From positions 32,001 through 96,000 of the forward strand of contig JAVKIP010000004.1 in NCBI GenBank assembly GCA_031459385.1: 64,000 nucleotides of DNA, in the 5' to 3' direction. Numbering within the stretch: position 1 is the first letter of the stretch; each line of letters starts with the position of its first letter. Origin of the DNA: Candidatus Fervidifonticultor secundus (GTDB lineage Bacteria; Sysuimicrobiota; Sysuimicrobiia; Sysuimicrobiales; Humicultoraceae). The translations under genes and the position numbers were made by a program. The notes under the pieces are model-generated. The model did no database searches. It was not told where the DNA came from and saw nothing but the letters and a program-made list of their open reading frames with translations. Below are positions 1 through 64,000 of this stretch, piece after piece.

Positions 1-897
1 CAGGGCCACCACGTCCTCCATGGCGATGCCCTGAGACTCGAAGAGCGTGATCTGGTCCGGCCGCGCGCGCCCCGGCGCGCGACCGGCCACGATGGCACCC
101 AGCTCGACGACGCGCGACCACACGGGATCGCCCGCCCGCTCCGCGGCCAGGAGGTCGCCGCACTCTACCCGCGCCTGGTCCAGCGCGTCGACGGCGATGA
201 GCTGGCTGCGCCGCACCGCCTCCGCGTCGAGCTCGGCGCGCGTCGCCGCGTTGGCACCGGCCGCGTTGATGTGGACGCCGGGGGACAGCCACGCGCCCCC
301 GAGCACCGGATCGCGCGCCGAGGTGATCGTGACGATGACGTCCACGCCGGCGACGGCCTCCTGCGCGCTCTCGACCGCGACCGCCTCGACGCCGAGGGCG
401 GCCACGATCTCCTCGGCGAACGCGTGACGGCGCTCGGGCGTGCGGCTGTACACCTTGACCAGCGCGACGGGCCGTACCCGCGCCACGGCCTGCACCTGGC
501 TGCGGGCCTGCCACCCGCTCCCGATCACGCCCAGCGCCCCAGCGTCCGGGCGCGCCAGGAACTTCGTGGCCACACCGCTCGCCGCGCCCGTCCGCAGCTG
601 CCCGAGCCGGTCGGCTTCCGTCATCAGCAGCAACTCGCCGTCGTCCAGGCGGTAGAGCAGCGCGACGAAGCGCGCGCCGCGCGGGGTCGTGGCATAGGCC
701 TTCACGCCCGCGACACCCAGCGGCGGCACCGCAGCGTGCATGACGTGGAGCACGCCCTGCGGTGTGATCGCCCGCGTGCGCGGCTGGTTCACCGCCGCGC
801 CTTCCCCCAGCCACCGGAAGCCCTGCTCGACCGCAGCGATCACGTCGTCTATCGCCAGCAGCCGCTCGACGTCGGCTTCCTGCAACCACCGCGCCAT
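1..897 (-). CDS. Ornithine cyclodeaminase / mu-crystallin family protein (3' end runs off window)
   Basis: Translated by hand from ATG at 897: MARWLQEADVERLL...LGQLRTGAASGVATKF...HINAAG...ITLFESQGIAMEDVVAL; OCD family motifs. Confidence 0.9.
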   Translation of the reverse strand, partial: MARWLQEADVERLLAIDDVIAAVEQGFRWLGEGAAVNQPRTRAITPQGVLHVMHAAVPPLGVAGVKAYATTPRGARFVALLYRLDDGELLLMTEADRLGQLRTGAASGVATKFLARPDAGALGVIGSGWQARSQVQAVARVRPVALVKVYSRTPERRHAFAEEIVAALGVEAVAVESAQEAVAGVDVIVTITSARDPVLGGAWLSPGVHINAAGANAATRAELDAEAVRRSQLIAVDALDQARVECGDLLAAERAGDPVWSRVVELGAIVAGRAPGRARPDQITLFESQGIAMEDVVAL

Positions 898-1097
898 GCG
901 ATTCCCACGCCCCGCGCCGCCGATGTCGTCGCGCGAATGCCCTTCGTAGTGCTCGCCCCGGGTCCTCCGGCCGGGCCGGCGCGGTTCAATGTTCCCCAAC
1001 CTCTTGAGGGCTTCCTGTCAGGCCTGGCCGGCGGGGAACCGCACGGCTGGTCTCGAACCCCCGCCTGGGACCCCTCAATGGCGAAGGGGGAGTGCAC

Positions 1098-2282
1098 ATG
1101 ATCGAACGTCTGTTTGCGGAAATCGATGCCGCCCGAGACGCCTTGGTGGCGCTCCGGCGCGACCTGCACGCCCACCCGGAACTGGGCTTCCAGGAGGTCC
1201 GCACCAGCGGGATCGTGGCGGAACGGCTGCGCGCCGCGGGGCTGGCCGTGCGGACCGGGCTGGCCACCACCGGCGTGGCCGGGGTGCTCCGGGGCGCACG
1301 GCCCGGGCCCAGCGTCCTCGTCAGGGCCGATATCGACGCCCTCCCCATCGAGGAGGCCAACACCGTCCCCTACCGGAGCCAGCGGGCCGGGGTGATGCAC
1401 GCCTGAGGGCACGACGGGCACACCGCGGTCGCGGTGGTGGTCGCGGAACTCCTGGCCCGGCAGCGGGACCGGCTGCCGGGGGCGCTCGTCTTCGCCTTCC
1501 AGCCCGCCGAAGAGATCGTCGCCGGCGCCAGGCCCATGATCGAGGCTGGCGTGATGGACGACCCGAAGGTGGATGCCGTCGTCGGGCTGCACCTGTGGAA
1601 CGACCTGCCGGCAGGGGTCGTCGGCGTCCGCGCCGGTGCGGTCTTCGCCGCGGCCGACGAACTCGAGGTCGTGGTGGAAGGGCGTGGCGGCCACGGCGGC
1701 ATCCCGCATCAGGCCGCCGATCCGATTCTGGCCGCCGCGCACATCGTGACCGCGCTGCAGGCCATCGTCAGTCGGGAGACGCCGCCGCTGGACGCCGCGG
1801 TGGTTTCATTTGGGACGATCCAGGCGGGCACGGCCTTCAACATCATTCCCGACCGTGTGGAGCTGCGCGGCACGGTGCGGACCTTCGCGCCCGAGGTCCG
1901 CGAGCGGACGTTGCGGCGGATTCAGGAGATCGCCACCGGCGTGGCGGGAGCCCTGCGCGGGCGGGCCGAGGTCATCACGCGGCCGGGCTGTCCGGTCGTG
2001 CGCAACGACCCCGGGGTGACCGACGTCGTGCGCCGCGTGGCGGAGGAGGTCGTGGGCGCGGACCGCGTCGAGGAGATGCAGCCCACCACCGGGAGCGACG
2101 ACATGGCGTACTTCCTGGAGCGCGCGCCCGGCTGCTACTTCGTGGTCGGCTCCCACAACCGCGACCGCGGGCTGGACGGCCGACACCACACCGACCGGTT
2201 CGACTTCGACGAAGACGCGCTGACGGTGGCCGCCAAGGTACTAGGCGGCGCGGCCGTGCGGCTGCTGGAGGGCGCCGGCTAG
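1098..2282 (+). CDS. M20D family amidohydrolase with in-frame TGA at codon 103 (candidate selenocysteine)
   Basis: ORFs 1092..1406 and 1434..2282 are in the same frame, separated only by TGA 1404-1406; motifs RRDLHAHPELGFQE, RADIDALP, MHA*GHDGH, FQPAEE, GRGGHG, GSDDMAYF; SD AAGGGGGAG before ATG 1098. Confidence 0.88.
1407..1445 (+). promoter_or_regulatory. Putative bacterial SECIS element
   Basis: Upper stem CACCGC(1421-1426)/GCGGTG(1431-1436) with GGTC loop beginning 20 nt after the TGA; lower pairing CGAC(1412-1415)/GTCG(1440-1443). Confidence 0.6.
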
Positions 2283-3142
2283 GCGGGCGGTCGCAGCACC
2301 TCGCCCACGAACGCGTCCAGGGCCGCCGTCGCCGGCGGCGGCGCGGCGACGAACACCCGCCACGCCCCGCGCACCCGGTCCACCGTCTCCGGCGCCAGGA
2401 GCGCTGGGAGCGGTGGCTCGGTCCAGGGAAGCGCGTCGACCTGGAGGGCGGCCTCGTCACAGTAGTCCAGGGTCGCGTCGAGGAAGTCGCGCAGGGAACG
2501 CCCGGCCAGCTCGGGTACGGGCGGAGGCCGGTCCCACCGGTCGGCGAACGCGGCAGTCAGGAGCTGGATCAGCGCCGCCAGAGTGCCCAGGGCCCGCGCG
2601 CCGTCCCAGCGCGCCTGAATGCTCTGCGCGGTCGGCCCGCTCGCCAGCGCGCTCACGTGCATCGCCTCGGCGGCGGCCGCCGCCAGCGCCAGCCTAATGG
2701 CCCCGCCCAGGCGGTCACCCGCGTCCGTCCGGCCCACCAGGTGGCGCAGGATCGCGGCGGCGGCATCGTGCGCCTTCCGCGCGTGTGCCGGCGTGGTGAT
2801 GCGCGGCATCGTCACCCGGCGGGCGAACAGGTCGCCGACCAGCACCGGCAGCCACTCCGGGTGGTCGTAGCGCGACGGGTGGCTGGCAAGGCGTCGCCGC
2901 AGGGCAGCCAGGGCGCGGGCGCCCAGCGACCCCGAGGCGTCCAGGGCGATCCGCAGGGGGAGGAACACCAGCGCGCCCCACACGATCAGCGCGAAGATCC
3001 AGCGGTCCAGTCCCCACCCGGCCAGCTGCATCGCGCCGAGGGTCAGGAAGAACCCGACAACACACCCCCCCAGCAGCCAGCGCGCCACGAGCGCACGCCT
3101 GCGCCCCTCGGCGAGCCGCGCAAGCCACAGGTGCATCGCCAT
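2279..3142 (-). CDS. Hypothetical membrane protein (two N-terminal TM helices)
   Basis: ORF with SD GGAAGGA before ATG 3142; hydrophobic segments LLGGCVVGFFLTLGAM and WIFALIVWGALVFLPL. Confidence 0.7.
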   Translation of the reverse strand: MAMHLWLARLAEGRRRALVARWLLGGCVVGFFLTLGAMQLAGWGLDRWIFALIVWGALVFLPLRIALDASGSLGARALAALRRRLASHPSRYDHPEWLPVLVGDLFARRVTMPRITTPAHARKAHDAAAAILRHLVGRTDAGDRLGGAIRLALAAAAAEAMHVSALASGPTAQSIQARWDGARALGTLAALIQLLTAAFADRWDRPPPVPELAGRSLRDFLDATLDYCDEAALQVDALPWTEPPLPALLAPETVDRVRGAWRVFVAAPPPATAALDAFVGEVLRPPA

Positions 3143-3240
3143 CGTCCTTCCAGTTTCGCGCCAGGTGCTCACAACCCTTGCCGGCCGGCGGTGGTAGGGG
3201 CCGGCCGCGCCCCGCCACCCGGGCGCGCGGCCCGCAAGCG

Positions 3241-3266
3241 GGAACGCGGCGGGCGCAGGGGTCGTT
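3241..3266 (+). promoter_or_regulatory. SigR/SigH-type ECF promoter upstream of YceI gene
   Basis: GGAAC-N18-GTT. Confidence 0.6.
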
Positions 3267-3305
3267 CATCTCGTAGCACGGCGTCCTGGGGGCGGGGAGG
3301 CGGCC

Positions 3306-3875
3306 ATGGTGCGCGGGGTCGTCTGGGCGGCGGTGCTCGTGACGCAGGCGGTCACGCTCCTGCCGGTCGGCGTCTTCCAGATCGAGCCCGGCGCCAGCCG
3401 TGTGGAGTTCGTCATGCGCGACAACCGCGGCGGGTTTACCGGCAGCACTGACCGCGTCGAAGGCGTCGTGCACGTGCGCCAGGCCAACGGCGATGCGTTC
3501 GCTGCCACCGTGGAGGCCCGCGTGGACGCCCGGGCCCTGTCCACCGGGATCGGCCTGCGCGACGCGCAGATGCGCCGCGACTTCCTGCAGACCGACCGGT
3601 ATCCCCACATCGTGTTCCGCGGCGCCGTCACCACCCGCGACCGCCCCACAGCCCTCCGCATCGCGGCGGTGGCGCGCGGGACGCTGACGGTCCGCGACGT
3701 CACCCGCGACGTCGAGATTCCGCTGGAGGTCACCGCGCTCACCGACGAGTACCTGGCCGCCGGGGAGACCACGATCCGGCTGTCGGCCTTCGGGATTCCC
3801 ATCCCCCGCTTCCTGATCTTCGCGGCCGAGGATCCGGTGACAGTGCGGCTGCGGGTGCGCGTGCGGCGCGGGTAG
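3306..3875 (+). CDS. YceI family lipid/polyisoprenoid-binding protein
   Basis: Signal-like N-terminus; SRVEF, LSTGIGLRDAQMR...FLQTDRYPHIVF, GTLTVRDVTRDV motifs; SD GGGAGG. Confidence 0.85.
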   Translation: MVRGVVWAAVLVTQAVTLLPVGVFQIEPGASRVEFVMRDNRGGFTGSTDRVEGVVHVRQANGDAFAATVEARVDARALSTGIGLRDAQMRRDFLQTDRYPHIVFRGAVTTRDRPTALRIAAVARGTLTVRDVTRDVEIPLEVTALTDEYLAAGETTIRLSAFGIPIPRFLIFAAEDPVTVRLRVRVRRG

Positions 3876-3913
3876 CGCGCCGGCTCCAGGAGAGGCGTCC
3901 CGCGCGTCGAATT

Positions 3914-5287
3914 GTGGCGGGCGTGGACGCGGCTCTGGCGTACGCCCGCGAGCACCGCACGCGCTTCCTCAGCGAACTCGTGGATCTGCTGCGCATCCCC
4001 AGCGTCAGCACGGCGCCGCAGCATGTCGACGACGTGGCGCGGGCGGCGCACTGGCTGGCTGCCCACCTCGACGGGCTGGGGCTGCGCGCGCGCGTGGAGG
4101 CCGGCGGCCGGCATCCGCTGGTGCTCGCCGAATGGATGGGCGCGCCGGGTCGGCCGACGGTGCTGTGCTACGGGCACTTCGACGTGCAGCCGCCCGACCC
4201 GGTGGACCTCTGGCGGAGCCCGCCCTTCGACCCGGTGATCGACGGCGACGTCGTCTACGCCCGCGGGGCTTCCGACGACAAGGGCCAGCTCTTCATCCAC
4301 CTGAAGGCGCTGGAGGCCATCCTGCGCACGACCGGGAGGCTTCCGGTGAACCTGAAGGTCCTCCTGGAGGGTGAAGAGGAGATCGGCAGCCCCACGCTGG
4401 CGACGTACATACCGCGCCGGCGCCGGCGGCTGGCCTGCGATGCCGCGCTCGTCAGCGACGGGTCGCTGTTCGCGCCCGATCTCCCCACGCTGGTCACCGG
4501 CCTGCGAGGTCTGCTGTACACCGAGGTCGACGTGCAGGGCGCCCGGCGGGACCTCCACTCGGGCCAGTTCGGCGGCGCCGCACCCAACGCCCTGGGCGCC
4601 GCCGCCCAGATCGTCGCGGCCCTGAAGGACCGCCGCGGGCGCGTCCGCGTGCCGGGCTTCTACACCCGCGTGCGCGAGCCGTCTCCTGCCGAACGCGACG
4701 CCTGGGCCCGGTTGCCGTTCGACGAGGCGGCGTTTCTCGCGATGCTGGGCACCGACGCGGCGCCCGGTGAGGCGGGGGTGCCGGTGCTCGAGCGGCTGTG
4801 GACGCGGCCGACGCTCGATGTGCACGGCATCGCCGGCGGCTTCACGGGCGAGGGGATGAAGACCGTGATTCCCGCCCGCGCCGTCGCGAAGGTGTCCATG
4901 CGCCTGGTGCCCGACCAGGAGCCGGCGCGCATCTTCCGGCGGTTCGCGCGGTTCGTGCAGCGTCAGGCGCCGCCGGGTGTGCGGGTTGAGGTGCGCCACC
5001 TGGCGTCGACGCCGCCGGTCGTGACCTCGCCGGAAGCCGCGCCGGTCCGGGCTGCGGGAAGGGCCCTGGAGGAGACCTTCGGGCGACCGCCGGTCTACGT
5101 CCGCGAGGGCGGGAGTATCCCGGTCGTGGCCGCGTTCGTGCGGGCGCTGCGGGTCCCCGCGGTCCTGATGGGCTTCGGCCTCCCCGACGACAACCTCCAC
5201 GCGCCCAACGAGAAGTTCTCGCTGGCGAACTTCGGCCGGGGCATCGAGGCCACGATTCGTTTCTTCTACCACTATGGGAACGGGTGA
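3914..5287 (+). CDS. M20 family dipeptidase (Dug1/CNDP2-like); start may be GTG 3923
   Basis: LRIPSVST, YGHFDVQP, ARGASDDKG, EGEEEIGS, DLHSG, GGSIP, HAPNEKF motifs. Confidence 0.92.
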   Translation: MAGVDAALAYAREHRTRFLSELVDLLRIPSVSTAPQHVDDVARAAHWLAAHLDGLGLRARVEAGGRHPLVLAEWMGAPGRPTVLCYGHFDVQPPDPVDLWRSPPFDPVIDGDVVYARGASDDKGQLFIHLKALEAILRTTGRLPVNLKVLLEGEEEIGSPTLATYIPRRRRRLACDAALVSDGSLFAPDLPTLVTGLRGLLYTEVDVQGARRDLHSGQFGGAAPNALGAAAQIVAALKDRRGRVRVPGFYTRVREPSPAERDAWARLPFDEAAFLAMLGTDAAPGEAGVPVLERLWTRPTLDVHGIAGGFTGEGMKTVIPARAVAKVSMRLVPDQEPARIFRRFARFVQRQAPPGVRVEVRHLASTPPVVTSPEAAPVRAAGRALEETFGRPPVYVREGGSIPVVAAFVRALRVPAVLMGFGLPDDNLHAPNEKFSLANFGRGIEATIRFFYHYGNG

Positions 5288-6560
5288 CCGCGCCCCGGCA
5301 CCGGGGAGCGGGGGCGTCGGGGCGCCCGCGCGGCCGCTGGCGATCGCCCTGGGCGTCATCGGCGTCGTGCTGCTGCTGCTGGCCGCGACCGGGCTTCCTG
5401 CCGTGCCCCGCACCAGCTGGATCGTCCTGGGGCTGGCGTCGGGAGTCGCGCCGCTGCTCGGCGTGATGCTGCCGTCGGGGATCCTGGTGACGCCGCTGGG
5501 CGGGGTTGCGCTCGGCGCGCTCTTCCTGTACGGCTGGCCGGCCGCGCTCCTGCTGCTCGTCCCCGGGATGGTCGTGCAGTACCTTCGCCGCAGGCGGCCG
5601 CCGATCCGGCTGGGCGCCGAGCTGGGCCAGCACGCGCTGGCGCTCGGAGGCGCCGGAGTCGTCACGCCCGCGGCGGGCCCCGACGGCCTGAGCGCGTGGA
5701 CCGTGGCGCTGGGCGGCGCGGTCTACACCGTGATCTGGGCGGCCGTCGAGATGGGGACCCGGCGGGCCACGGCGGAGGATCGCGCGGTCGTGCGGCCGCC
5801 CGTGGGCGCAGACGCGCTGCTCGCGCCTGCGGCCATGGTGCCTGGCGGGGTGGTCATAGCCGCCCTGGCGCTGGCGGCCGGTTCGGGAGCGGCGGGGGTC
5901 GCGTTGGGCAGCGTGCTCTGGCTGCTGGCGGGCGCCGCTGTCTGGGGCGCGGCGGCGGCACGGGCGGCGCAGCGCAGGATCGCCGACCTCACGCGCCGGC
6001 TGGACGACGCCATGGTGGCAGTGGAACGCCTGGCCGTGGCCGATCCGCTGACGGGCCTCTACAACCGCCGGCAGTTCCACCTGAGGCTGGAGGAAGAGTT
6101 CCGGCGGGAGGCGCGCGCCAACACGCCCTTCAGCGTGCTCCTGCTGGACGTCGTCGGCTTCCGGCAGATCAACGAGACGCACGGGCACCTGGTCGGCGAC
6201 GCGGTGTTGCAGCAGCTCGCCCGGCTGTTGGACGGCGCCGTGCGGCCGGGAGACCTGCTGTTCCGCACGGGTGGCGACGACTTCGCGGCGCTCCTGCCGC
6301 GCACCGATCGCCCGGCGGCCGAAGCCGCGCTGGCACGCCTCACGGCGCTGGCGGCCGCCACGCCCCTGCCCGCCGGCGCGCATCGCGTCCTCGTCCGCCT
6401 CCACGGCGGCGTGGCCACCGCGCCGGAGGCCGGCACCGACCCCGACGCCCTGATCGCGGCCGCCACGGCCGCGCTGGAGCGCGCGCGCGCGCGCTGCGGC
6501 GGGGCCAGCCGCCCGCAGCGAACGCTGCCTCGCCTGGACCCTGACCGGCCGACGCGGTGA
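5274..6560 (+). CDS. Membrane-anchored GGDEF-domain protein (GGDDF variant)
   Basis: Multi-TM N-terminus; DPLTGLYNRR, INETHGHLVGD, RPGDLLFRTGGDDF. Confidence 0.85.
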   Translation: MGTGDRAPAPGSGGVGAPARPLAIALGVIGVVLLLLAATGLPAVPRTSWIVLGLASGVAPLLGVMLPSGILVTPLGGVALGALFLYGWPAALLLLVPGMVVQYLRRRRPPIRLGAELGQHALALGGAGVVTPAAGPDGLSAWTVALGGAVYTVIWAAVEMGTRRATAEDRAVVRPPVGADALLAPAAMVPGGVVIAALALAAGSGAAGVALGSVLWLLAGAAVWGAAAARAAQRRIADLTRRLDDAMVAVERLAVADPLTGLYNRRQFHLRLEEEFRREARANTPFSVLLLDVVGFRQINETHGHLVGDAVLQQLARLLDGAVRPGDLLFRTGGDDFAALLPRTDRPAAEAALARLTALAAATPLPAGAHRVLVRLHGGVATAPEAGTDPDALIAAATAALERARARCGGASRPQRTLPRLDPDRPTR

Positions 6561-6566
6561 AGGGCG

Positions 6567-7226
6567 GTGGAGTTCCTGGCACGCGCCCTCGATCTCCTCG
6601 TGCACCTGGATCGCCACCTGGGCACCCTGGTCCAGGCGTACGGCGTGTGGGCGTACCCGGTGCTGGCGCTGGTGATCTTCGCCGAGACGGGACTGGTGGT
6701 GACGCCGTTCCTGCCCGGCGACTCGCTGCTCTTTGCGGCCGGTGCGATCGCGGCGCGCGGCGGGCTCAACGTCTGGGGGCTGGCTGCGCTGCTGGCCGCC
6801 GCCGCCATCGTCGGCGATGCCGTGAACTACTGGGTGGGACGCGCCCTGGGGGTGCGTCTGGTCGCGCCCGGCCGGACGCGGTACATCCGCCAGGAGCACC
6901 TGGATCGCACGCACGCTTTCTACGAGCGCCACGGGGCCAGGACCATCGTGCTGGCGCGGTTCGTGCCCATCGTCCGCACCTTCGCGCCGTTCGTGGCCGG
7001 GCTGGGGCGCATGACCTACAGCCGGTTCACCGTCTACAACGTGACCGGCGCGGCGCTGTGGGTGGGGATCTTCGTACTGGGCGGCTACTGGTTCGGTAAT
7101 CTGCCGCTGGCGCAACGACACCTGACGCCGGTGCTCCTGGGCGTCATCGTGGTCTCGCTGCTGCCCGTCGGGCGCGAGGTGCTCCGCGCCTGGCGTGGGA
7201 AAGAAGTGAGCGCGGGCGACCGTTAA
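6567..7226 (+). CDS. dedA: DedA family membrane protein
   Basis: FAETGLVVTPFLPGDSLLFAAG, ARFVPIVRTFAPFVAG signature motifs. Confidence 0.93.
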   Translation: MEFLARALDLLVHLDRHLGTLVQAYGVWAYPVLALVIFAETGLVVTPFLPGDSLLFAAGAIAARGGLNVWGLAALLAAAAIVGDAVNYWVGRALGVRLVAPGRTRYIRQEHLDRTHAFYERHGARTIVLARFVPIVRTFAPFVAGLGRMTYSRFTVYNVTGAALWVGIFVLGGYWFGNLPLAQRHLTPVLLGVIVVSLLPVGREVLRAWRGKEVSAGDR

Positions 7227-7320
7227 AAATGAAGAAGAGGAGTAGCGGGACCGGGGCCCGCGTGCCGCACGCTGCTGCGGCGGGCAGGAGATGGGCCTGC
7301 GGACCTCGAGGGGGGATGAA

Positions 7321-8880
7321 ATGGTGCGCACCCTGCCGATAGCGGTACTGCTGATCGTCGTCGGTGCTGGCAGCTGGTCGGCCGGCGCAGCCCCTGCCGT
7401 GAGCCCGCAGCGGGGCGGGATCCTGATCGTGGGGCAGGGGACCGATGCCACGACGCTGGACGGGCACCTCTACACCGACGCGCCCACGGCGACCATCATG
7501 GAGCACATGGTGGAGACCCTGTTCGAGCTGACCCCCGAGGGCAAGGTGCAGCCGCGCCTGGCCACAGCCTTCCAGGTGTCCCCGGACGGGCGGACGTTCA
7601 CCATCCGCCTGCGGCCGGGCGTACGGTTCCACGACGGCACCGCGCTCGACGCCGAGGCCGTGAAGTTCAACCTCGACCGCATCCTCGATCCGGCGACGCG
7701 CGCGCCCTGGCGTTTCCTCATCAGCCGCGTCCAGCGGGTGGAGGCCGTCGACCCTACGACGGTGCGCCTGACGACCGACGCGCCGTTTGCGCCGCTGCTG
7801 GCGCACCTGACCCACAGCGGCACCGGCATTCAGAGCCCCGCGGCGATCCGACGCCTGGGCGCCGACTACGCGCGCCAGCCGGTCGGCACCGGGCCGTTCC
7901 GGTTCCGGGAATGGGTGCGCGGTGACCGCGTGGTCGTCGTCCGCAACGACGACTACTGGGGCGAGCGGGCGCTGCTGGACGAGGTGCAGTTCCGCGTCAT
8001 CCCCGACGACGGCGCGCGCCTGGCCGCGCTGGAGGCCGGGTCGCTGCACGTGGCGGTGCGCGTGCCGCCCCGCGAGATCGAGCGGCTGCGGGGCAGCCGT
8101 GACGTCCGCGTCTCCATCGACACGAGCCTGCGGACGATCTACGTGGCGTTCAACGTCTCGCGACCACCGTTCAACGACCGGCGGACGCGCCTGGCGCTGA
8201 ACTACGCTGTCAACAAGGACGCCATCGTCAGGTCGGCGCTGGCCGGCACAGCCCGGGTCTCCGACGCGCCCATCGCGCCCAATGTGCAGGGCTACTCCAA
8301 GATCATGAGCTACCCGTGGGACCTGGAGCGGGCCGAGACGCTGCTGCGCGAAGCGGGCTACAGCCGCGAGCGCCCGCTGCGCGCCGTCTTCCACCACCCG
8401 ACGGGGCGGTACATCCGCGATGCTGAGATCGCGGCCAGCATCCAGGGCTTGGCGCGGCGGGCGGGCATCGAGCTCGAGCTGCGGACGCTCGAGTTCGGCG
8501 CGTACATCGCACTCACCGCCCGGCCGCGCGAGCAGAACGACATCCAGATGTACATGCTGGGCTGGGGCACCGTGACCGGCGACGCGGACTACGGGCTTTA
8601 CGCGTTGTTCCACACGTCCCAGTTTCCGCCCGTGGGCTTCAACCGCGGCTTCTACAGCAACCCACGCGTCGATGCGCTGCTCGATCGCGGCCGGACCACG
8701 GTGGACCAGGGCGAGCGCAACAAGATCTACGCTGAGGCCATGAAGCTCATCATGGAGGACGCCGCGTGGATCTTCCTGCACAGCGAGTCCCAAGTGACAG
8801 GCCTGCGAGCCGCCGTGCAAGACCTGGTGATCCATCCAGCCGAGCGCGTCATCGCCACCAGGGCGTGGCTGCGCCGGTAG
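7321..8880 (+). CDS. Peptide/glutathione ABC transporter substrate-binding protein (SBP family 5)
   Basis: Signal peptide; LRPGVRFHDGT, AEAVKFNLDRI, PVGTGPFRF, FYSNPRVDALL. Confidence 0.92.
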   Translation: MVRTLPIAVLLIVVGAGSWSAGAAPAVSPQRGGILIVGQGTDATTLDGHLYTDAPTATIMEHMVETLFELTPEGKVQPRLATAFQVSPDGRTFTIRLRPGVRFHDGTALDAEAVKFNLDRILDPATRAPWRFLISRVQRVEAVDPTTVRLTTDAPFAPLLAHLTHSGTGIQSPAAIRRLGADYARQPVGTGPFRFREWVRGDRVVVVRNDDYWGERALLDEVQFRVIPDDGARLAALEAGSLHVAVRVPPREIERLRGSRDVRVSIDTSLRTIYVAFNVSRPPFNDRRTRLALNYAVNKDAIVRSALAGTARVSDAPIAPNVQGYSKIMSYPWDLERAETLLREAGYSRERPLRAVFHHPTGRYIRDAEIAASIQGLARRAGIELELRTLEFGAYIALTARPREQNDIQMYMLGWGTVTGDADYGLYALFHTSQFPPVGFNRGFYSNPRVDALLDRGRTTVDQGERNKIYAEAMKLIMEDAAWIFLHSESQVTGLRAAVQDLVIHPAERVIATRAWLRR

Positions 8881-8900
8881 GGGGACCGCAGAGGTAGAGG

Positions 8901-8939
8901 CGCCGGGGGAGGGGGCCACCAGGCTCGCCCCCCCGGCGT
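8901..8939 (+). other. Intergenic stem-loop between SBP and permease genes
   Basis: GCCGGGGG...CCCCCGGC inverted repeat; typical position for a differential mRNA-stability hairpin. Confidence 0.55.
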
Positions 8940-8947
8940 GCGATGCC

Positions 8948-9868
8948 GTGTGGCGTTACATCGTCAAGCGGCTGCTCCTGGCCTTCCCGGTCGTCTTCGG
9001 TGTGGCGTTCGTCGTCTTCGCGATGGTGCGGGTCCTTCCGGGGGACCCGGCGCAGATCATCGCCGGCGAGGCCGCGACCCGGGAGTTCGTCGAAGCTGTC
9101 CGGCGAGACCTCGGGCTCGACCGGCCGCTCCTCGTGCAGTTCGCCACGTTCACCGCCAGCTTGCTGCGGGGCGATTTGGGCCGCTCGGTGCGCTCGCGGG
9201 CACCGGTGACCGACGAGCTCTGGGCTCGCATCCCGAACACCGTGACCCTGACGGTGGCCGGGCTGGCGGTCGCCGTGACCGTGGGCGTCTCTGCGGGGAT
9301 TCTCTCTGCGGTGCGCCCCTACTCGCTGATCGACACCCTGGTCATGGTCGCGGCGCTCATCGGGCTGTCGATGCCCGTGTTCTGGTCGGGGCTGATGATG
9401 ATCCTGGTGTTCGCCGTCTGGCTGGGCTGGCTGCCGGCGGTGGGCACCGGGACGCCGCTGCACCTCGTGCTCCCCGCCGTCACCCTGGGGCTGGCGACGG
9501 CGGCCATCATCGCCCGCATGACACGCTCGAGCATGTTGGAGGTGCTCCGCTCTGACTACGTGCGGACGGCCCGCGCCAAAGGTTTGGCCGAACGGGTCGT
9601 CGTCAACCGGCACGCGTTTCGCAATGCGCTCATCCCCGTCATCACCGTCGTCGGCTTGCAGATGGGTGGGCTGCTGTCCGGCGCGGTCCTGACCGAGAGC
9701 GTGTTTGCCTGGCCGGGGATCGGCCGGCTGCTGGTGGAGGGCATTCTAGCCCGCGACTACCCGGTGGTCCAGGGGGCGGTGCTGCTGGTGGCACTGGCGT
9801 TCGTCCTGGTCAACCTGCTGGTCGACCTGCTGTACGCCGTCGTCGACCCGCGCATTCACTATGGCTGA
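8948..9868 (+). CDS. Peptide ABC transporter permease (DppB/NikB-like)
   Basis: LPGDPA, GDLGRS, TRSSMLEVLRSDYVRTARAKG, ESVFAWPGIG. Confidence 0.93.
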   Translation: MWRYIVKRLLLAFPVVFGVAFVVFAMVRVLPGDPAQIIAGEAATREFVEAVRRDLGLDRPLLVQFATFTASLLRGDLGRSVRSRAPVTDELWARIPNTVTLTVAGLAVAVTVGVSAGILSAVRPYSLIDTLVMVAALIGLSMPVFWSGLMMILVFAVWLGWLPAVGTGTPLHLVLPAVTLGLATAAIIARMTRSSMLEVLRSDYVRTARAKGLAERVVVNRHAFRNALIPVITVVGLQMGGLLSGAVLTESVFAWPGIGRLLVEGILARDYPVVQGAVLLVALAFVLVNLLVDLLYAVVDPRIHYG

Positions 9869-10787
9869 GCCCCGGCTTGCGCCGGTGCCGGCGGCGCGCA
9901 CGCGCCGTCCGGCACCGGGCCGGTCGCCCGCGGACCCCCGCGGCGCGCGCCCGCGGGCCCGGACGCTCTGGCGCCAGTTTGGACGCCACCGGGCCGGGCT
10001 CGTGGGCCTGGCGACGCTGACGGCGTTCCTGATCGCCGGGCTGTTCGCGCCCTGGCTGGCGCCCCGCGATCCCTACGAGATCGCGCTGGAGGCGAGCCTA
10101 CGCGGGCCCGACCGCGACTTCTGGCTCGGCCGCGACGAGCTGGGACGTGACCTCCTGAGCCGGGTGATCTACGGTGCCCGGCTGTCGCTGGTGATCGGGG
10201 TCATCGCCGTGGCGATCGGCGTCGGCTTCGGCGTGCCCATCGGCGCGATCTCGGGCTACTTCGGGGGCTGGCTGGATCTGCTGGTCCAGCGCGCCATCGA
10301 CGTGCTGCTGGCGTTTCCCGGCATTCTGCTGGCCATTGTGCTCGTGGCGATCCTGGGTGTGGGGCTCCCTCAGGTCATGGTGGCCGTTGGCATCGTGTCG
10401 ATCCCGGTGTACGCGCGCCTGGTGCGCGGCCAGGTGTTGACCATGCGGAGCCAGGAGTTCGTGGACGCGGCGCGGGCCCTGGGGGCTCCGACCGGGCGCA
10501 TCCTCTGGCGGCACATTCTGCCCAACACCGTGGCGGTTATCATCGTGCAGTCGACACTGCAGTTCGCCTCGGCGATCCTGTCGGCCGCGGCGCTGGGCTT
10601 TCTCGGGCTGGGGGCACAACCGCCTGCAGCGGAGTGGGGCACGATGCTCTCCAGCGCGCGGCAGTACATCAGGCTAGCGCCGCACAGCGTGACCTTCCCG
10701 GGCCTGGCCATCATGCTGACGGTGCTGGGGTTCAACCTGGTGGGTGACGCGGTCCGGGACGCCCTGGATCCCCGGCTCCGCCTCTGA
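9861..10787 (+). CDS. Peptide ABC transporter permease (DppC/NikC-like)
   Basis: LGRDELGRDLLSRVIYGARLSL, EFVDAARALGA, RHILPN, GDAVRDALDPR. Confidence 0.93.
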   Translation: MAEPRLAPVPAARTRRPAPGRSPADPRGARPRARTLWRQFGRHRAGLVGLATLTAFLIAGLFAPWLAPRDPYEIALEASLRGPDRDFWLGRDELGRDLLSRVIYGARLSLVIGVIAVAIGVGFGVPIGAISGYFGGWLDLLVQRAIDVLLAFPGILLAIVLVAILGVGLPQVMVAVGIVSIPVYARLVRGQVLTMRSQEFVDAARALGAPTGRILWRHILPNTVAVIIVQSTLQFASAILSAAALGFLGLGAQPPAAEWGTMLSSARQYIRLAPHSVTFPGLAIMLTVLGFNLVGDAVRDALDPRLRL

Positions 10788-10891
10788 GAGCACCGGCGCA
10801 GCCGCGGGCACGCAGGCGCGCTGCCCGCGGCTGCGTGAGTGAGGGAGGGAAAAGGACGCGCGCGCAACGAAGGAGGCTGCGGCGCCGCGCG

Positions 10892-10920
10892 TTGACACGT
10901 TGTGCAGCGGATCGTAGGAT
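10892..10920 (+). promoter_or_regulatory. Sigma70-type promoter of speD
   Basis: TTGACA-N17-TAGGAT. Confidence 0.7.
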
Positions 10921-10965
10921 TAGGGCTTGTTCCGTCGATGGCGCGCGGGAACGAGGAGGTGGGAG

Positions 10966-11436
10966 ATGGAGCCGGTCGGGCACCACTACGTCGCCGAAGC
11001 CTCGGGCTGCAACCCCGAGATCATCGGACGGGTCGAAGCGGTCGAGCAGATCCTGGTCCGTGCCGCCGAAGTGGCAGGGGTGACCGTCTGGTCGATCTCG
11101 TTCCACCGCTTTCCTCCCAACGGCGTCTCCGGCGTGGTCGTCATCTCCGAGTCCCACCTGTCGGTGCACACTTGGCCAGAGTACGGCTATGTGGCCCTCG
11201 ACATCTTCACCTGCGGCAACGACGCCAAGCCTGAGGCAGCCGTGGAGTACGCGCTGAAGGAGTTCGGCGCCGCCAAGATGCACATCACCGAGATCACCCG
11301 CGGCCTGGAAGAGGGCGATCGCGTCTTCTTCCACAGCATCGTCACCTGGGAAGAGACCCTCCCGACCCGCGACGGCCGCCGGGCCAGGGCGCCCAAGGTC
11401 GTCCGGGCGCCGCGACGCGCGGCGCGCAGCCGCTGA
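10966..11436 (+). CDS. speD: S-adenosylmethionine decarboxylase proenzyme (pyruvoyl-dependent)
   Basis: GVSGVVVISESHLSVHTWPEYGYVALDIFTCG with E|S self-cleavage site; SD GAGGAGG before ATG 10966. Confidence 0.88.
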   Translation: MEPVGHHYVAEASGCNPEIIGRVEAVEQILVRAAEVAGVTVWSISFHRFPPNGVSGVVVISESHLSVHTWPEYGYVALDIFTCGNDAKPEAAVEYALKEFGAAKMHITEITRGLEEGDRVFFHSIVTWEETLPTRDGRRARAPKVVRAPRRAARSR

Positions 11437-11441
11437 ACCGC

Positions 11442-12386
11442 GTGCCGCGCACCCTTGCGGCCGCGGCCGTCGCGCTGCTGGTCGGCGGGGCCGCGGCGGC
11501 GGCCCCGCCGGGTACCGGGCGCTGGGAGGTGCGCGCGCCGATGCTCAGCGAGCGCACCGAGGTCGCCGGCGCCGCCCTGGGTGGCCGCATCTACGTCGTC
11601 GGTGGCTTCGTGCCCGAGGGCGTCACCGGCTCGCTGGAAGAGTACGACGTCGCCACCGATACCTGGCGACGCCGCGCGCCCCTGCCCCTGCCCGTGCACC
11701 ACGCGGCGATGGTGGCCACCGGCGGCCGGCTCTTCGTCCTCGGCGGGTTCACCGGCGGCTGGGTCCCGCTGGACGCCGTCTGGGAGTACGATCCGGCCGC
11801 CGACCGCTGGACCGCGCGGGCCCCCATGGCCGTGGCCCGCGGCGGCCTGGCTGCGGCGGTGGCCGGCGGCCGCATCTACGCCATCTCCGGCACCGGGCCG
11901 GACCGCGTGGACAGCCCGACCACCGAGGAGTTCGATCCTGCGACCAACACCTGGCGGCGCCGTGCGCCGGTGCCGACCGCCCGCAACCATCACGCCGCCG
12001 CCGTGGTCGGAGGCAGGGTCTATGTCTTCGCGGGACGCATCGGGGGCCGCAATCTGGCCGTGACCGAGATCTACGATCCGGCGTCCGATGCGTGGGCGGC
12101 CGGCGCGCCGGTGCCCACGGCCCGCAGCGGCATCGCCGCCGCTGCGGCGGGCGAGCGCATCTACGTCTTCGGCGGCGAACTCGGGCGGCCGGGCACGTAC
12201 GGCGAGAACGAGATGTACGATCCCGCGGCGAACACCTGGAGCGCACGGGCGCCGCTGCCTACACCGCGACACGGGCTGGCCGCCGTCACGGTCGGGGAGC
12301 GCATCTACGTCGTCGCCGGTGGACCCCGGCCAGGCCTCGCCTACAGCGGCGTCACCGAGGTCTTCATCCCGGAGGAGCGGCGGTAA
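11442..12386 (+). CDS. Secreted Kelch-repeat beta-propeller protein
   Basis: Signal peptide then about six repeats of GRIYVxGG...EYDP..xxW...APxP..R. Confidence 0.88.
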   Translation: MPRTLAAAAVALLVGGAAAAAPPGTGRWEVRAPMLSERTEVAGAALGGRIYVVGGFVPEGVTGSLEEYDVATDTWRRRAPLPLPVHHAAMVATGGRLFVLGGFTGGWVPLDAVWEYDPAADRWTARAPMAVARGGLAAAVAGGRIYAISGTGPDRVDSPTTEEFDPATNTWRRRAPVPTARNHHAAAVVGGRVYVFAGRIGGRNLAVTEIYDPASDAWAAGAPVPTARSGIAAAAAGERIYVFGGELGRPGTYGENEMYDPAANTWSARAPLPTPRHGLAAVTVGERIYVVAGGPRPGLAYSGVTEVFIPEERR

Positions 12387-12394
12387 CCCCCGGC

Positions 12395-13645
12395 ATGGGC
12401 GACACCGTGGCCCATGTCCCACGTCCGACCTCGCGGGTCCGGCCGCCCCGGCCGCGGCCGGTGGCCTGGGGCCGGCTGTGGACCATGGCGTTCGCCCACT
12501 TCACGGGCGACCTCTACGCCGCGTTCCTGGCGCCGCTGCTGCCGCTGGTGGTGACCAAGTTCGGGCTGTCGCTGGCGCTGGCGGGCCTGATGGGGACCGC
12601 GTTCAACGCCACCGCCGCGCTCTCCCAACCGCTGTTCGGGCTGGCCGCCGACCGGCTGACCCGGCCCGTCTTCACCGTCGTCGGGCCGACCATCACCGTG
12701 CTCGGCATGGGCCTGGTGGGCCTGGCGCCGTCCTACGCGCTGATGCTGGGCATCCTGGTCCTCACCGGTCTGGGGGTGGCGGCGTTCCACCCCCAGGCGT
12801 TCGCGCTGGCGGGCCAGCTCGGCGGCAGCCAGCGCGGGACTGCGCTGTCGGTCTTCGTGGCCGGCGGCGAACTCGGGTATGCACTCGGGCCGCTGTTCGT
12901 CGCGCCCATCGTGGGCAGCCTGGGACTCCAGGGCACCGTCGCCGCGGCGCTGCCGGGGCTCGGGGCCTGCGGGGCGCTGTGGGTCCTCACGCGCAACTGG
13001 CGCGGGACGCCGCCAGCACCGCCCGACCGCCTGGCCCGCGACCTGCGCCGGCACGGCCGGCTGCTGGCCCTCGTGTGGCTGATCGTCGTGATCCGCAGCG
13101 TCATCATCCTCTCGTTCATCCTCTTCCTGCCGCTGCTGCTGCGCCAGCGCGGGCAGTCGCTGCTGCTGGGCGCAACGGCGGTCTTCCTGTTCGGGGGCAT
13201 CGGCGCGCTGGGCGGGCTGCTGGGCGGCGCGCTGTCCGACCGGCTCGGACGCCGCGCGGTCCTGGCGATCTCGTTCCTGGTGGGCACCCCGCTGCTGCTC
13301 CTGTTCACCGCTACCGCCAGCCCGTGGGGCCTGCTGCCCCTGGCGCTGGGCGGCATGAGCCTGTATCTCTCGGCACCGGTCAACGTGGCCATCGCACAGG
13401 AGGTCCTGCCCAGACGCGCCAGCCTGGCGAGCGCCATGGTCACCGGCATGGCCTGGGGCATGGCCGGGATCTCGCTGACCCTGGTGGGCGCCGTCGCCGA
13501 CCGCATCGGCCTGGCGCAGACGTTGAGCCTGCTGGTAGGGCTCTCGGCTGTGGGGCTGGTGGCCATCTGGGCGCTGCCCACCCGCCGGCGAGGCGGCGAG
13601 GAGCCCGGGGAGGGCGGGCCTGCCGGCGCGCCTACCCTTCGCTGA
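12395..13645 (+). CDS. MFS transporter (fosmidomycin-resistance Fsr-like)
   Basis: About 12 TM; AHFTGDLY, QPLFGLAADR, AAFHPQA, GALSDRLGRR. Confidence 0.88.
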   Translation: MGDTVAHVPRPTSRVRPPRPRPVAWGRLWTMAFAHFTGDLYAAFLAPLLPLVVTKFGLSLALAGLMGTAFNATAALSQPLFGLAADRLTRPVFTVVGPTITVLGMGLVGLAPSYALMLGILVLTGLGVAAFHPQAFALAGQLGGSQRGTALSVFVAGGELGYALGPLFVAPIVGSLGLQGTVAAALPGLGACGALWVLTRNWRGTPPAPPDRLARDLRRHGRLLALVWLIVVIRSVIILSFILFLPLLLRQRGQSLLLGATAVFLFGGIGALGGLLGGALSDRLGRRAVLAISFLVGTPLLLLFTATASPWGLLPLALGGMSLYLSAPVNVAIAQEVLPRRASLASAMVTGMAWGMAGISLTLVGAVADRIGLAQTLSLLVGLSAVGLVAIWALPTRRRGGEEPGEGGPAGAPTLR

Positions 13646-13874
13646 CCGGGGTCACCACGCAGGTGGTCGTGCGCGTCACGCCCGACGTCTCCTGAAACCT
13701 GGAGACGATCAGCCGGCCCAGGGTGTCCATGCTCTCGGTCTCGACGAAGGCGATGATGTCCGTCGGGCCGGTGACGGCGTGGGCCATCTTCACCCCCGGC
13801 GTCTTCTGGATCTGCGCCAGGGCCTCCGCCAGCTTGCCGGGCAGAATGCGGATCAACACGTAGGCCTGCACCAT
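13632..13874 (-). CDS. Stand-alone Lrp/AsnC ligand-binding (RAM) domain protein
   Basis: 80 aa; AYVLI...AHAVTGPTDIIA...GVTRTTTC. Confidence 0.85.
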   Translation of the reverse strand: MVQAYVLIRILPGKLAEALAQIQKTPGVKMAHAVTGPTDIIAFVETESMDTLGRLIVSRFQETSGVTRTTTCVVTPVSEG

Positions 13875-13896
13875 CGGACTCCCTCCGCGAGCGCGT

Positions 13897-14163
13897 TCAC
13901 AGCAGGCTGAAGAGCACCTCCCTGAGCAGCACGACCAGCAGCTGCAGCAGCAGAATGGCCACGATGGGCGAGAGATCCAGGCCGGCGACCGGCGGCAGCA
14001 AGCGGCGCACCGGGTCGAGCACAGGGCTGGTGAAGCGCCACACGGCGTACGTCACCGACGGGAAGCGATGGGCCAGGTCCGGCACCCACGAGAGCACCAC
14101 CCGCGCCAGGATCAGCAGCAGGAACACCCGGAAGCCGAGATCGAGCAGGTCGACCGCGAGCAT
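13897..14163 (-). CDS. yggT: YggT family membrane protein
   Basis: RVVLSWVP...FTSPVLDPVRRLLPPVAGLDLSPIVA; SD GGGAGG. Confidence 0.88.
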   Translation of the reverse strand: MLAVDLLDLGFRVFLLLILARVVLSWVPDLAHRFPSVTYAVWRFTSPVLDPVRRLLPPVAGLDLSPIVAILLLQLLVVLLREVLFSLL

Positions 14164-14239
14164 GCCTCCCTCCCGGTCGCAGGCCCTGGCGTGGAACGCT
14201 TCAATCTTAGCACAGGCCCCGGGCGCGCGCGGCAACGAA

Positions 14240-14269
14240 CGGGCCCCGGACAAACCGCCCGGGGCCCGC
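14240..14269 (-). terminator. Probable intrinsic terminator after cspA
   Basis: CGGGCCCCGG...CCGGGGCCCG hairpin followed by TTCGTT on the - strand. Confidence 0.55.
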
Positions 14270-14291
14270 CGATCGCCGTCTGCGCGAGCGC

Positions 14292-14492
14292 CTAGAGCAC
14301 TGTGACGTTTGCCGCCTGGGGCCCTTTGCGGCCCTCGACGACGTCGAACTGGACCCGCTGGCCCTCTTCCAGCGTCCTGTAGCCTTCGCCCACAATCGCG
14401 GAGTAGTGGACGAAGACGTCCTTCCCGCCCTCGACCGCGATGAAGCCGTAACCCTTCTCCGCGCTGAACCACTTGACCGTGCCTGTTGCCAT
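14292..14492 (-). CDS. cspA: Cold-shock protein
   Basis: [18 protein letters not shown]...DVFVHYSAI...GPQAANV, 66 aa. Confidence 0.95.
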
Positions 14493-14540
14493 CGTGCTGT
14501 GCCTGCCCTCCGGGTTGGTGTACAGATGCCGTCGCGGGAT

Positions 14541-14590
14541 CACGCCTGCGGATCGTGGAGACACGCCTGAGGATCGTGGTACACGCCGGA
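14541..14590. repeat. About 2.5 tandem copies of a 20-21 nt repeat in the cspA 5' UTR
   Basis: CACGCCTGCGGATCGTGGAGA / CACGCCTGAGGATCGTGGTA / CACGCCGGA. Confidence 0.75.
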
Positions 14591-14602
14591 CCTGCCAGGC
14601 AC

Positions 14603-14631
14603 ACCCTAGCACGCCGATCGCACACCGTCAA
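14603..14631 (-). promoter_or_regulatory. Sigma70-type promoter of cspA
   Basis: On the - strand TTGACG-N17-TAGGGT with TG extension. Confidence 0.65.
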
Positions 14632-14888
14632 TACGAGTTCCGGCTGGCCCCGCCGGGCGCAGCGCGCCCGCCTGGCGCGGGTGCCCGACCCCGCGAGCGG
14701 CCCGGCAACCAGACCGCGCACCACCGCCGGCAGCGGCAGGACTCGCATGCGCCGCAGCGGACCCATGAAGAGTACGTGGCAGACATCATGGCGATCCACG
14801 GCGGGGCTCCGCGGTGCCCCGCCCGTCGTGCGCGTGGTCGGACAACTCCCGAGCGGATTTCGCGCGGCGCTTGGCGACCCTGCTGCGC

Positions 14889-15436
14889 ATGCAGCGCGTG
14901 GCGTTCGCCAGGGCCAATCCCCGTCGGGTACGGGTGGCCGGTTCGGCCATCGGAGGGATCGACAGTTCGTGGTCCTGACCTGGGAGAAGGAGGCAGGCAT
15001 CGACGTCGAATACATCCCGCACGCGGGCGGGGCCGCCACGCTGGCGTTTCTCGGCGGGAACGCCGAGATGCTGGTCGGTAACGTCTCCGAGGGCTTCCGG
15101 CATATCGAGGCCCGGCGCATCGTGCCCTTCGCGGTGGCCAACGAGCGGCGCAGCCCGATCTTTCCCCAGGTGCCTACGGTGAAGAAGAAGGGCTGGGAGG
15201 TAGTCTATGCACGGTGGCGCAGCGTGCTGGCGCCCGCGGGTGTGCCGCCGTCGCGGATCGAGGTGCTGACCGTGGCGTTCCAGAAGGCCCTAGATGCCGA
15301 CGCGTGGAAACGGTTCCCTGCCAACGCCGAGGCGGCCAATCTCTACCTGAGCCCCGCGGATGTCCGCCGGTTCCTCGCGGCCGAGGAGGCCAGGCTGACG
15401 CGGGTCATCGACGGGCTGGGATTGCGTCGGCAGTAG
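14889..15436 (+). pseudogene. Truncated, frameshifted tripartite tricarboxylate transporter substrate-binding protein (TctC/Bug) remnant
   Basis: FARANPRRVRVAGSAIGGID in one frame, shifting at about 14963 to QFVVLTWEKEAGIDVEYIPHAGG...PQVPTVKKKG...WRSVLAPAGVP; no N-terminal half or signal peptide. Confidence 0.7.
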
Positions 15437-15739
15437 CACGGTCCTGCGGGGCCGGTGCTGCCCCAGGCCCACGGGCAAACACCGGGGCGCAAGGAGGAGC
15501 CATGGACGAGTATCAGCACGACGGGCCGCGGCCGGCGGCTGGCCGCGCCGCGCGCGGGCGCCGCATGCGCCAGGAGATGAGGGGGCGGCGGGCTGCCCGG
15601 CACGCCGGCCACGCAGGAGCTGGCCCCGTTCTTCTCCGAGTGGGTGGGTCTCCGATCGGCGGCGGAACGCGTAGGCGAACCCCGGCGTCGGGATGCACTC
15701 CGGCGGCCGTCGCAGGGCAACCCGGCTGCGGCCACGTCC

Positions 15740-18679
15740 ATGAGCGTCGCGGCTCCTGAGCGGCTTGAGCGCCTGACCCGGCACCTGGCCGCCGCCGTCC
15801 GCGGCGAGGTCCGCTTCGATCAGATCTCCTGCACGCTGTACAGCACCGACGCCAGCATCTACCAGATCCTGCCGCTCGGCGTCGTGATCCCCCGCGACGC
15901 GGAGGACGTGGCCGCCACCCTGCGTCTGTGCGCCGAGGAGGGCGTGCCGGTGCTCCCGCGGGGCGCCGGGACCAGCCTCGCGGGGCAGGCCATCGGCCGG
16001 GCCGTGGTCATCGACTGCTCGAAGTACATGGACCGCATCGTGGCCGTCGATCCCGGCATGGGGCTGGCGCGCGTGCAGCCGGGCGTGGTGCAGGACCACC
16101 TGAACGCCGCGCTGGCGCCCCACCGCCTGCGCCTGGGGCCGGACACCGCCACCAGCAACCGGGCGACGCTCGGGGGCATGATCGGCAACAACTCCGCCGG
16201 CGCCCGTTCGATCGTCTACGGCAAGATGGTCGACCACGTGGTCGGGCTGCGGGTGCTCCTGTGGGACGGCACCGAGCTGACGACCGGCCCGCTGGACGAT
16301 GCCGCGCTGGCGGCGAAGCGGCAGGAGCCGTCGCGCGAGGGCGACCTCTACCGCACGGTCCTGGACGTCGTGGAGACCCACGGCGACGAGATCGCCCGGC
16401 GCTACCCGCCCCTGCTGCGCCGCGTGGCCGGCTACAACCTGCCCGAACTGCGCCAGCGGCCGTTCAACCTCAGCCAGCTCCTGGTGGGCGCGGAGGGGAC
16501 GCTGGGTATCGTCACCGAGGCCACGGTGCGGATCGTGCCGCGGCCCCAGCACGCCGTGGTGGGCGTGGTGCACTTCCACGACCTGTTCGAGGCGCTGGAG
16601 GCCACGCCGGTCATTCTGCCCCACGGGCCCTCGGCGGTCGAACTGATCGACCGGCAGGTGCTGGAGATGACACGGGCGCAGCTCGAGTACGCGCGGCGCA
16701 TGACCTTCGTGCAGGGCGATCCGGCCGCGCTGCTGGTCGTGGAGTTCAGCGGCGACCACCCGGGGGAGGTGCGCGCGCGGCTGGACGCCACGGAGCGTGC
16801 CCTGCGGCAGGCCGGCGCGGGCTACGCCGTGGTGCGCGCCGAGGACCTCCCGGCGCAGGACAACATCTGGCAGATCCGCAAGGCCGGCCAGGGCCTGCTC
16901 CAGGGGGTCAAGGGGGACGCCAAGCCCATCGCCTTTGTGGAAGACACGGCGGTGCCGCCCGAGCGCCTGGCGCCGTACATCCGCCGCCTGCAGGAGATCC
17001 TGCTCCGCCATGGCGTGCGGGCCGCGGTCTACGCCCACGCCAGCGTCGGCTGCCTGCACGTGCGACCGTACATCAACCTCAAGGACGCGGCGCAGATCGC
17101 GGCGATGCGGGCCATCGCCGAAGAGGTGGGCGAGCTGGTCATCGAGTTCGGCGGCGCCTTCTCCGGCGAGCACGGCGATGGCCTGGTGCGCTCGTGGTTT
17201 CTCGAGCGCTACTACGGGCCGATCATCTACGGGGCGTTCCGGCGGCTGAAGCAGGCCTTCGATCCCCACGCCCTGCTCAACCCCGGCAAGATCGTGGACG
17301 CGCCGCCCATGACCGAGAACCTGCGCTACGGGCCGTCGTACCGGACGCTTGCGCTGCGCACGCGGTTCGACTGGAGCCGGGACGGCGGGCTGGCGGGGGC
17401 CGTGGAGATGTGCAGCGGGGTCGGCGCGTGCCGCAAGACTACCGACGGGACCATGTGCCCGGCGTACATGGTCACGCGGGAAGAGCGGCACTCGACGCGC
17501 GGGCGCGCCAACCTGCTGCGTGCCGTCCTGTCGGGGGCGCTGCCGCCGGAGGAACTGACGGGCCCGCGGCTGTACGAGGCGCTGGACCTCTGCCTGGAGT
17601 GCAAGGGGTGCAAGGCCGAGTGTCCCGCCAACGTCGACATGGCCAAGCTCAAGGCCGAGTTCCTGGCTCGCTACCACGAGACCCACGGCGTGCCCCTGCG
17701 CGCGCGGCTGTTCGCCGATATCCACCGGCTGAGCCGCGCGGGCGCCGCGCTGGCGCCGCTGTCGACCTGGCTGGCGCAGTCGGCGCCCGCCCGGTGGGCG
17801 CTCGAGCGCCTGGCAGGCGTCGACCGGCGGCGGCCGCTCCCGCCGTTCGCACGTCCGACCTTCGACGCGTGGTGGCGGCGGCACGCCGGCGCGCGTGGGT
17901 CCCGCCGGGCTGCCGCCACGGCCGCGCCGCGGCCGCCGGTAGTCCTCTTCGCCGACACGTTCCTGCGGTTCAGCTACCCGGAGGTCGGCCGTGCCGCAGT
18001 GCGGGTGCTGGAGCACCTGGGCTATGATGTGCGCGTGCCGCCCGTCGCCTGCTGCGGCCGCCCGATGATCAGCAAGGGCCTCCTCGACCGGGCCGCCGCG
18101 CAGGCCCGGGAGAACGTGCGGCGGCTGGTGCCCTACGCGCGGGCCGGCGTGCCCATCGTCGGGTGCGAGCCGTCGTGCCTGCTGACGTTCCGCGACGAAG
18201 CGCCGGACCTGCTCCCCGGCGAGGACGCGCAGACCGTGGCGCGCGCGGCGCTGCTGCTGGACGAGTTCCTCTCCCGGCACGTGCAGGCCCACGGGTGGCC
18301 CGCATCCGGGGCCGCCGCCCGCACGCCTGCGCCGGTGGCGGGCGGCGCCCCCCGCAGGGTCCTGCTCCACGGGCACTGCCATCAGAAGGCGTTGGTCGGC
18401 CTGCAGGCCGCGGTGGGCGTCCTGCGCGCTGCGGGGTGTGAAGTCGAGGTGGTGGACGCAGGGTGCTGCGGCATGGCCGGATCGTTCGGGTTCGAGCGCG
18501 AGCACTACGACCTCTCGCTGGCCATCGGCGAGCGGCGGCTGCTGCCGGCCGTGCGGCGGCAGCCGCCCGAGGTTGCGATCGTGGCCATGGGCGTCTCCTG
18601 CCGCCAGCAGATCGTCCACGGCACAGGCCGGCGCGCGACGCACCTGGCCGAGGTGCTGGCCGCGATGCTGCCGCCGTGA
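15740..18679 (+). CDS. FAD-linked oxidase / 4Fe-4S / CCG-domain fusion oxidoreductase (YdiJ-like, GlcD-GlcF type)
   Basis: YSTDASIYQ, RGAGTSLAGQ, GAEGTLG, HASVGCLHVRP, SGEHGDG, CSGVGAC, CLECKGCKAEC, CCG motifs. Confidence 0.92.
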   Translation: MSVAAPERLERLTRHLAAAVRGEVRFDQISCTLYSTDASIYQILPLGVVIPRDAEDVAATLRLCAEEGVPVLPRGAGTSLAGQAIGRAVVIDCSKYMDRIVAVDPGMGLARVQPGVVQDHLNAALAPHRLRLGPDTATSNRATLGGMIGNNSAGARSIVYGKMVDHVVGLRVLLWDGTELTTGPLDDAALAAKRQEPSREGDLYRTVLDVVETHGDEIARRYPPLLRRVAGYNLPELRQRPFNLSQLLVGAEGTLGIVTEATVRIVPRPQHAVVGVVHFHDLFEALEATPVILPHGPSAVELIDRQVLEMTRAQLEYARRMTFVQGDPAALLVVEFSGDHPGEVRARLDATERALRQAGAGYAVVRAEDLPAQDNIWQIRKAGQGLLQGVKGDAKPIAFVEDTAVPPERLAPYIRRLQEILLRHGVRAAVYAHASVGCLHVRPYINLKDAAQIAAMRAIAEEVGELVIEFGGAFSGEHGDGLVRSWFLERYYGPIIYGAFRRLKQAFDPHALLNPGKIVDAPPMTENLRYGPSYRTLALRTRFDWSRDGGLAGAVEMCSGVGACRKTTDGTMCPAYMVTREERHSTRGRANLLRAVLSGALPPEELTGPRLYEALDLCLECKGCKAECPANVDMAKLKAEFLARYHETHGVPLRARLFADIHRLSRAGAALAPLSTWLAQSAPARWALERLAGVDRRRPLPPFARPTFDAWWRRHAGARGSRRAAATAAPRPPVVLFADTFLRFSYPEVGRAAVRVLEHLGYDVRVPPVACCGRPMISKGLLDRAAAQARENVRRLVPYARAGVPIVGCEPSCLLTFRDEAPDLLPGEDAQTVARAALLLDEFLSRHVQAHGWPASGAAARTPAPVAGGAPRRVLLHGHCHQKALVGLQAAVGVLRAAGCEVEVVDAGCCGMAGSFGFEREHYDLSLAIGERRLLPAVRRQPPEVAIVAMGVSCRQQIVHGTGRRATHLAEVLAAMLPP

Positions 18680-18766
18680 CCGCTGCGCGCCCGCGGCCAT
18701 CGCCGCCGCAGACCGGACGGCACCGCGCGGGTGGCAGCAGATGCGTTGCAGTCTCGGGGGTGCCTT

Positions 18767-19888
18767 GTGACAGCAGTTCGCCTGCTGGTCGGCACGCGCA
18801 AGGGTGCTTTCGTCCTCACCGCCGGCGCGGATCGCCGCCACTGGGGAGTGGACGGACCGCACTTCGGCGGCTGGGAAGTGTTCCACGTCGAGGCCTCGCC
18901 CGCTGACCCGGACCGGCTGTACGCAGGGCTGTGGACGGCGTGGCACGGCGCCGTCGTCCAGCGCAGCGACGACGGCGGGCGCACCTGGACGCCCGTCGGC
19001 AACCGGTTCACCTACGCAGACGGCGACGCCGTGCACCAGGGCTTCGATGGCGAACCGCAGCCCTGGCGGTTCAGGCGGGTCTGGCACCTGGAGCCGTCGC
19101 CGGACGATCCGAACGTGCTCTACGCCGGTGTCGAGGACGCCGCGCTGTTCCGGTCGTCCGACGGCGGCACCACCTGGGAGGAGCTCCCGGCGCTGCGGCG
19201 GCATCCCACCGCGCCGACGTGGGCGCCGGGGGCCGGCGGCATGGGACTCCACTCGATCCTGCTCGAGCCCACCCGGCCCCGACTCTACGTGGCCATCTCG
19301 GCCGCCGGGGTGTTCCGCTCCGACGACGGCGGGCGGGCGTGGACCGTCGCGAACCGCGGCCTGCGCGCGCCGTATCTCGCCAACCCGGAGCCCGAGGCCG
19401 GCTACTGCGTGCACAAGATCGCCATGCACCCCGCGCGGCCGCACACCCTGTTCATGCAGAAACACTACGGCGTCTATCGCAGCGACGACGGCGGGGCGTC
19501 GTGGACGAAGATCAGCGGCACCCTCCCGTCGGACTTCGGCTTCCCCATCGCGGTCCACGCCCACGAGCCGCAGACGATCTACGTCGTGCCCATCACCAGC
19601 GACAGCGAGCACTTCCCGCCCGACGGCGCGCTGCGCGTGTGGCGCAGCCGGCGCGGGGACGGGGAGTGGGAGCCGCTGGCCGAGGGCTTGCCTGCCCGCC
19701 ACTGCTACGTGAACGTGCTGCGCGAGGCGATGGCCGTCGACCGTCTCGACCCGTGCGGCATCTACGTCGGGACGACGGGCGGGCAGGTCTACGCGTCGCC
19801 TGATGCCGGCGACCGCTGGGAGGCGATCGCCACGCACCTGCCCCCGGTGCTGTCGCTCGAGGTGCAGACGCTCCGCCCGGCCCCGTGA
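18767..19888 (+). CDS. BNR/Asp-box repeat beta-propeller protein (exo-alpha-sialidase-like)
   Basis: [10 protein letters not shown] start; repeated RSDDGGxTW Asp-boxes; LPSDFGFPI. Confidence 0.85.
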
Positions 19889-20225
19889 CGACGCCAGTCG
19901 CGGTGCGCATCTGGCTCCCGACGCATCTGCGCCGGCTGTGCCGGCTCCCCTCGGCGGTCGTGGACGTGACGCTCGCCGCGCGCGCCGCCCCCGTGACCCT
20001 GGCGGACGCGCTCGACGCCCTGGAGCGCGCGTATCCCGCGCTGCGCGGCACGATCCGCGACTATCCGCCGCAAGGCGCCGACGGGGTCGGGGCGCTGCGT
20101 CCTTTCCTCCGGTGCTTCGCCGGCCAGGTGGACCTCACGCCCGCCGGGCTGCACGCGCCGCTGCCCGAGGCGGTCGTGGCAGGCGGCGAGGTTCTGCGCA
20201 TCGTCGGTGCCATCGCCGGGGGTAG
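19885..20225 (+). CDS. MoaD/ThiS family ubiquitin-like domain (as sequenced, reads through in frame into the AlaX gene)
   Basis: LPTHLRRL...[17 protein letters not shown]...RPFLRCFA...[13 protein letters not shown] 20223-20225 is one base out of frame. Confidence 0.8.
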
Positions 20226-20229
20226 GGCC

Positions 20230-21456
20230 GTGGGGCCGGGCGCGACGCGCAGGCTGTTCTGCGACGACGCCTACCGCCGCACCGCCGAGGGTACGGTGCT
20301 GGCCGTGCGCACCGGCGATCGGCCGGCGGTCGCGCTGGATGCCACGATCTTCTTCCCGGCTGGGGGCGGCCAGCCCTGCGATCTCGGCACGCTGGGCGGC
20401 GCGTCGGTCGTCGACGTGCGCGAGGACGACGGGGTGATCTGGCACGCGCTCGACCCCGCCTTCGCCCCGCCCGCGGTGGGTGCCCGCGTGGCGCAGGAGC
20501 TCGACTGGCCGCGCCGCTTCGACCACATGCAGCAGCACACAGGACAGCACATTCTCTCGCAGGCGTTCCTCCGCGTGCTCGGCGCCCGGACGCTGGCGGT
20601 CCACATGGGCGCGTCGTGCACGCTGGACGTCGACGTCCCTGCGCCCGCGCCCGAGGCGTTCGCCCGCGTGGAGGAGCTGGCCAACGCCGTCGTCTTCGAG
20701 AACCGGCCGGTGCTGGTGCGCGCGGTAGAGCCGGCGGAGGCCGACCTGTTGGGCCTCCGCCGGCCGCCCAGGCAGGCCGGGCGCCTGCGCATCGTGGAGG
20801 TGGCGGAGTTCGACCGATCCGCGTGCGGCGGCACTCACGTGCAGGCCACCGGCGAGGTCGGCGTGGTGCTGCTGCGCGGGTGGGAGCGGTACAAGGGCGG
20901 GACCCGCGTGGAGTTCGCCTGCGGGGCGCGCGCCGTGCGCGACGCCCGCGCCATGCGGCGCCTGCTGCGCGAGGCGGCCCTGCCGCTGTCGGTGGGGGCG
21001 CACGAACTGCCCGAGGCCGTCGCGCGGCTGCGCGAGCGGGCGCACGACCTGGAGAAGCAGCTGGTCCGGGCGCGGGAGCGACTGCTCGAGCTCGAGGCCG
21101 AAGTGCTGCTGGAGGCCGCCCGCCCGGGCGGGGCGGCCGGCGCCGCGTCGCCCGCCCTGGTGACGGCCGTCTTCGCCGCCCGGCCCATGGAGGAGGTCCG
21201 GGCCCTGGCCCGCGCGGTCACGCAGCGCGGGCCTGCCGTGGCCCTCTTCGCCGTGGATCACGGCCGGCGCCTGGTCGTGGCCCGCAGCCCGGGGCTGCGG
21301 GCCGACGCCGCGGCGATCCTGCGCGTCGCCCTGGCCCGATTCGGTGGCCGGGGCGGCGGGACGCCCGAGGCCGCCGAGGGCGCGGCCACCCAGGCGCCCA
21401 CCGCGCAGGCGCTGGTCGACGCTGCGGCCGAGGTGGCCCGGGAGGTCGCGGGCTGA
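20230..21456 (+). CDS. Alanyl-tRNA editing protein (AlaX-L, with DHHA1 domain)
   Basis: TIFFPAGGGQPCDLG, RRFDHMQQHTGQHILS (HxxxH), ACGGTHV (CxxxH), GGRGGG. Confidence 0.88.
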   Translation: MGPGATRRLFCDDAYRRTAEGTVLAVRTGDRPAVALDATIFFPAGGGQPCDLGTLGGASVVDVREDDGVIWHALDPAFAPPAVGARVAQELDWPRRFDHMQQHTGQHILSQAFLRVLGARTLAVHMGASCTLDVDVPAPAPEAFARVEELANAVVFENRPVLVRAVEPAEADLLGLRRPPRQAGRLRIVEVAEFDRSACGGTHVQATGEVGVVLLRGWERYKGGTRVEFACGARAVRDARAMRRLLREAALPLSVGAHELPEAVARLRERAHDLEKQLVRARERLLELEAEVLLEAARPGGAAGAASPALVTAVFAARPMEEVRALARAVTQRGPAVALFAVDHGRRLVVARSPGLRADAAAILRVALARFGGRGGGTPEAAEGAATQAPTAQALVDAAAEVAREVAG

Positions 21457-22610
21457 TGCGTGCCGACCGGGCGCGGGTCGTGCGCCTGCTGCAGGCGCTG
21501 GTGGCCACCGAGTCGGTCAATCCCTCGCTGGTCCCGGGCGGTGCGGGCGAGCGCGCGATCGCCGAGCTGATCGCCGCCGAGTGCCTCGCGATGGGGCTGG
21601 AAGTGCGCGTCGACGAGGTCGCGCCGAACCGGCCCAACGTGATCGCGCGCCTAGTCGGGCGCCGCGCCGGGCCGCGGCTGCTGCTGTGCGGCCACACCGA
21701 CACCGTCTCGGCAGCCGGTATGGCCGAACCGTTCTCGGGCCGCGTGGACGGCGACCGCCTCTACGGCCGCGGAGCCTACGACATGAAGGGCGGCGTGGCC
21801 GCCATCCTGGAAGCAGCGCGCCTGGTGGCCGGCGCCGGCCTGCCGGCCGGCGAGCTGGTGGCGGCGTTCGTCGTCGACGAGGAGTACGCCAGCCTCGGGG
21901 CCGCCGACCTGGTCTCGCGCGAGCGCGCCGATGCCGCCGTGATCGCCGAGCCTACGGCGCTGGACCTCTGCGTGGCGCACAAGGGGTTCCTGTGGGCGCG
22001 GCTCGAGACCGCCGGCCGCGCCGCGCACGGCAGCCGGTACGATGCCGGCGACGACGCCATCACCCGCATGGGCCACGTGCTGGTGGCGCTCGACCGCCTC
22101 GAGCGGGAGGTCCTGCCGCAACGCACGCACCCGCTGCTGGGCCGCGCCTCGCTCCACGCCGCGACCATCGAGGGCGGGCTCGGGTGGAGCACATACCCCG
22201 ATCGGTGCGTGCTCGCCGTCGAGCGCCGGCTGCTCCCCGGTGAGCGGGACGCCGACGTGCTGGCCGAACTGGAGGCGGTGCTGCGCCAGGCGGCAGAGCG
22301 CTCGCCCGGGCTGCAGGGCAGCGTCGCAGTTGTCATGAGCCGGCCGCCCTTCGAGATCGCGCGGGACGCCCCGGTGGTGCGCGCCCTGGTGGCCAGCGTG
22401 CAGGCGGCGGGCGGGCGGACGCCCCGCCTGGTGGGCGAGCATCCGTGGTTTGACGCGGCCCTGCTGGGCGCGGCGGGCGTACCCACGGTGATCTTCGGAC
22501 CCGCAGGGGCGGGTGCGCACGCCGCCGAGGAATGGGTGGACGTGCCTTCGGTCGTGACCTGCGCCGAGGTGCTGGCGGACCTGACGCGGCGATGGTGCGC
22601 CGCGACGTGA
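21456..22610 (+). CDS. ArgE/DapE family deacylase (M20A)
   Basis: ESVNPSL, GHTDTV, YGRGAYDMKGG, VDEEY, GRAAHGS, HAAEEWV. Confidence 0.9.
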   Translation: MRADRARVVRLLQALVATESVNPSLVPGGAGERAIAELIAAECLAMGLEVRVDEVAPNRPNVIARLVGRRAGPRLLLCGHTDTVSAAGMAEPFSGRVDGDRLYGRGAYDMKGGVAAILEAARLVAGAGLPAGELVAAFVVDEEYASLGAADLVSRERADAAVIAEPTALDLCVAHKGFLWARLETAGRAAHGSRYDAGDDAITRMGHVLVALDRLEREVLPQRTHPLLGRASLHAATIEGGLGWSTYPDRCVLAVERRLLPGERDADVLAELEAVLRQAAERSPGLQGSVAVVMSRPPFEIARDAPVVRALVASVQAAGGRTPRLVGEHPWFDAALLGAAGVPTVIFGPAGAGAHAAEEWVDVPSVVTCAEVLADLTRRWCAAT

Positions 22611-22634
22611 GCCGCGCGGAGGCCCGGCCCCGAC

Positions 22635-23435
22635 GTGCCCATCGTCACCCTGCTCTCGGACTTCGGGGCGTCGTCGCCCTACCCCGGCGAGGTGCGCGCG
22701 GTGCTCCTGCGGGCCAGCCGGGCCGTGGTCGTGGACATCACGCACGACATTCCCCGGCACGACATCGCCTGCGGGGCTGCGGTGCTGGCCGCGGCCGCGC
22801 CAGCCTTCCCTGCGGGGACGGTCCACCTGGCGGTGGTTGATCCGGGCGTGGGCACCGCGCGGCGCGGTCTGGTGATCGCCTCGGGCGGCCAGTGGTTCGT
22901 CGGGCCCGACAACGGCCTGCTCCTGCCGGCGGCTGCGGCGGTGGGACGGCCGCAGGCGCTGGCGATCGACACGGCGCGCCTGGTGCGCGAGCCGCCGTCG
23001 GCGACGTTCCACGGCCGGGACGTCTTCGCCCCGGCCGCCGCGGCCATCGCCTCGGGCGTCCCGCCCGAGGCGTTCGCGTCGCCCATCGCCGCGCCGGTCG
23101 CCCTGCCCGTCGACGCGCCCTCGCGGGCTGCAGGCCGGCTGGTCGGCCGCGTGGCGTACCGCGACCCCTTCGGCAACCTGGTTACCGACATCCCCGCGCG
23201 CTGGCTCGACGACCTCCCGCAGCGGCTCGTGGTAGTGTATCGTGGAGGACGCGCGCCGGCCCGGCGGGCGCGCACCTACGCCGACGGCAGGCCCGGAGAG
23301 GTGCTCGCGCTGGCGGGCAGCGCCGGCACCATCGAGGTCGCGCTGAACCAGGGCGACGCCGCCGCGCGCCTGGGGCTGCGCGCGGGTGATGCGGTGGTCC
23401 TGGAAGCGCGTGCGGCGCGGCGGGCCCGCCGTTGA
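22635..23435 (+). CDS. SAM hydroxide adenosyltransferase (DUF62, chlorinase/fluorinase family)
   Basis: TLLSDFG, VVDPGVGTARR, GPDNGLL, SATFHGRDVFAP, DPFGNLVT. Confidence 0.92.
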   Translation: MPIVTLLSDFGASSPYPGEVRAVLLRASRAVVVDITHDIPRHDIACGAAVLAAAAPAFPAGTVHLAVVDPGVGTARRGLVIASGGQWFVGPDNGLLLPAAAAVGRPQALAIDTARLVREPPSATFHGRDVFAPAAAAIASGVPPEAFASPIAAPVALPVDAPSRAAGRLVGRVAYRDPFGNLVTDIPARWLDDLPQRLVVVYRGGRAPARRARTYADGRPGEVLALAGSAGTIEVALNQGDAAARLGLRAGDAVVLEARAARRARR

Positions 23436-23481
23436 CGCCGCACCGCTGGCTCGTGGCCGGCGTCGGCGATGGGCAGGGACA

Positions 23482-23507
23482 GGAAGAGGAAGCCGCCTCT
23501 CCACGTT
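23482..23507 (+). promoter_or_regulatory. SigR/SigH-type ECF promoter upstream of ccdA
   Basis: GGAAG-N18-GTTG. Confidence 0.5.
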
Positions 23508-23572
23508 GGGATGAACGAGCGGCACACGTAACCTGGCCGGCGGCGCGCGTAGCCCGGCACCCGAGGTGGCAC

Positions 23573-24304
23573 GTGGTCTCCGAGATCAACTTGGTGCTGG
23601 CGTTCGCGGCAGGCGTGCTCGGGTTCCTGAGCCCGTGCGTGGTGCCGCTCATTCCCGGGTACTTGTCGTTCGTCTCGGGCCTGTCGCTCACAGAGATGAG
23701 CCTGCAGGAGCGCCGACAGCACGTGGGCCGCGTGCTGCTGGCCACCGGGCTGTTCGTGCTCGGGTTCTCGACCGTCTTCACGGGTCTCGGGGCCTCGGCC
23801 TCGCTGCTGGGCGAGCTGGTGCTGGGGAACCGGCAGTGGCTCGCGCGGATCGGGGGCGTGGTGGTCATCGCGCTCGGCCTGGCCACCCTGGGCGTGATCA
23901 AGGTGCCGGGCCTCTATCGCGAGCGTCGCTGGCGCCTGGCGCGCCGGCCCCTGGGCCTGCTGGGTGCCGTCCCCGTCGGGATGGCCTTCGGTTTCGCCTG
24001 GACGCCCTGCGTGGGGCCGGTGCTGACGGCCGTGCTCACGTTGGCCGCCGCGTCCCAGACGGCATCCAGCGGCGCACTGCTCCTGTTCACCTACGCCATG
24101 GGCCTGGGCCTGCCATTCCTGCTCACCGCGGTGCTGCTCACGGCCGCCGTGGACGCCCTGGGCTGGCTGCGGCGGCACGCGCGGGCGGTGACGACGGTCA
24201 GCGGCGTCTTCCTGCTGGTGATGGGCGCGGCCATGGTGACCGACATGCTGTTCCGGCTGAACGCGTACCTCATCCGGCTCGTGCCCTTCCGGCCGGTGCT
24301 CTGA
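23573..24304 (+). CDS. ccdA: Cytochrome c biogenesis / thiol-disulfide transporter CcdA
   Basis: AGVLGFLSPCVVPLIPGYLS and FAWTPCVGPVL Cys motifs; about 6 TM. Confidence 0.92.
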   Translation: MVSEINLVLAFAAGVLGFLSPCVVPLIPGYLSFVSGLSLTEMSLQERRQHVGRVLLATGLFVLGFSTVFTGLGASASLLGELVLGNRQWLARIGGVVVIALGLATLGVIKVPGLYRERRWRLARRPLGLLGAVPVGMAFGFAWTPCVGPVLTAVLTLAAASQTASSGALLLFTYAMGLGLPFLLTAVLLTAAVDALGWLRRHARAVTTVSGVFLLVMGAAMVTDMLFRLNAYLIRLVPFRPVL

Positions 24305-25671
24305 TGCGGCGCCGTCCGCTGCGCGCCGTCCTGCTGCTGGTCGCGCTGGCCCTGGTGGCGGCGCCGGTGGGGCGGCCGCGCGCGCATGCGGCCGATGCTG
24401 GGCTCGTGCTCGAGGCGTTGCGCATCTTGCGCGCCAGGTACGTCGATTCCGTCGAGCCCACACCCCTGCTGAACGGCGCGCTGGCCGGCGTGCGGGCGGC
24501 GCTGTCGGCGGCGGGGGTCGCCGCCGAGGTGCCGGAGCTCGCGTCCCCCGGCGAGGCGGCCGACGCCGCGTTCCGGGCCCGCTTCGAGGCGGCCGCGGCG
24601 GCCGCCAGCGGTCGCCTCACCCGGACCGCGTTGACCTACGCGGCGATTCGCGGCATGACGGCCACGCTGCGCGACTCGCACACCGGGTTCCTCACCCCCG
24701 AGGCCAACCGCGAGCGCCAGCTGCGCCAGCGGGGTCAGGCTGGCTTCACCGGCGCGGGCATCGTGCTGCTTGAGCGCGACGGCCGGTTCTACGTGCGCGA
24801 CGTGATCCCGGACGGCCCGGCGCTGCGCGCTGGCGTGCAGCGGCTCGACCGCATCGCGCGCATCGACGGGATCTCCACGCTCGGATTGCAGGTGGAGCAG
24901 GTCGCGGGGTCGATTCGCGGGCCCGCGGGCACGGCTGTGACCCTGGTGCTCGACCGGCCGGGCCGCGCCGACCCCGTCACGGTCAGCCTGGTGCGCGCGC
25001 CCATCCAGGTGCCGGCGGTGTTCGAGGCCCGCGTGCTCCCCGGCGGCGTCGGCTACCTCCACTTCTACCAGTTCACCGCGCGCTCGGGGCGGGAGTTCCG
25101 GGCCGCGCTGGACCGCCTGCTGGCCAGCGGCGCGCGCGCGCTCGTGCTGGACGTGCGCGCCAACGTCGGCGGCTACGTCCACGAGCTGTCGGCGGTGCTG
25201 AGCGCGCTGCTACCCGCAGGCCGGCCGATTCTCCGGGAGACGAGCCGGGGCGGCCGCACGCGGACCGTGTACACTGCGGGCCGGCCCGCGCTGCCACCGG
25301 GGCTGCCCGTCGTCGTGCTCGTCGACGACGCCACGGCATCCGCTGCCGAACTCCTCGCTGCCGCGCTCCGCGAGCACCTGCGGGCACGAGTGGTGGGCAC
25401 CCGGACCAGCGGCGCCGTGGAGGCCAGCATCGTCGTCGACCTCTCCGACGGCTCCGCGCTTAGCGTGACGGTCCAGCGGCTGTCCACGGGACTGGGCTAC
25501 CGTCTGGAGGGCGTGGGCGTGCAGCCCGATCTCTCGATCGCCCTGACAGGCGCTGACCTCGACCGCGGCCAGGACACGCAGTTGCTGCGCGCCCTGGCCG
25601 TGGCGCGGGAGGGCGCGCGGCCCGCTGCGCAGCCGCGGTCTGCCGTGGGCGGGAGCGGGCGCACGCCATGA
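24304..25671 (+). CDS. S41 family peptidase with PDZ domain (paralog 1)
   Basis: Signal peptide; DSHTGF, PDZ (IRGPAGT), LDVRANVGG, TASAAE, GVGVQPD. Confidence 0.88.
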   Translation: MRRRPLRAVLLLVALALVAAPVGRPRAHAADAGLVLEALRILRARYVDSVEPTPLLNGALAGVRAALSAAGVAAEVPELASPGEAADAAFRARFEAAAAAASGRLTRTALTYAAIRGMTATLRDSHTGFLTPEANRERQLRQRGQAGFTGAGIVLLERDGRFYVRDVIPDGPALRAGVQRLDRIARIDGISTLGLQVEQVAGSIRGPAGTAVTLVLDRPGRADPVTVSLVRAPIQVPAVFEARVLPGGVGYLHFYQFTARSGREFRAALDRLLASGARALVLDVRANVGGYVHELSAVLSALLPAGRPILRETSRGGRTRTVYTAGRPALPPGLPVVVLVDDATASAAELLAAALREHLRARVVGTRTSGAVEASIVVDLSDGSALSVTVQRLSTGLGYRLEGVGVQPDLSIALTGADLDRGQDTQLLRALAVAREGARPAAQPRSAVGGSGRTP

Positions 25672-27041
25672 CGCCGCGCCGCGCGGGCCGCATCGCGGGC
25701 TGGCTGCTGCTCGCGGCACTGGTCGCGCCGGTCGCGGCCCTGCCCGCATCGGCCGCCGCCGCCCCTGCGTCCGCCGATGCCGGGCTGGTGCTGCAGGCGC
25801 TGGCGCTCCTGCGCGAGCACTACGTGGAACGCGTCGAGGTGCTCCCGCTGCTGAACGGCGGCATCGGCGGCATGCGCGCGGCGCTGTCCGCCGCGGGGGT
25901 GCAGGCCGACTTGCCGGATCTGCCGGCGGAGACGTCCGAGGCACAGGCCCAGGCGGGCTTCCGCCTCCGCTTCGACGCCGCCGTCGCGGCGGCGGCCGGG
26001 CGCATGACGCGCGCGGCGCTGGCCCACGCCGCGATCCGCGGCATGACCGCGGTGCTGGCGGACTCGCACACGGGGTTCGTCCCGCCGGAGGAGTACGAGC
26101 GCATGCGGGCCCAGGCCAGCCGGCAGGCGCAGTTCTCTGGCATCGGCGTCGTGCTCCTGGCGCGCGAGGGCCGGTTCTACGTCCGCGATCTCATTCCGGG
26201 CGGCCCGGCCGAGGGGGCTGGCCTCCGGGCCTTCGACCGCATCGTGCGCATCGACGCCGTGCCCACCGGCGGCCTGGATGTCGCGCAGGTGTCGGGCATG
26301 ATCCGCGGACCGGCTGGTACCACGGTGACCCTCGTCGTCGAGCGCCCGGGCAGCGCCGACCCCGTGACGGTCTCCGTCGCGCGCGCCCCCATCCGCGTCC
26401 CGCCCATCTTCGACGGCCGCGTGCTGGGCGACGGCATCGGGTACGTCAAGCTGCACAGCCTCTTCGCGGACCGCGTCGGCCAGGAGTTTCGCCAGCGCCT
26501 CGAGCGGCTGCTGGCCAGCGGCATGCGGGCCCTGGTGCTGGATGTGCGGGGTAACTCGGGCGGCTATGTGCACGAGCTGATCCAGGTGCTGAATGCGTTG
26601 CTGCCCCCCGGACAGCCCGTCCTCCAGGAGACGCGGCGCGGGGGCGCGACACAACTGATCCGTACGTGGGCGCCGCCCGTGTTGCCGGCGCACGTGCCCG
26701 TCGTGGTCCTGGTGGACGAGGCCAGCGCGTCGGCGGCAGAGCTCCTGGCCGCCGCCCTGCAGGAGCACGGCCGCGCGACGCTCGTGGGTGAGAAGACCAG
26801 CGGTGCGGTCGAAGCCGGGGCCACCTTCGAACTGCCCGACGGGTCCGCGCTGCTCATCACGGTCCGGCGGCTCGCGACCGGCCGCGGGCGGCGCCTCGAA
26901 GGCGTGGGCGTGATGCCGCACGTCCCCGTCGCCCTGGCGGTTGCCGATCTGGACCAGGGGCGCGACGCGCAGTTCGACCGCGCGCTCCAGGTCGCCCGGC
27001 AGCGCCTGGGCCTGGCGCGGCGGCCGGCGGCCAGCCCGTGA
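25668..27041 (+). CDS. S41 family peptidase with PDZ domain (paralog 2)
   Basis: Signal peptide; FSGIGV, LDVRGNSGG, SASAAE, GVGVMPH. Confidence 0.88.
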   Translation: MTPRRAGRIAGWLLLAALVAPVAALPASAAAAPASADAGLVLQALALLREHYVERVEVLPLLNGGIGGMRAALSAAGVQADLPDLPAETSEAQAQAGFRLRFDAAVAAAAGRMTRAALAHAAIRGMTAVLADSHTGFVPPEEYERMRAQASRQAQFSGIGVVLLAREGRFYVRDLIPGGPAEGAGLRAFDRIVRIDAVPTGGLDVAQVSGMIRGPAGTTVTLVVERPGSADPVTVSVARAPIRVPPIFDGRVLGDGIGYVKLHSLFADRVGQEFRQRLERLLASGMRALVLDVRGNSGGYVHELIQVLNALLPPGQPVLQETRRGGATQLIRTWAPPVLPAHVPVVVLVDEASASAAELLAAALQEHGRATLVGEKTSGAVEAGATFELPDGSALLITVRRLATGRGRRLEGVGVMPHVPVALAVADLDQGRDAQFDRALQVARQRLGLARRPAASP

Positions 27042-27099
27042 CGCTGCCGCGCTGACGCTCGACCGCCACCGCCACACGCTGGAGGACGCCGAGCGAACC

Positions 27100-28956
27100 A
27101 TGCTCCCATCGGACCGGCTGCGCGACAAGCTCATCGTGGCCAACAACAAGCCCTTTGGCGCCTATCAGGACCTGATCGGCGCCTATCGCTTCGACCGCTT
27201 CGTCTTGTACCTGGAGGCGATTCAGCCGGAGCCCATGGCCGGGCCGACCCGCGGCCGGGTGCGCGTCGACCAGGCCGAGGCCCAGATCCCGCCAGCGCTG
27301 TGGTCGACGCCCGCGCGCAAGACCGCGCTGGAGGACTTCCTCCTGCGTGCGCTGGCCGAGGCGATCCGCCGCCACGTCCGCACGCGGTGGACCGGGCGCG
27401 TGGCACCGCTTGCCGTGGATGTCGGCGGGCAGGCCGTGCTCCCGCGCGCCGCGTGTACCGTCGCCGAGGACTGGGTCGAGGTGCGCCTCGCCATCGGACT
27501 GCCCGCCGAAGGCCGCAAGGCCCTGGCCCGGGCCGCGATCACGCTCTTCTTCGAGGAGCTCCCGGCCGTCGTGAACGCCGGACTGATCTGGCCGCACCTG
27601 GACGGCGAGGCCGGCCGCCGGTTCGTCGAGACCGTTGAGGATTACCTGGCCCTGCGCGCGCAACTCCCCGCACTGGGGCTCGTGGCGTTTCTTGGCGACG
27701 GCGCCGTGCTGCCCCGCGAGACGCCGCCGGGCGACGGCCCGCTGCGCGGCGGCCGGGCGCAGCCGCTGCGCGCTCCCGACGAGCTGGCCGTCACCGTCAC
27801 CCTGCCCCACCGCGGCGCGGTGCGCGGGCTCGGCATCCCGCGCGGCGTCACTCTGGTCACCGGCGTTGCGTTCACCGGCAAGTCGACGCTGCTGGCGGCG
27901 ATCGCCCGCGGGGTGTACCCGCACGTGCCGGGCGACGGCCGCGAGCTGGTGGCGACGGTGCCGGATGCGGTCGCGCTGCGGGCGGAGCCGGGGCGCCGGA
28001 TCGAGCGCGTGGACGTCAGCGCGCTGGTGCGCGAGGTGCCCGGCCGATCCGACACCACGGCGCTCTCCACGGACCGCGCCAGCGGCACGCTGTCGGTGGC
28101 CGCGTCCCTGGCCGAGGCCCTCGAGGTCGGCACGAGCCTGCTCCTCTTCGACGAGGACGACCTGCCGGCAGCGTTCCTGACGCGGGACGCCCGCATGCAG
28201 GCACTGGTGCCCGCCCCGCGCGATCCGCTCGTCCGGCTCGTAGACGTGGTGCGGCCGCTGTGGGAGGACCTGGGCATCTCGTCGGTGGTGGCCACCGGCG
28301 GGCTCGGTGACTTCCTCGACGTGGCCGACACGGTGCTCGTGATGGACGGCTTCCTCCCGCGGGCGGCTACCGCGGCGGCGCGCCACGTGGCCGCGACATG
28401 GCCGGCGCGTCGGGCCCCGGAGCGCCCGGCGATCGCGGCTCCGGCGCCCAGGTGCCCGTCGCCGCGGGGCTTCAACGGCCTGCGCGGCCGGCGGGTGGTC
28501 AGCGAACTCCGCGGCCGGGGGACGTTGAGCCTGGGACGGGAGGCGGTGGACCTGACCGGCCTGCCCCAGTGCGTCGACCCCGCGCAGGCACGCGCGGCCG
28601 GCGACGCGATCCTCTACGCGCTGGACAAGGGGTACATCGACGGCGTCGCGTCCGTCGCCGAGATCGTCGCCCGGCTCTTCGCCGACCTCGACGCGGGGGG
28701 CCTGGCAGTCCTCGCGGCGGGCGATCGGGAAGCCCGGGACTACGCCCTGCCGCGGCCGCACGAGGTGGCCGCGGTGCTGAACCGCCTGCGCGCGTTGCAG
28801 GTGCGCGTCCGACGTCCCGGACAGCCCCCGCAGCCCGAGGCGCCGCAGCCCGCGGAGGCGGCGCGGGCGGCGGAGATCCTGCCGCCCGCCGGGGACAGCC
28901 CCGCGGCTCCGGTCCCGACCGGCGCGGATGCAGCGCCTGAAGGACCCGCGGGCTAG
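27100..28956 (+). CDS. Predicted ABC-class ATPase (COG3044-like)
   Basis: [21 protein letters not shown]alker [25 protein letters not shown]. Confidence 0.82.
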
Positions 28957-29057
28957 AGCCCGAACCCAACCCCTCGCGCAGCACTGTCCCGTCCGACCCG
29001 TCGGGGCCCCGACGCGGGGGCTGGGGGCTGGCGCGCGCTCACCCAGGGGGTGTACGG

Positions 29058-30416
29058 ATGGACGCCACCAGGATTCTGCTGAGCGAGCAGGAGATCCCCA
29101 AGGCGTGGTACAACATCGCCGCCGACCTGCCGGTGCCGCTGCCGCCCGTCATCCACCCCGGGACCAGGCAGCCGATCGGACCGGCCGACCTGGCACCGCT
29201 CTTCCCCATGACGCTCATCATGCAGGAAGTCAGTACCGAGCGCGAGATCGAGATTCCCGAGCCGGTGCGCGACGTCTACCGGCTGTGGCGGCCGACGCCG
29301 CTGCACCGGGCGCGGCGGCTGGAGCGCGCCCTGGACACCCCGGCGCGGATCTACTACAAGTACGAAGGGACCAGCCCCGCGGGGAGCCACAAGCCCAACA
29401 CCGCCGTCGCCCAGGCGTTCTACAACAAGCAGGAAGGCGTCAGGCGCCTGACCACCGAGACCGGGGCCGGGCAGTGGGGGAGCGCCCTGGCCCTGGCGTG
29501 TCGCCTCTTCGACCTGGCGTGCACCGTGTACATGGTGCGCGTCTCCTACGAACAGAAGCCCTACCGGAAGGTGATGATGGAGACCTGGGGCGCGCAGGTG
29601 CTGCCCAGCCCCACGGATCGCACCCAGGCGGGCCGGGCGATCCGCGCCAGGGACCCGCACTCCCCCGGGAGCCTGGGCATCGCCATCAGCGAAGCGGTCG
29701 AGGACGCGGCGACCCACGACGACGCCAAGTACGCGCTGGGGAGCGTGCTCAACCACGTGTTGATGCACCAGACCGTGGTAGGGCTGGAGGCCAGGAAGCA
29801 GATGGAGCTGGCCGGGGACCCGCCGGACGTGATCATCGGGTGCGTCGGCGGCGGGAGCAACTTCGCCGGCCTGGCGTTTCCGTTCATGCCCGAGAAGTTC
29901 CGCGGGCGCGCCGTGCGGTTCGTGGCCGTCGAACCCGAGGCGTGCCCGACGCTGACGCGGGGCGACTACCTCTACGATTTCGGCGACACGGCGGCGACCA
30001 CGCCCCTCATCAAGATGTACACCCTCGGGCATACCTTCGTGCCGCCGGCGATCCACGCGGGCGGCCTACGCTACCATGGCGACGCGCCGCTGCTGTGCCT
30101 GCTCTACCATCACAAGTACATCGAGGCGGTGGCCTACCAGCAGCGCACCGTCTTCGACGCCGCTCTGCAGTTCGCGCGGGCCGAGGGCATCATTCCGGCC
30201 CCCGAGTCCGCCCATGCGGTGCGCAAGGCGATCGACGAGGCGCTGGAGGCCAGGCGCGAGGGTCGGCCGCGGGTGATCCTGTTCGGCCTCTCCGGGCACG
30301 GACACTTCGACCTGGGCGCCTACGAGCAGCACCTGGCGGGGCAGCTGGAGGACTTCGCCTATCCCGAGGAGGCGATCAAGGCCGCGATGCGCGACCTCGC
30401 CACGATCCAACCCTGA
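29058..30416 (+). CDS. trpB2: TrpB2-type tryptophan synthase beta subunit (stand-alone)
   Basis: [15 protein letters not shown] (PLP Lys), [44 protein letters not shown]. Confidence 0.93.
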
Positions 30417-30478
30417 CCCGCCTCGCCTGGCGCCCCGCGCTCCGCAGGGCGCGGTGGCGCAGGCGCCTCCGGTGGCCT

Positions 30479-30580
30479 CCTGCGGCGCCTGGTCCCCGAG
30501 GGGACGACGGACTGCCGGCACCGCGGTCGCGCCCCGTCGTCCCCTCCTGTCCGTCCCGCGCCAGGAGAGGATGCCGCAGG
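30479..30580. terminator. Large inverted repeat between convergent trpB2 and dtxR-like genes
   Basis: 13-bp perfect stem GAGGGGACGACGG(30498-30510)/CCGTCGTCCCCTC(30534-30546), with outer CCTGCGGC/GCCGCAGG pairing. Confidence 0.55.
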
Positions 30581-30595
30581 TCCCTCACGCGCGTC

Positions 30596-31270
30596 TCACG
30601 CGGGCGCAGGACGCACCCGCACGCGCTGCGCCAGCGAGCGGCCGAGGGCGCGGATCTGGTGCTGCACCTCTACGGTCACGGGGCCGTCCACGAGGCCGAT
30701 CTCGCGTACTTGCACCACCGCCCCGGGTAGCACACCGAGCGCTGCCAGGTGCGCCACGATCGCGCGGTCCTCCTCCGGGATGGCGGTCACGGTCGCGCGA
30801 CCCCAGACGGGCACCTGATCGAGCGTGACCAGGGCCTCGTCGTCCTCCGTGGTCTCACCGGGGATGGGCAACCCGTGCGGGCAGGTGGCCGGGTGCCCCA
30901 GGACCTCCGCCAGGCGGGTCTCGACCTCGGGACTGATCACGTGCTCGAGCTTGCACGCTTCCGCGTAGACGTCGGGCAGCTGCAGACGGAGCACGTCGGT
31001 GAGCAGGCGCTCGGCCAGCCGCAGCCGCCGGACGACCCGGCGGGCAGTGGCCAGGCCTGCATCGCTGAGGCTGTAGCCCGTCCCGGCGGTGGCCCGCACC
31101 AGGCCCTGGGCTTCCAGGCGCTTGAGCATCTCGTAGGCCGACGGGGGCGACACGCCCATGTACTCGGCCACCTTCGAGACGGTGACCGGCGGCGCGCCGA
31201 GCGAGACGGTGTAGACCGCCTTCAGGTACATCTCGATGCGCTCGGTGCGGGCGATGTCGTGCACCGTCAT
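30596..31270 (-). CDS. DtxR/IdeR/MntR family metal-dependent regulator with FeoA domain
   Basis: EMYLKAVY, RLAERLLTD, EACKLEHVIS, CPHGLPIP; ATGA overlap with the upstream fur-family gene. Confidence 0.9.
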   Translation of the reverse strand: MTVHDIARTERIEMYLKAVYTVSLGAPPVTVSKVAEYMGVSPPSAYEMLKRLEAQGLVRATAGTGYSLSDAGLATARRVVRRLRLAERLLTDVLRLQLPDVYAEACKLEHVISPEVETRLAEVLGHPATCPHGLPIPGETTEDDEALVTLDQVPVWGRATVTAIPEEDRAIVAHLAALGVLPGAVVQVREIGLVDGPVTVEVQHQIRALGRSLAQRVRVRPAPA

Positions 31271-31683
31271 CGACGGCACTCCCGGCAGATGCCACGGAAG
31301 ACTACCTGGAAGTCCTGCACCCAGTAGCCCTGGCGTTGGTCAGGCGCCAGATCGACAGGACCCAGCGGCACCTGCACGTCGGCGGCCCGACCGCAGCGAA
31401 CGCACACCAGGTGGTGATGAGGCCGGGGATTGGGGTCGTAGCGCGTGCTGCCCGTGCCCAGGTCCAGCGCCCGCACGGCGCCCATGGCCAGCAGTTCGTG
31501 CAGCACCGCGTAGACCGTGCGCAGCGACAGCGTGGGCATGATCTGCCGCGCCCGGCGGTAGAGGCCATCGGCCGTGGGGTGTTCCCGGTTGCCGTCCAGG
31601 AGCCGGCAGATCAACGCCCGCTGCGGCGTCAGCCGCCTGCGATGGGCCCGGAACTGAGCTGCCAGCGTGCTGGCCCGCTCCAT
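31267..31683 (-). CDS. Fur family regulator, PerR-like
   Basis: LTPQR, HPTA, SLRTVY, RYD...HHHLVCVRCG...D, CREC. Confidence 0.9.
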   Translation of the reverse strand: MERASTLAAQFRAHRRRLTPQRALICRLLDGNREHPTADGLYRRARQIMPTLSLRTVYAVLHELLAMGAVRALDLGTGSTRYDPNPRPHHHLVCVRCGRAADVQVPLGPVDLAPDQRQGYWVQDFQVVFRGICRECRR

Positions 31684-31790
31684 GTGGCACCTAACAACGA
31701 TTGTTGCGACGCGTCCCGGATCCCGCCAGCGCAGGCCGCGGGCTCGGTGCATCCCGCCCGTACCTGATACCGAATCGGGCGGAAAATGGA

Positions 31791-31821
31791 TTGACGAAAC
31801 TCAAGTATAAGGGTACCCTAA
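31791..31821 (+). promoter_or_regulatory. Sigma70 promoter of the iron ABC operon overlapped by a DtxR-family-like palindrome
   Basis: TTGACG-N17-TACCCT; TAAGGGTACCCTAA at 31808-31821. Confidence 0.6.
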
Positions 31822-31870
31822 CGACCGGTCCGGCGCAACCAGGGCCAGGTGCGGCGGAAGGGGAGGGACG

Positions 31871-32917
31871 ATGCGCAGCATGGTGGCAAACGCGGTCGTG
31901 AGACTGGCGACCGCCGCGGCCGTGGTACTCGCCGGCGGCGGTCCCGCGCAAGCGCAGGCATCCGTGCTGAACCTCTACAACGCCCGCCACTACGACACCG
32001 ACCAGGCGCTCTATGACGAGTTCACGCGCCAGACCGGTGTCCGCGTGAACCTGATCCAGGGCGATGCCGACCAGCTCATCGAGCGGATCAAGGCCGAAGG
32101 CGCGGGCAGCCCGGCCGACGTGCTGATCACGGTGGACGCCGGCCGGCTGTACCGGGCGCAGCAGGCCGGGCTCTGCCAGCGGATCGCCTCGCCGGTCCTC
32201 TCCGCCCGTCTCCCTGCCAGCCTGCGCGACCCCGAGGGCGCGTGGTACGGCTTCACCAAGCGCATGCGGGTGATCGCGTACGCACGGGAGCGGGTGGCGC
32301 GCGCAGAGCTCTCCACCTACGAGGACCTGGCCGACCCCCGCTGGCGCGGCCGCGTGCTCGTGCGCAGCTCGAGCCACGTCTACAACCAGTCGCTGGTGGG
32401 CGCCCTGGTGGCGTGGCACGGCGAGCCGTTCGTGGCGCGCTGGGCCCGCGGGATCGTGCAGAACTTCGCCCGGCCACCGCAGGGCGGGGACACCGACCAG
32501 CTCCTGGCGCTGGCCGCCGGCGAAGGGGACGTGGCGCTCGTGAACCACTACTACTACGTCCGGCTGCTGAACTCCCCGCGGCCCCATGAGCGCGCCGCCG
32601 CGGCAAAGGTTGGCCTGTTCTTCCCCAACCAGGGGCTGGAAGAGCGCGGGGTGCACGTGAACCTGAGCGGCGCCTGCGTCGTCGCCACGGCGGCGCACCG
32701 CGCCGCGGCCGTCGCGTTCCTCGAGTACCTAGCGTCCGACGGCGCGCAGGAGATCTTCGCCAGGGGGAACTTCGAGTTCCCGGCGGTCCGCGGCATCACC
32801 AATCCCTTGGCCGCCATCGCCCCCGCCCTGCTCAGGGAGGACCCGCTGAACGCCCGCATCTACGCGGCTAACGGCGGCAGGGCGCTGCAACTCATGGTCG
32901 GCGCCGGCTGGCGCTAG
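31871..32917 (+). CDS. Fe(3+) ABC transporter substrate-binding protein (FutA/FbpA-like)
   Basis: LYNARHYDTD, SPADVLITVDAGRL, RSSSHVYNQSL, GGDTDQ, NHYY, GVHVNLSG. Confidence 0.92.
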   Translation: MRSMVANAVVRLATAAAVVLAGGGPAQAQASVLNLYNARHYDTDQALYDEFTRQTGVRVNLIQGDADQLIERIKAEGAGSPADVLITVDAGRLYRAQQAGLCQRIASPVLSARLPASLRDPEGAWYGFTKRMRVIAYARERVARAELSTYEDLADPRWRGRVLVRSSSHVYNQSLVGALVAWHGEPFVARWARGIVQNFARPPQGGDTDQLLALAAGEGDVALVNHYYYVRLLNSPRPHERAAAAKVGLFFPNQGLEERGVHVNLSGACVVATAAHRAAAVAFLEYLASDGAQEIFARGNFEFPAVRGITNPLAAIAPALLREDPLNARIYAANGGRALQLMVGAGWR

Positions 32918-32931
32918 CAGGACGCCGCTCC

Positions 32932-34596
32932 GTGACGGGGCGGTCACTCTACCGGGTGCTGCCCGCGGCCGGCCTGGTCGTCGCCGGCGCGCTCTCGCTG
33001 CCCGTGCTGACCGTGGCGGGCAGTCTGCTCGTGCCGGCGGACGGCCCGTGGGTGGAGTTCGTCCGCCTGGTCCTGCCCCGCTACGTCGTCACCACCGTGT
33101 GGCTGGTGCTCGGGGTCGGTGCCGGGACACTTGTGATCGGCGTCGGGACGGCCTGGCTCGTCACGATGTGCCGTGTCCCCGGGCAGCGGATCTGGCAGTG
33201 GGCGCTCCTGCTGCCGATGGCGGTGCCCGCGTACCTGCTGGCCTACACCTACGCCGACCTGTTGCAGTACGCGGGGCCGGTGCAGACCGCGCTGCGGGCG
33301 TGGTTCGGGTGGAGCCGGGGCGACTACTGGTTTCCGCAGATCCGGTCCCTGGGCGGCGCCATCTTCGTCATGACCTGCGTCCTCTATCCGTATGTGTACA
33401 TCCTGGCCCGCGCGGCGTTCCTCGAGCAGTCGGGGGCCGTGCTGGAAGCCAGCCGCACACTGGGGCACTCGCCGTGGAGCACGTTCTGGCGTGTGGCGCT
33501 GCCGCTGGCGCGGCCGGGCATCGCCGCCGGGGTCGCCCTGGCCGGCATGGAGGTGCTCGCCGACTTCGGGACGGTCAAGCACTTCGAGCTCGATACCTTC
33601 GCCACGGGCATCTACGTGACGTGGTTCACCCTGGGCTCCCCGGTGGGCGCGGCTCGGCTGGCCGCCGGGCTCATGGTATTCGTGCTGGCCGTCATGAGCC
33701 TCGAGCGTGCCTCGCGCGGCAGCCGGCGCTTCCATCCGGCGGCGGCACCGCGGCGCGTGGCCGCGTTTCCGCTGCGCGGGTGGCGGGCTGGGGCGGCCGT
33801 CGCGGCCTGCCTGCTGCCGCTGCTGTGCGGCTTCGCGCTGCCGGCCGGGGCGCTGGCCCTGATGGCCGTGACCGCCGGCGACCCGCTGTTCGGGCCGGCG
33901 TTCCTGCGGCTCGCGGCCAACACGCTGCTGCTGGCGCTGCTGGCCGGGACGCTGGCGGTGGCCGTCGCCGCCCTGATCGCCTACGGCCTGCGCCTGGAGC
34001 CCTCTCCGCTCATGCGGGCGGCGGCGCGGGTGGCCGGCCTGGGCTACAGCGTGCCCGGCGCGGTGATCGCCGTGGGCGTCATGATCCCGTTCGGGTACGC
34101 CGACCGCGTCCTGGGCACCTGGCTGTACGCGGCGGCGGGCCGGCCGCCCGGGCTCGTCTTCAGCGGCACGATCTTCACGCTGGTGTACGCGTACCTCGTG
34201 CGCTTCCTGGCGGTCTCGTTGAACACGGTGGAAGCCGGGCTGGGGCGGATCAGACCCAGCATGGACGATGCGGCGCGGACGCTGGGCCATGGCCCCGGCA
34301 GCACACTGCTGCGCGTGCACGCGCCCCTCATGCGCGGCAGCCTGCTCGCCGCCGCGCTCCTGGTCGTGGTCGACCTGCTGAAGGAGCTCCCCGCCACCCT
34401 GATCCTGCGGCCCTTCAACTTCGACACGCTCGCGGTGCGGGTCTACCAGCTCGCGAGCGACGAGCGGCTGGCGGAGGCCTCCACGGCGGCGCTCGCGATC
34501 GTCGCCGTCGGCATCCTGCCGGTGCTCCTGCTGGACCGCACGATGGCGCGGGTGCGGGGGGCGCGCCACGACCCGCTGGAGGCCATGCGCCCGTGA
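32932..34596 (+). CDS. Fe(3+) ABC transporter permease (FutB/FbpB-like)
   Basis: LYPYVYILARAAF, ADFGTV, KELPATLILRPFNFDTLA, ASDERL. Confidence 0.92.
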   Translation: MTGRSLYRVLPAAGLVVAGALSLPVLTVAGSLLVPADGPWVEFVRLVLPRYVVTTVWLVLGVGAGTLVIGVGTAWLVTMCRVPGQRIWQWALLLPMAVPAYLLAYTYADLLQYAGPVQTALRAWFGWSRGDYWFPQIRSLGGAIFVMTCVLYPYVYILARAAFLEQSGAVLEASRTLGHSPWSTFWRVALPLARPGIAAGVALAGMEVLADFGTVKHFELDTFATGIYVTWFTLGSPVGAARLAAGLMVFVLAVMSLERASRGSRRFHPAAAPRRVAAFPLRGWRAGAAVAACLLPLLCGFALPAGALALMAVTAGDPLFGPAFLRLAANTLLLALLAGTLAVAVAALIAYGLRLEPSPLMRAAARVAGLGYSVPGAVIAVGVMIPFGYADRVLGTWLYAAAGRPPGLVFSGTIFTLVYAYLVRFLAVSLNTVEAGLGRIRPSMDDAARTLGHGPGSTLLRVHAPLMRGSLLAAALLVVVDLLKELPATLILRPFNFDTLAVRVYQLASDERLAEASTAALAIVAVGILPVLLLDRTMARVRGARHDPLEAMRP

Positions 34597-34685
34597 GGCC
34601 TGCCTTGTTGGGCGCACGGGGCTCTGGTACGCTGTCGGTGCAGATGCCGGCGGGTCGCGCCCCGCGCGGCCTACGTGAGCGGCAC

Positions 34686-35813
34686 ATGGCCATTGGCGAG
34701 GAGCGGGGGGCGCCCCCCGTCATCAGCATCCGCAGCGTGCTTCGGCGGTACGACCCCGCGGGACCGCCGGCCGTGGACCGCCTGTCGCTCGACGTGGCCC
34801 AGGGCGAGGTCCTCGCGCTGCTGGGTCCCTCCGGCAGCGGCAAGACCACGGTCCTGCGGCTCGTGGCCGGCTTCGAGCGGCCCGATGCGGGCGAAGTGTG
34901 GATCGCCGGGCGGCCGGTCGCAGGTGGCGGGGTGTGGGTTCCGCCCGAGGCGCGCAGCGTCGGCATGGTTTTCCAGGACTACGCGCTGTTCCCGCATCTG
35001 ACCGTCGAGGAAAACGTCGCCTTCGGCCTGCACTGTGTGCAGCGCGTGGAGCGCCCCCGGCGGACGCTCGAAGCGCTGGACCTGGTGGGGATGACGGCGT
35101 TCGCCGGCCGCTACCCCCACGAGCTGTCCGGGGGCCAGCAGCAGCGTGTCGCCCTGGCGCGGGCGCTGGCGCCGCAGCCGTTCGCGGTCCTGCTCGACGA
35201 GCCGTTCTCGAATCTCGACGCCGACCTGCGGGCGCAGGTGCGCGACGAGGTGCGCGGCATCCTGAAGCAGACCGGCACCAGCGCGATCTTCGTGACCCAC
35301 GACCAGCAGGAGGCCCTGGTGCTGGGCGACCGCGTCGGGGTGCTGCAGCAGGGTCGGCTCGAGCAGGTGGACACCCCGGAGCGCATCTTCCACATGCCCC
35401 GGACGCGCTTCGTCGCCCGGTTCTTGGGCCGGGCTGACTTCCTCCCCGCCAGGGTGACCGCACAGGGACTGCAGACCGAAGTCGGCGTTCTCCCTCAGCG
35501 CCCGCCACTCGGGAATGGCGACGACGTGGAGATCCTGGTGCGGCCGGACGACATCGCCATTGCGCCTGCGGCAGGCGGCGCCGGCATCGTCATCCGCCGC
35601 CTGTTCCAGGGCGGCGCAGTGCTGTATTGTATCGAGCTCCCCTCCGGCCGCCGCCTCCACAGCCTGCAGCCGCACACGGTGCACCTGGAGCCAGGCGCCC
35701 GCGTGGACGTGCGCCTGGCGCCGGGACACCCGCTGGCCTGCTTCCTCAACGGCCAGGCGGTTGCCGCTGTTACTGACGCCGCGCCCGGGGAACCTGCCCG
35801 GGCAGGCGACTGA
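34686..35813 (+). CDS. Fe(3+) ABC transporter ATP-binding protein (FutC/FbpC-like)
   Basis: GPSGSGKTT, VFQDYALFPHL, LSGGQQQRVALARAL, LLDEPFSNLD; C-terminal TOBE-like region. Confidence 0.92.
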   Translation: MAIGEERGAPPVISIRSVLRRYDPAGPPAVDRLSLDVAQGEVLALLGPSGSGKTTVLRLVAGFERPDAGEVWIAGRPVAGGGVWVPPEARSVGMVFQDYALFPHLTVEENVAFGLHCVQRVERPRRTLEALDLVGMTAFAGRYPHELSGGQQQRVALARALAPQPFAVLLDEPFSNLDADLRAQVRDEVRGILKQTGTSAIFVTHDQQEALVLGDRVGVLQQGRLEQVDTPERIFHMPRTRFVARFLGRADFLPARVTAQGLQTEVGVLPQRPPLGNGDDVEILVRPDDIAIAPAAGGAGIVIRRLFQGGAVLYCIELPSGRRLHSLQPHTVHLEPGARVDVRLAPGHPLACFLNGQAVAAVTDAAPGEPARAGD

Positions 35814-35820
35814 GCCGCGC

Positions 35821-36603
35821 ATGGCGGTCCGTCCCGCAGGATGGCTGCTGGACCTGGCGGAGGGTCCGGTGGACTACGGCGAGGCCTGGGCCCTGCAGCG
35901 CGCGCTGGTGGCCGCGCGGCAAGACGCGCGGGTGCCGGATCTCCTGATGCTGCTGGAGCACGCGCCGGTGGTCACGATCGGCCGCAGCGGGCGCCGGGGG
36001 AACGTGCTGATGCCGGCCGAGGAGCTGCGCCGGCGCGGTATCGCGCTGTACGAGGTCGAGCGCGGGGGCGACGTGACCTACCACGGACCCGGCCAGCTGG
36101 TCGGATACCCCGTTATGCACCTGCGCGCGCTGGGGGAGGACGTGGTACGGTACGTGCGGCTGCTGGAGGAGGCGGTCATCGTCACGCTGGCGTCGTTTGG
36201 CATCGCGGCGGGCCGCGAGCGCGGTTACCCCGGGGTCTGGGTCGGCGGCGCGAAGATCTGCGCGGTGGGTGTGGCGGTGAAACGAGCGGTCACCATGCAC
36301 GGCTTCGCCCTGAACGTCACCACGCCCCCCGAGGCGTTCGCCGCCATCAACCCGTGCGGCCTGGGCCGGCCGGTGACGTCCATGGCCGCGGTTCTGGGCC
36401 GCCCCGTCGCGCTGGCCGACGTGCGGCCGCGCTACGCGGCGGCGTTCTCCCGGGTCTTCCAGCTCCCGCTGCGGCCCGTATCCCTGCAGGCGCTGCCCGA
36501 CGAGGTGCGTGCCCGCGCCGCCTCCGAACGCGCTGCCCTGGCAGCGGCCACCCTGATGGCGGCCGCCGGGCACCCCGCCGGCCGGGCGCCGGCGCCTGCG
36601 TAG
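35821..36603 (+). CDS. lipB: Lipoyl(octanoyl) transferase LipB
   Basis: LLEHAPVVTIG, RGGDVTYHGPGQLVGYP, KICAVG, HGFALNV, INPCG. Confidence 0.92.
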   Translation: MAVRPAGWLLDLAEGPVDYGEAWALQRALVAARQDARVPDLLMLLEHAPVVTIGRSGRRGNVLMPAEELRRRGIALYEVERGGDVTYHGPGQLVGYPVMHLRALGEDVVRYVRLLEEAVIVTLASFGIAAGRERGYPGVWVGGAKICAVGVAVKRAVTMHGFALNVTTPPEAFAAINPCGLGRPVTSMAAVLGRPVALADVRPRYAAAFSRVFQLPLRPVSLQALPDEVRARAASERAALAAATLMAAAGHPAGRAPAPA

Positions 36604-36614
36604 AGGCAGAGACG

Positions 36615-36890
36615 ATGGCCACCGTGCTCATCCCCGCGCCCCTGCGACGCCTGACCGCGGGGCAGGCGCGCATCGTGGTGCCCGCCGGATCGGTGGCGGA
36701 GCTGCTGGACCGGCTCGACGCCAGGTATCCGGGCATGCGCGCCTACCTGCTCGACGACGCCGGCACCCTCCGCGCCTACGTGAACATCTTCGTCAACAGC
36801 GCCGAGGTCCGCAGCCTGGCCGGCCTGCAGACACCGCTCGCCGACGGCGACGAGGTAGCGATCCTGCCGGCCATGGCCGGCGGCGCGTGA
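36615..36890 (+). CDS. MoaD/ThiS family sulfur carrier (CysO-like), C-terminus GG-A
   Basis: IPAPLRRLT...YVNIFVN...DGDEVAILPAMAGGA. Confidence 0.9.
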   Translation: MATVLIPAPLRRLTAGQARIVVPAGSVAELLDRLDARYPGMRAYLLDDAGTLRAYVNIFVNSAEVRSLAGLQTPLADGDEVAILPAMAGGA

Positions 36891-37735
36891 GCGAGCGCTC
36901 CGCCCGCGAGCCCCGCGGGCTGACCGCGCCGGTGCGGCTGCAGCTGCCCGACCTGCGGATCGTGCCGTCCGCGGCCCTGCGCCTGCACGAGGAGTGCGAT
37001 CCGGAGCGCGTCGCGCGCCTGGCCCGGCGCCTGGCGGCCGAAGGCGTGCTGCGCAACCCCCCTCTGGTCGCGCCGCTGGGTGACGACGCATACGTCGTCC
37101 TGGACGGCGCCAATCGCGTCACGGCCCTCCAGCAGAGCGGCGTGCCCCATCAGGTCGTGCAGGTCGTGGACTACGACGATCCCGCCGTCGTGCTCGACGT
37201 GTGGGCGCACCTGCTCTCCGACGATGCGGCGGCGGTGCGCGCGGCGGGCCCCTGGGAGACGCTGCCCACAGACGAGCTGCGCGCCGGACTCGCCGCCGGC
37301 CGCCTGGTCTGCGGGCTGCTGACGCGGGTCGGAGCGTTCGGCCTGCCCGGCCGGGCCGACCTGGCCGAGCGCGTGCGCAGCATGGCCGCGGTGGTGGCGA
37401 CATACAAGGGGCGCCAGACGATCTACCGCGTCCAGCCGGCCGACCTGGACGCGCTGGCGCGCGAGTACGGCCGGGCCGACGCCCTGGTGATCTTCCCGCG
37501 CCTGTCGAAGGCGGACGTCCGTGCCATTGCTCGGCTCCCCCAGAAGCTGCCGACGGGCATCAGCCGGCACGTCGTCCCGCTGCGCGCGCTGCGCGTGAAC
37601 ACGGACCTGGCGCTGCTGCGAGGCCCCGAGCCCACGGCGGTGAAGCAGGCACGGCTCGATGAGGCGATCCGGTCGCGGCTCCTCGAGCATCGCGTGCGCC
37701 ACTACCCCGAGCCCACCGTCCTCTACGACGAGTGA
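36887..37735 (+). CDS. ParB/Srx-fold protein, SbnI/SerK-like putative free L-serine kinase
   Basis: LRLHEECDPERV...GVLRNPPLV...YVVLDGANR; C-terminal KLPTGISRHVV; resembles the SbnI LHE...PILV...DGVHR pattern. Confidence 0.7.
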   Translation: MSERSAREPRGLTAPVRLQLPDLRIVPSAALRLHEECDPERVARLARRLAAEGVLRNPPLVAPLGDDAYVVLDGANRVTALQQSGVPHQVVQVVDYDDPAVVLDVWAHLLSDDAAAVRAAGPWETLPTDELRAGLAAGRLVCGLLTRVGAFGLPGRADLAERVRSMAAVVATYKGRQTIYRVQPADLDALAREYGRADALVIFPRLSKADVRAIARLPQKLPTGISRHVVPLRALRVNTDLALLRGPEPTAVKQARLDEAIRSRLLEHRVRHYPEPTVLYDE

Positions 37736-38730
37736 TGGCGTACCGGTTTCCGCCGTCCGCCCCGGCGCCCATCGCCGGCGACGTCCTGGGTCTCATCGGG
37801 AACACGCCCCTGGTCCGGCTCTCGCGGGTCGCCCCGCTGCGCGAAGGCGTCGAGTTGTACGCGAAGCTGGAGGCGCAGAACCCGGGCGGATCGGTCAAGG
37901 ACCGTCCGGTGCTGCGCATCGTGGAGGACGCCGAGCGCGACGGGCGGCTGCGGCCAGGCCAGGTCATCCTGGACTCCACCAGCGGCAACGCCGGCATCGC
38001 CTACGCCATGATCGGCGCCGCCAAGGGTTACCGCGTCACCCTCGTCGTGCCGGGCAATGCCAGCGACGAGCGCAAGGGCATCCTCCGGGCGTACGGGGCC
38101 GACCTGGTGCTCTCCGACCCCCTGGAAGGGTCAGACGGCGCCATCTTGGTGGCCCGGCGCATGGCGGCGGAGGCGCCGGAGCGGTACGCCTACCTCGACC
38201 AGTACAGCAACCCCAGCAACTGGCGTGCTCACTACGACACTACGGGCCCGGAGATCGTGCGCCAGACCCACGGCCGCATCACCCACTTCGTGGCCGGGGT
38301 GGGCACCAGCGGCACGGTCATCGGGGTCGGCCGCCGCCTGCGCGAGACGAACCCCGCAGTCGAGATCGTGGCCGTCGAGCCCGACGACGCGTTCCACGGC
38401 ATCGAAGGCCTCAAGCACCTGCCCACGGCCATCGTGCCGGGCATCTACGACCCGTCGGTACCGCACCGGACGCTGCGCGTGGCCACCGACGACGCCTACG
38501 CGTTCACTCGCCGGCTGGCCGTGACCGAGGGGCTCTTCGTGGGACCCTCGGCAGGCGCCGCGCTGGCCGCGGCGCTGGCGGTAGCGCGCGACCTGCGAGA
38601 GGGCGTCATCGTCGCCATCTTTCCGGACGCCGGCGACCGGTACCTGTCCACCAGCGTCTGGCGCCAGGTCGCGCGCGCCGGCCCGCCGGGGCCGGGGCCC
38701 GGAGGCCCGCCCGGCGCAACCGGTATATAA
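37735..38730 (+). CDS. cysM: PLP-dependent cysteine synthase (CysM-like, probable O-phosphoserine sulfhydrylase)
   Basis: IGNTPLV, AKLEAQNPGGSVKDR, STSGNAG, GVGTSGT, GDRYLST. Confidence 0.88.
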   Translation: MAYRFPPSAPAPIAGDVLGLIGNTPLVRLSRVAPLREGVELYAKLEAQNPGGSVKDRPVLRIVEDAERDGRLRPGQVILDSTSGNAGIAYAMIGAAKGYRVTLVVPGNASDERKGILRAYGADLVLSDPLEGSDGAILVARRMAAEAPERYAYLDQYSNPSNWRAHYDTTGPEIVRQTHGRITHFVAGVGTSGTVIGVGRRLRETNPAVEIVAVEPDDAFHGIEGLKHLPTAIVPGIYDPSVPHRTLRVATDDAYAFTRRLAVTEGLFVGPSAGAALAAALAVARDLREGVIVAIFPDAGDRYLSTSVWRQVARAGPPGPGPGGPPGATGI

Positions 38731-38738
38731 TAAACTGA

Positions 38739-39152
38739 ATGGCCCTGATCCTGGAGCGGGCGCAGGTGGACGCCATGATCGAGCACGCGCGCGCCGAGCA
38801 CCCCAACGAGTGTTGTGGCCTGCTGGCGGGCCTCGGCGACCGCGTCGTGCGCGTCTACCGCGGCCGCAACGCCGATCGGAGCCCCTACACCTACCGGCTG
38901 GATCCCCAGGAGCAACTGCGCTTTTTCCGGGAGATCGACGACGCGGGGCTGGAGCTGGTCGGGATCTACCACTCGCACACCCAGTCGGCCGCCTACCCCT
39001 CGCGTACCGACATCGCCAAGGCGTACTATCCTGACGCGGCGTACGTCATCCTCTCGATCCTCGACCCCGCGGCGCCGGCCGCGGACGTGGAGATCCGGGC
39101 TTTCCGGATCCGTGACGGCGTGGTCACCGAAGAGGAGCTGGTGATCGCATGA
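38739..39152 (+). CDS. Mov34/MPN/JAMM metallopeptidase (Mec-like CysO-cysteine peptidase)
   Basis: PNECCGLL, IYHSHT...YPSRTD JAMM motif. Confidence 0.9.
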   Translation: MALILERAQVDAMIEHARAEHPNECCGLLAGLGDRVVRVYRGRNADRSPYTYRLDPQEQLRFFREIDDAGLELVGIYHSHTQSAAYPSRTDIAKAYYPDAAYVILSILDPAAPAADVEIRAFRIRDGVVTEEELVIA

Positions 39153-39628
39153 AGGTCTCGACGCGGGCCGAGTACGGGTTGCGCGCCCTGCTGGACCTGG
39201 TGGCGCACTACGGCCAGGGGCCGGTGCACAGCCGCCAGATCGCCGAGCGCCAGGGCCTGCCCGAGCCCTACCTCAACCAGCTGATGGCCGCGCTGCGGCG
39301 CGCCGGGCTGGTCAGCAGCAAGCGCGGCCCGCACGGCGGGCATGTGCTCTCGAAACCGCCGGCGGCGATCACGCTGCGCGAGGCCTTCGAGGTGCTGGAG
39401 GGTACCACCGCGCCATGGTGGTGCGTCGAGGTCGACGATCCCGACTGCGCGTTCGTGGACGGGTGCGGGCTGCGTCCCGTCTGGCGCGCCGTGCAGGCCG
39501 CCGCCGACGGCGTCCTCAACCGCCTCACGCTGGCCGATCTGCGCCCCGCGCCTGCCCCGCTGGTGCCGGTCGGGGTCGGGGAGCGGTATCCCGTGCGCGG
39601 GCGCCGCCCTGCCGCACGGCGGCGGTAG
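39149..39628 (+). CDS. Rrf2 family transcriptional regulator (IscR/CymR-like, three Cys)
   Basis: MKVSTRAEYGLRAL, SKRGPHGG, CVEVDDPDCAFVDGC. Confidence 0.9.
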   Translation: MKVSTRAEYGLRALLDLVAHYGQGPVHSRQIAERQGLPEPYLNQLMAALRRAGLVSSKRGPHGGHVLSKPPAAITLREAFEVLEGTTAPWWCVEVDDPDCAFVDGCGLRPVWRAVQAAADGVLNRLTLADLRPAPAPLVPVGVGERYPVRGRRPAARRR

Positions 39629-39635
39629 GCCCGTG

Positions 39636-39661
39636 GGAATGCGCGGCCCCCGACGGGCGTT
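39636..39661 (+). promoter_or_regulatory. SigR/SigH-type autoregulatory promoter
   Basis: GGAAT-N18-GTT directly upstream of the ECF sigma gene. Confidence 0.72.
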
Positions 39662-39676
39662 ATGGAGGAAGACGCC

Positions 39677-40372
39677 ATGGGTGTGTGCGCCGTGAACGCC
39701 GGTCGGCCGTCTACCGCGGTCTCCCAGGAAGACCGCGCCCGGTTCGAGACCCTGGTCAACGAGCACCTCGACAGCCTCTACGGCAGCGCGCTGCGCCTGA
39801 CCCGCAACCGCGCCGCAGCCGAGGACCTGGTCCAGGAGACGTTCCTCAAGGCCTGGCGGTCGTTCCACACGTTCCAGCCCGGCACGAACGCCCGCGCCTG
39901 GCTGTACAAGATCCTGATGAACGCCTACATCGACAGCTACCGCAAGGCCGCGCGCGAGCCGGAGCTGATCGACCAGGAAGACGTCGGCGACTTCTATCTG
40001 TACGCCAAGGCGCAGGAGAGCGACGAGTACCGGCGCGCTGGCGACCCCGAGGAGACGCTGCTGGCCCGGATCATGGACGCCGACGTCAAGGCGGCGCTGG
40101 AGCAGGTGCCCGAGCCGTTCCGCATGGCGGTGATCCTGGCCGACCTGGAGGAGTTCTCGTACCGGGAGATCGCCGAGATCCTGGGCATCCCCATCGGGAC
40201 GGTCATGTCCCGCCTCTACCGCGGGCGCCGGCACCTGCAGCGCCTCCTGTGGGACTACGCGAAGCGTGCCGGTTACGTCAACGGAGATACCGCCGCGCCC
40301 GGTGGCGGCGCGACGGCGGGGCACAGGCCCCCGGGGGCGCCGCCCAAACCGCGCACCGCAGGCGACCGATGA
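39677..40372 (+). CDS. ECF sigma factor, SigR/SigH-like
   Basis: [64 protein letters not shown]. Confidence 0.92.
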
Positions 40373-40614
40373 CCGAGATCGACTGTCGGGAGTTGCTCCG
40401 CCAGCTCTGGATGTACCTCGACGGCGAAGCCGACGCGCCGGTGGGCCAGGACCTGCAGCGCCACATCGCCCGGTGCCTGCCGTGCCGGCAGCACGCCGAG
40501 TTCGAGCGCCGGCTGCGCGAGATCATCCAATACAAGTGCCGCGGCGAGCGCGCGCCCGACCCCCTCCGGCAGGAACTGGCCCGCCTCCTGCGCATCTCGA
40601 TCCAGAGAGGCTAG
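40369..40614 (+). CDS. Zinc-binding anti-sigma factor, RsrA/RshA-like
   Basis: [14 protein letters not shown]...HIARCLPC (HxxxCxxC)...KCRGERAP; no TM; ATGA overlap with the sigma gene. Confidence 0.88.
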
Positions 40615-40719
40615 CCCCGCGCCGGGCCGGGGTGCGGCCCGGCCGGCGGAGGAACGGCGCGCACCTGCGCGAACTCCGCAGCGGTGCGCAGGCTGCAGGT
40701 GCATGCGGGGAGGGAGTCC

Positions 40720-41103
40720 ATGCTGACCAAGGACGTCATCCGCAGCGACGGTGCGCCGCTTCCCATCGGCCCGTACTCACAGGCGATCCGGGCCGGCGGC
40801 GTGCTCTACCTCTCGGGGCAGGTCCCGCTCGACCCGGCCACCGGGCAGCTGGTCGGTGGCGACATCAAGACCCAGACCCGGCGCGTGCTGGACAATCTGC
40901 GCGCGGTGCTGGAGGCCGCCGGGTCGTCGCTGGACCGCGTGGTGAAGACCACGGTCTACCTCCGAGACCTGAACGACTTCGGGGCCATGAACGAGGAGTA
41001 CGCCTCGTACTTCCGCGAGGTGCCCCCCGCCCGCACCACGATCCAGGCCGCCCGCCTGCCGCGCGACGCGCTGGTCATGATCGAGTGCATCGCGCTGGGG
41101 TAG
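40720..41103 (+). CDS. ridA: RidA family enamine/imine deaminase
   Basis: [44 protein letters not shown]. Confidence 0.92.
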
Positions 41104-41117
41104 CCCGGTGCCCCCGG

Positions 41118-42098
41118 CTACAGGTCGACCCGGGTGCCCACGCCCCGGGCCACCGCCTTGCGGTACACGAGGGTCGCCGTGGCCACGTCCTCCACGGCGA
41201 CGCCCACCGACTTGAAGAGCGTGACCTGCCCGGGGTGCGTCCGGCCTGGCTTCGTCCCGCCGATCACCTCGCCGAGTTCGTCCGCGACCTGCGCGCGGGT
41301 GATGCGACCTTCCTGCAGCGGCACCAGGATGTCGCCACACTCAGTGAAGATGGCGTCGCGCGAGTCCACCACGACGCGCGCGCGGGCAACCGTCTCGGTG
41401 TCGAGCTCGCGGGCGCCCGGCGCGTGCGAGCCGACGGCGTTGATGTGGCAGCCCGGGCCGAACCACTCCCAGCGGACGATGGGCTGCGCGGCGGTCGTGG
41501 CCAGGACCACCAGGTCGGCGCCCCGGACGGCGGCTTCCTCCGAGTCGACGACGTCGATGGGCACGCCCAAGCGCGGCTCCATCTCCCGCTGGAACGCCTC
41601 GGCCTTCGCACGGGTCCGGTTGTAGATCCGGCAGCGGGTGACCTGAGCGACCTCCCGCATCGCCCACAGGTGGCTCTGCCCCTGGACCCCGGCGCCCAGG
41701 ATGCCGAGGACCTTGGGCCCGGGCGTGGCCAAGTAGCGCGTCGCCACGCCGGAGGCCGCGGCCGTCCGCACGGCGGTGAGGTAGGCGCCGTCCATGATCG
41801 CCAGCACCTGCCCCGTCTCCGGGTCGTTGACGACCACCACGGCGAGGATCGTCGGCAGGCCGCGCTGCGGGTTGCGCGCGTACACCGTCACGATCTTGCT
41901 GCCGAGCGCGTCGCTCCGGCTGAGGTAGGCCGGCATGGACAGCATGGCGCCGGCGTGGGGGGCCACGGTGGTCGTGCTGCGCACCGGCATCACCGCCTGG
42001 CCGGCCGAGAGCTCGGCCAGGGCCTGCGCACACGCGTCGATCGCCTCGCGCATGTCCAGCAGATCGCGGACCTGGGCCGCGGAGAGGATCAGAGGCAT
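41118..42098 (-). CDS. Ornithine cyclodeaminase / alanine dehydrogenase-like (mu-crystallin family)
   Basis: MPAYL, KIVTV, LTAVRTAAASGVAT, GAGVQG, HINAVGS, LFKSVGVAVED. Confidence 0.92.
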   Translation of the reverse strand: MPLILSAAQVRDLLDMREAIDACAQALAELSAGQAVMPVRSTTTVAPHAGAMLSMPAYLSRSDALGSKIVTVYARNPQRGLPTILAVVVVNDPETGQVLAIMDGAYLTAVRTAAASGVATRYLATPGPKVLGILGAGVQGQSHLWAMREVAQVTRCRIYNRTRAKAEAFQREMEPRLGVPIDVVDSEEAAVRGADLVVLATTAAQPIVRWEWFGPGCHINAVGSHAPGARELDTETVARARVVVDSRDAIFTECGDILVPLQEGRITRAQVADELGEVIGGTKPGRTHPGQVTLFKSVGVAVEDVATATLVYRKAVARGVGTRVDL

Positions 42099-42240
42099 GT
42101 GACCGCTCCTCGTGCGAAGGTGCCGACCAGTCTACCATCTGTTGCCGCCTGCGGCTAGCCGGGGCAATCGGGTACGGTCCGGGCGCGCACGCCGCGGTCA
42201 TGCGCAACGGCGCAGTGGCCGGCATGCCGGCCCGGGCTCC

Positions 42241-42251
42241 TGTGGTATCAT
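42241..42251 (+). promoter_or_regulatory. Extended -10 promoter upstream of tRNA-Gln
   Basis: TGTGGTATCAT. Confidence 0.5.
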
Positions 42252-42320
42252 ACCAATGGTGCGGCGGCGGAGATGCTCGTTGTCGGACCTGTGCCTGACG
42301 CACGGTGCAATGCCAGACGC

Positions 42321-42394
42321 TGGGGGGTCGGCTAACGGGAAGCCACAAGCCTTTGAAGCTTGGGATGCGGGTTCGACTCCTGCCCCCCCAGCCA
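42321..42394 (+). tRNA. tRNA-Gln (anticodon TTG)
   Basis: Acceptor TGGGGGG/CCCCCCA + G-CCA; D-arm GGCT/AGCC; anticodon stem CAAGC/GCTTG with loop CTTTGAA; T-arm GCGGG-TTCGACT-CCTGC; U1-A72 pair. Confidence 0.95.
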
Positions 42395-42550
42395 CGGTGA
42401 ATGACCCGGGATGCGCGGGCAGTAGACGCGCGGCACCGCGAGCTCGATGCTCATAGACAGGTCCACCTCCTGCGGTGAGATGGCCCCGGTCGGCCTGTGC
42501 CAGTGCTGCGCAGGCAGGCGTCGTCGCCCAGTGTCGGTGCGCAGCCGTCG

Positions 42551-43102
42551 ATGACCGGCCACGGCGCACCCGACAGCGGCCGCCCCGCGTCCCGGGCCCG
42601 GGCGCCGTCGGATGCCGCGCCGGCGCCGGCCGCAGGCCGCCCGCCCCGCGCGGGGCGGGCGGCACCCTCCGAGGCCGTACCCGCCCCGCACGCCGGTGAA
42701 GCGCTGGTCCGCCGCCAGGTCGACGCTCTCAACCGCCACGACCTGGACGCGCTGATGGCCACGTACGCAGACGCCGCGGTTCTCGAATACCCGGCCAGCC
42801 CCCCGGTCACCGGCAAAGCCGCCATCCGTGAGGCCTACGAGCGCTTCTTCGCCAGCTGGGACGAGACGATCGCGCTGGCCCACGTGGTGGCGACCGGCGG
42901 TGTCGTGGCCGCCGAAGGCGTAGTCCAGGGGCGCCACCGAACGATCCACCTGAAGATCCCCGGCCGCGTCGCCGTCGCGTCCCCGCGGGCCTACCGGCAC
43001 GGCTTCGCGGCGTTCTGGGAGATCCAGGACGGGCTGGTGGTCCGCCACCGCGTGTACTACGACGCCCGCGAGCTCGTGCGGCAGCTCCTCGGGCCTCGCT
43101 GA
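42551..43102 (+). CDS. SnoaL-like / NTF2 family protein
   Basis: DALNRHDLDALMATYADAAV...GKAAIR...EIQDGLVVRHRVYYD; start uncertain. Confidence 0.8.
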   Translation: MTGHGAPDSGRPASRARAPSDAAPAPAAGRPPRAGRAAPSEAVPAPHAGEALVRRQVDALNRHDLDALMATYADAAVLEYPASPPVTGKAAIREAYERFFASWDETIALAHVVATGGVVAAEGVVQGRHRTIHLKIPGRVAVASPRAYRHGFAAFWEIQDGLVVRHRVYYDARELVRQLLGPR

Positions 43103-43217
43103 GACCGCGGCACTGGCGCCGCCGCGGACACCGCACGCACCGGAGGAATCCCTCGGGCCGCCAAGAATCCCCCAGGGGAACCGCCATCTCGATGTGCGCG
43201 GATCCCCGGGGCCGTTC

Positions 43218-44633
43218 ATGTCACAGGTCGAAGCCATCGTGCTCGCCGCCGGCAAGGGAAAGCGGATGCGCTCGGCGCTGCCGAAGGTGCTGCACCGGCT
43301 CTGTGGACGCCCCATGATCACCTACGTCCTCGACACGCTGGCGGAGGTCGGCGTGCCCTCGCCTATCCTGGTGGTTGGCTACGGCGCCGAGCAGGTGCGG
43401 GCGGCGCTGGGGGAGGGGCTGCGCTACGTGCAGCAGAACGAGCCGCTCGGCACCGGGCACGCGGTGCTGCAGGCGCTCCCGCTGCTGGAGGGCTTTGCGG
43501 GCACCGTCCTGGTCCTCTACGGCGATGTGCCGCTCCTGCGGCCCGAGACCCTCGAGACGCTGCTGGCGCACCACCGCCAGCAGGGCGCGGCCGCCACGAT
43601 CCTCACGGACGTGCGCGACGACCCGACGGGCTACGGCCGGGTGCTCCGCGACGCGCGCGGCAACGTCCTGCGCATCGTCGAGGAGCCCGACGCGTCGCCG
43701 GAGGAGCGTGAGGTGCGCGAGATCAACGCCGGCACCTACGCCTTCGAAGCCAGCGCGCTACGCGAGGCGCTGCGGGCCCTGCAGCCGGCCAACGCGCAGG
43801 GCGAATACTACCTCACCGACGCCATCGACCTGCTGCTGCGGGCGCGGCATACGGTGGCGGCGGTCGTGGCGCCGTCCACCCGGGAGACCCTGGGCATCAA
43901 CAGCCGGCGGGACCTGGCCGATGCCGAAGCCGTGCTGCGGGCGCAGCTCCTCGGGGACCTGATGGACGCGGGCGTCACCGTCGTGGATCCGGCCACAACC
44001 TACGTACACGCCGGCGTCCGGGTCGGGCGCGATACCGTCGTCTACCCCGGGTCGAGCCTGGAAGGCACCACGGTCGTCGGGGAGGGCTGCCACATCGGCC
44101 CCCACGCCCGGCTGGTCGATGCGGCGCTCGGCGACCGGGTCACGGTGGTGGCCTCGACGATCATCCAGAGCCACGTGGGCGACGACAGCCGCGTGGGCCC
44201 CTACAGCCACCTCCGGCCGGGCGTCCGCCTGGGGCGCGGTGTCGAGGTGGGCACCTTCGCCGAGATGAAGAACAGCACGGTTGGCGACGGCACGAAGGTG
44301 CACCACATGAGCTACCTGGGCGATGCCCTGGTGGGGGCCCGGGTCAACATCGGCGCCGGCACCATCACCTGCAACTACGACGGCCGCGCCAAGCACGTCA
44401 CCGTCATCGAGGACGGCGCGTTCATCGGCAGCGACACCATGCTCATCGCGCCGGTGCGGATCGGGCGCGACGCGGTGACCGGCGCCGGCGCGGTGGTGAA
44501 GCGCGACGTGCCGCCGCGCGGGGTCGCTGTGGGGATGCCGGCCCGCGTGATCCGCCACCGGCCCGACGCCGAGGTCGAGCCGACCCGCACCGAGGGCACC
44601 GACGCCGACGCTGCGCCGGTGGAGCCGCTGTGA
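43218..44633 (+). CDS. glmU: Bifunctional UDP-GlcNAc pyrophosphorylase / glucosamine-1-P acetyltransferase
   Basis: VLAAGKGKRMRSALPKVLH, LGTGHAV, NAQGEYYLTD, SYLGDA, GAGTITCNYDG. Confidence 0.96.
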   Translation: MSQVEAIVLAAGKGKRMRSALPKVLHRLCGRPMITYVLDTLAEVGVPSPILVVGYGAEQVRAALGEGLRYVQQNEPLGTGHAVLQALPLLEGFAGTVLVLYGDVPLLRPETLETLLAHHRQQGAAATILTDVRDDPTGYGRVLRDARGNVLRIVEEPDASPEEREVREINAGTYAFEASALREALRALQPANAQGEYYLTDAIDLLLRARHTVAAVVAPSTRETLGINSRRDLADAEAVLRAQLLGDLMDAGVTVVDPATTYVHAGVRVGRDTVVYPGSSLEGTTVVGEGCHIGPHARLVDAALGDRVTVVASTIIQSHVGDDSRVGPYSHLRPGVRLGRGVEVGTFAEMKNSTVGDGTKVHHMSYLGDALVGARVNIGAGTITCNYDGRAKHVTVIEDGAFIGSDTMLIAPVRIGRDAVTGAGAVVKRDVPPRGVAVGMPARVIRHRPDAEVEPTRTEGTDADAAPVEPL

Positions 44634-45616
44634 GGGACGTCCGCCTGAAGATCTTCAGCGGGTCCGCCAACCCTGCCCTGGCCGAAGAGGTCGCGGACCT
44701 GCTGGACCTGCCGTTGGGCGAGATGGAGGTGTTTCGCTTCGCCGACGGCGAGGTGAGCGTACGGATCGCCGAGAGCGTGCGCGGCGAGGACGTGTTCGTC
44801 ATCCAGCCCACCTCGCCGCCGGTCAACGAGAACCTGCTGGAGCTGCTGGTGATCCTCGACGCGCTGCGGCGGGCGTCGGCGGCCCGGGTCACCGCCGTGA
44901 TCCCCTATTTCGGGTACGCGCGCCAGGACCGCAAGACGAAGCCGCGGGAGCCTATCACGGCCAAGCTCGTCGCCAACCTGCTGGTCGCGGCGGGCGCCCA
45001 GCGCATTCTGGCCGTCGATCTCCACGCCGGCCAGCTGTGGGGTTTCTTCGACATCCCCCTCGACCACCTGCCGTCGCGGCTGCTGCTGGCGGCGTACGTC
45101 CGCGCCAAGGGCCTGCGCAACGTCGTGGTGGTCTCCCCCGACATCGGCGGGGTCGCCCGGGCGCGCGAGTTCGCCGCCGAGCTGGGCGCGCCCATCGCCA
45201 TCATCGACAAGCGCCGCGATCGGCCCAACCAGGTGAAGGAGGTCACCCACGTCATCGGCAAGGTGTATCGGCGGACGGCGATCCTGGTCGACGACATCGT
45301 GGACACCGCGGGGACGCTGACCATGGCGGCGCAGGCGCTGGTGGCGCGGGGGGTGGAGGGAGTCTACGCCTGCTGCGCCCACGCGCTCCTCTCGGGGGCG
45401 GCGGCAGAGCGCATCGCGCAGAGCCCCATCCAGGAGCTGGTGGTGACCAACACGGTGCCGGTCTCGGCCGCCCGGCGGCCGGACCGGATGCGCGTGGTGT
45501 CCATCGCGCCGATCCTGGCCGAGGCGATCCGGCGGATCCACGGCGACCGGTCGGTCAGCGAGCTGCTGAGCGCCGTCCCGGCGTCCGTCCCAGGGGCGCC
45601 GCTGCGCGTGGTCTGA
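44630..45616 (+). CDS. prs: Ribose-phosphate pyrophosphokinase
   Basis: FADGE, PYFGYARQDRK, DLHAGQ, VSPDIGG, VDDIVDTAGT. Confidence 0.96.
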   Translation: MRDVRLKIFSGSANPALAEEVADLLDLPLGEMEVFRFADGEVSVRIAESVRGEDVFVIQPTSPPVNENLLELLVILDALRRASAARVTAVIPYFGYARQDRKTKPREPITAKLVANLLVAAGAQRILAVDLHAGQLWGFFDIPLDHLPSRLLLAAYVRAKGLRNVVVVSPDIGGVARAREFAAELGAPIAIIDKRRDRPNQVKEVTHVIGKVYRRTAILVDDIVDTAGTLTMAAQALVARGVEGVYACCAHALLSGAAAERIAQSPIQELVVTNTVPVSAARRPDRMRVVSIAPILAEAIRRIHGDRSVSELLSAVPASVPGAPLRVV

Positions 45617-46695
45617 TGGCCGTCCCGCTGGTGCTGGCCCTGGTGGCGCTGGTGGTCACCAACGCGCTGACGCCCGCGGTGCGCCGCGTCGCGCGCCGCG
45701 TGGGCGCCATCGATTATCCTGGCGGCCGGCGCATCAATGCGCGGCCCACGCCGCGTCTTGGGGGCGTGGCCATCTACCTGGGCTTCGTCGTCGCCGCCCT
45801 GCTGGCCATGGTGGTCACGCGCCCGATCGAGCTGGTCCAGAGCGACGGCGCCACGTTCCTCCGGATCCCCATCGCGCTGCGCACCGATCGGGCCCTTGTG
45901 GGCCTCATGCTGGGCGGCACGTTTCTGCTGGGCGTCGGCGTCTACGACGACCTGCGCGGCCTGCACCCGGCGCTGAAGTTCGCGGCGATGGTGGTTGCCG
46001 CCGCCGTGCTGATTCCCTTTGGCCTGGCCACGCAGTTCGTGACACACCCGCTGACGGGGCGGACCGTGGCGGTGGGGCCGTGGGGCGCGGTGTTCACCAT
46101 CCTCTGGGTGGTGGCGGTGGTCAACATCATCAACTTCATCGACGGCGTCGACGGGCTCGCCGCCGGCATCGTGGCCATCGCCGGCACGACGCTGCTGCTG
46201 GTGGCTGCCCACAAGCACGACGCCGTGGCCACGTCGCTGGCGGCCGGGCTGGTGGGTGCGGCCCTGGGGTTCCTGCGCCACAACTTCAACCCGGCCCGCA
46301 TCTTCATGGGCGACTCGGGCTCGATGTTCCTGGGCTACGTCCTCGGGGGCCTGGCGGTGATGGGTATGTACAAGTCCTACACGGCCATCTCGCTCCTGGT
46401 GCCGATCCTGGCGCTGGGCGTGCCCATTGCCGATACCGCCTTTGCCATCGTCCGCCGTGCGCGCAGTGGCCGGCCCATCTACCTGCCCGACCGGGGCCAC
46501 CTGCACCATCGGCTGCTCGACCGCGGGCTCACGCAGCGGCAGACCGTGGTGCTCCTGTACCTGGTCAGCGCGGCGCTGGGGTTGGGCGCGCTGGCGCTGG
46601 CGGACATCAGCCGCACCACCGCCGTGGTCACCCTGGGCGTCATCACTGCGGTCCTGGTCATCGGCGTCCGGCAGATGCGGCTGCTGGCGCGCTGA
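45616..46695 (+). CDS. wecA: Undecaprenyl-phosphate GlcNAc-1-phosphate transferase (WecA/TagO, GT4 MraY-like)
   Basis: PTPRLGG, GVYDD, NFIDGVDGLA, NFNPARIFMGDSGS, DRGHLHHRL. Confidence 0.88.
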   Translation: MAVPLVLALVALVVTNALTPAVRRVARRVGAIDYPGGRRINARPTPRLGGVAIYLGFVVAALLAMVVTRPIELVQSDGATFLRIPIALRTDRALVGLMLGGTFLLGVGVYDDLRGLHPALKFAAMVVAAAVLIPFGLATQFVTHPLTGRTVAVGPWGAVFTILWVVAVVNIINFIDGVDGLAAGIVAIAGTTLLLVAAHKHDAVATSLAAGLVGAALGFLRHNFNPARIFMGDSGSMFLGYVLGGLAVMGMYKSYTAISLLVPILALGVPIADTAFAIVRRARSGRPIYLPDRGHLHHRLLDRGLTQRQTVVLLYLVSAALGLGALALADISRTTAVVTLGVITAVLVIGVRQMRLLAR

Positions 46696-47843
46696 TGGGC
46701 GATCGGCTGCCCATCATGACGGTGTTCGGGACCCGTCCCGAGGCGGTGAAGCTCGCACCCGTCATCGCCCGCCTGCGCGACAGCGCCGACTTCGTCCCCC
46801 AGGTGGTCGTGACCGCCCAGCACCGGGAGATGCTGGATCAGGTGCTGCGGCTGTTCGGCATCGTCCCCGAGCGCGATCTGGACATCATGCAGCCCGAGCA
46901 GTCGCTGTCCGACATCACCGCGCGGGCCATGGCGGGTCTGGACGCGGTGCTGCGCGAGCTGCGTCCGGCCATGGTGCTGGTGCAGGGTGACGCCTCGTCC
47001 ACGTTCCTGGGGGCGCTGGCGGCGTTCTACCACCGGGTGCCCATCGGCCACGTCGAAGCCGGCCTGCGCACCCATGACAAGTACCAGCCTTTTCCCGAGG
47101 AGATGAACCGCCGCCTGACGTCGGTGCTGGCAGATCTGCACTTCGCGCCGACGCCGCAGGCCCGGGACAACCTGCTGCGCGAGGGAATCCGGCGCGAGCG
47201 GATCGTGGTGACCGGGAACACGGTGATCGACGCGCTGCTGGAGGTGCGCGGCCGCCCCGACCTGCCGTGGCCTCCCGGGCTGCCCGCGCTGGACGGCCAC
47301 CGGGTGCTGCTGGTCACGACGCACCGTCGGGAGAACTGGGGGGAACCCCTGCGCCAGATCTACCTGGCACTCCTCGACCTGCTCAACCGCTTTCCGGACG
47401 TGGCCGTCGTCTTTTCGGTCCACCGCAACCCGGCCGTGCGGCGCATCGCCCAGGACGTGCTGGGCGGCCACCCCCGCGCCCACCTCATCGAGCCGCCCGA
47501 TTACGCGCCGTTCGTCAGGCTCATGGCCGACGCCTATCTCATCCTCACCGACTCGGGAGGCGTGCAGGAAGAGGCGCCGGCGCTGGGGACGCCGGTGCTG
47601 GTGCTGCGCGAGGTCACCGAGCGGCCCGAAGGCATCGCGGCCGGCACCGTGGAGCTCGTGGGCACGGCGCGCGCGCGCATCGTGGAGCGCGCGAGCCGGC
47701 TGCTGGCCGATCCGGCGGCCCGCGCGGCCATGGCCCAGGCGCGCAACCCCTACGGGGACGGACAGGCCGCCCGCCGCATCGTCGAGGCCCTCCGCCACGT
47801 GTTCGGACGCGCGCCCGCGCCGCCTGCGGAGTTCGTACCGTGA
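46695..47843 (+). CDS. wecB: UDP-N-acetylglucosamine 2-epimerase (non-hydrolysing)
   Basis: FGTRPEAVK, QHREMLDQV, HVEAGLR, PFPEEMNR, HRREN, TDSGGVQEEAP, NPYGDG. Confidence 0.95.
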   Translation: MGDRLPIMTVFGTRPEAVKLAPVIARLRDSADFVPQVVVTAQHREMLDQVLRLFGIVPERDLDIMQPEQSLSDITARAMAGLDAVLRELRPAMVLVQGDASSTFLGALAAFYHRVPIGHVEAGLRTHDKYQPFPEEMNRRLTSVLADLHFAPTPQARDNLLREGIRRERIVVTGNTVIDALLEVRGRPDLPWPPGLPALDGHRVLLVTTHRRENWGEPLRQIYLALLDLLNRFPDVAVVFSVHRNPAVRRIAQDVLGGHPRAHLIEPPDYAPFVRLMADAYLILTDSGGVQEEAPALGTPVLVLREVTERPEGIAAGTVELVGTARARIVERASRLLADPAARAAMAQARNPYGDGQAARRIVEALRHVFGRAPAPPAEFVP

Positions 47844-47866
47844 ACCGCGAGGTCCCCGAGCCCGTA

Positions 47867-47875
47867 TGTTATAAT
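47867..47875 (+). promoter_or_regulatory. Extended -10 promoter of the outer-membrane cluster
   Basis: Perfect TGTTATAAT. Confidence 0.7.
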
Positions 47876-47936
47876 CGAAGACACATCGGGCGTTGCGGTT
47901 GTGCTGGCAGCCCGGTGCGGCCGCGCAAGGGAGACG

Positions 47937-48245
47937 ATGCGCATCCCGGTGAGCCACTGGCTCGTGCTCGCAGTCGTCGTCATCATGCTGGGCACCGCGG
48001 TGCAGGCGGCGCCCCGGCTGGTGGACGTCCGGGCCACCCTCCGGGGTGAGGTGGTCGCCGACGGGCTGGCCAGGGTCGGCGACCAGGTGAGCGAGGGCGA
48101 TCCCCTGGTCTACGTGCGCACGCAGATCGGACGGGCGGTGGCGGCCCGCGCGCCGGTCGACGGCCGGGTGGCGGAGGTGCTGGTCCGCCCGGGCGCGGAG
48201 ATTCGGGAACTCGGCGCGGTCGTGGCGCGGCTGGAGCCCAGGTAG
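47937..48245 (+). CDS. Small exported biotinyl/lipoyl-like (barrel-sandwich hybrid) domain protein
   Basis: Signal peptide ending VQA; VGDQVSEGDPL and ARAPVDGRVAEVLVRPG; SD AAGGGAG. Confidence 0.75.
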   Translation: MRIPVSHWLVLAVVVIMLGTAVQAAPRLVDVRATLRGEVVADGLARVGDQVSEGDPLVYVRTQIGRAVAARAPVDGRVAEVLVRPGAEIRELGAVVARLEPR

Positions 48246-48355
48246 GCGGTGCCGATCCCCGCAGGGCGTCGTCCAACGGTGGCCGCCCGGCCACCGTTTC
48301 CCGCACGCAGGTCGGTAGCGGACGTCATGGCGCCACGGTCGAGAGGGGGCGAGGT

Positions 48356-50143
48356 GTGAACGTTCGTCCAGGCATGCTGCTGCTGGCGATCCTCCTGATG
48401 CTCCCGAGCCTCCCGGCGGCGGGCGCGCCGCAGTCGACGCCGCCCATCCTGCCCATCGACCAGGTCCGTCCGGGCATGCGCGGGATCGGGAAGACGGTCG
48501 TTACCGGTCAGCGCGTCGACGAGTTCCAGTTCGAAGTGATCGACATCCTGCGCGGCGCCGGCGGGCCCATCACCTCCGATCGGATGATTCTGTTCCGCAT
48601 GACCGGCCCGCTGGTGCAGCGCACCGGGGGCAGCGCCGCCGGCATGAGCGGCAGCCCGCTCTACGTCCACGGCCGGCTGATTGGCGCCCTGTCCGCCTCG
48701 TTCATCTGGCAGACGCCGCGCCGCGATATCGCCCTGGCGACCCCGATCGCCGACATGCTGAAGCTCCTGGAACGTCCGCCGGCGCGCCGCAGTGGCGCGG
48801 CGGTGTACCGCACGTCGCAGCCCTTCGTGCTCGACGGCCGCGCCTACGACCGGGTGGTCGTGGCGCCCACGCCACGCGCGGCGCAGTTCGCCGGCCGGCT
48901 GCCCGGTGTCGCCGTCGCCGCGCCCGCCGTGGCCGCCTACGCCCTGGGCCTGAGCCCCCGCGCGTCCCGCCTGCTGGCTACGCTCGTCCAACCCCAGGGG
49001 CTGGAGATCCTGCAGGGGTACGCCAGCAAGGGGACGTTTGCGGTGCACCCCGTGACCGCAGGGAGCACTGTGGGTGTCGAGGAAGTGCGGGGCGACGTCG
49101 AGTTCGGCGGAATCTGCACGGTCACCGTGCGGGTGGGTGCGCGCGTGCTCGTCTGCGGCCACCCCTGGGCGAACCAGGGCGATGTGGAGTACATCCTGAC
49201 GGCCGCCGAGGTCATCGCCGTGGTCAACACCCTGGAGCGGCCGTTCAAGGTCGGGAACCTGGGGAGCGTCATCGGCGTGGTGGACCAGGATCGCGGTACC
49301 GGCATCGTGGGCAGCCTGGGGCCGCTGCCGCGCCTGTTCAACCTCCGGGTGATCGTCACGGACCTGGACGCCGGGGGGCGCGTGCAGCTCGGCGCGCAGA
49401 TGGTGCGCCGCCGCGACATGGCCCGGGCGCTGGCGCCCCTGGTGGCGCTGTCGGCGGTGGAGCGGGCGCGCAACCAGGCCGCCGGGGAGGGCACTGCCAC
49501 GGTCCGGCTCACCCTCCGCGCGCGGGGGCTGGAGCGGTCCATCGTGCGCGAGAACATGTTTTACAGCACCCGCGACATCGCCACGGCGTCGGTGCTCGAC
49601 GTCGTGGACGCTATGGAACTCGCCTTCTACAACGACCTGCGCCGGCTCGAGCCGTACGATCTCACCGTGGAGATCTCGCTGGCCCGGCGGCGGGTCACTG
49701 CGTCCATTGTGGACGTGGCGGCGCAGTCGCGCGAGGTCAGCCCGGGGGAGACGCTGCGGGTGCGGGTGCGGCTCCAGCCCTATCTGGCCGACCGCGTGGT
49801 GACCCGGCTGGTCGAAGTTCCCGTGCCCGCCGACTTCCCGCGGGGCCCGGCGGTGGTCATCGTGCGCTCGGCCGGGGTGGACGAGCCCCGGGTGCCGGTA
49901 GAGGCGCGGCTGGCGAGCGCGCTGCAGGCCGAGCCGATCCCCTGGGGCGTGGACTCGCTGCAGGACGCGCTGCGGCTGTTCGCCGAGTTCGGCCGCAACA
50001 CCGACATCCTGGTGCGCATCGTCCCGTTCGGCCTGCCCGCCACACAGCTGGAGTTCACCAAGTTCGACGTGCCGGCGGCCAGGTTCGACCGCACGGAGTG
50101 GGTCATCCAGGGCTCGGAATCGATTCCGATCCTGATCCGGTAG
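48356..50143 (+). CDS. SpoIVB / peptidase S55 domain protein (paralog 1)
   Basis: Signal peptide; VRPGMRGIGKTV, AAGMSGSPLYVHGRLIGA, CGHP, DQDRGTGI. Confidence 0.85.
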   Translation: MNVRPGMLLLAILLMLPSLPAAGAPQSTPPILPIDQVRPGMRGIGKTVVTGQRVDEFQFEVIDILRGAGGPITSDRMILFRMTGPLVQRTGGSAAGMSGSPLYVHGRLIGALSASFIWQTPRRDIALATPIADMLKLLERPPARRSGAAVYRTSQPFVLDGRAYDRVVVAPTPRAAQFAGRLPGVAVAAPAVAAYALGLSPRASRLLATLVQPQGLEILQGYASKGTFAVHPVTAGSTVGVEEVRGDVEFGGICTVTVRVGARVLVCGHPWANQGDVEYILTAAEVIAVVNTLERPFKVGNLGSVIGVVDQDRGTGIVGSLGPLPRLFNLRVIVTDLDAGGRVQLGAQMVRRRDMARALAPLVALSAVERARNQAAGEGTATVRLTLRARGLERSIVRENMFYSTRDIATASVLDVVDAMELAFYNDLRRLEPYDLTVEISLARRRVTASIVDVAAQSREVSPGETLRVRVRLQPYLADRVVTRLVEVPVPADFPRGPAVVIVRSAGVDEPRVPVEARLASALQAEPIPWGVDSLQDALRLFAEFGRNTDILVRIVPFGLPATQLEFTKFDVPAARFDRTEWVIQGSESIPILIR

Positions 50144-50191
50144 CCCGGCGTCCGTCCGGGCAGGTGGGCATTGAGAACCATGAGGGGGCCG

Positions 50192-51955
50192 ATGACCGTG
50201 CTGCCACGGCTGGCCGGGCTCGTGCTGCTGGCGATGGCCGCACCGGGCGTGTCCGTGGCCGCATCTTTCGACTGGCTGCCCCTGCAGGCCGTCCAGCCGG
50301 GCATGCGGGGCGTGGCGCGCACCGTGGTACGCGGCACCACCGTGGAAGCGTTCGACGTGGAAGCGCTGGCGGTGGTGCCGGGCGCGGGGCCGGCCGGCGC
50401 GTTGATCCTGGTCCGCGCCTCGGGCCCGGTGATCCAGCGCACCGGCGGTATCGCCGGCGGGATGAGCGGGAGCCCGGTGTACTTCCACGGCCGCCTGGCC
50501 GGCGCGATCGGATTCGGCTGGACGTTCGCCGACCATTCGCTGGGTCTGGTCACGCCCATCGAGGTGATGCAGAGCGCGCTGCCGGCCCCGCGCCGCAGCC
50601 AGCTGCCGCCGACGATGGCCGGCCCCTGGACCCTGCCCGCGCCGGTACACGCCGGCGGGCGGCGCGTGGCGCGCATCGCGGTGGCTGCGTCCGCCGCCCC
50701 GGTCCCTCCGGCGGCCGCAGCCGCCGATGTGGCCGTGATGGTCCCGCTGGCCCGGCCGTTGCTGGTCTCGGGGATGGGCACCCGGGCCGCGGCGCTGCTG
50801 CAGGAGGCGCTGGGCCCGATGGGCGTGCAGCCGGTCCAGGGGGCGGCTGGCGGCTCCACCACCGACCGGCCGGTGCTCGTGCCGGGGAGCGCTGTGGGCG
50901 TGCAGCTGATCCGCGGGGATCTCAACGCCGTGGCCATCGGGACCCTGACCTACCGCGATGGCGAGCGCATACTGGCCTTCGGTCACCCGGTCCTCAACCG
51001 GGGCGACAGCGCCTACCTGCTGACGTCCGCCGTCATCCATGGCGTGGTGCCCAGCGCCTCATTTCCCTTCAAGATCGGCTCGGCAGGCGCACCGGTCGGC
51101 GTGGTCGCCCAGGACCGGCGGGCCGGCGTGGGCGGCATCATCGGCCGCCTGCCCCCGATGGTCGGCGTGCGCCTCTCGGTCCTCGATGGGGACAGGGGCC
51201 GCCGCGCGACCCTCGGCACGCAGGTCGTGCAGGATCCCCAGCTGGGGCCGATGCTCGCGCTGGTCTCGGCACTGGACGTTATCGACCGCGCGCTCGACCG
51301 GGTGGGCGGGGGCACGGCGCGCGTGCGGCTGACCCTGCGCGGCCGCGGCCTCGACGCGCCCATCGTGCGCGAGAACGTCTTCTACCACTCCCGCGACATC
51401 GGCTCCGCGGCCATGCTGGAGCTGCCCGAGGCGCTGCGCCTGCTGTTCGCCAACGAGTTCGTCCGCACCGGGCCCGTAGACGTGGCCGTGGAGGCCGAGG
51501 TCCGGCAGGCCCGGCAGACTGCGGCCGTGGTCGAGGCGGAGCTGGGGCGGCCGAGGCTGCGCCGCGGCGACGTCGCCAGCGTGCGGGTCACGCTCCGTCC
51601 CTTCCAGGGCGACCCCGTGGTGCGCGACGTGGAGCTGGCGGTCCCCGAGCAGTTCCCGGTCGGACCCGCCACGGTGCTGATCCGCGCGGGCGGGCGGCCG
51701 GTACCCGAGGGCGGGCTGCCGGCGGCGTTGCTGAGCGAACCGGTCGAGACGGCCGCGACCTCGGCTGCAGAGCAGCTGGCGGCCTTTGCCGACCGCGATC
51801 GCAACACCGATGTGGTCGTGGAGCTCGTGCCCGGCCCGGCGCGGTTTCCCGACATCACCGGCGCGGCAGCGACCCGCACCGCGAAGGTACGCGTCGCGAC
51901 GCCGTGGGTCGTCCGGGGCCGCGTGCAGCTCCCGACCGCGGTGGAGGGTCCCTAG
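50192..51955 (+). CDS. SpoIVB / peptidase S55 domain protein (paralog 2)
   Basis: Signal peptide; VQPGMRGVARTV, AGGMSGSPVYFHGRLAGA, LAFGHP, QDRRAGV. Confidence 0.85.
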   Translation: MTVLPRLAGLVLLAMAAPGVSVAASFDWLPLQAVQPGMRGVARTVVRGTTVEAFDVEALAVVPGAGPAGALILVRASGPVIQRTGGIAGGMSGSPVYFHGRLAGAIGFGWTFADHSLGLVTPIEVMQSALPAPRRSQLPPTMAGPWTLPAPVHAGGRRVARIAVAASAAPVPPAAAAADVAVMVPLARPLLVSGMGTRAAALLQEALGPMGVQPVQGAAGGSTTDRPVLVPGSAVGVQLIRGDLNAVAIGTLTYRDGERILAFGHPVLNRGDSAYLLTSAVIHGVVPSASFPFKIGSAGAPVGVVAQDRRAGVGGIIGRLPPMVGVRLSVLDGDRGRRATLGTQVVQDPQLGPMLALVSALDVIDRALDRVGGGTARVRLTLRGRGLDAPIVRENVFYHSRDIGSAAMLELPEALRLLFANEFVRTGPVDVAVEAEVRQARQTAAVVEAELGRPRLRRGDVASVRVTLRPFQGDPVVRDVELAVPEQFPVGPATVLIRAGGRPVPEGGLPAALLSEPVETAATSAAEQLAAFADRDRNTDVVVELVPGPARFPDITGAAATRTAKVRVATPWVVRGRVQLPTAVEGP

Positions 51956-51997
51956 ACCGCACAGGACGAGATCGCAGGCAGGAGCCCACCGGCCCGG

Positions 51998-54900
51998 ATG
52001 CGACGACCTTCTTTCGCTGCAGCGCTCATCCTGCTCCTCACCGGAGCCGGCCTGGTCGCCTGGGCGGCGTCTGCGCTTCCGCAGCGCGCGCGCGAGGCTG
52101 CAGTCGCCGCGCTCTCCGCTGTGCTGGGCCAGCCCGTGCGCATCGGCCGGGTCTCTGGCGATCCGTGGCGCGGCATCGTCCTGGACGACGTGGCGCTGGA
52201 CGGTCCTGCGTTCACCGGGGGCGCGCCGCTGCTCACCGCCCGGCGCGTTGTGGTGCATCTGGACGTCGGGATCCTCATCGCCGAGCTCTGGCGCCGGCGC
52301 CATCCAGCCGCGAGCATCGTGCAGGTCCTTCTGGAGGAACCGGTCCTGGCGCTCGCGCGCGACGCTGTCGGCCGCTGGAACCTGGATCGGCTGGGCCGCC
52401 TGCCCGCCGGGCCTGGCGGCGCGCCGGCCTTTGCAGGGCGCGTCATCGTGCTCCACGGGACCGTGCGCCTGGCTGACGCCCATCCCCTGCGGCCGCGCGT
52501 CTTCACGGCGCGCTTCGAGGACGTCAACGGTACCGTGGAGTTCTCGGCGTCGCCCCGGGTGCGGCTGCGCGCGTCGTTCGTCGAGGTGCGCGACGGCCGA
52601 CGGGTGCCGGGACGGCTCGCGGGCGTCCACCTCGCCACTACCGGGCACCTGGATCTCGACCTCGACGTGACCGACGGGGACCTGGCGGCCTGGGGGGGCT
52701 ACGTGCTCGCCACGCCCGGGTTCCGGCTGGCCGCCGGGCGGTTCGACGCGACCCTGCACATCGTGCGGTCGCCGCAGGCCCGGGGGACGGCGACGGACCT
52801 CTGGGGGCGCGTCAGGGTTCGCGGCGGCGCGGCGCACATTCCCGCCCGCGGAGCCGTCCTGCAGCGCGTCTTCGGCCTGCTGACCGTCCAGAACCGGCGC
52901 GTCGCCTTGGCCGATCTGCGCGGGACGCTGAACGGCGTGCCGCTGCGAGCGCGCGGCGAGATCAGCTTCGCGGGCGAGCCGTACCTCGATCTGGCCGTCC
53001 ACTCATCCCGCGCCGACCTGGAGGTATTGCGGCGGGTGTTCTTCCCCCGTGGGGGCCTGCCGCTCCGCGGGGTCGCCTCCGGCAGCGTCCGCATCATTGG
53101 CGCGGTGAGCGCACCCCGCCTGGCGGGCAGGGTGGACGCGGCCGCCGGCGAGGTCGCCCGGCGCCAGTTCGCGCGGGCCTCCGGGTCGTTCGAAACCTAC
53201 GGGTCGGTCGTGACCGTGCGAGACGCTGCGGCCGACGCCGCCGGCGGTTCAGTGCAGGGCGAGGCGTGGTGGCGACTGGGTGCGTCCCAGTTTCAGATGG
53301 TGCTGCGCGTCGCCGATGCCGACGCCACCGCGCTGGGCCGCTGGATGCCAGGAGAAGCGCCTGGCATGCGCGGGCGCATCACCGGTCACGTGGTGGCCCT
53401 CGGGCGCCCGGGGGGCCTGGAGGTTGCAGCACGCGCGCGCGTGGTCGCGCCGGAGGTGGGCGCCACGCGCCTGGATGCGCTCGGCGGCGTGTTCCGATAC
53501 GCGGGCGGCGTCGTCTACCTCGAGCACGCCACAGCCGAGGTCGGGCGCGCGTGGGCGTCCGGGCACGGGACGATCGGCCCTGACGGCACGCTGGCGCTGC
53601 GGGCCGTGGCTGGCGGGCTGGATCTCGCCGCGCTGCCCTCGGTGCGCTTGCCCGCGGACATCGCCGGGACGGCCGACTTCTCGGGCCGTGTGCAGGGGAC
53701 GCTGGCGGCTCCGGAGATCGCCGGCGATGCACAGGTCCGTCGCGGGCGGGTGCTGGGGCTCGCGCTGGACCACGCGGCAGGACGCGTGCACCTGCGCACG
53801 GGTCAGGTGCGCCTGGCGCAGGTGGCCGCCCGCGCGGGCCGGGCGCGGTACCTGGCCGACGGCACCGTGAGCTGGGCGCCGTCTGCCCGTGTGGACCTGA
53901 CGCTGGAGGCCGAGCGGGCGCCGGCCGAGACGCTGGCCCGACTCGGGGGGCTGCCGCTCGAGATCCGCGGCAGCGTGGACGGGCGGATGCGCCTCACCGG
54001 TCCGGCCGCGCGTCCGGCGGCGGAGGGCCGCGTGACGTTGCGCGACGCCGTGGTGCAGGACCAGCCTGTCGACCGGGCGGAGGCGGCGTTCCGGTGGAAC
54101 GGCACGCGCCTCGTGCTCAACGGGGCCTGGCTGGGCCGTCGCTCGTCCCGCCTGGAGCTGGCCGGCGCCATCGACCGGCACGCGGGATTCAACCTGACCC
54201 TGTCCGCCCGCGACCTGCAGCTGCGCGACCTGGCCCTCCCGCCCGTGGCCGGCGCACGGGTCGACGGCAGCGTCAGCCTCACCGGCCAGCTGCGCGGCCC
54301 CACTCATGCCCCCGACGTCACCCTCGCCGTACGGTCGAGCGATCTCGTCGTGAACGGCATACGCTTCGACGACGCCGCGGGAGAAGTCGGGTGGGGCGCG
54401 CGCACCCTCCGCCTGGCCCCGCTACGTCTGCGTCGTGGGGCCGAGACCTACCAGATGGACGGCACCGTCGGGTTCGGCCCCTCGCCGGTGATCGCCCTGA
54501 CCACGCAGGTCTCGCCCGGCAGGCTGTCCACGCTGCTCGGGCTCGGCAACGTGCGGATCAGGGCGCCGGTAGACGCCACCATCACGGGCGTGGCGGAGGT
54601 GCAGGGACCGCTGGGGAACCCCGGCGCGCGTCTCAACGTCACCGTCGACGGTGGTCACATCGGCGAGCACCGGCTGGTGGACGGCACCGTGGACCTGAAG
54701 CTCCGCGACGGCATCGTGAGCATCGACCGATTCCAGCTGCATCCGGCCCAGGGAACGGTGGCGATGCGGGGACGGCTGCACCTGCGGGGCGACAGCCAGC
54801 TGGAAGTGGCCGGCGCGGACCTGCCCCTCGACCTGCTGCGGCCGGTGCTGGGCCTGCGCCGCCCGCTGCGCGGTCGGTGGGAGTTCACGCTGCAGCTCGA

Positions 54901-56371
54901 CGGGCCGCTGGCCGCGCCGGAGATCGGGTTCTCACAGGAGATCACGGCCGGCGGCCTGGAGGGCGCGACGTTCGACCGGCTCGTTGCCAACGCGTTCTAC
55001 CGCGATGGGCTGCTCCAGGTGCCGCAGGCGTTCCTCGTGCAGGACGGCCACCGGTTGCGCGCGCAGGGCGCGATTCCCTTCAACCCGGCGCTGCTGCGCT
55101 TCGACGACCAGCGGCCCATGGAGTTCCGGTTCTGGCTCGTGGACGCCCATCTGGGCCTGCTCCGCCTGGTCTCCGACCGGGTGGAGGAGGCGGCGGGCGC
55201 CGTGGAAGGTGAGGTGCGCGTCGGCGGCACGGTCGCCGCGCCCGAGGTCAGCGGCGGGCTGCGCGTGCGCGACGGCCGCGTCCGGATCAGCGGCCTGCAG
55301 ACGCCGATCGAGGCCATACGCCTCGACGCGCGCTTCGATGGCTCGGCGATCCAGCTGGCCGAGGCATCGGCGCGCCTGGGCACCGGCACCGCCCAGGTGG
55401 AGGGGGCCCTGCGCCTGGCGTCGGTGTCAGGCGGCGGGCTCGCCCTCGGCGCCGGCGAAGACGCGCCGCTGCACGTGCAGGGCCGCAACCTGCGCATCAC
55501 GATCCCGCCGGTCATGGATGCGCTGGCGACCGGACAGCTGCGCGTCTGGGGCGCCGTGGGCGATCCACGCCGTCCGCCGACGGTGACCGGGCAGGTGACG
55601 CTCTCCGACGGCACGGTCGCCGTCGCCGCCGGCCCGCCAGGCGCGTCGGTGCGAGCGCCGCTGGTGTTCCGGACCGTGCGGCTGGAGGTTGGCCGCGACC
55701 TGGCCGTGCAGGCGGGCGGGCTCCGCTTCGACCTGCAGCCCGGGGGCGCCGTGGTGCTCGGTGGCACCCTGCGCGCACCCACGCTGGACGGCGCGATCGG
55801 CGCCCGCGACGGCAAGCTCGTCGCCCTGGGCACGACGTTCGACCTCGTCGAGGCCACGGCGGTCTTCCAGCCGCACCTGGGCATCGTGCCGCACGTCACG
55901 GCCACGGCCGAGACACAGATCGGCGCGACACACGTGACCCTGGCCGTGCGCGGCGTCCCGCCTGATGCGCTCACGCTGGACCTGCGCTCCGATCCCGAGA
56001 TGCCCCGGCAGGAGATCGTCGCGCTCCTGGGGCGGCAGGCCGGCATGGCACGGCTGCTGGAGGGCGACCTCGAAGGCGCCCTGCGGGCGGCGATCAGCCG
56101 GCGGCTGTTCGGCGGCGCGACGGGCACCGTCGGACGCCGCCTGGGGTTGAGCGAGCTGTCGCTGGAGTACGACTTCCAGGGACCGTTGGCCCTCCGGGCC
56201 GGCAAGCTCCTGGCGGGGAGGCTCTATCTGACGCTGGAGGCGACGTTCGCGGAGCAGACCCGGTATCTGTGGGGCCTCGAGTACCGCTTCGCGCCCGGGT
56301 GGCGGATCACCACCCGGGTGGGCTCTGACGGCAGCCGCGAGACGTTGTTGTGGTACACCGTGCGGTTCTGA
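51998..56371 (+). CDS. tamB: TamB/AsmA-like translocation and assembly module protein
   Basis: 1457 aa; N-terminal TM anchor; repetitive beta-rich segments; C-terminal DUF490-like LRSDPEMPRQEIVALL...YTVRF. Confidence 0.82.
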   Translation: MRRPSFAAALILLLTGAGLVAWAASALPQRAREAAVAALSAVLGQPVRIGRVSGDPWRGIVLDDVALDGPAFTGGAPLLTARRVVVHLDVGILIAELWRRRHPAASIVQVLLEEPVLALARDAVGRWNLDRLGRLPAGPGGAPAFAGRVIVLHGTVRLADAHPLRPRVFTARFEDVNGTVEFSASPRVRLRASFVEVRDGRRVPGRLAGVHLATTGHLDLDLDVTDGDLAAWGGYVLATPGFRLAAGRFDATLHIVRSPQARGTATDLWGRVRVRGGAAHIPARGAVLQRVFGLLTVQNRRVALADLRGTLNGVPLRARGEISFAGEPYLDLAVHSSRADLEVLRRVFFPRGGLPLRGVASGSVRIIGAVSAPRLAGRVDAAAGEVARRQFARASGSFETYGSVVTVRDAAADAAGGSVQGEAWWRLGASQFQMVLRVADADATALGRWMPGEAPGMRGRITGHVVALGRPGGLEVAARARVVAPEVGATRLDALGGVFRYAGGVVYLEHATAEVGRAWASGHGTIGPDGTLALRAVAGGLDLAALPSVRLPADIAGTADFSGRVQGTLAAPEIAGDAQVRRGRVLGLALDHAAGRVHLRTGQVRLAQVAARAGRARYLADGTVSWAPSARVDLTLEAERAPAETLARLGGLPLEIRGSVDGRMRLTGPAARPAAEGRVTLRDAVVQDQPVDRAEAAFRWNGTRLVLNGAWLGRRSSRLELAGAIDRHAGFNLTLSARDLQLRDLALPPVAGARVDGSVSLTGQLRGPTHAPDVTLAVRSSDLVVNGIRFDDAAGEVGWGARTLRLAPLRLRRGAETYQMDGTVGFGPSPVIALTTQVSPGRLSTLLGLGNVRIRAPVDATITGVAEVQGPLGNPGARLNVTVDGGHIGEHRLVDGTVDLKLRDGIVSIDRFQLHPAQGTVAMRGRLHLRGDSQLEVAGADLPLDLLRPVLGLRRPLRGRWEFTLQLDGPLAAPEIGFSQEITAGGLEGATFDRLVANAFYRDGLLQVPQAFLVQDGHRLRAQGAIPFNPALLRFDDQRPMEFRFWLVDAHLGLLRLVSDRVEEAAGAVEGEVRVGGTVAAPEVSGGLRVRDGRVRISGLQTPIEAIRLDARFDGSAIQLAEASARLGTGTAQVEGALRLASVSGGGLALGAGEDAPLHVQGRNLRITIPPVMDALATGQLRVWGAVGDPRRPPTVTGQVTLSDGTVAVAAGPPGASVRAPLVFRTVRLEVGRDLAVQAGGLRFDLQPGGAVVLGGTLRAPTLDGAIGARDGKLVALGTTFDLVEATAVFQPHLGIVPHVTATAETQIGATHVTLAVRGVPPDALTLDLRSDPEMPRQEIVALLGRQAGMARLLEGDLEGALRAAISRRLFGGATGTVGRRLGLSELSLEYDFQGPLALRAGKLLAGRLYLTLEATFAEQTRYLWGLEYRFAPGWRITTRVGSDGSRETLLWYTVRF

Positions 56372-56446
56372 ACGCCTGACCAGGAGTTCACGCCGCCGAC
56401 GCGAAGCCTCCCTCGGCCGGCGGAGGGATGGCCGGAGGGTGTGCGT

Positions 56447-57091
56447 ATGCTGGCCGACTATCTGCGCGAGCTGCAGCACGTGGTCCTGCTGGCCCCCGCC
56501 GAGGAGGCCGACCTCTGGCGGGCCTACCGTCGCCGGGGCGAGGCTGCCGCGCGGCAGCGGCTCATCGAGGCCTATCAGCCCCTGGTCTTCAAGGTCGTCA
56601 TGCAGCTCCGGCCGCCGGAGCCGCTGGTGATGGACCTGATCCAGGAAGGGCTCGTGGGCCTCATCGAGGCTGTGGAGCGCTTCGACCCGGAGCGCAGCGT
56701 GCGGTTCTCGACCTTCGCCACGTATCGCATCCGGGGGCGCGCGCTCAACGCGCTGGACCGCGTGCGGCCCGAGGTGTCGCTGGACCAGGTCCTGGGGGAC
56801 GAGGGCGCCCCGCTGGCGCGGCTGGTGGATCCGGCAGCGGCGTCGGCGCTGGCCGACGTCGAGGACCGCGCGCTCGTGGACGCGGCGGCGCGGGTGGTTG
56901 CCCAGCTCCCGCCGCGCGAGCGGCTCGTGCTGGCCGCCGTCGTCGGCCTGGGAGAACCGCGGCAGATCGCGAGGGACCTGCGCATCAGCCTCTCCCACTT
57001 CTACCGGCTGCAGAAGCAGGCGATCGCGCGCCTGCGGGTCCTGCTGGGCCTGGTCGGGGTGCACCAGCCACAGCGCGTCTCGGGATATTAA
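56447..57091 (+). CDS. Sigma-70 family RNA polymerase sigma factor (compact group-3-like)
   Basis: YLREL, DLIQEGLVGLIEAVERFDP, FSTFATYRIRG, region 4 LPPRERLVL...IARDLRIS. Confidence 0.88.
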   Translation: MLADYLRELQHVVLLAPAEEADLWRAYRRRGEAAARQRLIEAYQPLVFKVVMQLRPPEPLVMDLIQEGLVGLIEAVERFDPERSVRFSTFATYRIRGRALNALDRVRPEVSLDQVLGDEGAPLARLVDPAAASALADVEDRALVDAAARVVAQLPPRERLVLAAVVGLGEPRQIARDLRISLSHFYRLQKQAIARLRVLLGLVGVHQPQRVSGY

Positions 57092-57125
57092 GGGGTGTAG
57101 AGGGGTGCGTGCCGGGGGGATCCGC

Positions 57126-57791
57126 ATGGACGAGCGACGCACGCTGCAGATCGATCGCATCGCGTACGCTGCCGACTGGCTGGTGCGTGCCCGCCAGCGG
57201 GTCGAGGACGGCGATCCCGCGCGGGGCCTCCTGGCGCTGCTGCTGGCGCAGGCCGAGGTGCGGCGAGCGACGGACGCAGGGCTGGCTGGTCTCTTGCCGC
57301 CCCGACGGGTCGAGCGCGATGCTCTCCTGCTGGTCGCGAGCGTCGCTGCGGTGCTGGCTGCGTCGGCGATCGTGCTCGCCACCGGGCTCGCCCAGATCGC
57401 CAGCCTCCCTCCGGAGGTCCCGCTGCCAATAGTGAGGCTGCCGCAGCCGGCGGAGACGATGCTGCAGATCGTCCAGACCGCGCCGCCGGCGCCCGAGCGC
57501 ACCGTCCGGGGAATCGCTCTCCGGCCGGCGCCCGTCCCGGCACCGGCTGCTCCTGCCGCGCCGCCGGCAGCCGACATGCGGCTGCCGGCGGCGCCGAGCG
57601 TGTCGATCGCCCCGGTGGCGGTGCCCGCGGCACCGGTAGCATCGTCCGCGCCCGCAGCGGCTGCTCCCGCGGGGGCCGCGCCCGGACCGACGATAGCCGC
57701 GCCCGCGCCTCCGTCCGTGCTGAGCGAGGCTGACCTGATCGATCTGGTGCTGGCCGCGGAGCGCTCGCTGCGCCGAACAGTCAACCAGTAA
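57126..57791 (+). CDS. Hypothetical single-TM protein with Pro/Ala-rich C-terminal region
   Basis: Soluble N-terminus, TM ALLLVASVAAVLAASAIVLATGL, low-complexity PA linker, short helical C-terminus. Confidence 0.65.
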   Translation: MDERRTLQIDRIAYAADWLVRARQRVEDGDPARGLLALLLAQAEVRRATDAGLAGLLPPRRVERDALLLVASVAAVLAASAIVLATGLAQIASLPPEVPLPIVRLPQPAETMLQIVQTAPPAPERTVRGIALRPAPVPAPAAPAAPPAADMRLPAAPSVSIAPVAVPAAPVASSAPAAAAPAGAAPGPTIAAPAPPSVLSEADLIDLVLAAERSLRRTVNQ

Positions 57792-57822
57792 CCGGTCCGC
57801 GCGCGGCCCGGAGCACGCCTGC

Positions 57823-57851
57823 TTGCGAGCGAGGAGTTCGGGTGCTACTCT
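57823..57851 (+). promoter_or_regulatory. Sigma70-type promoter upstream of bamA
   Basis: TTGCGA-N17-TACTCT with TG extension. Confidence 0.5.
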
Positions 57852-57943
57852 GGGCGGGTGCGCGCGCGCCGCGGCGCACCGCGGCAGCCCCTGTCATGCG
57901 CGTAGGATCGTTCGCGATGCACCCGTCGTCGAGGAGGTCTGGC

Positions 57944-59872
57944 TTGCCCGGCCGCCGTCCGTTCCGCCGTCCCGCCACCCTGCCCACCGCCAGCCTGATC
58001 CTGGGGCTCCTGGCATTCGCGTGGCTGGTCGGGCCCATCGCGGCGCAGCAGCCCGCACCGACCCCGGCGCCATCTCCTGTCCAGACGCCTGCGCCACCTG
58101 CGCCGTCACCGGCACCGTCGCCCGCGCCCAGCCCCGCGCCGTCTCCTGCGCCAACGCCGGCGCCGGTACCATCGCCCACACCGGCGCCCAGCCCGACACC
58201 GCAGCCCAGGATCGTCGAAGTCGTCGTACGGGGCATCGAGCGCGTACCCCAGTCCGTCGTCATGGACTCGGTGGGGGTGCGCGCAGGCGAACTGCTCTCC
58301 GACGAGCGCCTGCGCGCCGACGTCGCGGCCATCATCGCCACCGGGTGGTTCGCCGATGCGAACGTACGGGTGGAACCGGCGGCAGACGGCGTGCGCGTGG
58401 CCTTCATCGTCGTCGAGAATCCCGTCATCGAGGCCATCGCCGTGGAAGGCAACACCGTGGTCCCCACGCCAGAGGTGGAACGGGCGCTGGACGTTCCCAC
58501 GGGTCAGGTGTTGAACATCGTCCGGCTGCGTGACGGCGCGCGTCGCATCGAGCGGCTGTACGAGGAGCGCGGCTATGTCCTGGCCCGCGTGGCCGACATC
58601 GACGTCGCCGGCAACGGCACCGCCCGCCTGCGCCTGCGCATCGCGGAAGGCAAGGTCGAGGCCATCGAGTACAAGGGCCTGACCAAGACCAGGCGCTTCG
58701 TCGTGGAGCGGGGGGCGCTGGTCCGGCCCGGGGTGGTCTTCAACGTCAACGACCTCAACAAGGATCTCCAGCGGCTGTTCAACCTGGATCTGTTCGAGAG
58801 CGTGCAGGCGCGGCCGCGACCGGGCAGCGCCCCCGAGACGGTGATCGTCGAGATCGAGGTGAAGGAGCAGCGCACGCAGCAGGCCCGCTTCGGGCTCGGC
58901 TACAGCGACCGCACCGGCATCGTGGGGTTGGTCGAGTATTCGGAGAAGAACTGGCAGGGGCGCAACCAGTCGCTCACGCTGCGGGTGGAGCGCGGGCTCG
59001 GTGAGCGCAACGTCCCGCTGACCAGTCCGGCCGGCACCAACTTCGCCCTCATCTTCCGGGAGCCGCACCTGGATGCGCGACCCACGGCCATGGAAGTCGC
59101 CCTCTACCAGAACTCCAGTATCGAGCTCGAGTACAGCGGCACCGACGTCTTCTCCCGCTTCCAGCTCGACCGCCTGGGCAGCAGCATCACGTTCACCCGG
59201 CCGCTGGACCCCCAGGTGCTGGTGACGCTGCGCCTGCGGTCGGAGAAGGTGGACATCACGGCGCTGCCCAAGCTCACGACGGATACCTGTCCGCCCGATC
59301 CGTGCACCCCACCGAGCCTCCTCACGCCGGGACGGACCATCGCCCTGGCGCTCGCGGGCGCCCGCGACCGTCGCGACAACCGGCTGAATCCCACCCGGGG
59401 CGACCGCGTCGGGCTCACGCTGGAGGTGGGGCTGCCGGTGCTGGGCGGGGACTTCGGCTACGGGAAGTACATCGCCGAGTACACGCGCTACGTCGCCCTC
59501 GGCCCCGGCGTGCTCGTGGGACGCGTGCTGGGCGGCTGGAGCCACGGAACCCTGCCGCTGCAGGAGCAGTTCCTGCTCGGCGGGCCGTCCACCCTGCGGG
59601 CGTTCAGCTACGGGCAGTTCCGGGGCAACAGCGAGGCGCTGGTGAACCTCGAGTACCGGCTACCGCTGGGCGTCGTGCTCCGGCAGCTGCGGGACATCAC
59701 GGGCGCGCTCTACGTCGACGCCGGCGCCGCGCCGGTCGTCGCGGGCGCGGGCGGGGTGGGCTATGGCGTCGCGGTGATGGTCTCCACCCCGGTTGGGCCG
59801 GTTCGCATCGACTACGCGGTCAACGCGCAGGGAGGACGGCAGACCTGGCTCACCATCGGTCCGCCCTTCTGA
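57944..59872 (+). CDS. bamA: BamA/Omp85 family outer-membrane protein assembly factor
   Basis: TTG start after SD GAGGAGG; signal peptide; about 3 POTRA domains; EKNWQGRNQ, RDNRLNPTRG, FLLGGPSTLRAF, TPVGPVRIDYA; C-terminal Phe. Confidence 0.88.
   Translation: MPGRRPFRRPATLPTASLILGLLAFAWLVGPIAAQQPAPTPAPSPVQTPAPPAPSPAPSPAPSPAPSPAPTPAPVPSPTPAPSPTPQPRIVEVVVRGIERVPQSVVMDSVGVRAGELLSDERLRADVAAIIATGWFADANVRVEPAADGVRVAFIVVENPVIEAIAVEGNTVVPTPEVERALDVPTGQVLNIVRLRDGARRIERLYEERGYVLARVADIDVAGNGTARLRLRIAEGKVEAIEYKGLTKTRRFVVERGALVRPGVVFNVNDLNKDLQRLFNLDLFESVQARPRPGSAPETVIVEIEVKEQRTQQARFGLGYSDRTGIVGLVEYSEKNWQGRNQSLTLRVERGLGERNVPLTSPAGTNFALIFREPHLDARPTAMEVALYQNSSIELEYSGTDVFSRFQLDRLGSSITFTRPLDPQVLVTLRLRSEKVDITALPKLTTDTCPPDPCTPPSLLTPGRTIALALAGARDRRDNRLNPTRGDRVGLTLEVGLPVLGGDFGYGKYIAEYTRYVALGPGVLVGRVLGGWSHGTLPLQEQFLLGGPSTLRAFSYGQFRGNSEALVNLEYRLPLGVVLRQLRDITGALYVDAGAAPVVAGAGGVGYGVAVMVSTPVGPVRIDYAVNAQGGRQTWLTIGPPF
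58046..58207 (+). repeat. Pro-rich tandem (PAPS/PAPT) coding repeat in the BamA N-terminus
   Basis: QQPAPTPAPSPVQTPAPPAPSPAPSPAPSPAPSPAPTPAPVPSPTPAPSPTPQP. Confidence 0.85.
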
Positions 59873-61158
59873 CGGGAGGACCCGCCCGGCGTGCGGTAGC
59901 GGCCCTGGTCGCGGGGGCGGTGCTGGCCGCGGCACTGCCCGTGGCCTGGGCCGCCGAACCCATCCAGCGGGTCGACGTGCGGGTGGTGGTGGCCGGCGGC
60001 GACCCGGCGGCCGCCGTCACCCGCCGCCTGCAGGAGGTCGCGGCGACCGCAGCCGAGCGGCTCCTGCTCGGACGCGACAGCGCGGTGGTCACCCAGCAGC
60101 AGGCGATGCTCGCCGGGGTGCTGCGCGAGGTGATCGACCGCGTGGTGGCCGGGTACCGGGCGCGCGCGGTGAGCTTGCAGCCGGGGGGGACCACCGCGGT
60201 TCTGGTCGGGCTCGAGCCCCAGCCGCCCATCCTCGGCGCCCTCCCGGTGCAGGTGGCCTACGCGGACGTGCACGCCGACGTGCAGCCGCTGGTCCACCGC
60301 ACCCTGGCATCGGCGCTGCCGGAGGCGTCCGCGCTCACGGTCCGGCTGCCCGCCGCGGCCCTGGAGTGGGCGGGCCCCCTGCTGCAGCAGGAGGTCGCCG
60401 CGCTCGTGGAGCGAGCGGTCGCGGGGTTCACCGGCACGGGGCGGGTCGACGGCACCCCGCCGCGGCTCGTGCTCACGGTGCGCGTGCGCGACGCGCGCGT
60501 CGTGCGCGATATCGGCGTGCGGTTTCGGTCGTCCTCGATCCCCTACTGGCTGCTGAACCAGCACACGCCGCAGGTGCTCTCCATGGCCGAGCCGCTGCGG
60601 GGCCTGCCGGTGACCTTCGCCAGCGCGCACCGGACCGAGCTGGAACGGCTCCTGGCCGGGCGCCTGGCCGCCTACCCGCCGGCGGTGGAGTACGGCGTCG
60701 CGGCCCGTCCCCAGGTACAGGTGGCGGAGGTCACATACGTGACGGTCGTCGCCGACTCGACCCTCTACCGCGGGCGCGTAGAAGCCCGGCTCAACCTGGG
60801 CACGCATGCGCCGGTGCCCGACGTGCGCGCGCAGCTCGGCCGGGCGCTGGGGGGCCTGGAGCCGTTCGTCGAGCTCACCCTGATCCCGTCCAATCTGGCC
60901 TGGCGGTGGGCGGTGGGGGTGCGCGTCGAGCTGGGGAGCAGCGTGGCCGTGGGGGTGCGCACGCGACTGGACGGCGAGGACAGCGAGACGTTCCTGCAGT
61001 ACCGCCTCTCGCCGGATCTACAGCTGCGGGCCGGACACTTCGCCCGCGCCGGGCAGGTAGAGACGGCGCTGTCCTACCGGCTCAATGAGTTCGTCTCGTG
61101 GGAGGCGGTGGTCACATCACGGGGCGACATGTGGCTGCGGCTGGTCACGAACCTGTAG
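59869..61158 (+). CDS. Hypothetical exported protein with beta-strand-rich C-terminus (start uncertain: CTG 59869 or GTG 59920)
   Basis: Signal-like AVLAAALPVAWA; alternating hydrophobic strands at the C-terminus; lies between bamA and ompH. Confidence 0.65.
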   Translation: MTGGPARRAVAALVAGAVLAAALPVAWAAEPIQRVDVRVVVAGGDPAAAVTRRLQEVAATAAERLLLGRDSAVVTQQQAMLAGVLREVIDRVVAGYRARAVSLQPGGTTAVLVGLEPQPPILGALPVQVAYADVHADVQPLVHRTLASALPEASALTVRLPAAALEWAGPLLQQEVAALVERAVAGFTGTGRVDGTPPRLVLTVRVRDARVVRDIGVRFRSSSIPYWLLNQHTPQVLSMAEPLRGLPVTFASAHRTELERLLAGRLAAYPPAVEYGVAARPQVQVAEVTYVTVVADSTLYRGRVEARLNLGTHAPVPDVRAQLGRALGGLEPFVELTLIPSNLAWRWAVGVRVELGSSVAVGVRTRLDGEDSETFLQYRLSPDLQLRAGHFARAGQVETALSYRLNEFVSWEAVVTSRGDMWLRLVTNL

Positions 61159-61276
61159 CCGTCGCGCTGCGGCGCGGTTTGCCCGCCTGCGCGGCGCACG
61201 GTAAGGTACAATGGGCCTGTGCAGGGCACGCATGCCGATGCATCGCGTGCCCGCACGGCGAAAGGAGGTCGAAACG

Positions 61277-61726
61277 ATGCGCATTGACGGGCGAAAGGTG
61301 GCGGTGGCGGCCGGGGTGCTGGTGATCGCCGCCGTCGTCGTTGGCCTGCTGATCCAGCGTACGCCTGCGCTCGGCCAGTCGTTTGCCGTCGGGTACGTGG
61401 ATATGCAGCGGGCGCTGGACAACCATCCCCGCAAGGCCAGCTCCGAGCGCGCGCTGCAGGAGTTCTTCCAGGCCAAGCAGCGTGAGTTCCAGGAGCGCAG
61501 CAAGGGCATGACGGCGTTCCAGCGCCAGGAGCTCGACCGCCAGTTGCAGCAGCAGATCCTGGACAAGCGGAGCGAACTGCTGGGCGGGCTGGACCGCGAG
61601 CTGCGCGCCGCGGTCGAGACGGTGGCCAAGCAGTCCGGCGTGACGATCGTGCTCGATCGCTCGGTCGTGCTGTACGGCGGCACCGATCTGACCGACGCGG
61701 TCATCAAGCAGATCAAGGGGAAGTGA
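61277..61726 (+). CDS. ompH: OmpH/Skp family periplasmic chaperone
   Basis: SD AAGGAGG; VGYVDMQRAL...AVETVAKQSGVTIVLDRSVVLYGGTDLTDAVI. Confidence 0.9.
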   Translation: MRIDGRKVAVAAGVLVIAAVVVGLLIQRTPALGQSFAVGYVDMQRALDNHPRKASSERALQEFFQAKQREFQERSKGMTAFQRQELDRQLQQQILDKRSELLGGLDRELRAAVETVAKQSGVTIVLDRSVVLYGGTDLTDAVIKQIKGK

Positions 61727-62865
61727 CGGTGCGACGCGCGGTCCTGGCCGCCGCCGGGCTGGCGGCGGTGGCGCTTGCGGGGGGGTGCCAGCGGCCCGCG
61801 GCGCAGGGGCCGGCTCCCAGGGCGGCCTCCCCGACGCCTGCGGTGGCCCCCACCCCGGCCGCGCCGGCGGTGGGGGTTGTAGATCTCCAGGCCGCGCTGC
61901 GCGCCCACCGCCGCTGGCCACAGCTGGAGGCGCTGCTCAAGAAGATCGAGGCGCTCGAAGTGCGGCTGGCCACCCCCCCGCTCCCGCCGCCGGTGCCGCT
62001 TCGGGACGTCCGCCCCGAGCTGCAGGCCGAGGCAGACCGCCTGGCGGCGGGGTATCGGGCCGAGCTGGCGGCCATGGAGGAGCAGGCCCGCCAGCGACTG
62101 GACGCGTTCGCCGCCGACGTGAAAGCCGAGCAGGAGGCCAAGCTGGCCGAGGAGCACCGGCGCCTCAACGAAGACCTGAGACAGGTGATCGAGGCGAAGC
62201 GCGACGAGATGCAGCGCGAACTGGACCGGTTCGAGGTCCAGACCATGGCGGAGTACCGGATTCCGCTGCTGAACCTGCGGCTGAAGGGCGACGTGGTCGG
62301 CATCGCCAACGAGGAAGAGGCCAGGCGGATCGCCGCCGAGGCCGAGCGCCTCACGAAGGAGCGCGACGAGAAGATCCGGGCCCGGGCCCGGACGCTGGAG
62401 CAGCAGCTCGACGCGTTCCAGAAGGCGCGGACCGCCGAGGCAGAGGCCAGGTTCAAGGAGCTGGTGGCCGCGCTGGAGGAGGAGGGCCGCCAGAAGATCG
62501 AGGCCCGCCAGGCCGAGATGCGCGCCGAGCTGGAGGAGGCCGTGCGGGAGCGGGACCGGCTCCTCCGGCAGGCCGTGGAAGAGCGCCGGCGCCTGCTGGT
62601 CGGCGGGACCGAGGAGCAGATCCGGGTAGCCCAGGAGCAGTACGCGAAACAGCTGCGAACGGAGGGCGCCCGGCTGCGGGCCGAGCTGGAGGCGGTGCAT
62701 CAGGAGCGCCTCCGGCTCGAGGGCACCATGCTGGCCGAGGTCAAGATCGAGGTCGCGACGGTGGCCCAGGAGCAGAAGATCGACGTGGTCCTGGCGCGGG
62801 TCGTGGCCAACGCCCGCGCGGTGGATCTCACCCAGGCGGTCATCGCCCGCCTCCGGCGCCCATGA
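61723..62865 (+). CDS. OmpH-like lipoprotein with extended coiled coil
   Basis: Lipobox LAGGC; VGVVDLQAAL...long E/R/A-rich helix...VATVAQEQKIDVVL...VDLTQAVI. Confidence 0.78.
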   Translation: MTVRRAVLAAAGLAAVALAGGCQRPAAQGPAPRAASPTPAVAPTPAAPAVGVVDLQAALRAHRRWPQLEALLKKIEALEVRLATPPLPPPVPLRDVRPELQAEADRLAAGYRAELAAMEEQARQRLDAFAADVKAEQEAKLAEEHRRLNEDLRQVIEAKRDEMQRELDRFEVQTMAEYRIPLLNLRLKGDVVGIANEEEARRIAAEAERLTKERDEKIRARARTLEQQLDAFQKARTAEAEARFKELVAALEEEGRQKIEARQAEMRAELEEAVRERDRLLRQAVEERRRLLVGGTEEQIRVAQEQYAKQLRTEGARLRAELEAVHQERLRLEGTMLAEVKIEVATVAQEQKIDVVLARVVANARAVDLTQAVIARLRRP

Positions 62866-63320
62866 CGGTGCAAGGGCAGCGCCGCAGCACCGTGCACCGG
62901 CGGGCAGCGGCAGGATCCGTGATGCTGGTGGGTTTCGTGGTGGCCGTGCTGGCCTCGGCGTGCACGGCCGGTCGCGTCGGGCTCGTGGAGACCCGGCGGT
63001 TGCTCACCGAGAGCGCGCTGGCACTGCGCTACCAGAAGGAACTGGACGACCGGGAGCGCGCCATGACCACCGACCTGCAGCTGCTGGCGCGCCAGCTTCC
63101 CCGGGAGGACCTGGAAGCGCGACGGGCCCAGTACATCCGCGAGCTCCAGGTGATGCGGGTCCAGCTCGAGGAGAACCTCAACCGGGCCATCCGCGACGTC
63201 ATCCAGCAGATCGTGCGGGAGAAGCGGCTGCGCGGCGTCATCGTCAAGGGCCCGGTCATCTACAGTCAGCCCGGCAGTACCGTGGACATCACCCAGGAGG
63301 TTATCGACCGGCTCAAGTAG
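62862..63320 (+). CDS. OmpH-like protein (putative lipoprotein)
   Basis: LASAC lipobox; RVGLVETRRLL...VDITQEVIDRLK. Confidence 0.75.
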   Translation: MTVQGQRRSTVHRRAAAGSVMLVGFVVAVLASACTAGRVGLVETRRLLTESALALRYQKELDDRERAMTTDLQLLARQLPREDLEARRAQYIRELQVMRVQLEENLNRAIRDVIQQIVREKRLRGVIVKGPVIYSQPGSTVDITQEVIDRLK

Positions 63321-63332
63321 CCGGGCTATTGC

Positions 63333-64000
63333 ATGAGGCTCGCGGACCTCGCTCGCCTGGCGCGCGCGGAGCTCTCCGGGCCGGGTGACGCGGATATCCA
63401 GGCCGTCACCGACCTGGCGGCTGCACACCCGGCTGCGCTGGTGTTCGTGGCAGACCTTCGCCGCCTGCCCGAGGCCGAAGCGTCCGCTGCCGGCGCGCTG
63501 CTCGTGGCCGCGGACGCGCCGCCGGTGCGCAAGCCGGCCTTGCGTGCCCCAAACGCCCGCGCCGCCTTCGCCAGGGTGCTGGCGGCGTTCGCGCCCGCGC
63601 CGCCCATCGGGCAGGGGATCCACCCTACGGCCGTGGTGGCGCCCGACGCCCGTCTGGGGGCGGACGTCACGGTGGGTCCGTTCGTCACCATCGGCCCGGG
63701 TGCGGTTGTCGGTCCTCGCACCGTCCTGGACGCTGGCGTGGTCGTGGGGGCGGAGGTCGAAATCGGTGCCGACTGTCGCCTCTATCCTGGCGTTGTCCTC
63801 TACCCGCGCTCGAGGCTGGGCGACCGCGTGATCGTGCACGCGGGCGCCGTGCTGGGCGCAGACGGCTTCGGCTACGCCGCCGACGACGAGGGAGCCGTAA
63901 AGATCCCGCACCTCGGCCGGGTCGTGGTCGAGGACGACGTCGAGATCGGTGCCAACACCTGCGTGGATCGGGCCACGCTCGGCGAGACCCGGATTGGCCG
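63333..64000 (+). CDS. lpxD: UDP-3-O-acylglucosamine N-acyltransferase LpxD (runs off window)
   Basis: Translated by hand: MRLADLA...GIHPTAVV, hexapeptide repeats, [37 protein letters not shown]. Confidence 0.93.

Follow-up and report, generated by a model that had tools for sequence, protein, structure and literature searches.

The described enzymes closest to the gene analysed here are the Cys-type M20D hydrolases, represented by YxeP of B. subtilis (1ysj), ILL2 of Arabidopsis (1xmb), the S. aureus protein 4ewt and CsAga of C. striatum (6slf). We know of no solved or characterised M20D member that contains selenocysteine (Sec). The gene has in common with these enzymes the fold family, the length and the motifs MHA-x-GHD, QPAEE, GLH and HH, and it differs from them in that here, as in 12 further assemblies (13 in all), the Cys codon of the first motif is TGA, accompanied by a SECIS-like hairpin. 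In CsAga, according to a sentence of a review, a cysteine forms the bridge between two zinc ions (PMC11511702). This sentence, together with the alignment presented below, supports the statement of a first-pass annotation of the locus that the Cys at this column probably bridges the two metal ions.

The gene was found in a 64,000-nucleotide stretch of DNA (the whole of which is referred to here as the window). The window belongs to genome G000, a draft of 59 contigs with 72% G+C and an estimated contamination of 5.5%.

The M20D gene and its neighbourhood

The features of the gene and of its surroundings are as follows (window coordinates):

1..1017, minus strand: gene of the ornithine cyclodeaminase/mu-crystallin family (PF02423, 2e-65), divergently oriented and extending past the window start
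1084..1092, plus strand: Shine-Dalgarno-like AAGGGGGAG, 5 nt ahead of the start ATG at 1098 (read from the sequence)
1098..2282, plus strand: gene of the M20D amidohydrolase, 394 codons followed by TAG (2280-2282), with one in-frame TGA (translation, profiles)
1404..1406, plus strand: TGA, codon 103, proposed to encode Sec; its column is the conserved Cys of MHACGHD (alignment)
Residues 100-108: MHA-U-GHDGH motif (position from translation)
1410..1412, plus strand: His105 of the U-G-H motif, presumed metal ligand (position from translation)
1497..1514, plus strand: FQPAEE, residues 134-139, presumably both general base and metal ligand (shared with 1ysj, 1xmb and 4ewt)
1584..1595, plus strand: GLHL, residues 163-166, presumed His ligand (alignment)
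2181..2192, plus strand: RHHT, residues 362-365, presumed His ligand (alignment)
3914..5287, plus strand: second M20 peptidase gene without an in-frame stop, in a conserved neighbourhood (PF01546, 4.5e-32; PF07687)

The two open reading frames seen in the first-pass annotation were interpreted there as one frame split by a single TGA. Translation bears this out, since the codon at 1404-1406 is the only internal stop of the 1098-2282 frame. The product scores 373.5 bits with the TIGR01891 profile (cut-off 153.75) over residues 16-378, which places it within M20D. It also matches PF01546 (Peptidase_M20; 9.3e-43, 147 bits) and PF07687 (M20_dimer; 1.8e-13, 50.8 bits), as well as YxeP (1ysj) at 2.7e-87. 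In all five of the closest solved M20D chains (1ysj, 1xmb, 4ewt, 3io1 and 6slf) MHACGHD is aligned to the TGA site, in agreement with the earlier reading of MHA-TGA-GHDGH where the family has Cys. The FQPAEE, GLHL and RHHT motifs had been described as intact in a gene with no other lesion, and their positions in the translation confirm this. Thus, of the five ligand positions of M20D, those in the His, Glu, His and His motifs are preserved and the Cys position is occupied by the TGA (proposed Sec). The ligand identities assigned to these motifs are presumed, in part following a review; that of His105 is presumed from the literature on ILL2 and YxeP.

The closest named functional type is the carboxypeptidase CpsA, although the score with its equivalog profile NF040868 is below the cut-off (389.9 bits vs 500), as is that of the homologous protein of metagenome contig L142 (411.4 bits). 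The score with the profile of the N-acetyl-diaminobutyrate deacetylase DoeB2 (NF038260; 298 bits vs 550) is likewise too low for assignment. The gene of the cyclodeaminase family adjoins the M20D gene in 17/17 orthologous loci of the family of the source organism, and in the loci of genus g4 the second M20 gene is located directly downstream. As to the substrate, the conserved gene of the cyclodeaminase family hints at further processing of an amino acid once it has been released.

Orthologs and the SECIS-like hairpin

An ortholog of the gene, which is single-copy in G000, is present in 18 of the 34 genomes of the family. At the column of interest 13 of the 18 carry TGC or TGT and five carry TGA, the latter (G000, G001, G002, G008 and G042) belonging to three genera. 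These counts are not independent, because the sequences are related, and two to three Cys/Sec changes suffice to explain the family tree. In a second phylum (Candidatus Rokuibacteriota in the database record) a match was found in 113 of 251 genomes, seven of which have TGA at the column (G108, G138, G139, G140, G141, G143 and the unpublished G142). The pairing of Cys and TGA forms that the first-pass annotation proposed to look for is therefore found within the family, and further TGA forms occur outside it. The site combines an in-frame UGA aligned with Cys and conserved flanks on both sides, the pattern by which selenoproteins are recognised.

Contig L142 carries the one TGA form among the 80 metagenome loci listed, and 83 of the 84 motif instances among these matches (≤55% identity) have Cys. 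Among the 80 genome loci listed (≤55% identity) no TGA form was present (87/87 motif instances with Cys). Both scans were biased against TGA forms, because one probe pattern contained the Cys codon. Of 401 Chloroflexota genomes sampled, 125 contain a homolog, in no case as a Sec form; three copies from this phylum flagged as having one TGA, and likewise that of G099 from the second phylum, proved to carry it as the terminal stop.

When the N-terminal 102 residues were used as the query, 72 of the best 120 short database matches stopped exactly at ...MHA. At least 72 public sequence clusters thus appear as stubs of 101-102 residues, identified here from the protein ends alone, which have been deposited as proteins in their own right under the names amidohydrolase or hypothetical protein. 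The first-pass annotation had expected pipelines to call such a gene a pseudogene; gene callers do split it. The fragments suggest that a widespread family has been cut in two by annotation, which would constitute a systematic annotation gap.

Three features are located directly 3′ of the TGA:

1407..1436, plus strand: 30 nt past the UGA that are frozen at the nucleotide level in Sec forms (window variability)
1412..1443, plus strand: lower stem, CGAC (1412-1415) with GTCG (1440-1443), in this genome only
1421..1436, plus strand: hairpin CACCGC-GGUC-GCGGUG (5′ arm 1421-1426, loop 1427-1430, 3′ arm 1431-1436)

The hairpin is situated where the first-pass annotation had placed it, with a 6-bp stem and a 4-nt GGUC loop beginning 20 nt after the UGA. 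According to the available text of a 2026 selenoprotein inventory, the model of the bacterial SECIS comprises a loop of 3-9 nt with G in its first two positions, a stem of 4-16 bp, a distance of 16-37 nt from the UGA and a minimum free energy of at most -7.5 kcal/mol (PMC13188914). The hairpin (-9.3 kcal/mol) falls within each of these limits, and the fit was judged by comparison with them. A scan of positions 1300-1560 against Rfam returned no usable SECIS match; an miRNA and the serC leader were hit at chance level, far below the gathering score.

The 16-nt hairpin has a z-score of -3.07 (6/200 shuffles fold as well), compared with -1.69 for the 32-nt version including the lower stem and -0.90 for the 67 nt past the UGA (37/200 shuffles equally good). 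In a genome of such high G+C content folding stability alone is not decisive. Moreover, the peptide T-A-x-A-V dictates four of the six base pairs, and the 6-bp stem is retained in 9 of the 13 Cys orthologs. Taken with the z-score over 67 nt, this means that the hairpin by itself proves little. Of the structure first described, the upper hairpin stands in all five TGA forms of the family, although it is largely a by-product of the peptide and is found in many Cys forms as well, and the lower stem is present in G000 without being kept in the other four TGA orthologs (L015, L016, L023 and L108). An alternative 10-bp hairpin with a GGUG loop, 26 nt past the UGA, is specific to G000; as other Sec forms have not kept it, it is not put forward here as the SECIS.

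The evidence that this putative element matters is comparative, not energetic. The hairpin with the GGUC loop is identical in 5/5 TGA orthologs, compared with 1/13 Cys orthologs. Among four non-redundant Sec sequences a single nucleotide varies within 1407-1436, where 10-codon windows of the whole gene average 12.8. Just 6 of the 382 windows reach so low a value, every one of them overlapping this site; for the Cys forms the figure at this window is 14 variable nucleotides (mean 19). The earlier claim that the geometry suits a bacterial SECIS is thus strengthened by a nucleotide freeze limited to TGA forms.

The second phylum and L142 have a different stem, in which paired changes distinguish the lineages (CCGCCAUC/GAUGGCGG, CCGCCAUG/CAUGGCGG and CGGCCAUC/GAUGGCCG), and G-rich loops that begin 23-25 nt past the UGA. 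This type of hairpin occurs in 8/8 Sec forms vs 2/12 Cys forms examined, is partly dictated by the peptide T-A-I-G-x-M-A-A, and in L142 reaches -14.9 kcal/mol (z = -4.27).

Decoding of the in-frame TGA

The genes expected for Sec insertion were sought in G000, as the first-pass annotation had proposed, and all of them are present: selA (465 bits), selB (367.6 bits, cut-off 242.25) and the selC product tRNA-SeC(tca) are clustered on contig C12, and a Sec-type selD (388 bits) itself has an in-frame TGA. All five TGA-bearing genomes of the family contain selB, which in G002 shares one 3.15-Mb contig with the TGA-bearing gene. In the second phylum selB scored above the cut-off in four of the five genomes tested, the fifth copy ending at a contig end. 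Other selenoprotein genes of G000 show a similar pattern, namely those of (i) a Trx3/Grx-like protein, (ii) CMD, (iii) a deiodinase/Prx-like protein and (iv) OsmC, with stems of 7-8 bp and loops (AGGCU, AGGCU, CGGCG and UGGAG) that start 16-26 nt past the UGA. As a negative control, the in-frame TGA of an SBP_bac_8 gene of G000 corresponds to TGG (Trp) in the aligned G002 sequence; none of the three matching relatives (G001, G002 and G042) has a stop at this site, and no hairpin of more than 4 bp is present. A global reassignment of TGA in G000 was rejected, as TGA is its commonest ordinary stop, terminating 854 of the 1495 long ORFs that bear a coding signature. The UGA at codon 103 is most likely read as Sec.

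It is improbable that codon 103 is decoded, wholly or in part, in another way, by Cys mis-charged on tRNA(Sec) under selenium shortage or by near-cognate readthrough with Trp or Cys, which (if Cys were inserted) would yield an ordinary thiolate M20D enzyme in low amounts. The relatives with Cys are clearly functional, the hairpin would be equally useful if SelB delivered Cys-tRNA(Sec), and the identity of the inserted residue is predicted here from sequence. Nevertheless, the full Sec pathway, including selD, has been retained, and TGA has persisted in two phyla over protein identities of 65-88% although TGC is a single base away. In addition, aragorn found tRNA-SeC(tca) and no other suppressor tRNA.

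Still less probable is a nonsense lesion, by which the locus would be a pseudogene or a split gene giving a 102-residue fragment, perhaps with a restart from GTG 1434. This would accord with the treatment of the gene by gene callers and with the public N-terminal pieces of 101-102 residues, and the Trp-aligned TGA of the SBP_bac_8 gene resembles a true lesion in the same genome. Such a lesion is hard to reconcile with a TGA at the same codon in 13 assemblies of two phyla. The dN/dS ratio downstream of the TGA is 0.14-0.31 (10 Sec-Sec pairs), equal to that of the intact Cys forms (0.15-0.25 in five reference pairs, three Cys-Cys and two Sec-Cys); upstream it is 0.08-0.25 (10 Sec-Sec pairs). The relaxed selection past the TGA that was named beforehand as a sign of decay is thus not seen. 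No full-length Sec form has a second lesion (the copy of G140 ends at a contig end), the copy in question is the only one of the ortholog in G000, and a break at this position would deprive a split gene of a key metal ligand. A pseudogene was rejected on the dN/dS values, as was an assembly error on the contigs of individual runs.

The draft state and estimated contamination of the assembly notwithstanding, a sequencing or assembly error at 1404-1406 is extremely unlikely, since contigs assembled from three DNA runs, all belonging to one study and possibly the origin of this very DNA, differ from the stretch at 0, 0 and 2 positions, none of them at the TGA, where at depths of 12-31 they have no alternative letter, and since TGA also occurs in the independent G001, G002, G008, G042 and L142 and in six published genomes of the second phylum. 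A 206-nt metatranscriptome contig (run X5), possibly DNA carry-over, covers positions 1000-1201 only and so cannot show expression of the M20D gene.

Proposed reading and comparison with known selenoproteins

The Sec reading is favoured alike by the Cys/TGA pairing, the selection, the sel genes, the run contigs and the fit to the SECIS model, as the first-pass annotation of a Sec-containing hydrolase had predicted. We regard it as highly probable that the gene specifies a full-length M20D protein, an N-acyl-amino-acid amidohydrolase or carboxypeptidase, by the following route: (i) the hairpin CACCGC-GGUC-GCGGUG within the coding sequence, 20 nt downstream, would recruit SelB and Sec-tRNA(Sec), (ii) these would decode UGA 103 as Sec, and (iii) the selenolate would replace the conserved Cys thiolate, which is a ligand of both catalytic metal ions and, according to the literature, forms the bridge between them. 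The role of selenium would then be to ligate metal in a hydrolytic site rather than to undergo redox cycling. Both the insertion of Sec and its binding to metal are predictions from sequence comparison, and on this footing the gene represents a putative new selenoprotein family.

More tentatively, this may be the first natural selenium-ligated dinuclear metallohydrolase, a member of a widespread family cut by pipelines, in which Cys and Sec have been switched repeatedly and Sec could be kept for a non-redox reason: the metal-bridging chalcogen might be shielded from irreversible oxidation, or the metal affinity might be retuned. Why a metal-bound selenolate should be favoured in either of these ways is a guess. 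Switching would be easy, because the peptide past the ligand (T-A-V-A-V, or T-A-I-G-x-M-A-A in the other phylum) encodes most of the SECIS hairpin, so that replacing TGC by TGA and acquiring a G-rich loop would nearly suffice; the gene illustrates a coding sequence that stands ready to turn into a SECIS.

To our knowledge, nearly all known selenoproteins are oxidoreductases, and a hydrolase containing Sec would join this mostly redox list. Since related Sec and Cys orthologs occur in the same gene neighbourhood, it can be asked what selenium buys in the absence of a redox cycle; possible gains at a simple, assayable hydrolase are metal selectivity, pKa and resistance to oxidation.

Selenium has previously been linked with M20 proteins through the YgeY family selenium-metabolism-linked hydrolase (NF009555), which is tied to selenium metabolism by its name and by gene neighbourhood and which, as far as we know, does not itself contain Sec. 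The present gene is not a member, as its score is 24.8 bits (cut-off 321). No mention of an M20D selenoprotein family was found in the available text of selenoprotein reviews, a method paper and its supplements, or by literature searches. In the accessible parts of PMC5658510, M20 and selenoproteins occur in unrelated sentences, PMC7176365 deals with FdhA only, and Sapep is an Asp-bridged M20A enzyme (PMC2937973), not relevant to a bridging Cys. Table 1 (119 families) and the available text of the 2026 inventory have no entry for M20, a peptidase, hydrolase, amidohydrolase, acylase or amidase (PMC13188914).

The same text estimates that about 20% of selenoprotein families bind atoms or groups and that about 70% of these families bind metals, including Zn, and it names FdhA, FrhA and FrhD as the only proteins whose direct Sec-metal bonds have experimental backing (PMC13188914). 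The predicted metal-binding families (e.g. MbdU, SaoB/SaoC, YHS-domain and CobW-related proteins) resemble the present one in being likewise computed Sec/Cys pairs with a bacterial SECIS. The nearest parallels to the proposed site are formate dehydrogenase FdhA, in which Se coordinates Mo or W (PMC13188914), and [NiFeSe] hydrogenase, where Sec is a direct metal ligand, as it would be here. However, these are redox enzymes with redox-active cofactors, whereas the M20D protein belongs to an unrelated family and would place Sec in a hydrolytic, nominally non-redox dinuclear site.

The M20D reading frame and its internal TGA

The gene under study, described in the first-pass annotation as a single reading frame broken by one TGA, proved to be continuous apart from that codon:

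1098-2282 (+), M20D amidohydrolase gene, 394 codons followed by TAG
1404-1406 (+), TGA, codon 103, the sole internal stop
AAGGGGGAG (+), ends 5 nt before the ATG start (direct reading)

The predicted read-through product is a typical M20D amidohydrolase. It matches the Pfam domains Peptidase_M20 (9.3e-43) and M20_dimer (1.8e-13) and scores 373.5 bits with NCBIfam TIGR01891 (cut-off 153.75). None of the NCBIfam equivalog cut-offs was reached (CpsA, 389.9 vs 500; DoeB2, 298 vs 550). The best match of solved structure is YxeP of B. subtilis (1ysj; 2.7e-87), followed by ILL2, 4ewt, 6slf and 3io1. As had been anticipated, the position of the TGA is that of a conserved Cys: the MHACGHD motif of all five solved chains aligns with MHA-TGA-GHD of the window, and the remaining motifs listed at first pass are intact (FQPAEE, residues 134-139; GLHL, 163-166; RHHT, 362-365). 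A second copy of the ortholog was not found in the window's own genome (G000) at E <= 1e-40.

The TGA was also checked against individual sequencing runs. Contigs from three DNA runs of one study, labelled hot springs metagenome, which may themselves be the source of the window DNA, showed 0, 0 and 2 differences, none of them at 1404-1406. An RNA-library contig spans positions 1000-1201 only.

Selenocysteine machinery and other in-frame TGA codons of G000

G000 is a 3.30-Mb draft of 59 contigs (71.9% G+C), in which the window lies on contig C34. The machinery for selenocysteine (Sec) insertion, whose presence the first-pass annotation had made a point to be checked, is grouped on contig C12: selA (465 bits), selB (367.6 vs a cut-off of 242.25) and tRNA-SeC(tca). 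The selD gene (388 bits) contains an in-frame TGA of its own. Of the 1495 long ORFs that carry a coding signature, 854 end in TGA, which is therefore not reassigned in this genome.

A scan of G000 for TGA codons with coding-type composition on both flanks yielded 70 candidates, 14 of which were put through Pfam; seven of the 14 have a domain that extends across the TGA. Five of these represent known selenoprotein types, the other two being a CbiA/CooC-like ATPase and an SBP_bac_8 protein. The selenoproteome of G000 is sizeable. The known types and SelD, each with a Pfam or NCBIfam match across the TGA, are as follows:

C8:25730 (+), Thioredoxin_3/Grx-like (T-U-PHC)
C9:69909 (-), CMD (C-E-Y-U)
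C36:4787 (+), deiodinase/Prx-like (T-U-PYC)
C45:16942 (+), OsmC (G-U-LTG)
C56:126001 (+), ArsM-like methyltransferase (G-U-LSG)
C1 (-), SelD

The SBP_bac_8 gene, located outside the window, served as a negative control:

G000:C58, 25080 (-), in-frame TGA of SBP_bac_8 (locus L123)

G002 has TGG (Trp) where this TGA stands, the stop is absent there from all three matching relatives (G001, G002 and G042; 91-94% identical), and no hairpin longer than 4 bp lies beside it. Most likely the codon is a nonsense mutation or an error, and it shows how such a lesion presents itself in G000. The TGA of the M20D gene is unlike this example on every count.

The CbiA/CooC-like P-loop ATPase (locus L117; G000:C23, TGA at 19460, -; outside the window) reads HAGAG-U-MCRTH. 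Its TGA column is shared with G001 and G002 (71-72% identity). After it comes a conserved hairpin of 5 bp, whose loop, CGUGC, is identical to that in selD. This ATPase may be another selenoprotein with Sec in place of Cys at a metal site; CooC, CbiA and MinD are absent from the accessible text of a 2026 selenoprotein review (PMC13188914).

Distribution of the proposed Sec forms, selection and the hairpin

The phylum of the window comprises 94 species genomes, all of one order; the 18 that have the M20D ortholog all belong to the window's family, which numbers 34 genomes. The proposed Cys/TGA pairing was recovered: five genomes carry TGA at the Cys column, 12 carry TGC and one TGT. The TGA bearers, or proposed Sec forms, are G000, G001 and G002, of a single genus (88% identity), G008 (71%) and G042 (72%). 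All five are among the 29 of 34 family genomes with selB (a tally including unpublished G010 and G019). A maximum-likelihood tree built from these 18 sequences and four outgroups places the Sec forms at three points, which requires three Cys/Sec changes in either direction; well-supported branches force at least two, and one change suffices in 0 of 200 bootstraps.

Relaxed selection past the TGA, named at first pass as evidence against a Sec codon, was not seen. Nei-Gojobori dN/dS for ten Sec-Sec pairs was 0.14-0.31 downstream of the TGA and 0.08-0.25 upstream, and five reference pairs (three Cys-Cys, two Sec-Cys) gave 0.15-0.25 downstream; purifying selection past the TGA is that of an intact gene.

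The predicted hairpin was located at 1421-1436 (CACCGC, loop GGUC, GCGGUG; 20 nt from UGA to loop; MFE -9.3 kcal/mol). It conforms, as claimed, to the bacterial SECIS model set out in the accessible text of PMC13188914 (loop of 3-9 nt, stem of 4-16 bp, G within loop positions 1-2, UGA spacing of 16-37 nt, MFE <= -7.5 kcal/mol). It resembles the hairpins of the Thioredoxin_3/Grx-like, CMD, deiodinase/Prx-like and OsmC genes of G000, which have stems of 7-8 bp and loops (AGGCU, AGGCU, CGGCG and UGGAG) starting 16-26 nt past the UGA. The additional lower stem (CGAC/GTCG) did not hold up, being found in G000 alone, and longer stretches around the hairpin fold with ordinary stability (z = -0.90 for 67 nt; -1.69 for 32 nt).

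The peptide T-A-x-A-V dictates four of the six pairs, and the 6-bp stem is still present in 9 of 13 Cys orthologs. What sets the Sec forms apart is the loop and a freeze at the nucleotide level. The exact GGUC hairpin occurs in 5/5 Sec forms vs 1/13 Cys forms, most of which have a GAUC loop because Val is replaced by Ile. Among four non-redundant Sec sequences (near-duplicate L016 left out), the 30 nt past the TGA contain one variable position, against a mean of 12.8 per 10-codon window; only 6 of 382 windows are equally low, every one overlapping the TGA/hairpin site. The same 30 nt in Cys forms have 14 variable positions (mean per 10-codon window, 19). The Cys ortholog L106 (G043) preserves the stem by paired synonymous changes (CACTGC/GCAGTG), and another, L019 (G006), does so through a G-U wobble, which hints that the stem may predate or outlast the Sec state.

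Sec forms were also found beyond the family. Among 80 metagenome loci listed, one, the contig L142 (55% identity, full-length frame), has TGA at the Cys column, with a distinct hairpin (CGGCCAUC-GGUCU-GAUGGCCG; -14.9 kcal/mol, z = -4.27). In a second phylum (record titled Candidatus Rokuibacteriota), a homolog at E <= 1e-70 is present in 113 of 251 genomes, unpublished G142, G314 and G315 included. Eight matches were flagged for TGA, which falls at the Cys column in seven (G108, G138, G139, G140, G141, G143 and unpublished G142). The eighth, G099, was rejected, its flagged TGA being the terminal stop only. The hairpin of this phylum is CCGCCAUC-GGGGU-GAUGGCGG, or CCGCCAUG-GGUCU-CAUGGCGG in G108. 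Counting L142, there are three versions of the stem, and paired changes distinguish them. A stem of at least 7 bp with a G-rich loop 23-25 nt past the UGA is present in 8/8 of these Sec forms (7/7 without G142) and in 2 of 12 Cys loci compared. selB scored above cut-off in four of five second-phylum TGA genomes tested, the fifth copy being broken by a contig end. No Sec form was detected among 125 homolog-bearing genomes of 401 Chloroflexota sampled (unpublished G521, G620 and G692 included).

In addition, 424 short proteins match the N-terminal 102 residues at E <= 1e-10. Of the best 120 listed, 72 terminate exactly at ...MHA. These proteins (JGI, ENA, Logan and NCBI; mostly 101-102 residues; 57-100% identity to the query), known here from protein sequence, are annotated as amidohydrolase or hypothetical protein. 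That so many diverged clusters should all end just at the ligand column would be hard to explain otherwise.

Gene neighbourhood, proposed mechanism and novelty

The following genes surround the M20D gene:

1-1017 (-), ornithine cyclodeaminase/mu-crystallin family gene, divergent neighbour in 17/17 family loci
2282-3265 (-), 328-codon frame with a coding signature, without a Pfam match
3914-5287 (+), second M20 peptidase gene

Across the family, the cyclodeaminase/mu-crystallin, M20D and second M20 genes occur as a conserved set. In genus g4, M20D is directly followed by the second M20 gene; in the window an unknown gene and a YceI gene lie between them. At 10 of the 17 family loci the 328-codon frame (47-80% identity) adjoins M20D. 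The cyclodeaminase-family and second M20 neighbours suggest a role in amino-acid salvage or catabolism. This neighbourhood was not seen within 1.5 kb on each side of loci L142, L207 and L213.

The best reading of these data is that UGA codon 103 would direct SelB-dependent insertion of Sec, whose selenolate would replace the thiolate as a metal ligand. That the Cys bridges the metals is stated for CsAga/6SLF in the accessible part of a review (PMC11511702), and is putatively carried over to codon 103 by alignment. Selenium is described as having higher resistance to permanent oxidation (accessible text of PMC7176365), which might be one reason why Sec is favoured.

No family named as M20, PF01546, TIGR01891, peptidase, carboxypeptidase, hydrolase, amidohydrolase, acylase or amidase appears in the main text of the 119-family prokaryotic inventory of 2026 (PMC13188914). 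The accessible text of the 2022 review PMC9312934 does not mention an M20D-type selenoprotein, the deep-Sep paper and its supplements are silent on one, and searches of the open full-text literature found no paper that ties Sec to the M20D family. None of the NCBIfam selenoprotein models matches the window protein. On the basis of this comparison with the known selenoproteins, the putative Sec form of M20D is rated, within the searchable literature, as a new selenoprotein family.

Follow-up and report, generated by a model that had tools for sequence, protein, structure and literature searches.

The locus described here raises the question of what a serine-kinase-like gene is doing inside a sulfur-carrier cysteine operon of an uncultured lineage that lacks cysE. 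The arrangement is likely a new wiring of known parts. To our knowledge, tests of free-serine kinases are limited to a few archaea, where they serve cysteine synthesis and the assimilation of serine, and to siderophore synthesis in staphylococci. The answer that we favour, and hold to be reasonably probable, is that the kinase-fold protein makes O-phosphoserine, CysM joins this to a thiocarboxylated carrier and a JAMM peptidase frees the cysteine.

The window, by which we mean the complete 64,000-nt stretch of DNA analysed, contains at 36615..39628 five + strand open reading frames, all with coding-type GC3 (0.91-0.95). They encode a MoaD/CysO-like ubiquitin-fold sulfur carrier of 91 aa (36615..36890; Pfam ThiS, SAMP1 and NCBIfam moaD_arch), an SbnI/SerK-like putative free-serine kinase of 282 aa (36887..37735; ParB/Srx fold plus SbnI/SerK second domain, no HTH), a PLP-dependent CysM-type cysteine synthase of 331 aa (37735..38730; TIGR01138), a Mec-like JAMM (M67) metallopeptidase of 137 aa (38739..39152; Prok-JAB and zinc motif) and an Rrf2-family regulator of 159 aa (39149..39628; Pfam Rrf2). 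The GTG start of the kinase-like gene overlaps the carrier stop, the ATG of cysM overlaps the kinase stop and that of rrf2 the JAMM stop, while an 8 bp gap separates the CysM and JAMM genes; all five genes of the tight operon described in an earlier, sequence-only reading are present. It has close neighbours. The gene for LipB octanoyltransferase (35821..36603, + strand; TIGR00214 over cut-off and synteny) ends 11 bp 5' of the carrier gene and, as a conserved neighbour, is probably co-transcribed with it. Directly 3' of rrf2 lie, also on the + strand, genes for a SigH/SigR-like ECF sigma factor (39662..40372; synteny, and TIGR02947 at 212.5 bits, under the cut-off of 251.55) and an RsrA-like zinc-finger anti-sigma factor (40369..40614; TIGR03988 at 69.7 bits, above 62.5). 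A synteny comparison of relatives, for which that reading had called, found the same gene order kept across the order, hence the five-gene arrangement is not due to chance.

CysM is the sole CysK/CysM/CBS-family match in the genome and scores 396.6 bits against TIGR01138 cysM (cut-off 394.2). Its Lys227 aligns with mycobacterial Arg220 and E. coli CysM Arg210, and a K or R occupies this position in all 48 aligned CysM copies from the locus, one further, mis-extracted row being left out. In the alignments the phosphate-binding position is thus basic, in agreement with the phosphoserine-type CysM proposed earlier. The C-terminal extension of actinobacterial CysM has a role in donor selectivity; it is absent from this CysM, which has a short, unconserved Pro/Gly tail instead. 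Lys227 does not discriminate between CysM types, because E. coli Arg210, thought to bind thiosulfate according to a passage in PMC9547175, is also basic. In the tree CysM is sister to the actinobacterial enzymes, weakly (87/88, then 76/70), and a grouping with E. coli CysM instead passes the AU test (p-AU 0.23); the score to enterobacterial CysM (279 bits) exceeds that to the mycobacterial enzyme (232 bits). The context is of the mycobacterial type, with carrier and JAMM peptidase in the operon and MoeZ in the genome.

The carrier is supported by Pfam ThiS (56.7 bits) and by NCBIfam moaD_arch, over cut-off, and is 43% identical to the CysO encoded in a mec-cysO-cysM operon from Tsukamurella. 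A free C-terminal Gly-Gly, as in CysO and MoaD, is not encoded: the protein ends in AMAGG-A, i.e. GG-Ala. Residues beyond GG are found in 30 of the 32 distinct carrier copies from the locus, the other 2 ending at GG, and the terminal Ala likely needs trimming to free GG before activation. Two further GG-blocked carriers are encoded in the genome: a MetO-like one, the second carrier of the genome, in a block with thrB and a thrC-like gene on contig C23, and a MoaD-MoaE fusion on contig C58. No ThiF gene is present in the window, as had been noted from its sequence; the only ThiF match over cut-off in the genome, the ThiF-rhodanese protein MoeZ, sits on contig C58. With MoeZ on another contig, and cysH found in 6 of 61 genomes and not in this one, the pathway is not the self-contained one that had been envisaged. 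Were the sulfur supplied by a cysteine desulfurase, the cycle would bring no gain in cysteine.

We infer that CysM uses CysO-thiocarboxylate, not free sulfide or thiosulfate. The kinase could instead supply phosphoserine to a CysM whose sulfur source, as for enterobacterial CysM or the T. kodakarensis enzyme, is free sulfide or thiosulfate; the genes for carrier and Mec would then be co-regulated sulfur-traffic genes of other routes, to homocysteine and molybdopterin. The higher enterobacterial score, the missing extension and the weak tree placement all fit this, as do the other likely substrates of Mec and the three genomes of genus g8, in which the locus retains kinase, cysM and mec and has lost cysO. 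Moreover, a section of PMC11604079 reports sqr from 109 genomes of this phylum, so that its members do encounter sulfide. However, in 42 of 59 genomes a CysO-type carrier lies no more than 3.2 kb from the kinase despite a second, thrC-linked carrier elsewhere, the nearest CysM from outside likewise has M67 and MoaD neighbours, and the g8 genomes still encode a related carrier whose last two residues are GG. We regard a sulfide- or thiosulfate-using CysM as unlikely.

The distribution among relatives bears on what the kinase is for. As cysE is absent from this genome and from 59 of 60 relatives, the bypass of CysE suggested by the sequence-only reading stands. The suggested bypass of SerA applies only to serA-less relatives, and for this genome the bypass of SerA/SerC fails, since a full-length serA behind a class-V aminotransferase gene is present and phosphoserine can be made by that route. 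Neither was the kinase rightly called dedicated to this pathway. Genus g4 (8 genomes) retains kinase and mec with no cysM orthologue and, in 7 of 8, no CysO-type match; in Anaerolineae a kinase homolog adjoins CBS; 9 of 16 long kinase homologs carry SerA-like domain fusions; and a search out to 6 kb found no cysteine gene around the kinase at 14 of 38 genome loci. The kinase might then act mainly in serine metabolism, either in assimilation to 3-phosphoglycerate via reversed SerC and SerA or as a substitute for SerB running backwards, with the supply of CysM secondary. SerB over cut-off is found in none of the 61 genomes while SerA is found in 30, T. kodakarensis SerK serves both roles (excerpt of PMC5120207), and a SerB substitute running backwards has been proposed for SerBK/DUF1015 (excerpt of PMC13759103); the SerA-like fusions and the persistence of the kinase in g4 point the same way. 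Yet 21 genomes without SerA keep the kinase next to cysM, which leaves neither assimilation nor a SerB role open to it by that route, and g4, likewise without SerA, encodes a further CysK-like PLP enzyme as a potential user of phosphoserine. A role mainly in serine metabolism is in our view quite improbable.

That the protein belongs with the serine kinases is supported by its fold and residues. Whole-chain alignment with SbnI and SerK covers the ParB/Srx N-terminal fold and the second alpha/beta domain, whereas ParB structures match the small N-terminal fold only. The motifs LHE (H34-E35), NPPLV (N57-P58-P59) and DGANR (D73-G74-A75-N76-R77) are all present; no Pfam family, HTH and ParB families included, matches at E<=0.1, and DGANR stands in place of the canonical ParB marks (HTH domain, GxRR box). 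Both the motifs and the missing HTH had been pointed out earlier, and structural comparison and residue alignment agree with the SbnI/SerK-type fold and HE-motif Glu then proposed. E35 corresponds to SbnI E20 and SerK E30, D73 to SbnI D58 and SerK D69, and both are invariant in 255 of 255 homologs; we take the Glu of the HE motif and the Asp of DGxxR to be catalytic in this family. The His before the Arg of DGxHR in SbnI and SerK is replaced by Asn76 (N 206, T 42, S 4 and H 3 among the 255 homologs), and Gly224 takes the position of SerK Lys221, SbnI also having Gly. The serine pocket is conserved, with W106 in 254/255, T/S226 in 255/255, R227 in 250/255 and H or F228 in 246/255. Identity to tested enzymes is only 20-25%, and the equivalog scores fall far below cut-off (54.1 of 350 bits for SbnI NF033589, 35.6 of 380 for SerK NF053625). 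Judged by its sequence, the protein is a separate subfamily within the SbnI/SerK family, of which 1066 clusters at 50% identity were found at E<=0.001, distant SbnI/SerK-like members included.

The His-to-Asn replacement and the low identity, together with the weak score of CysM against the cysteate synthase model (210 of 600 bits), would also suit a kinase for another small hydroxyl compound, such as homoserine or threonine, or a PLP enzyme with another beta-substituted product, e.g. cysteate. This we find highly improbable, given the conserved W106 and S/T226-R227-H228, the presence of a homoserine kinase of its own, ThrB, encoded next to the thrC-like gene and the second carrier, and a CysM over the cysM equivalog cut-off as sole family member in a cysE-less genome. 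A DNA-binding ParB-like protein, nuclease or heme-sensing operon regulator in place of a metabolic kinase is scarcely credible, even though homologs carry the database label 'ParB N-terminal domain', DNA and heme are both bound by SbnI as well (as stated in part of PMC7139808), nuclease activity has been reported for a SerK homolog and CTP binding was seen with a SerK-like protein.

The JAMM protein scores 94.6 bits against Prok-JAB, over cut-off, and the zinc motif of Mec and other M67 members, E...H-S/T-H-x7-S-x2-D, is intact, with H-S-H-x7-S-x2-D at residues 78-91; the one other JAB match in the genome, on C2, is at the cut-off. For the Rrf2 protein the best NCBIfam equivalog is CymR, at 96.8 bits below the cut-off of 195, and its cysteines (Cys92, Cys100 and Cys106) presumably form the three-Cys pattern of Fe-S-binding Rrf2 proteins.

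In the favoured phosphoserine-carrier route, serine, likely from GlyA or uptake, would be phosphorylated to O-phosphoserine. ATP is a more likely donor than ADP because the kinase-like protein is nearer SbnI; a passage of PMC12704722 calls the nucleotide specificity of this fold unpredictable. By precedent, Mec would trim the terminal Ala of the carrier and expose GG, which MoeZ may then adenylate and thiocarboxylate from some persulfide donor. CysM, in which Lys227 probably binds the phosphate, would convert phosphoserine to aminoacrylate and then to carrier-Cys, from which Mec would release cysteine and restore the GG end. The kinase would replace CysE throughout the order, and SerA/SerC wherever serA has been lost. 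The MetO-like carrier and the MoaD-MoaE fusion are probably matured by Mec too, and expression is probably coupled to thiol or Fe-S status through Rrf2 and the SigH/RsrA-like pair.

A broader version is tentative and somewhat doubtful. Here the kinase would be the main source of phosphoserine for cysteine in the order, and the only one where serA is deleted. A single JAMM peptidase would gate all protein-borne sulfur, uncapping CysO-Ala or CysO-enzyme polyproteins, the MetO-like carrier and MoaD-MoaE and freeing homocysteine as well as cysteine, with Rrf2 and the SigH/RsrA-like pair in control. For Anaerolineae, this version has members of the kinase family supplying a cystathionine beta-synthase that would use phosphoserine. 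If the favoured route is true, a large unannotated family now mislabelled 'ParB' or 'hypothetical' gains a core bacterial role, the cysteine gap of a widespread uncultured order without cysE is closed, and a route from serine via phosphoserine to carrier-Cys joins pathway annotation.

Among known systems, Staphylococcus SbnI (PDB 5UJD, 5UJE, 6NR6) is an ATP-dependent free L-serine kinase that feeds SbnA; the protein described here is ~23% identical to it, has Asn76 for SbnI His61 and is partnered with a cysteine synthase. Thermococcus kodakarensis SerK (PDB 5X0B) is ADP-dependent and its gene not operonic, and clear-cut homologs are stated not to occur in bacteria (both in excerpts of PMC5120207), whereas the present gene is bacterial and operonic with cysM, the sulfur is likely carrier-borne instead of free sulfide, and Lys221 and His71/His72 are not kept. 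The mec-cysO-cysM operon of mycobacteria and actinobacteria, part of the MetaCyc-type 'protein-bound thiocarboxylate' cysteine route, likewise unites carrier, JAMM and a CysM whose residue at the Arg220 position is basic, with the ThiF-rhodanese MoeZ elsewhere in the genome (sections of PMC3227635 and PMC9547175). Here, in contrast, the operon includes the serine-kinase-like gene in a different gene order, the carrier ends in GG-Ala and not GG, CysM, at 47% to the enzyme from Tsukamurella and lacking the C-terminal extension, is of another subfamily, and there is no parallel cysE or cysK route. Operon class 4c of Iyer, Burroughs and Aravind (2006) has the same four core genes, ThiS/MoaD, E1-rhodanese, JAB and cysteine synthase, and was then described as uncharacterized and present in several phyla; the portion of PMC1779556 describing it mentions no ParB-fold gene, whereas here the kinase-like gene is present, the E1 is unlinked, and Rrf2 and ECF sigma/anti-sigma genes follow. 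Finally, the Streptomyces MetM/MetO/Mec/MoeZ homocysteine route (PMC13759103) also combines a phospho-amino acid with a carrier thiocarboxylate and shares Mec and MoeZ; the C23 block resembles it, and where that route employs homoserine and a GHMP kinase, the present one would employ serine and a ParB/Srx-fold kinase.

The five genes of the operon lie on the + strand where the sequence-only reading had placed them, with stops and starts that overlap or nearly abut and with coding-type GC3 (0.91-0.95). They encode a MoaD/CysO-like sulfur carrier (window 36615-36890; ThiS/MoaD by Pfam and NCBIfam), a ParB/Srx-fold protein without a Pfam family (36887-37735), the PLP enzyme CysM (37735-38730, above the cysM equivalog cut-off), the JAMM peptidase Mec (38739-39152, Prok-JAB) and an Rrf2 regulator (39149-39628; Pfam/NCBIfam), followed by a SigH-like ECF sigma factor and an RsrA-like anti-sigma factor. 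Upstream (30596-35813), a DtxR/MntR-like repressor with a FeoA domain and a Fur-like gene, on the - strand, are divergent from an iron-type ABC transporter, which continues into lipB and then the operon, leaving 7 bp before lipB and 11 bp from the end of lipB to the carrier start. A RidA/YjgF-family gene (40720-41103), kept after rsrA in closer relatives, lies shortly downstream; RidA/YjgF detoxifies aminoacrylate, an intermediate of CysM. An ornithine cyclodeaminase/mu-crystallin gene occupies the opposite strand (41121-42098). Among loci with named sources, those of Ca. Fervidifonticultor and Ca. Sysuimicrobium are closest, so that Sysuimicrobiota/CSP1-3 is the most likely placement of the genome (Fervidifonticultor is treated in PMC11604079).

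The ParB/Srx-fold protein is predicted with good confidence to be a serine kinase. Of the order's 61 genomes, this one counted, 59 have it, and the synteny survey bears out its association with CysM and carrier: by coordinates, and with several misses due to contig ends, cysM lies within 200 bp of the kinase in 50 of the 59 and a CysO-type carrier no more than 3.2 kb away in 42; 41 genomes have the two together, and in 21 cystathionine beta-synthase (CBS) is found within 2 kb. The long form of the locus reads lipB - cystathionine gamma-lyase/synthase - carrier - CBS - kinase - cysM - mec - rrf2 - sigH - rsrA; the window holds the short form, and a genome search found neither CBS nor CysK anywhere in this genome (completeness 97.6%, contamination 5.5%). 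Two genomes of genus g4 have second, broken operon copies (G032, contig C141, locus L103; G028, C293, L104), in which carrier and kinase are frameshifted or truncated, with gamma-lyase and CBS intact alongside.

Beyond the order, 38 genome loci were compared. In 12 of them, from Anaerolineae and their kin, CBS immediately precedes the kinase, and cysM, carrier and mec are all missing. The CBS of these loci (L012-L015, L017, L031-L037) has a CBS domain, often with gamma-lyase nearby, and could possibly use phosphoserine. In 14 of the 38, mostly Eisenbacteria, no cysteine gene was found within 6 kb. When the 16 longest of 150 listed distant kinase representatives were scanned for extra domains, nine had the kinase behind a SerA-like 2-hydroxyacid dehydrogenase (P0206, P0219, P0226, P0228, P0251, P0207, P0208, P0232, P0256; motifs DGATR and TRF), one behind a Mec domain (P0127) and six nothing extra. 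More distant homologs occur on Bacillus plasmids, with sbnA-sbnB alongside the kinase-family gene in the one record examined. The informative partners are all serine- or phosphoserine-handling enzymes. A kinase dedicated to the carrier pathway, as had been proposed, is not supported, since it also adjoins CBS, is fused to SerA-like domains and is kept in g4 without cysO and cysM.

That cysteine is made by the carrier route, from serine via O-phosphoserine and CysO-Cys, is our prediction on balance, held less firmly than that of the kinase. In alignments, Lys227 of the operon CysM falls at the site of Arg220 in the enzyme of a Tsukamurella mec-cysO-cysM operon, which was in turn mapped onto the mycobacterial structure, and at that of Arg210 in E. 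coli CysM. Each of the 48 locus copies aligned has Lys or Arg there; the set includes some duplicates, and one mis-extracted row was dropped from it. T. kodakarensis CysK is reported to have Lys at the equivalent site (PMC5120207), and thiosulfate has been suggested as the ligand of Arg210 in E. coli CysM (PMC9547175); Lys227 would be compatible with phosphoserine but also with thiosulfate. The operon CysM scores higher against enterobacterial than mycobacterial CysM and is devoid of the mycobacterial C-terminal extension. Phylogenies join the operon CysMs with high support to an Aliarcobacter enzyme (100/97, 100/98), which is likewise encoded next to M67 and MoaD genes; support for placing them with the mycobacterial type is weak, and grouping with E. 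coli CysM was not rejected (p-AU 0.23). Carrier use by this enzyme, which is likely, therefore rests on gene context.

Nor is a self-contained pathway supported. The MoeZ-type ThiF-rhodanese gene is on another contig (C58), beside lipA and 2-oxoacid dehydrogenase genes, and cysH, found in 6 of 61 genomes, is absent here. MoeZ-type genes occur in 58 of 61 genomes, 5-12 kb from the kinase in five of family f2. Since lipB precedes the operon and lipA adjoins MoeZ, both lipoate genes adjoin sulfur-carrier genes. Besides MoeZ the genome has three two-domain rhodaneses, and two relatives carry one as an insertion that separates cysM from mec. The sulfur may come from sulfide or thiosulfate through a persulfide relay; the donor is likewise unsettled for the mycobacterial route as presented in PMC3227635.

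A full-length serA lies after a class-V aminotransferase gene and ahead of serS (C1, 115778-119905; L044, 5779-9906; compared with L132-L144), so that the suggested bypass of SerA/SerC is not needed in this genome; it is supported for 21 genomes with kinase and adjacent cysM and SerA absent; ten of the 21 reach a completeness of 90% or more, two of the ten with 7-8% contamination. SerA was found in 30 of 61 genomes, and in 6 of 33 of this genome's own family. Searching again with the catalytic portion gave orthologues at 59-88% and elsewhere only paralogues at up to 51%, among which a short, unrecognised SerA may sit. The loss is real and no assembly gap, because the aminotransferase abuts serS in 13 of 13 serA-less loci fetched. 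As cysE was found in 1 of 61 genomes (positive-control genomes did give matches) and GlyA in 55, a forward-running kinase is the simplest source of activated serine where SerA and cysE are absent. Since SerB above cut-off was found in 0 of 61, a second kinase role in serine metabolism is possible where SerA is present, as reported for SerK (PMC5120207) and proposed for SerBK (PMC13759103).

The window carrier ends in GG-Ala, which had escaped the sequence-only reading; residues beyond GG occur in 30 of 32 distinct locus copies, and the carrier continues into CBS in three copies and into the kinase in 8 of 120 listed database homologs. Both other carriers of the genome are also blocked after GG. 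A MoaD-MoaE linear fusion with internal GG (C58, 142092-142877, - strand; L043, 6093-6878) is a likely substrate of the operon Mec, the sole strong JAB match in a genome search; JAMM enzymes trim such tails or fusions in published cases (PMC5925218, PMC8832034). Genus g4, which has no SerA, retains mec despite losing cysO and cysM from the locus, as the presence of this putative substrate there (5 of 5 genomes tested) would explain. CysM may be replaced in g4 by a divergent CysK-like PLP enzyme whose C-terminal tail is rich in Cys and whose gene lies apart from the kinase (L099, 4955-6079; L100, L101, L102). At 235-450 bp 5' of gamma-lyase - (carrier) - CBS - kinase copies there is a reading frame with P-R-x-C-I-C-P, which is also seen ahead of the rhodanese inserted after cysM (L103:2802, L104:8163, L079:5959, L080:3719); no such Cys-rich leader was found within the window. 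In three g24 genomes (L083, L085, L094) the carrier tail past GG, R-R-C-L-C-R, resembles it.

The mec-cysO-cysM-MoeZ route, the carrier-E1-JAB-cysteine synthase operon class (described in PMC1779556), SerK and SbnI are each already known. In the literature outside subscription journals and supplements we found no published link of a free-serine kinase to the mec-cysO-cysM-MoeZ route, and it is this joining that would be new. The genome's second MoaD-like carrier, ending in GG-AAAW, follows thrB and a thrC-like gene with a zinc-ribbon N-terminus (C23, 56324-58800, - strand; L042, 6325-8794); the block recurs in L105, L106 and L108. It looks like a phosphohomoserine/carrier homocysteine route (MetM/MetO), and its architecture mirrors that of the serine kinase - CysM - CysO genes.
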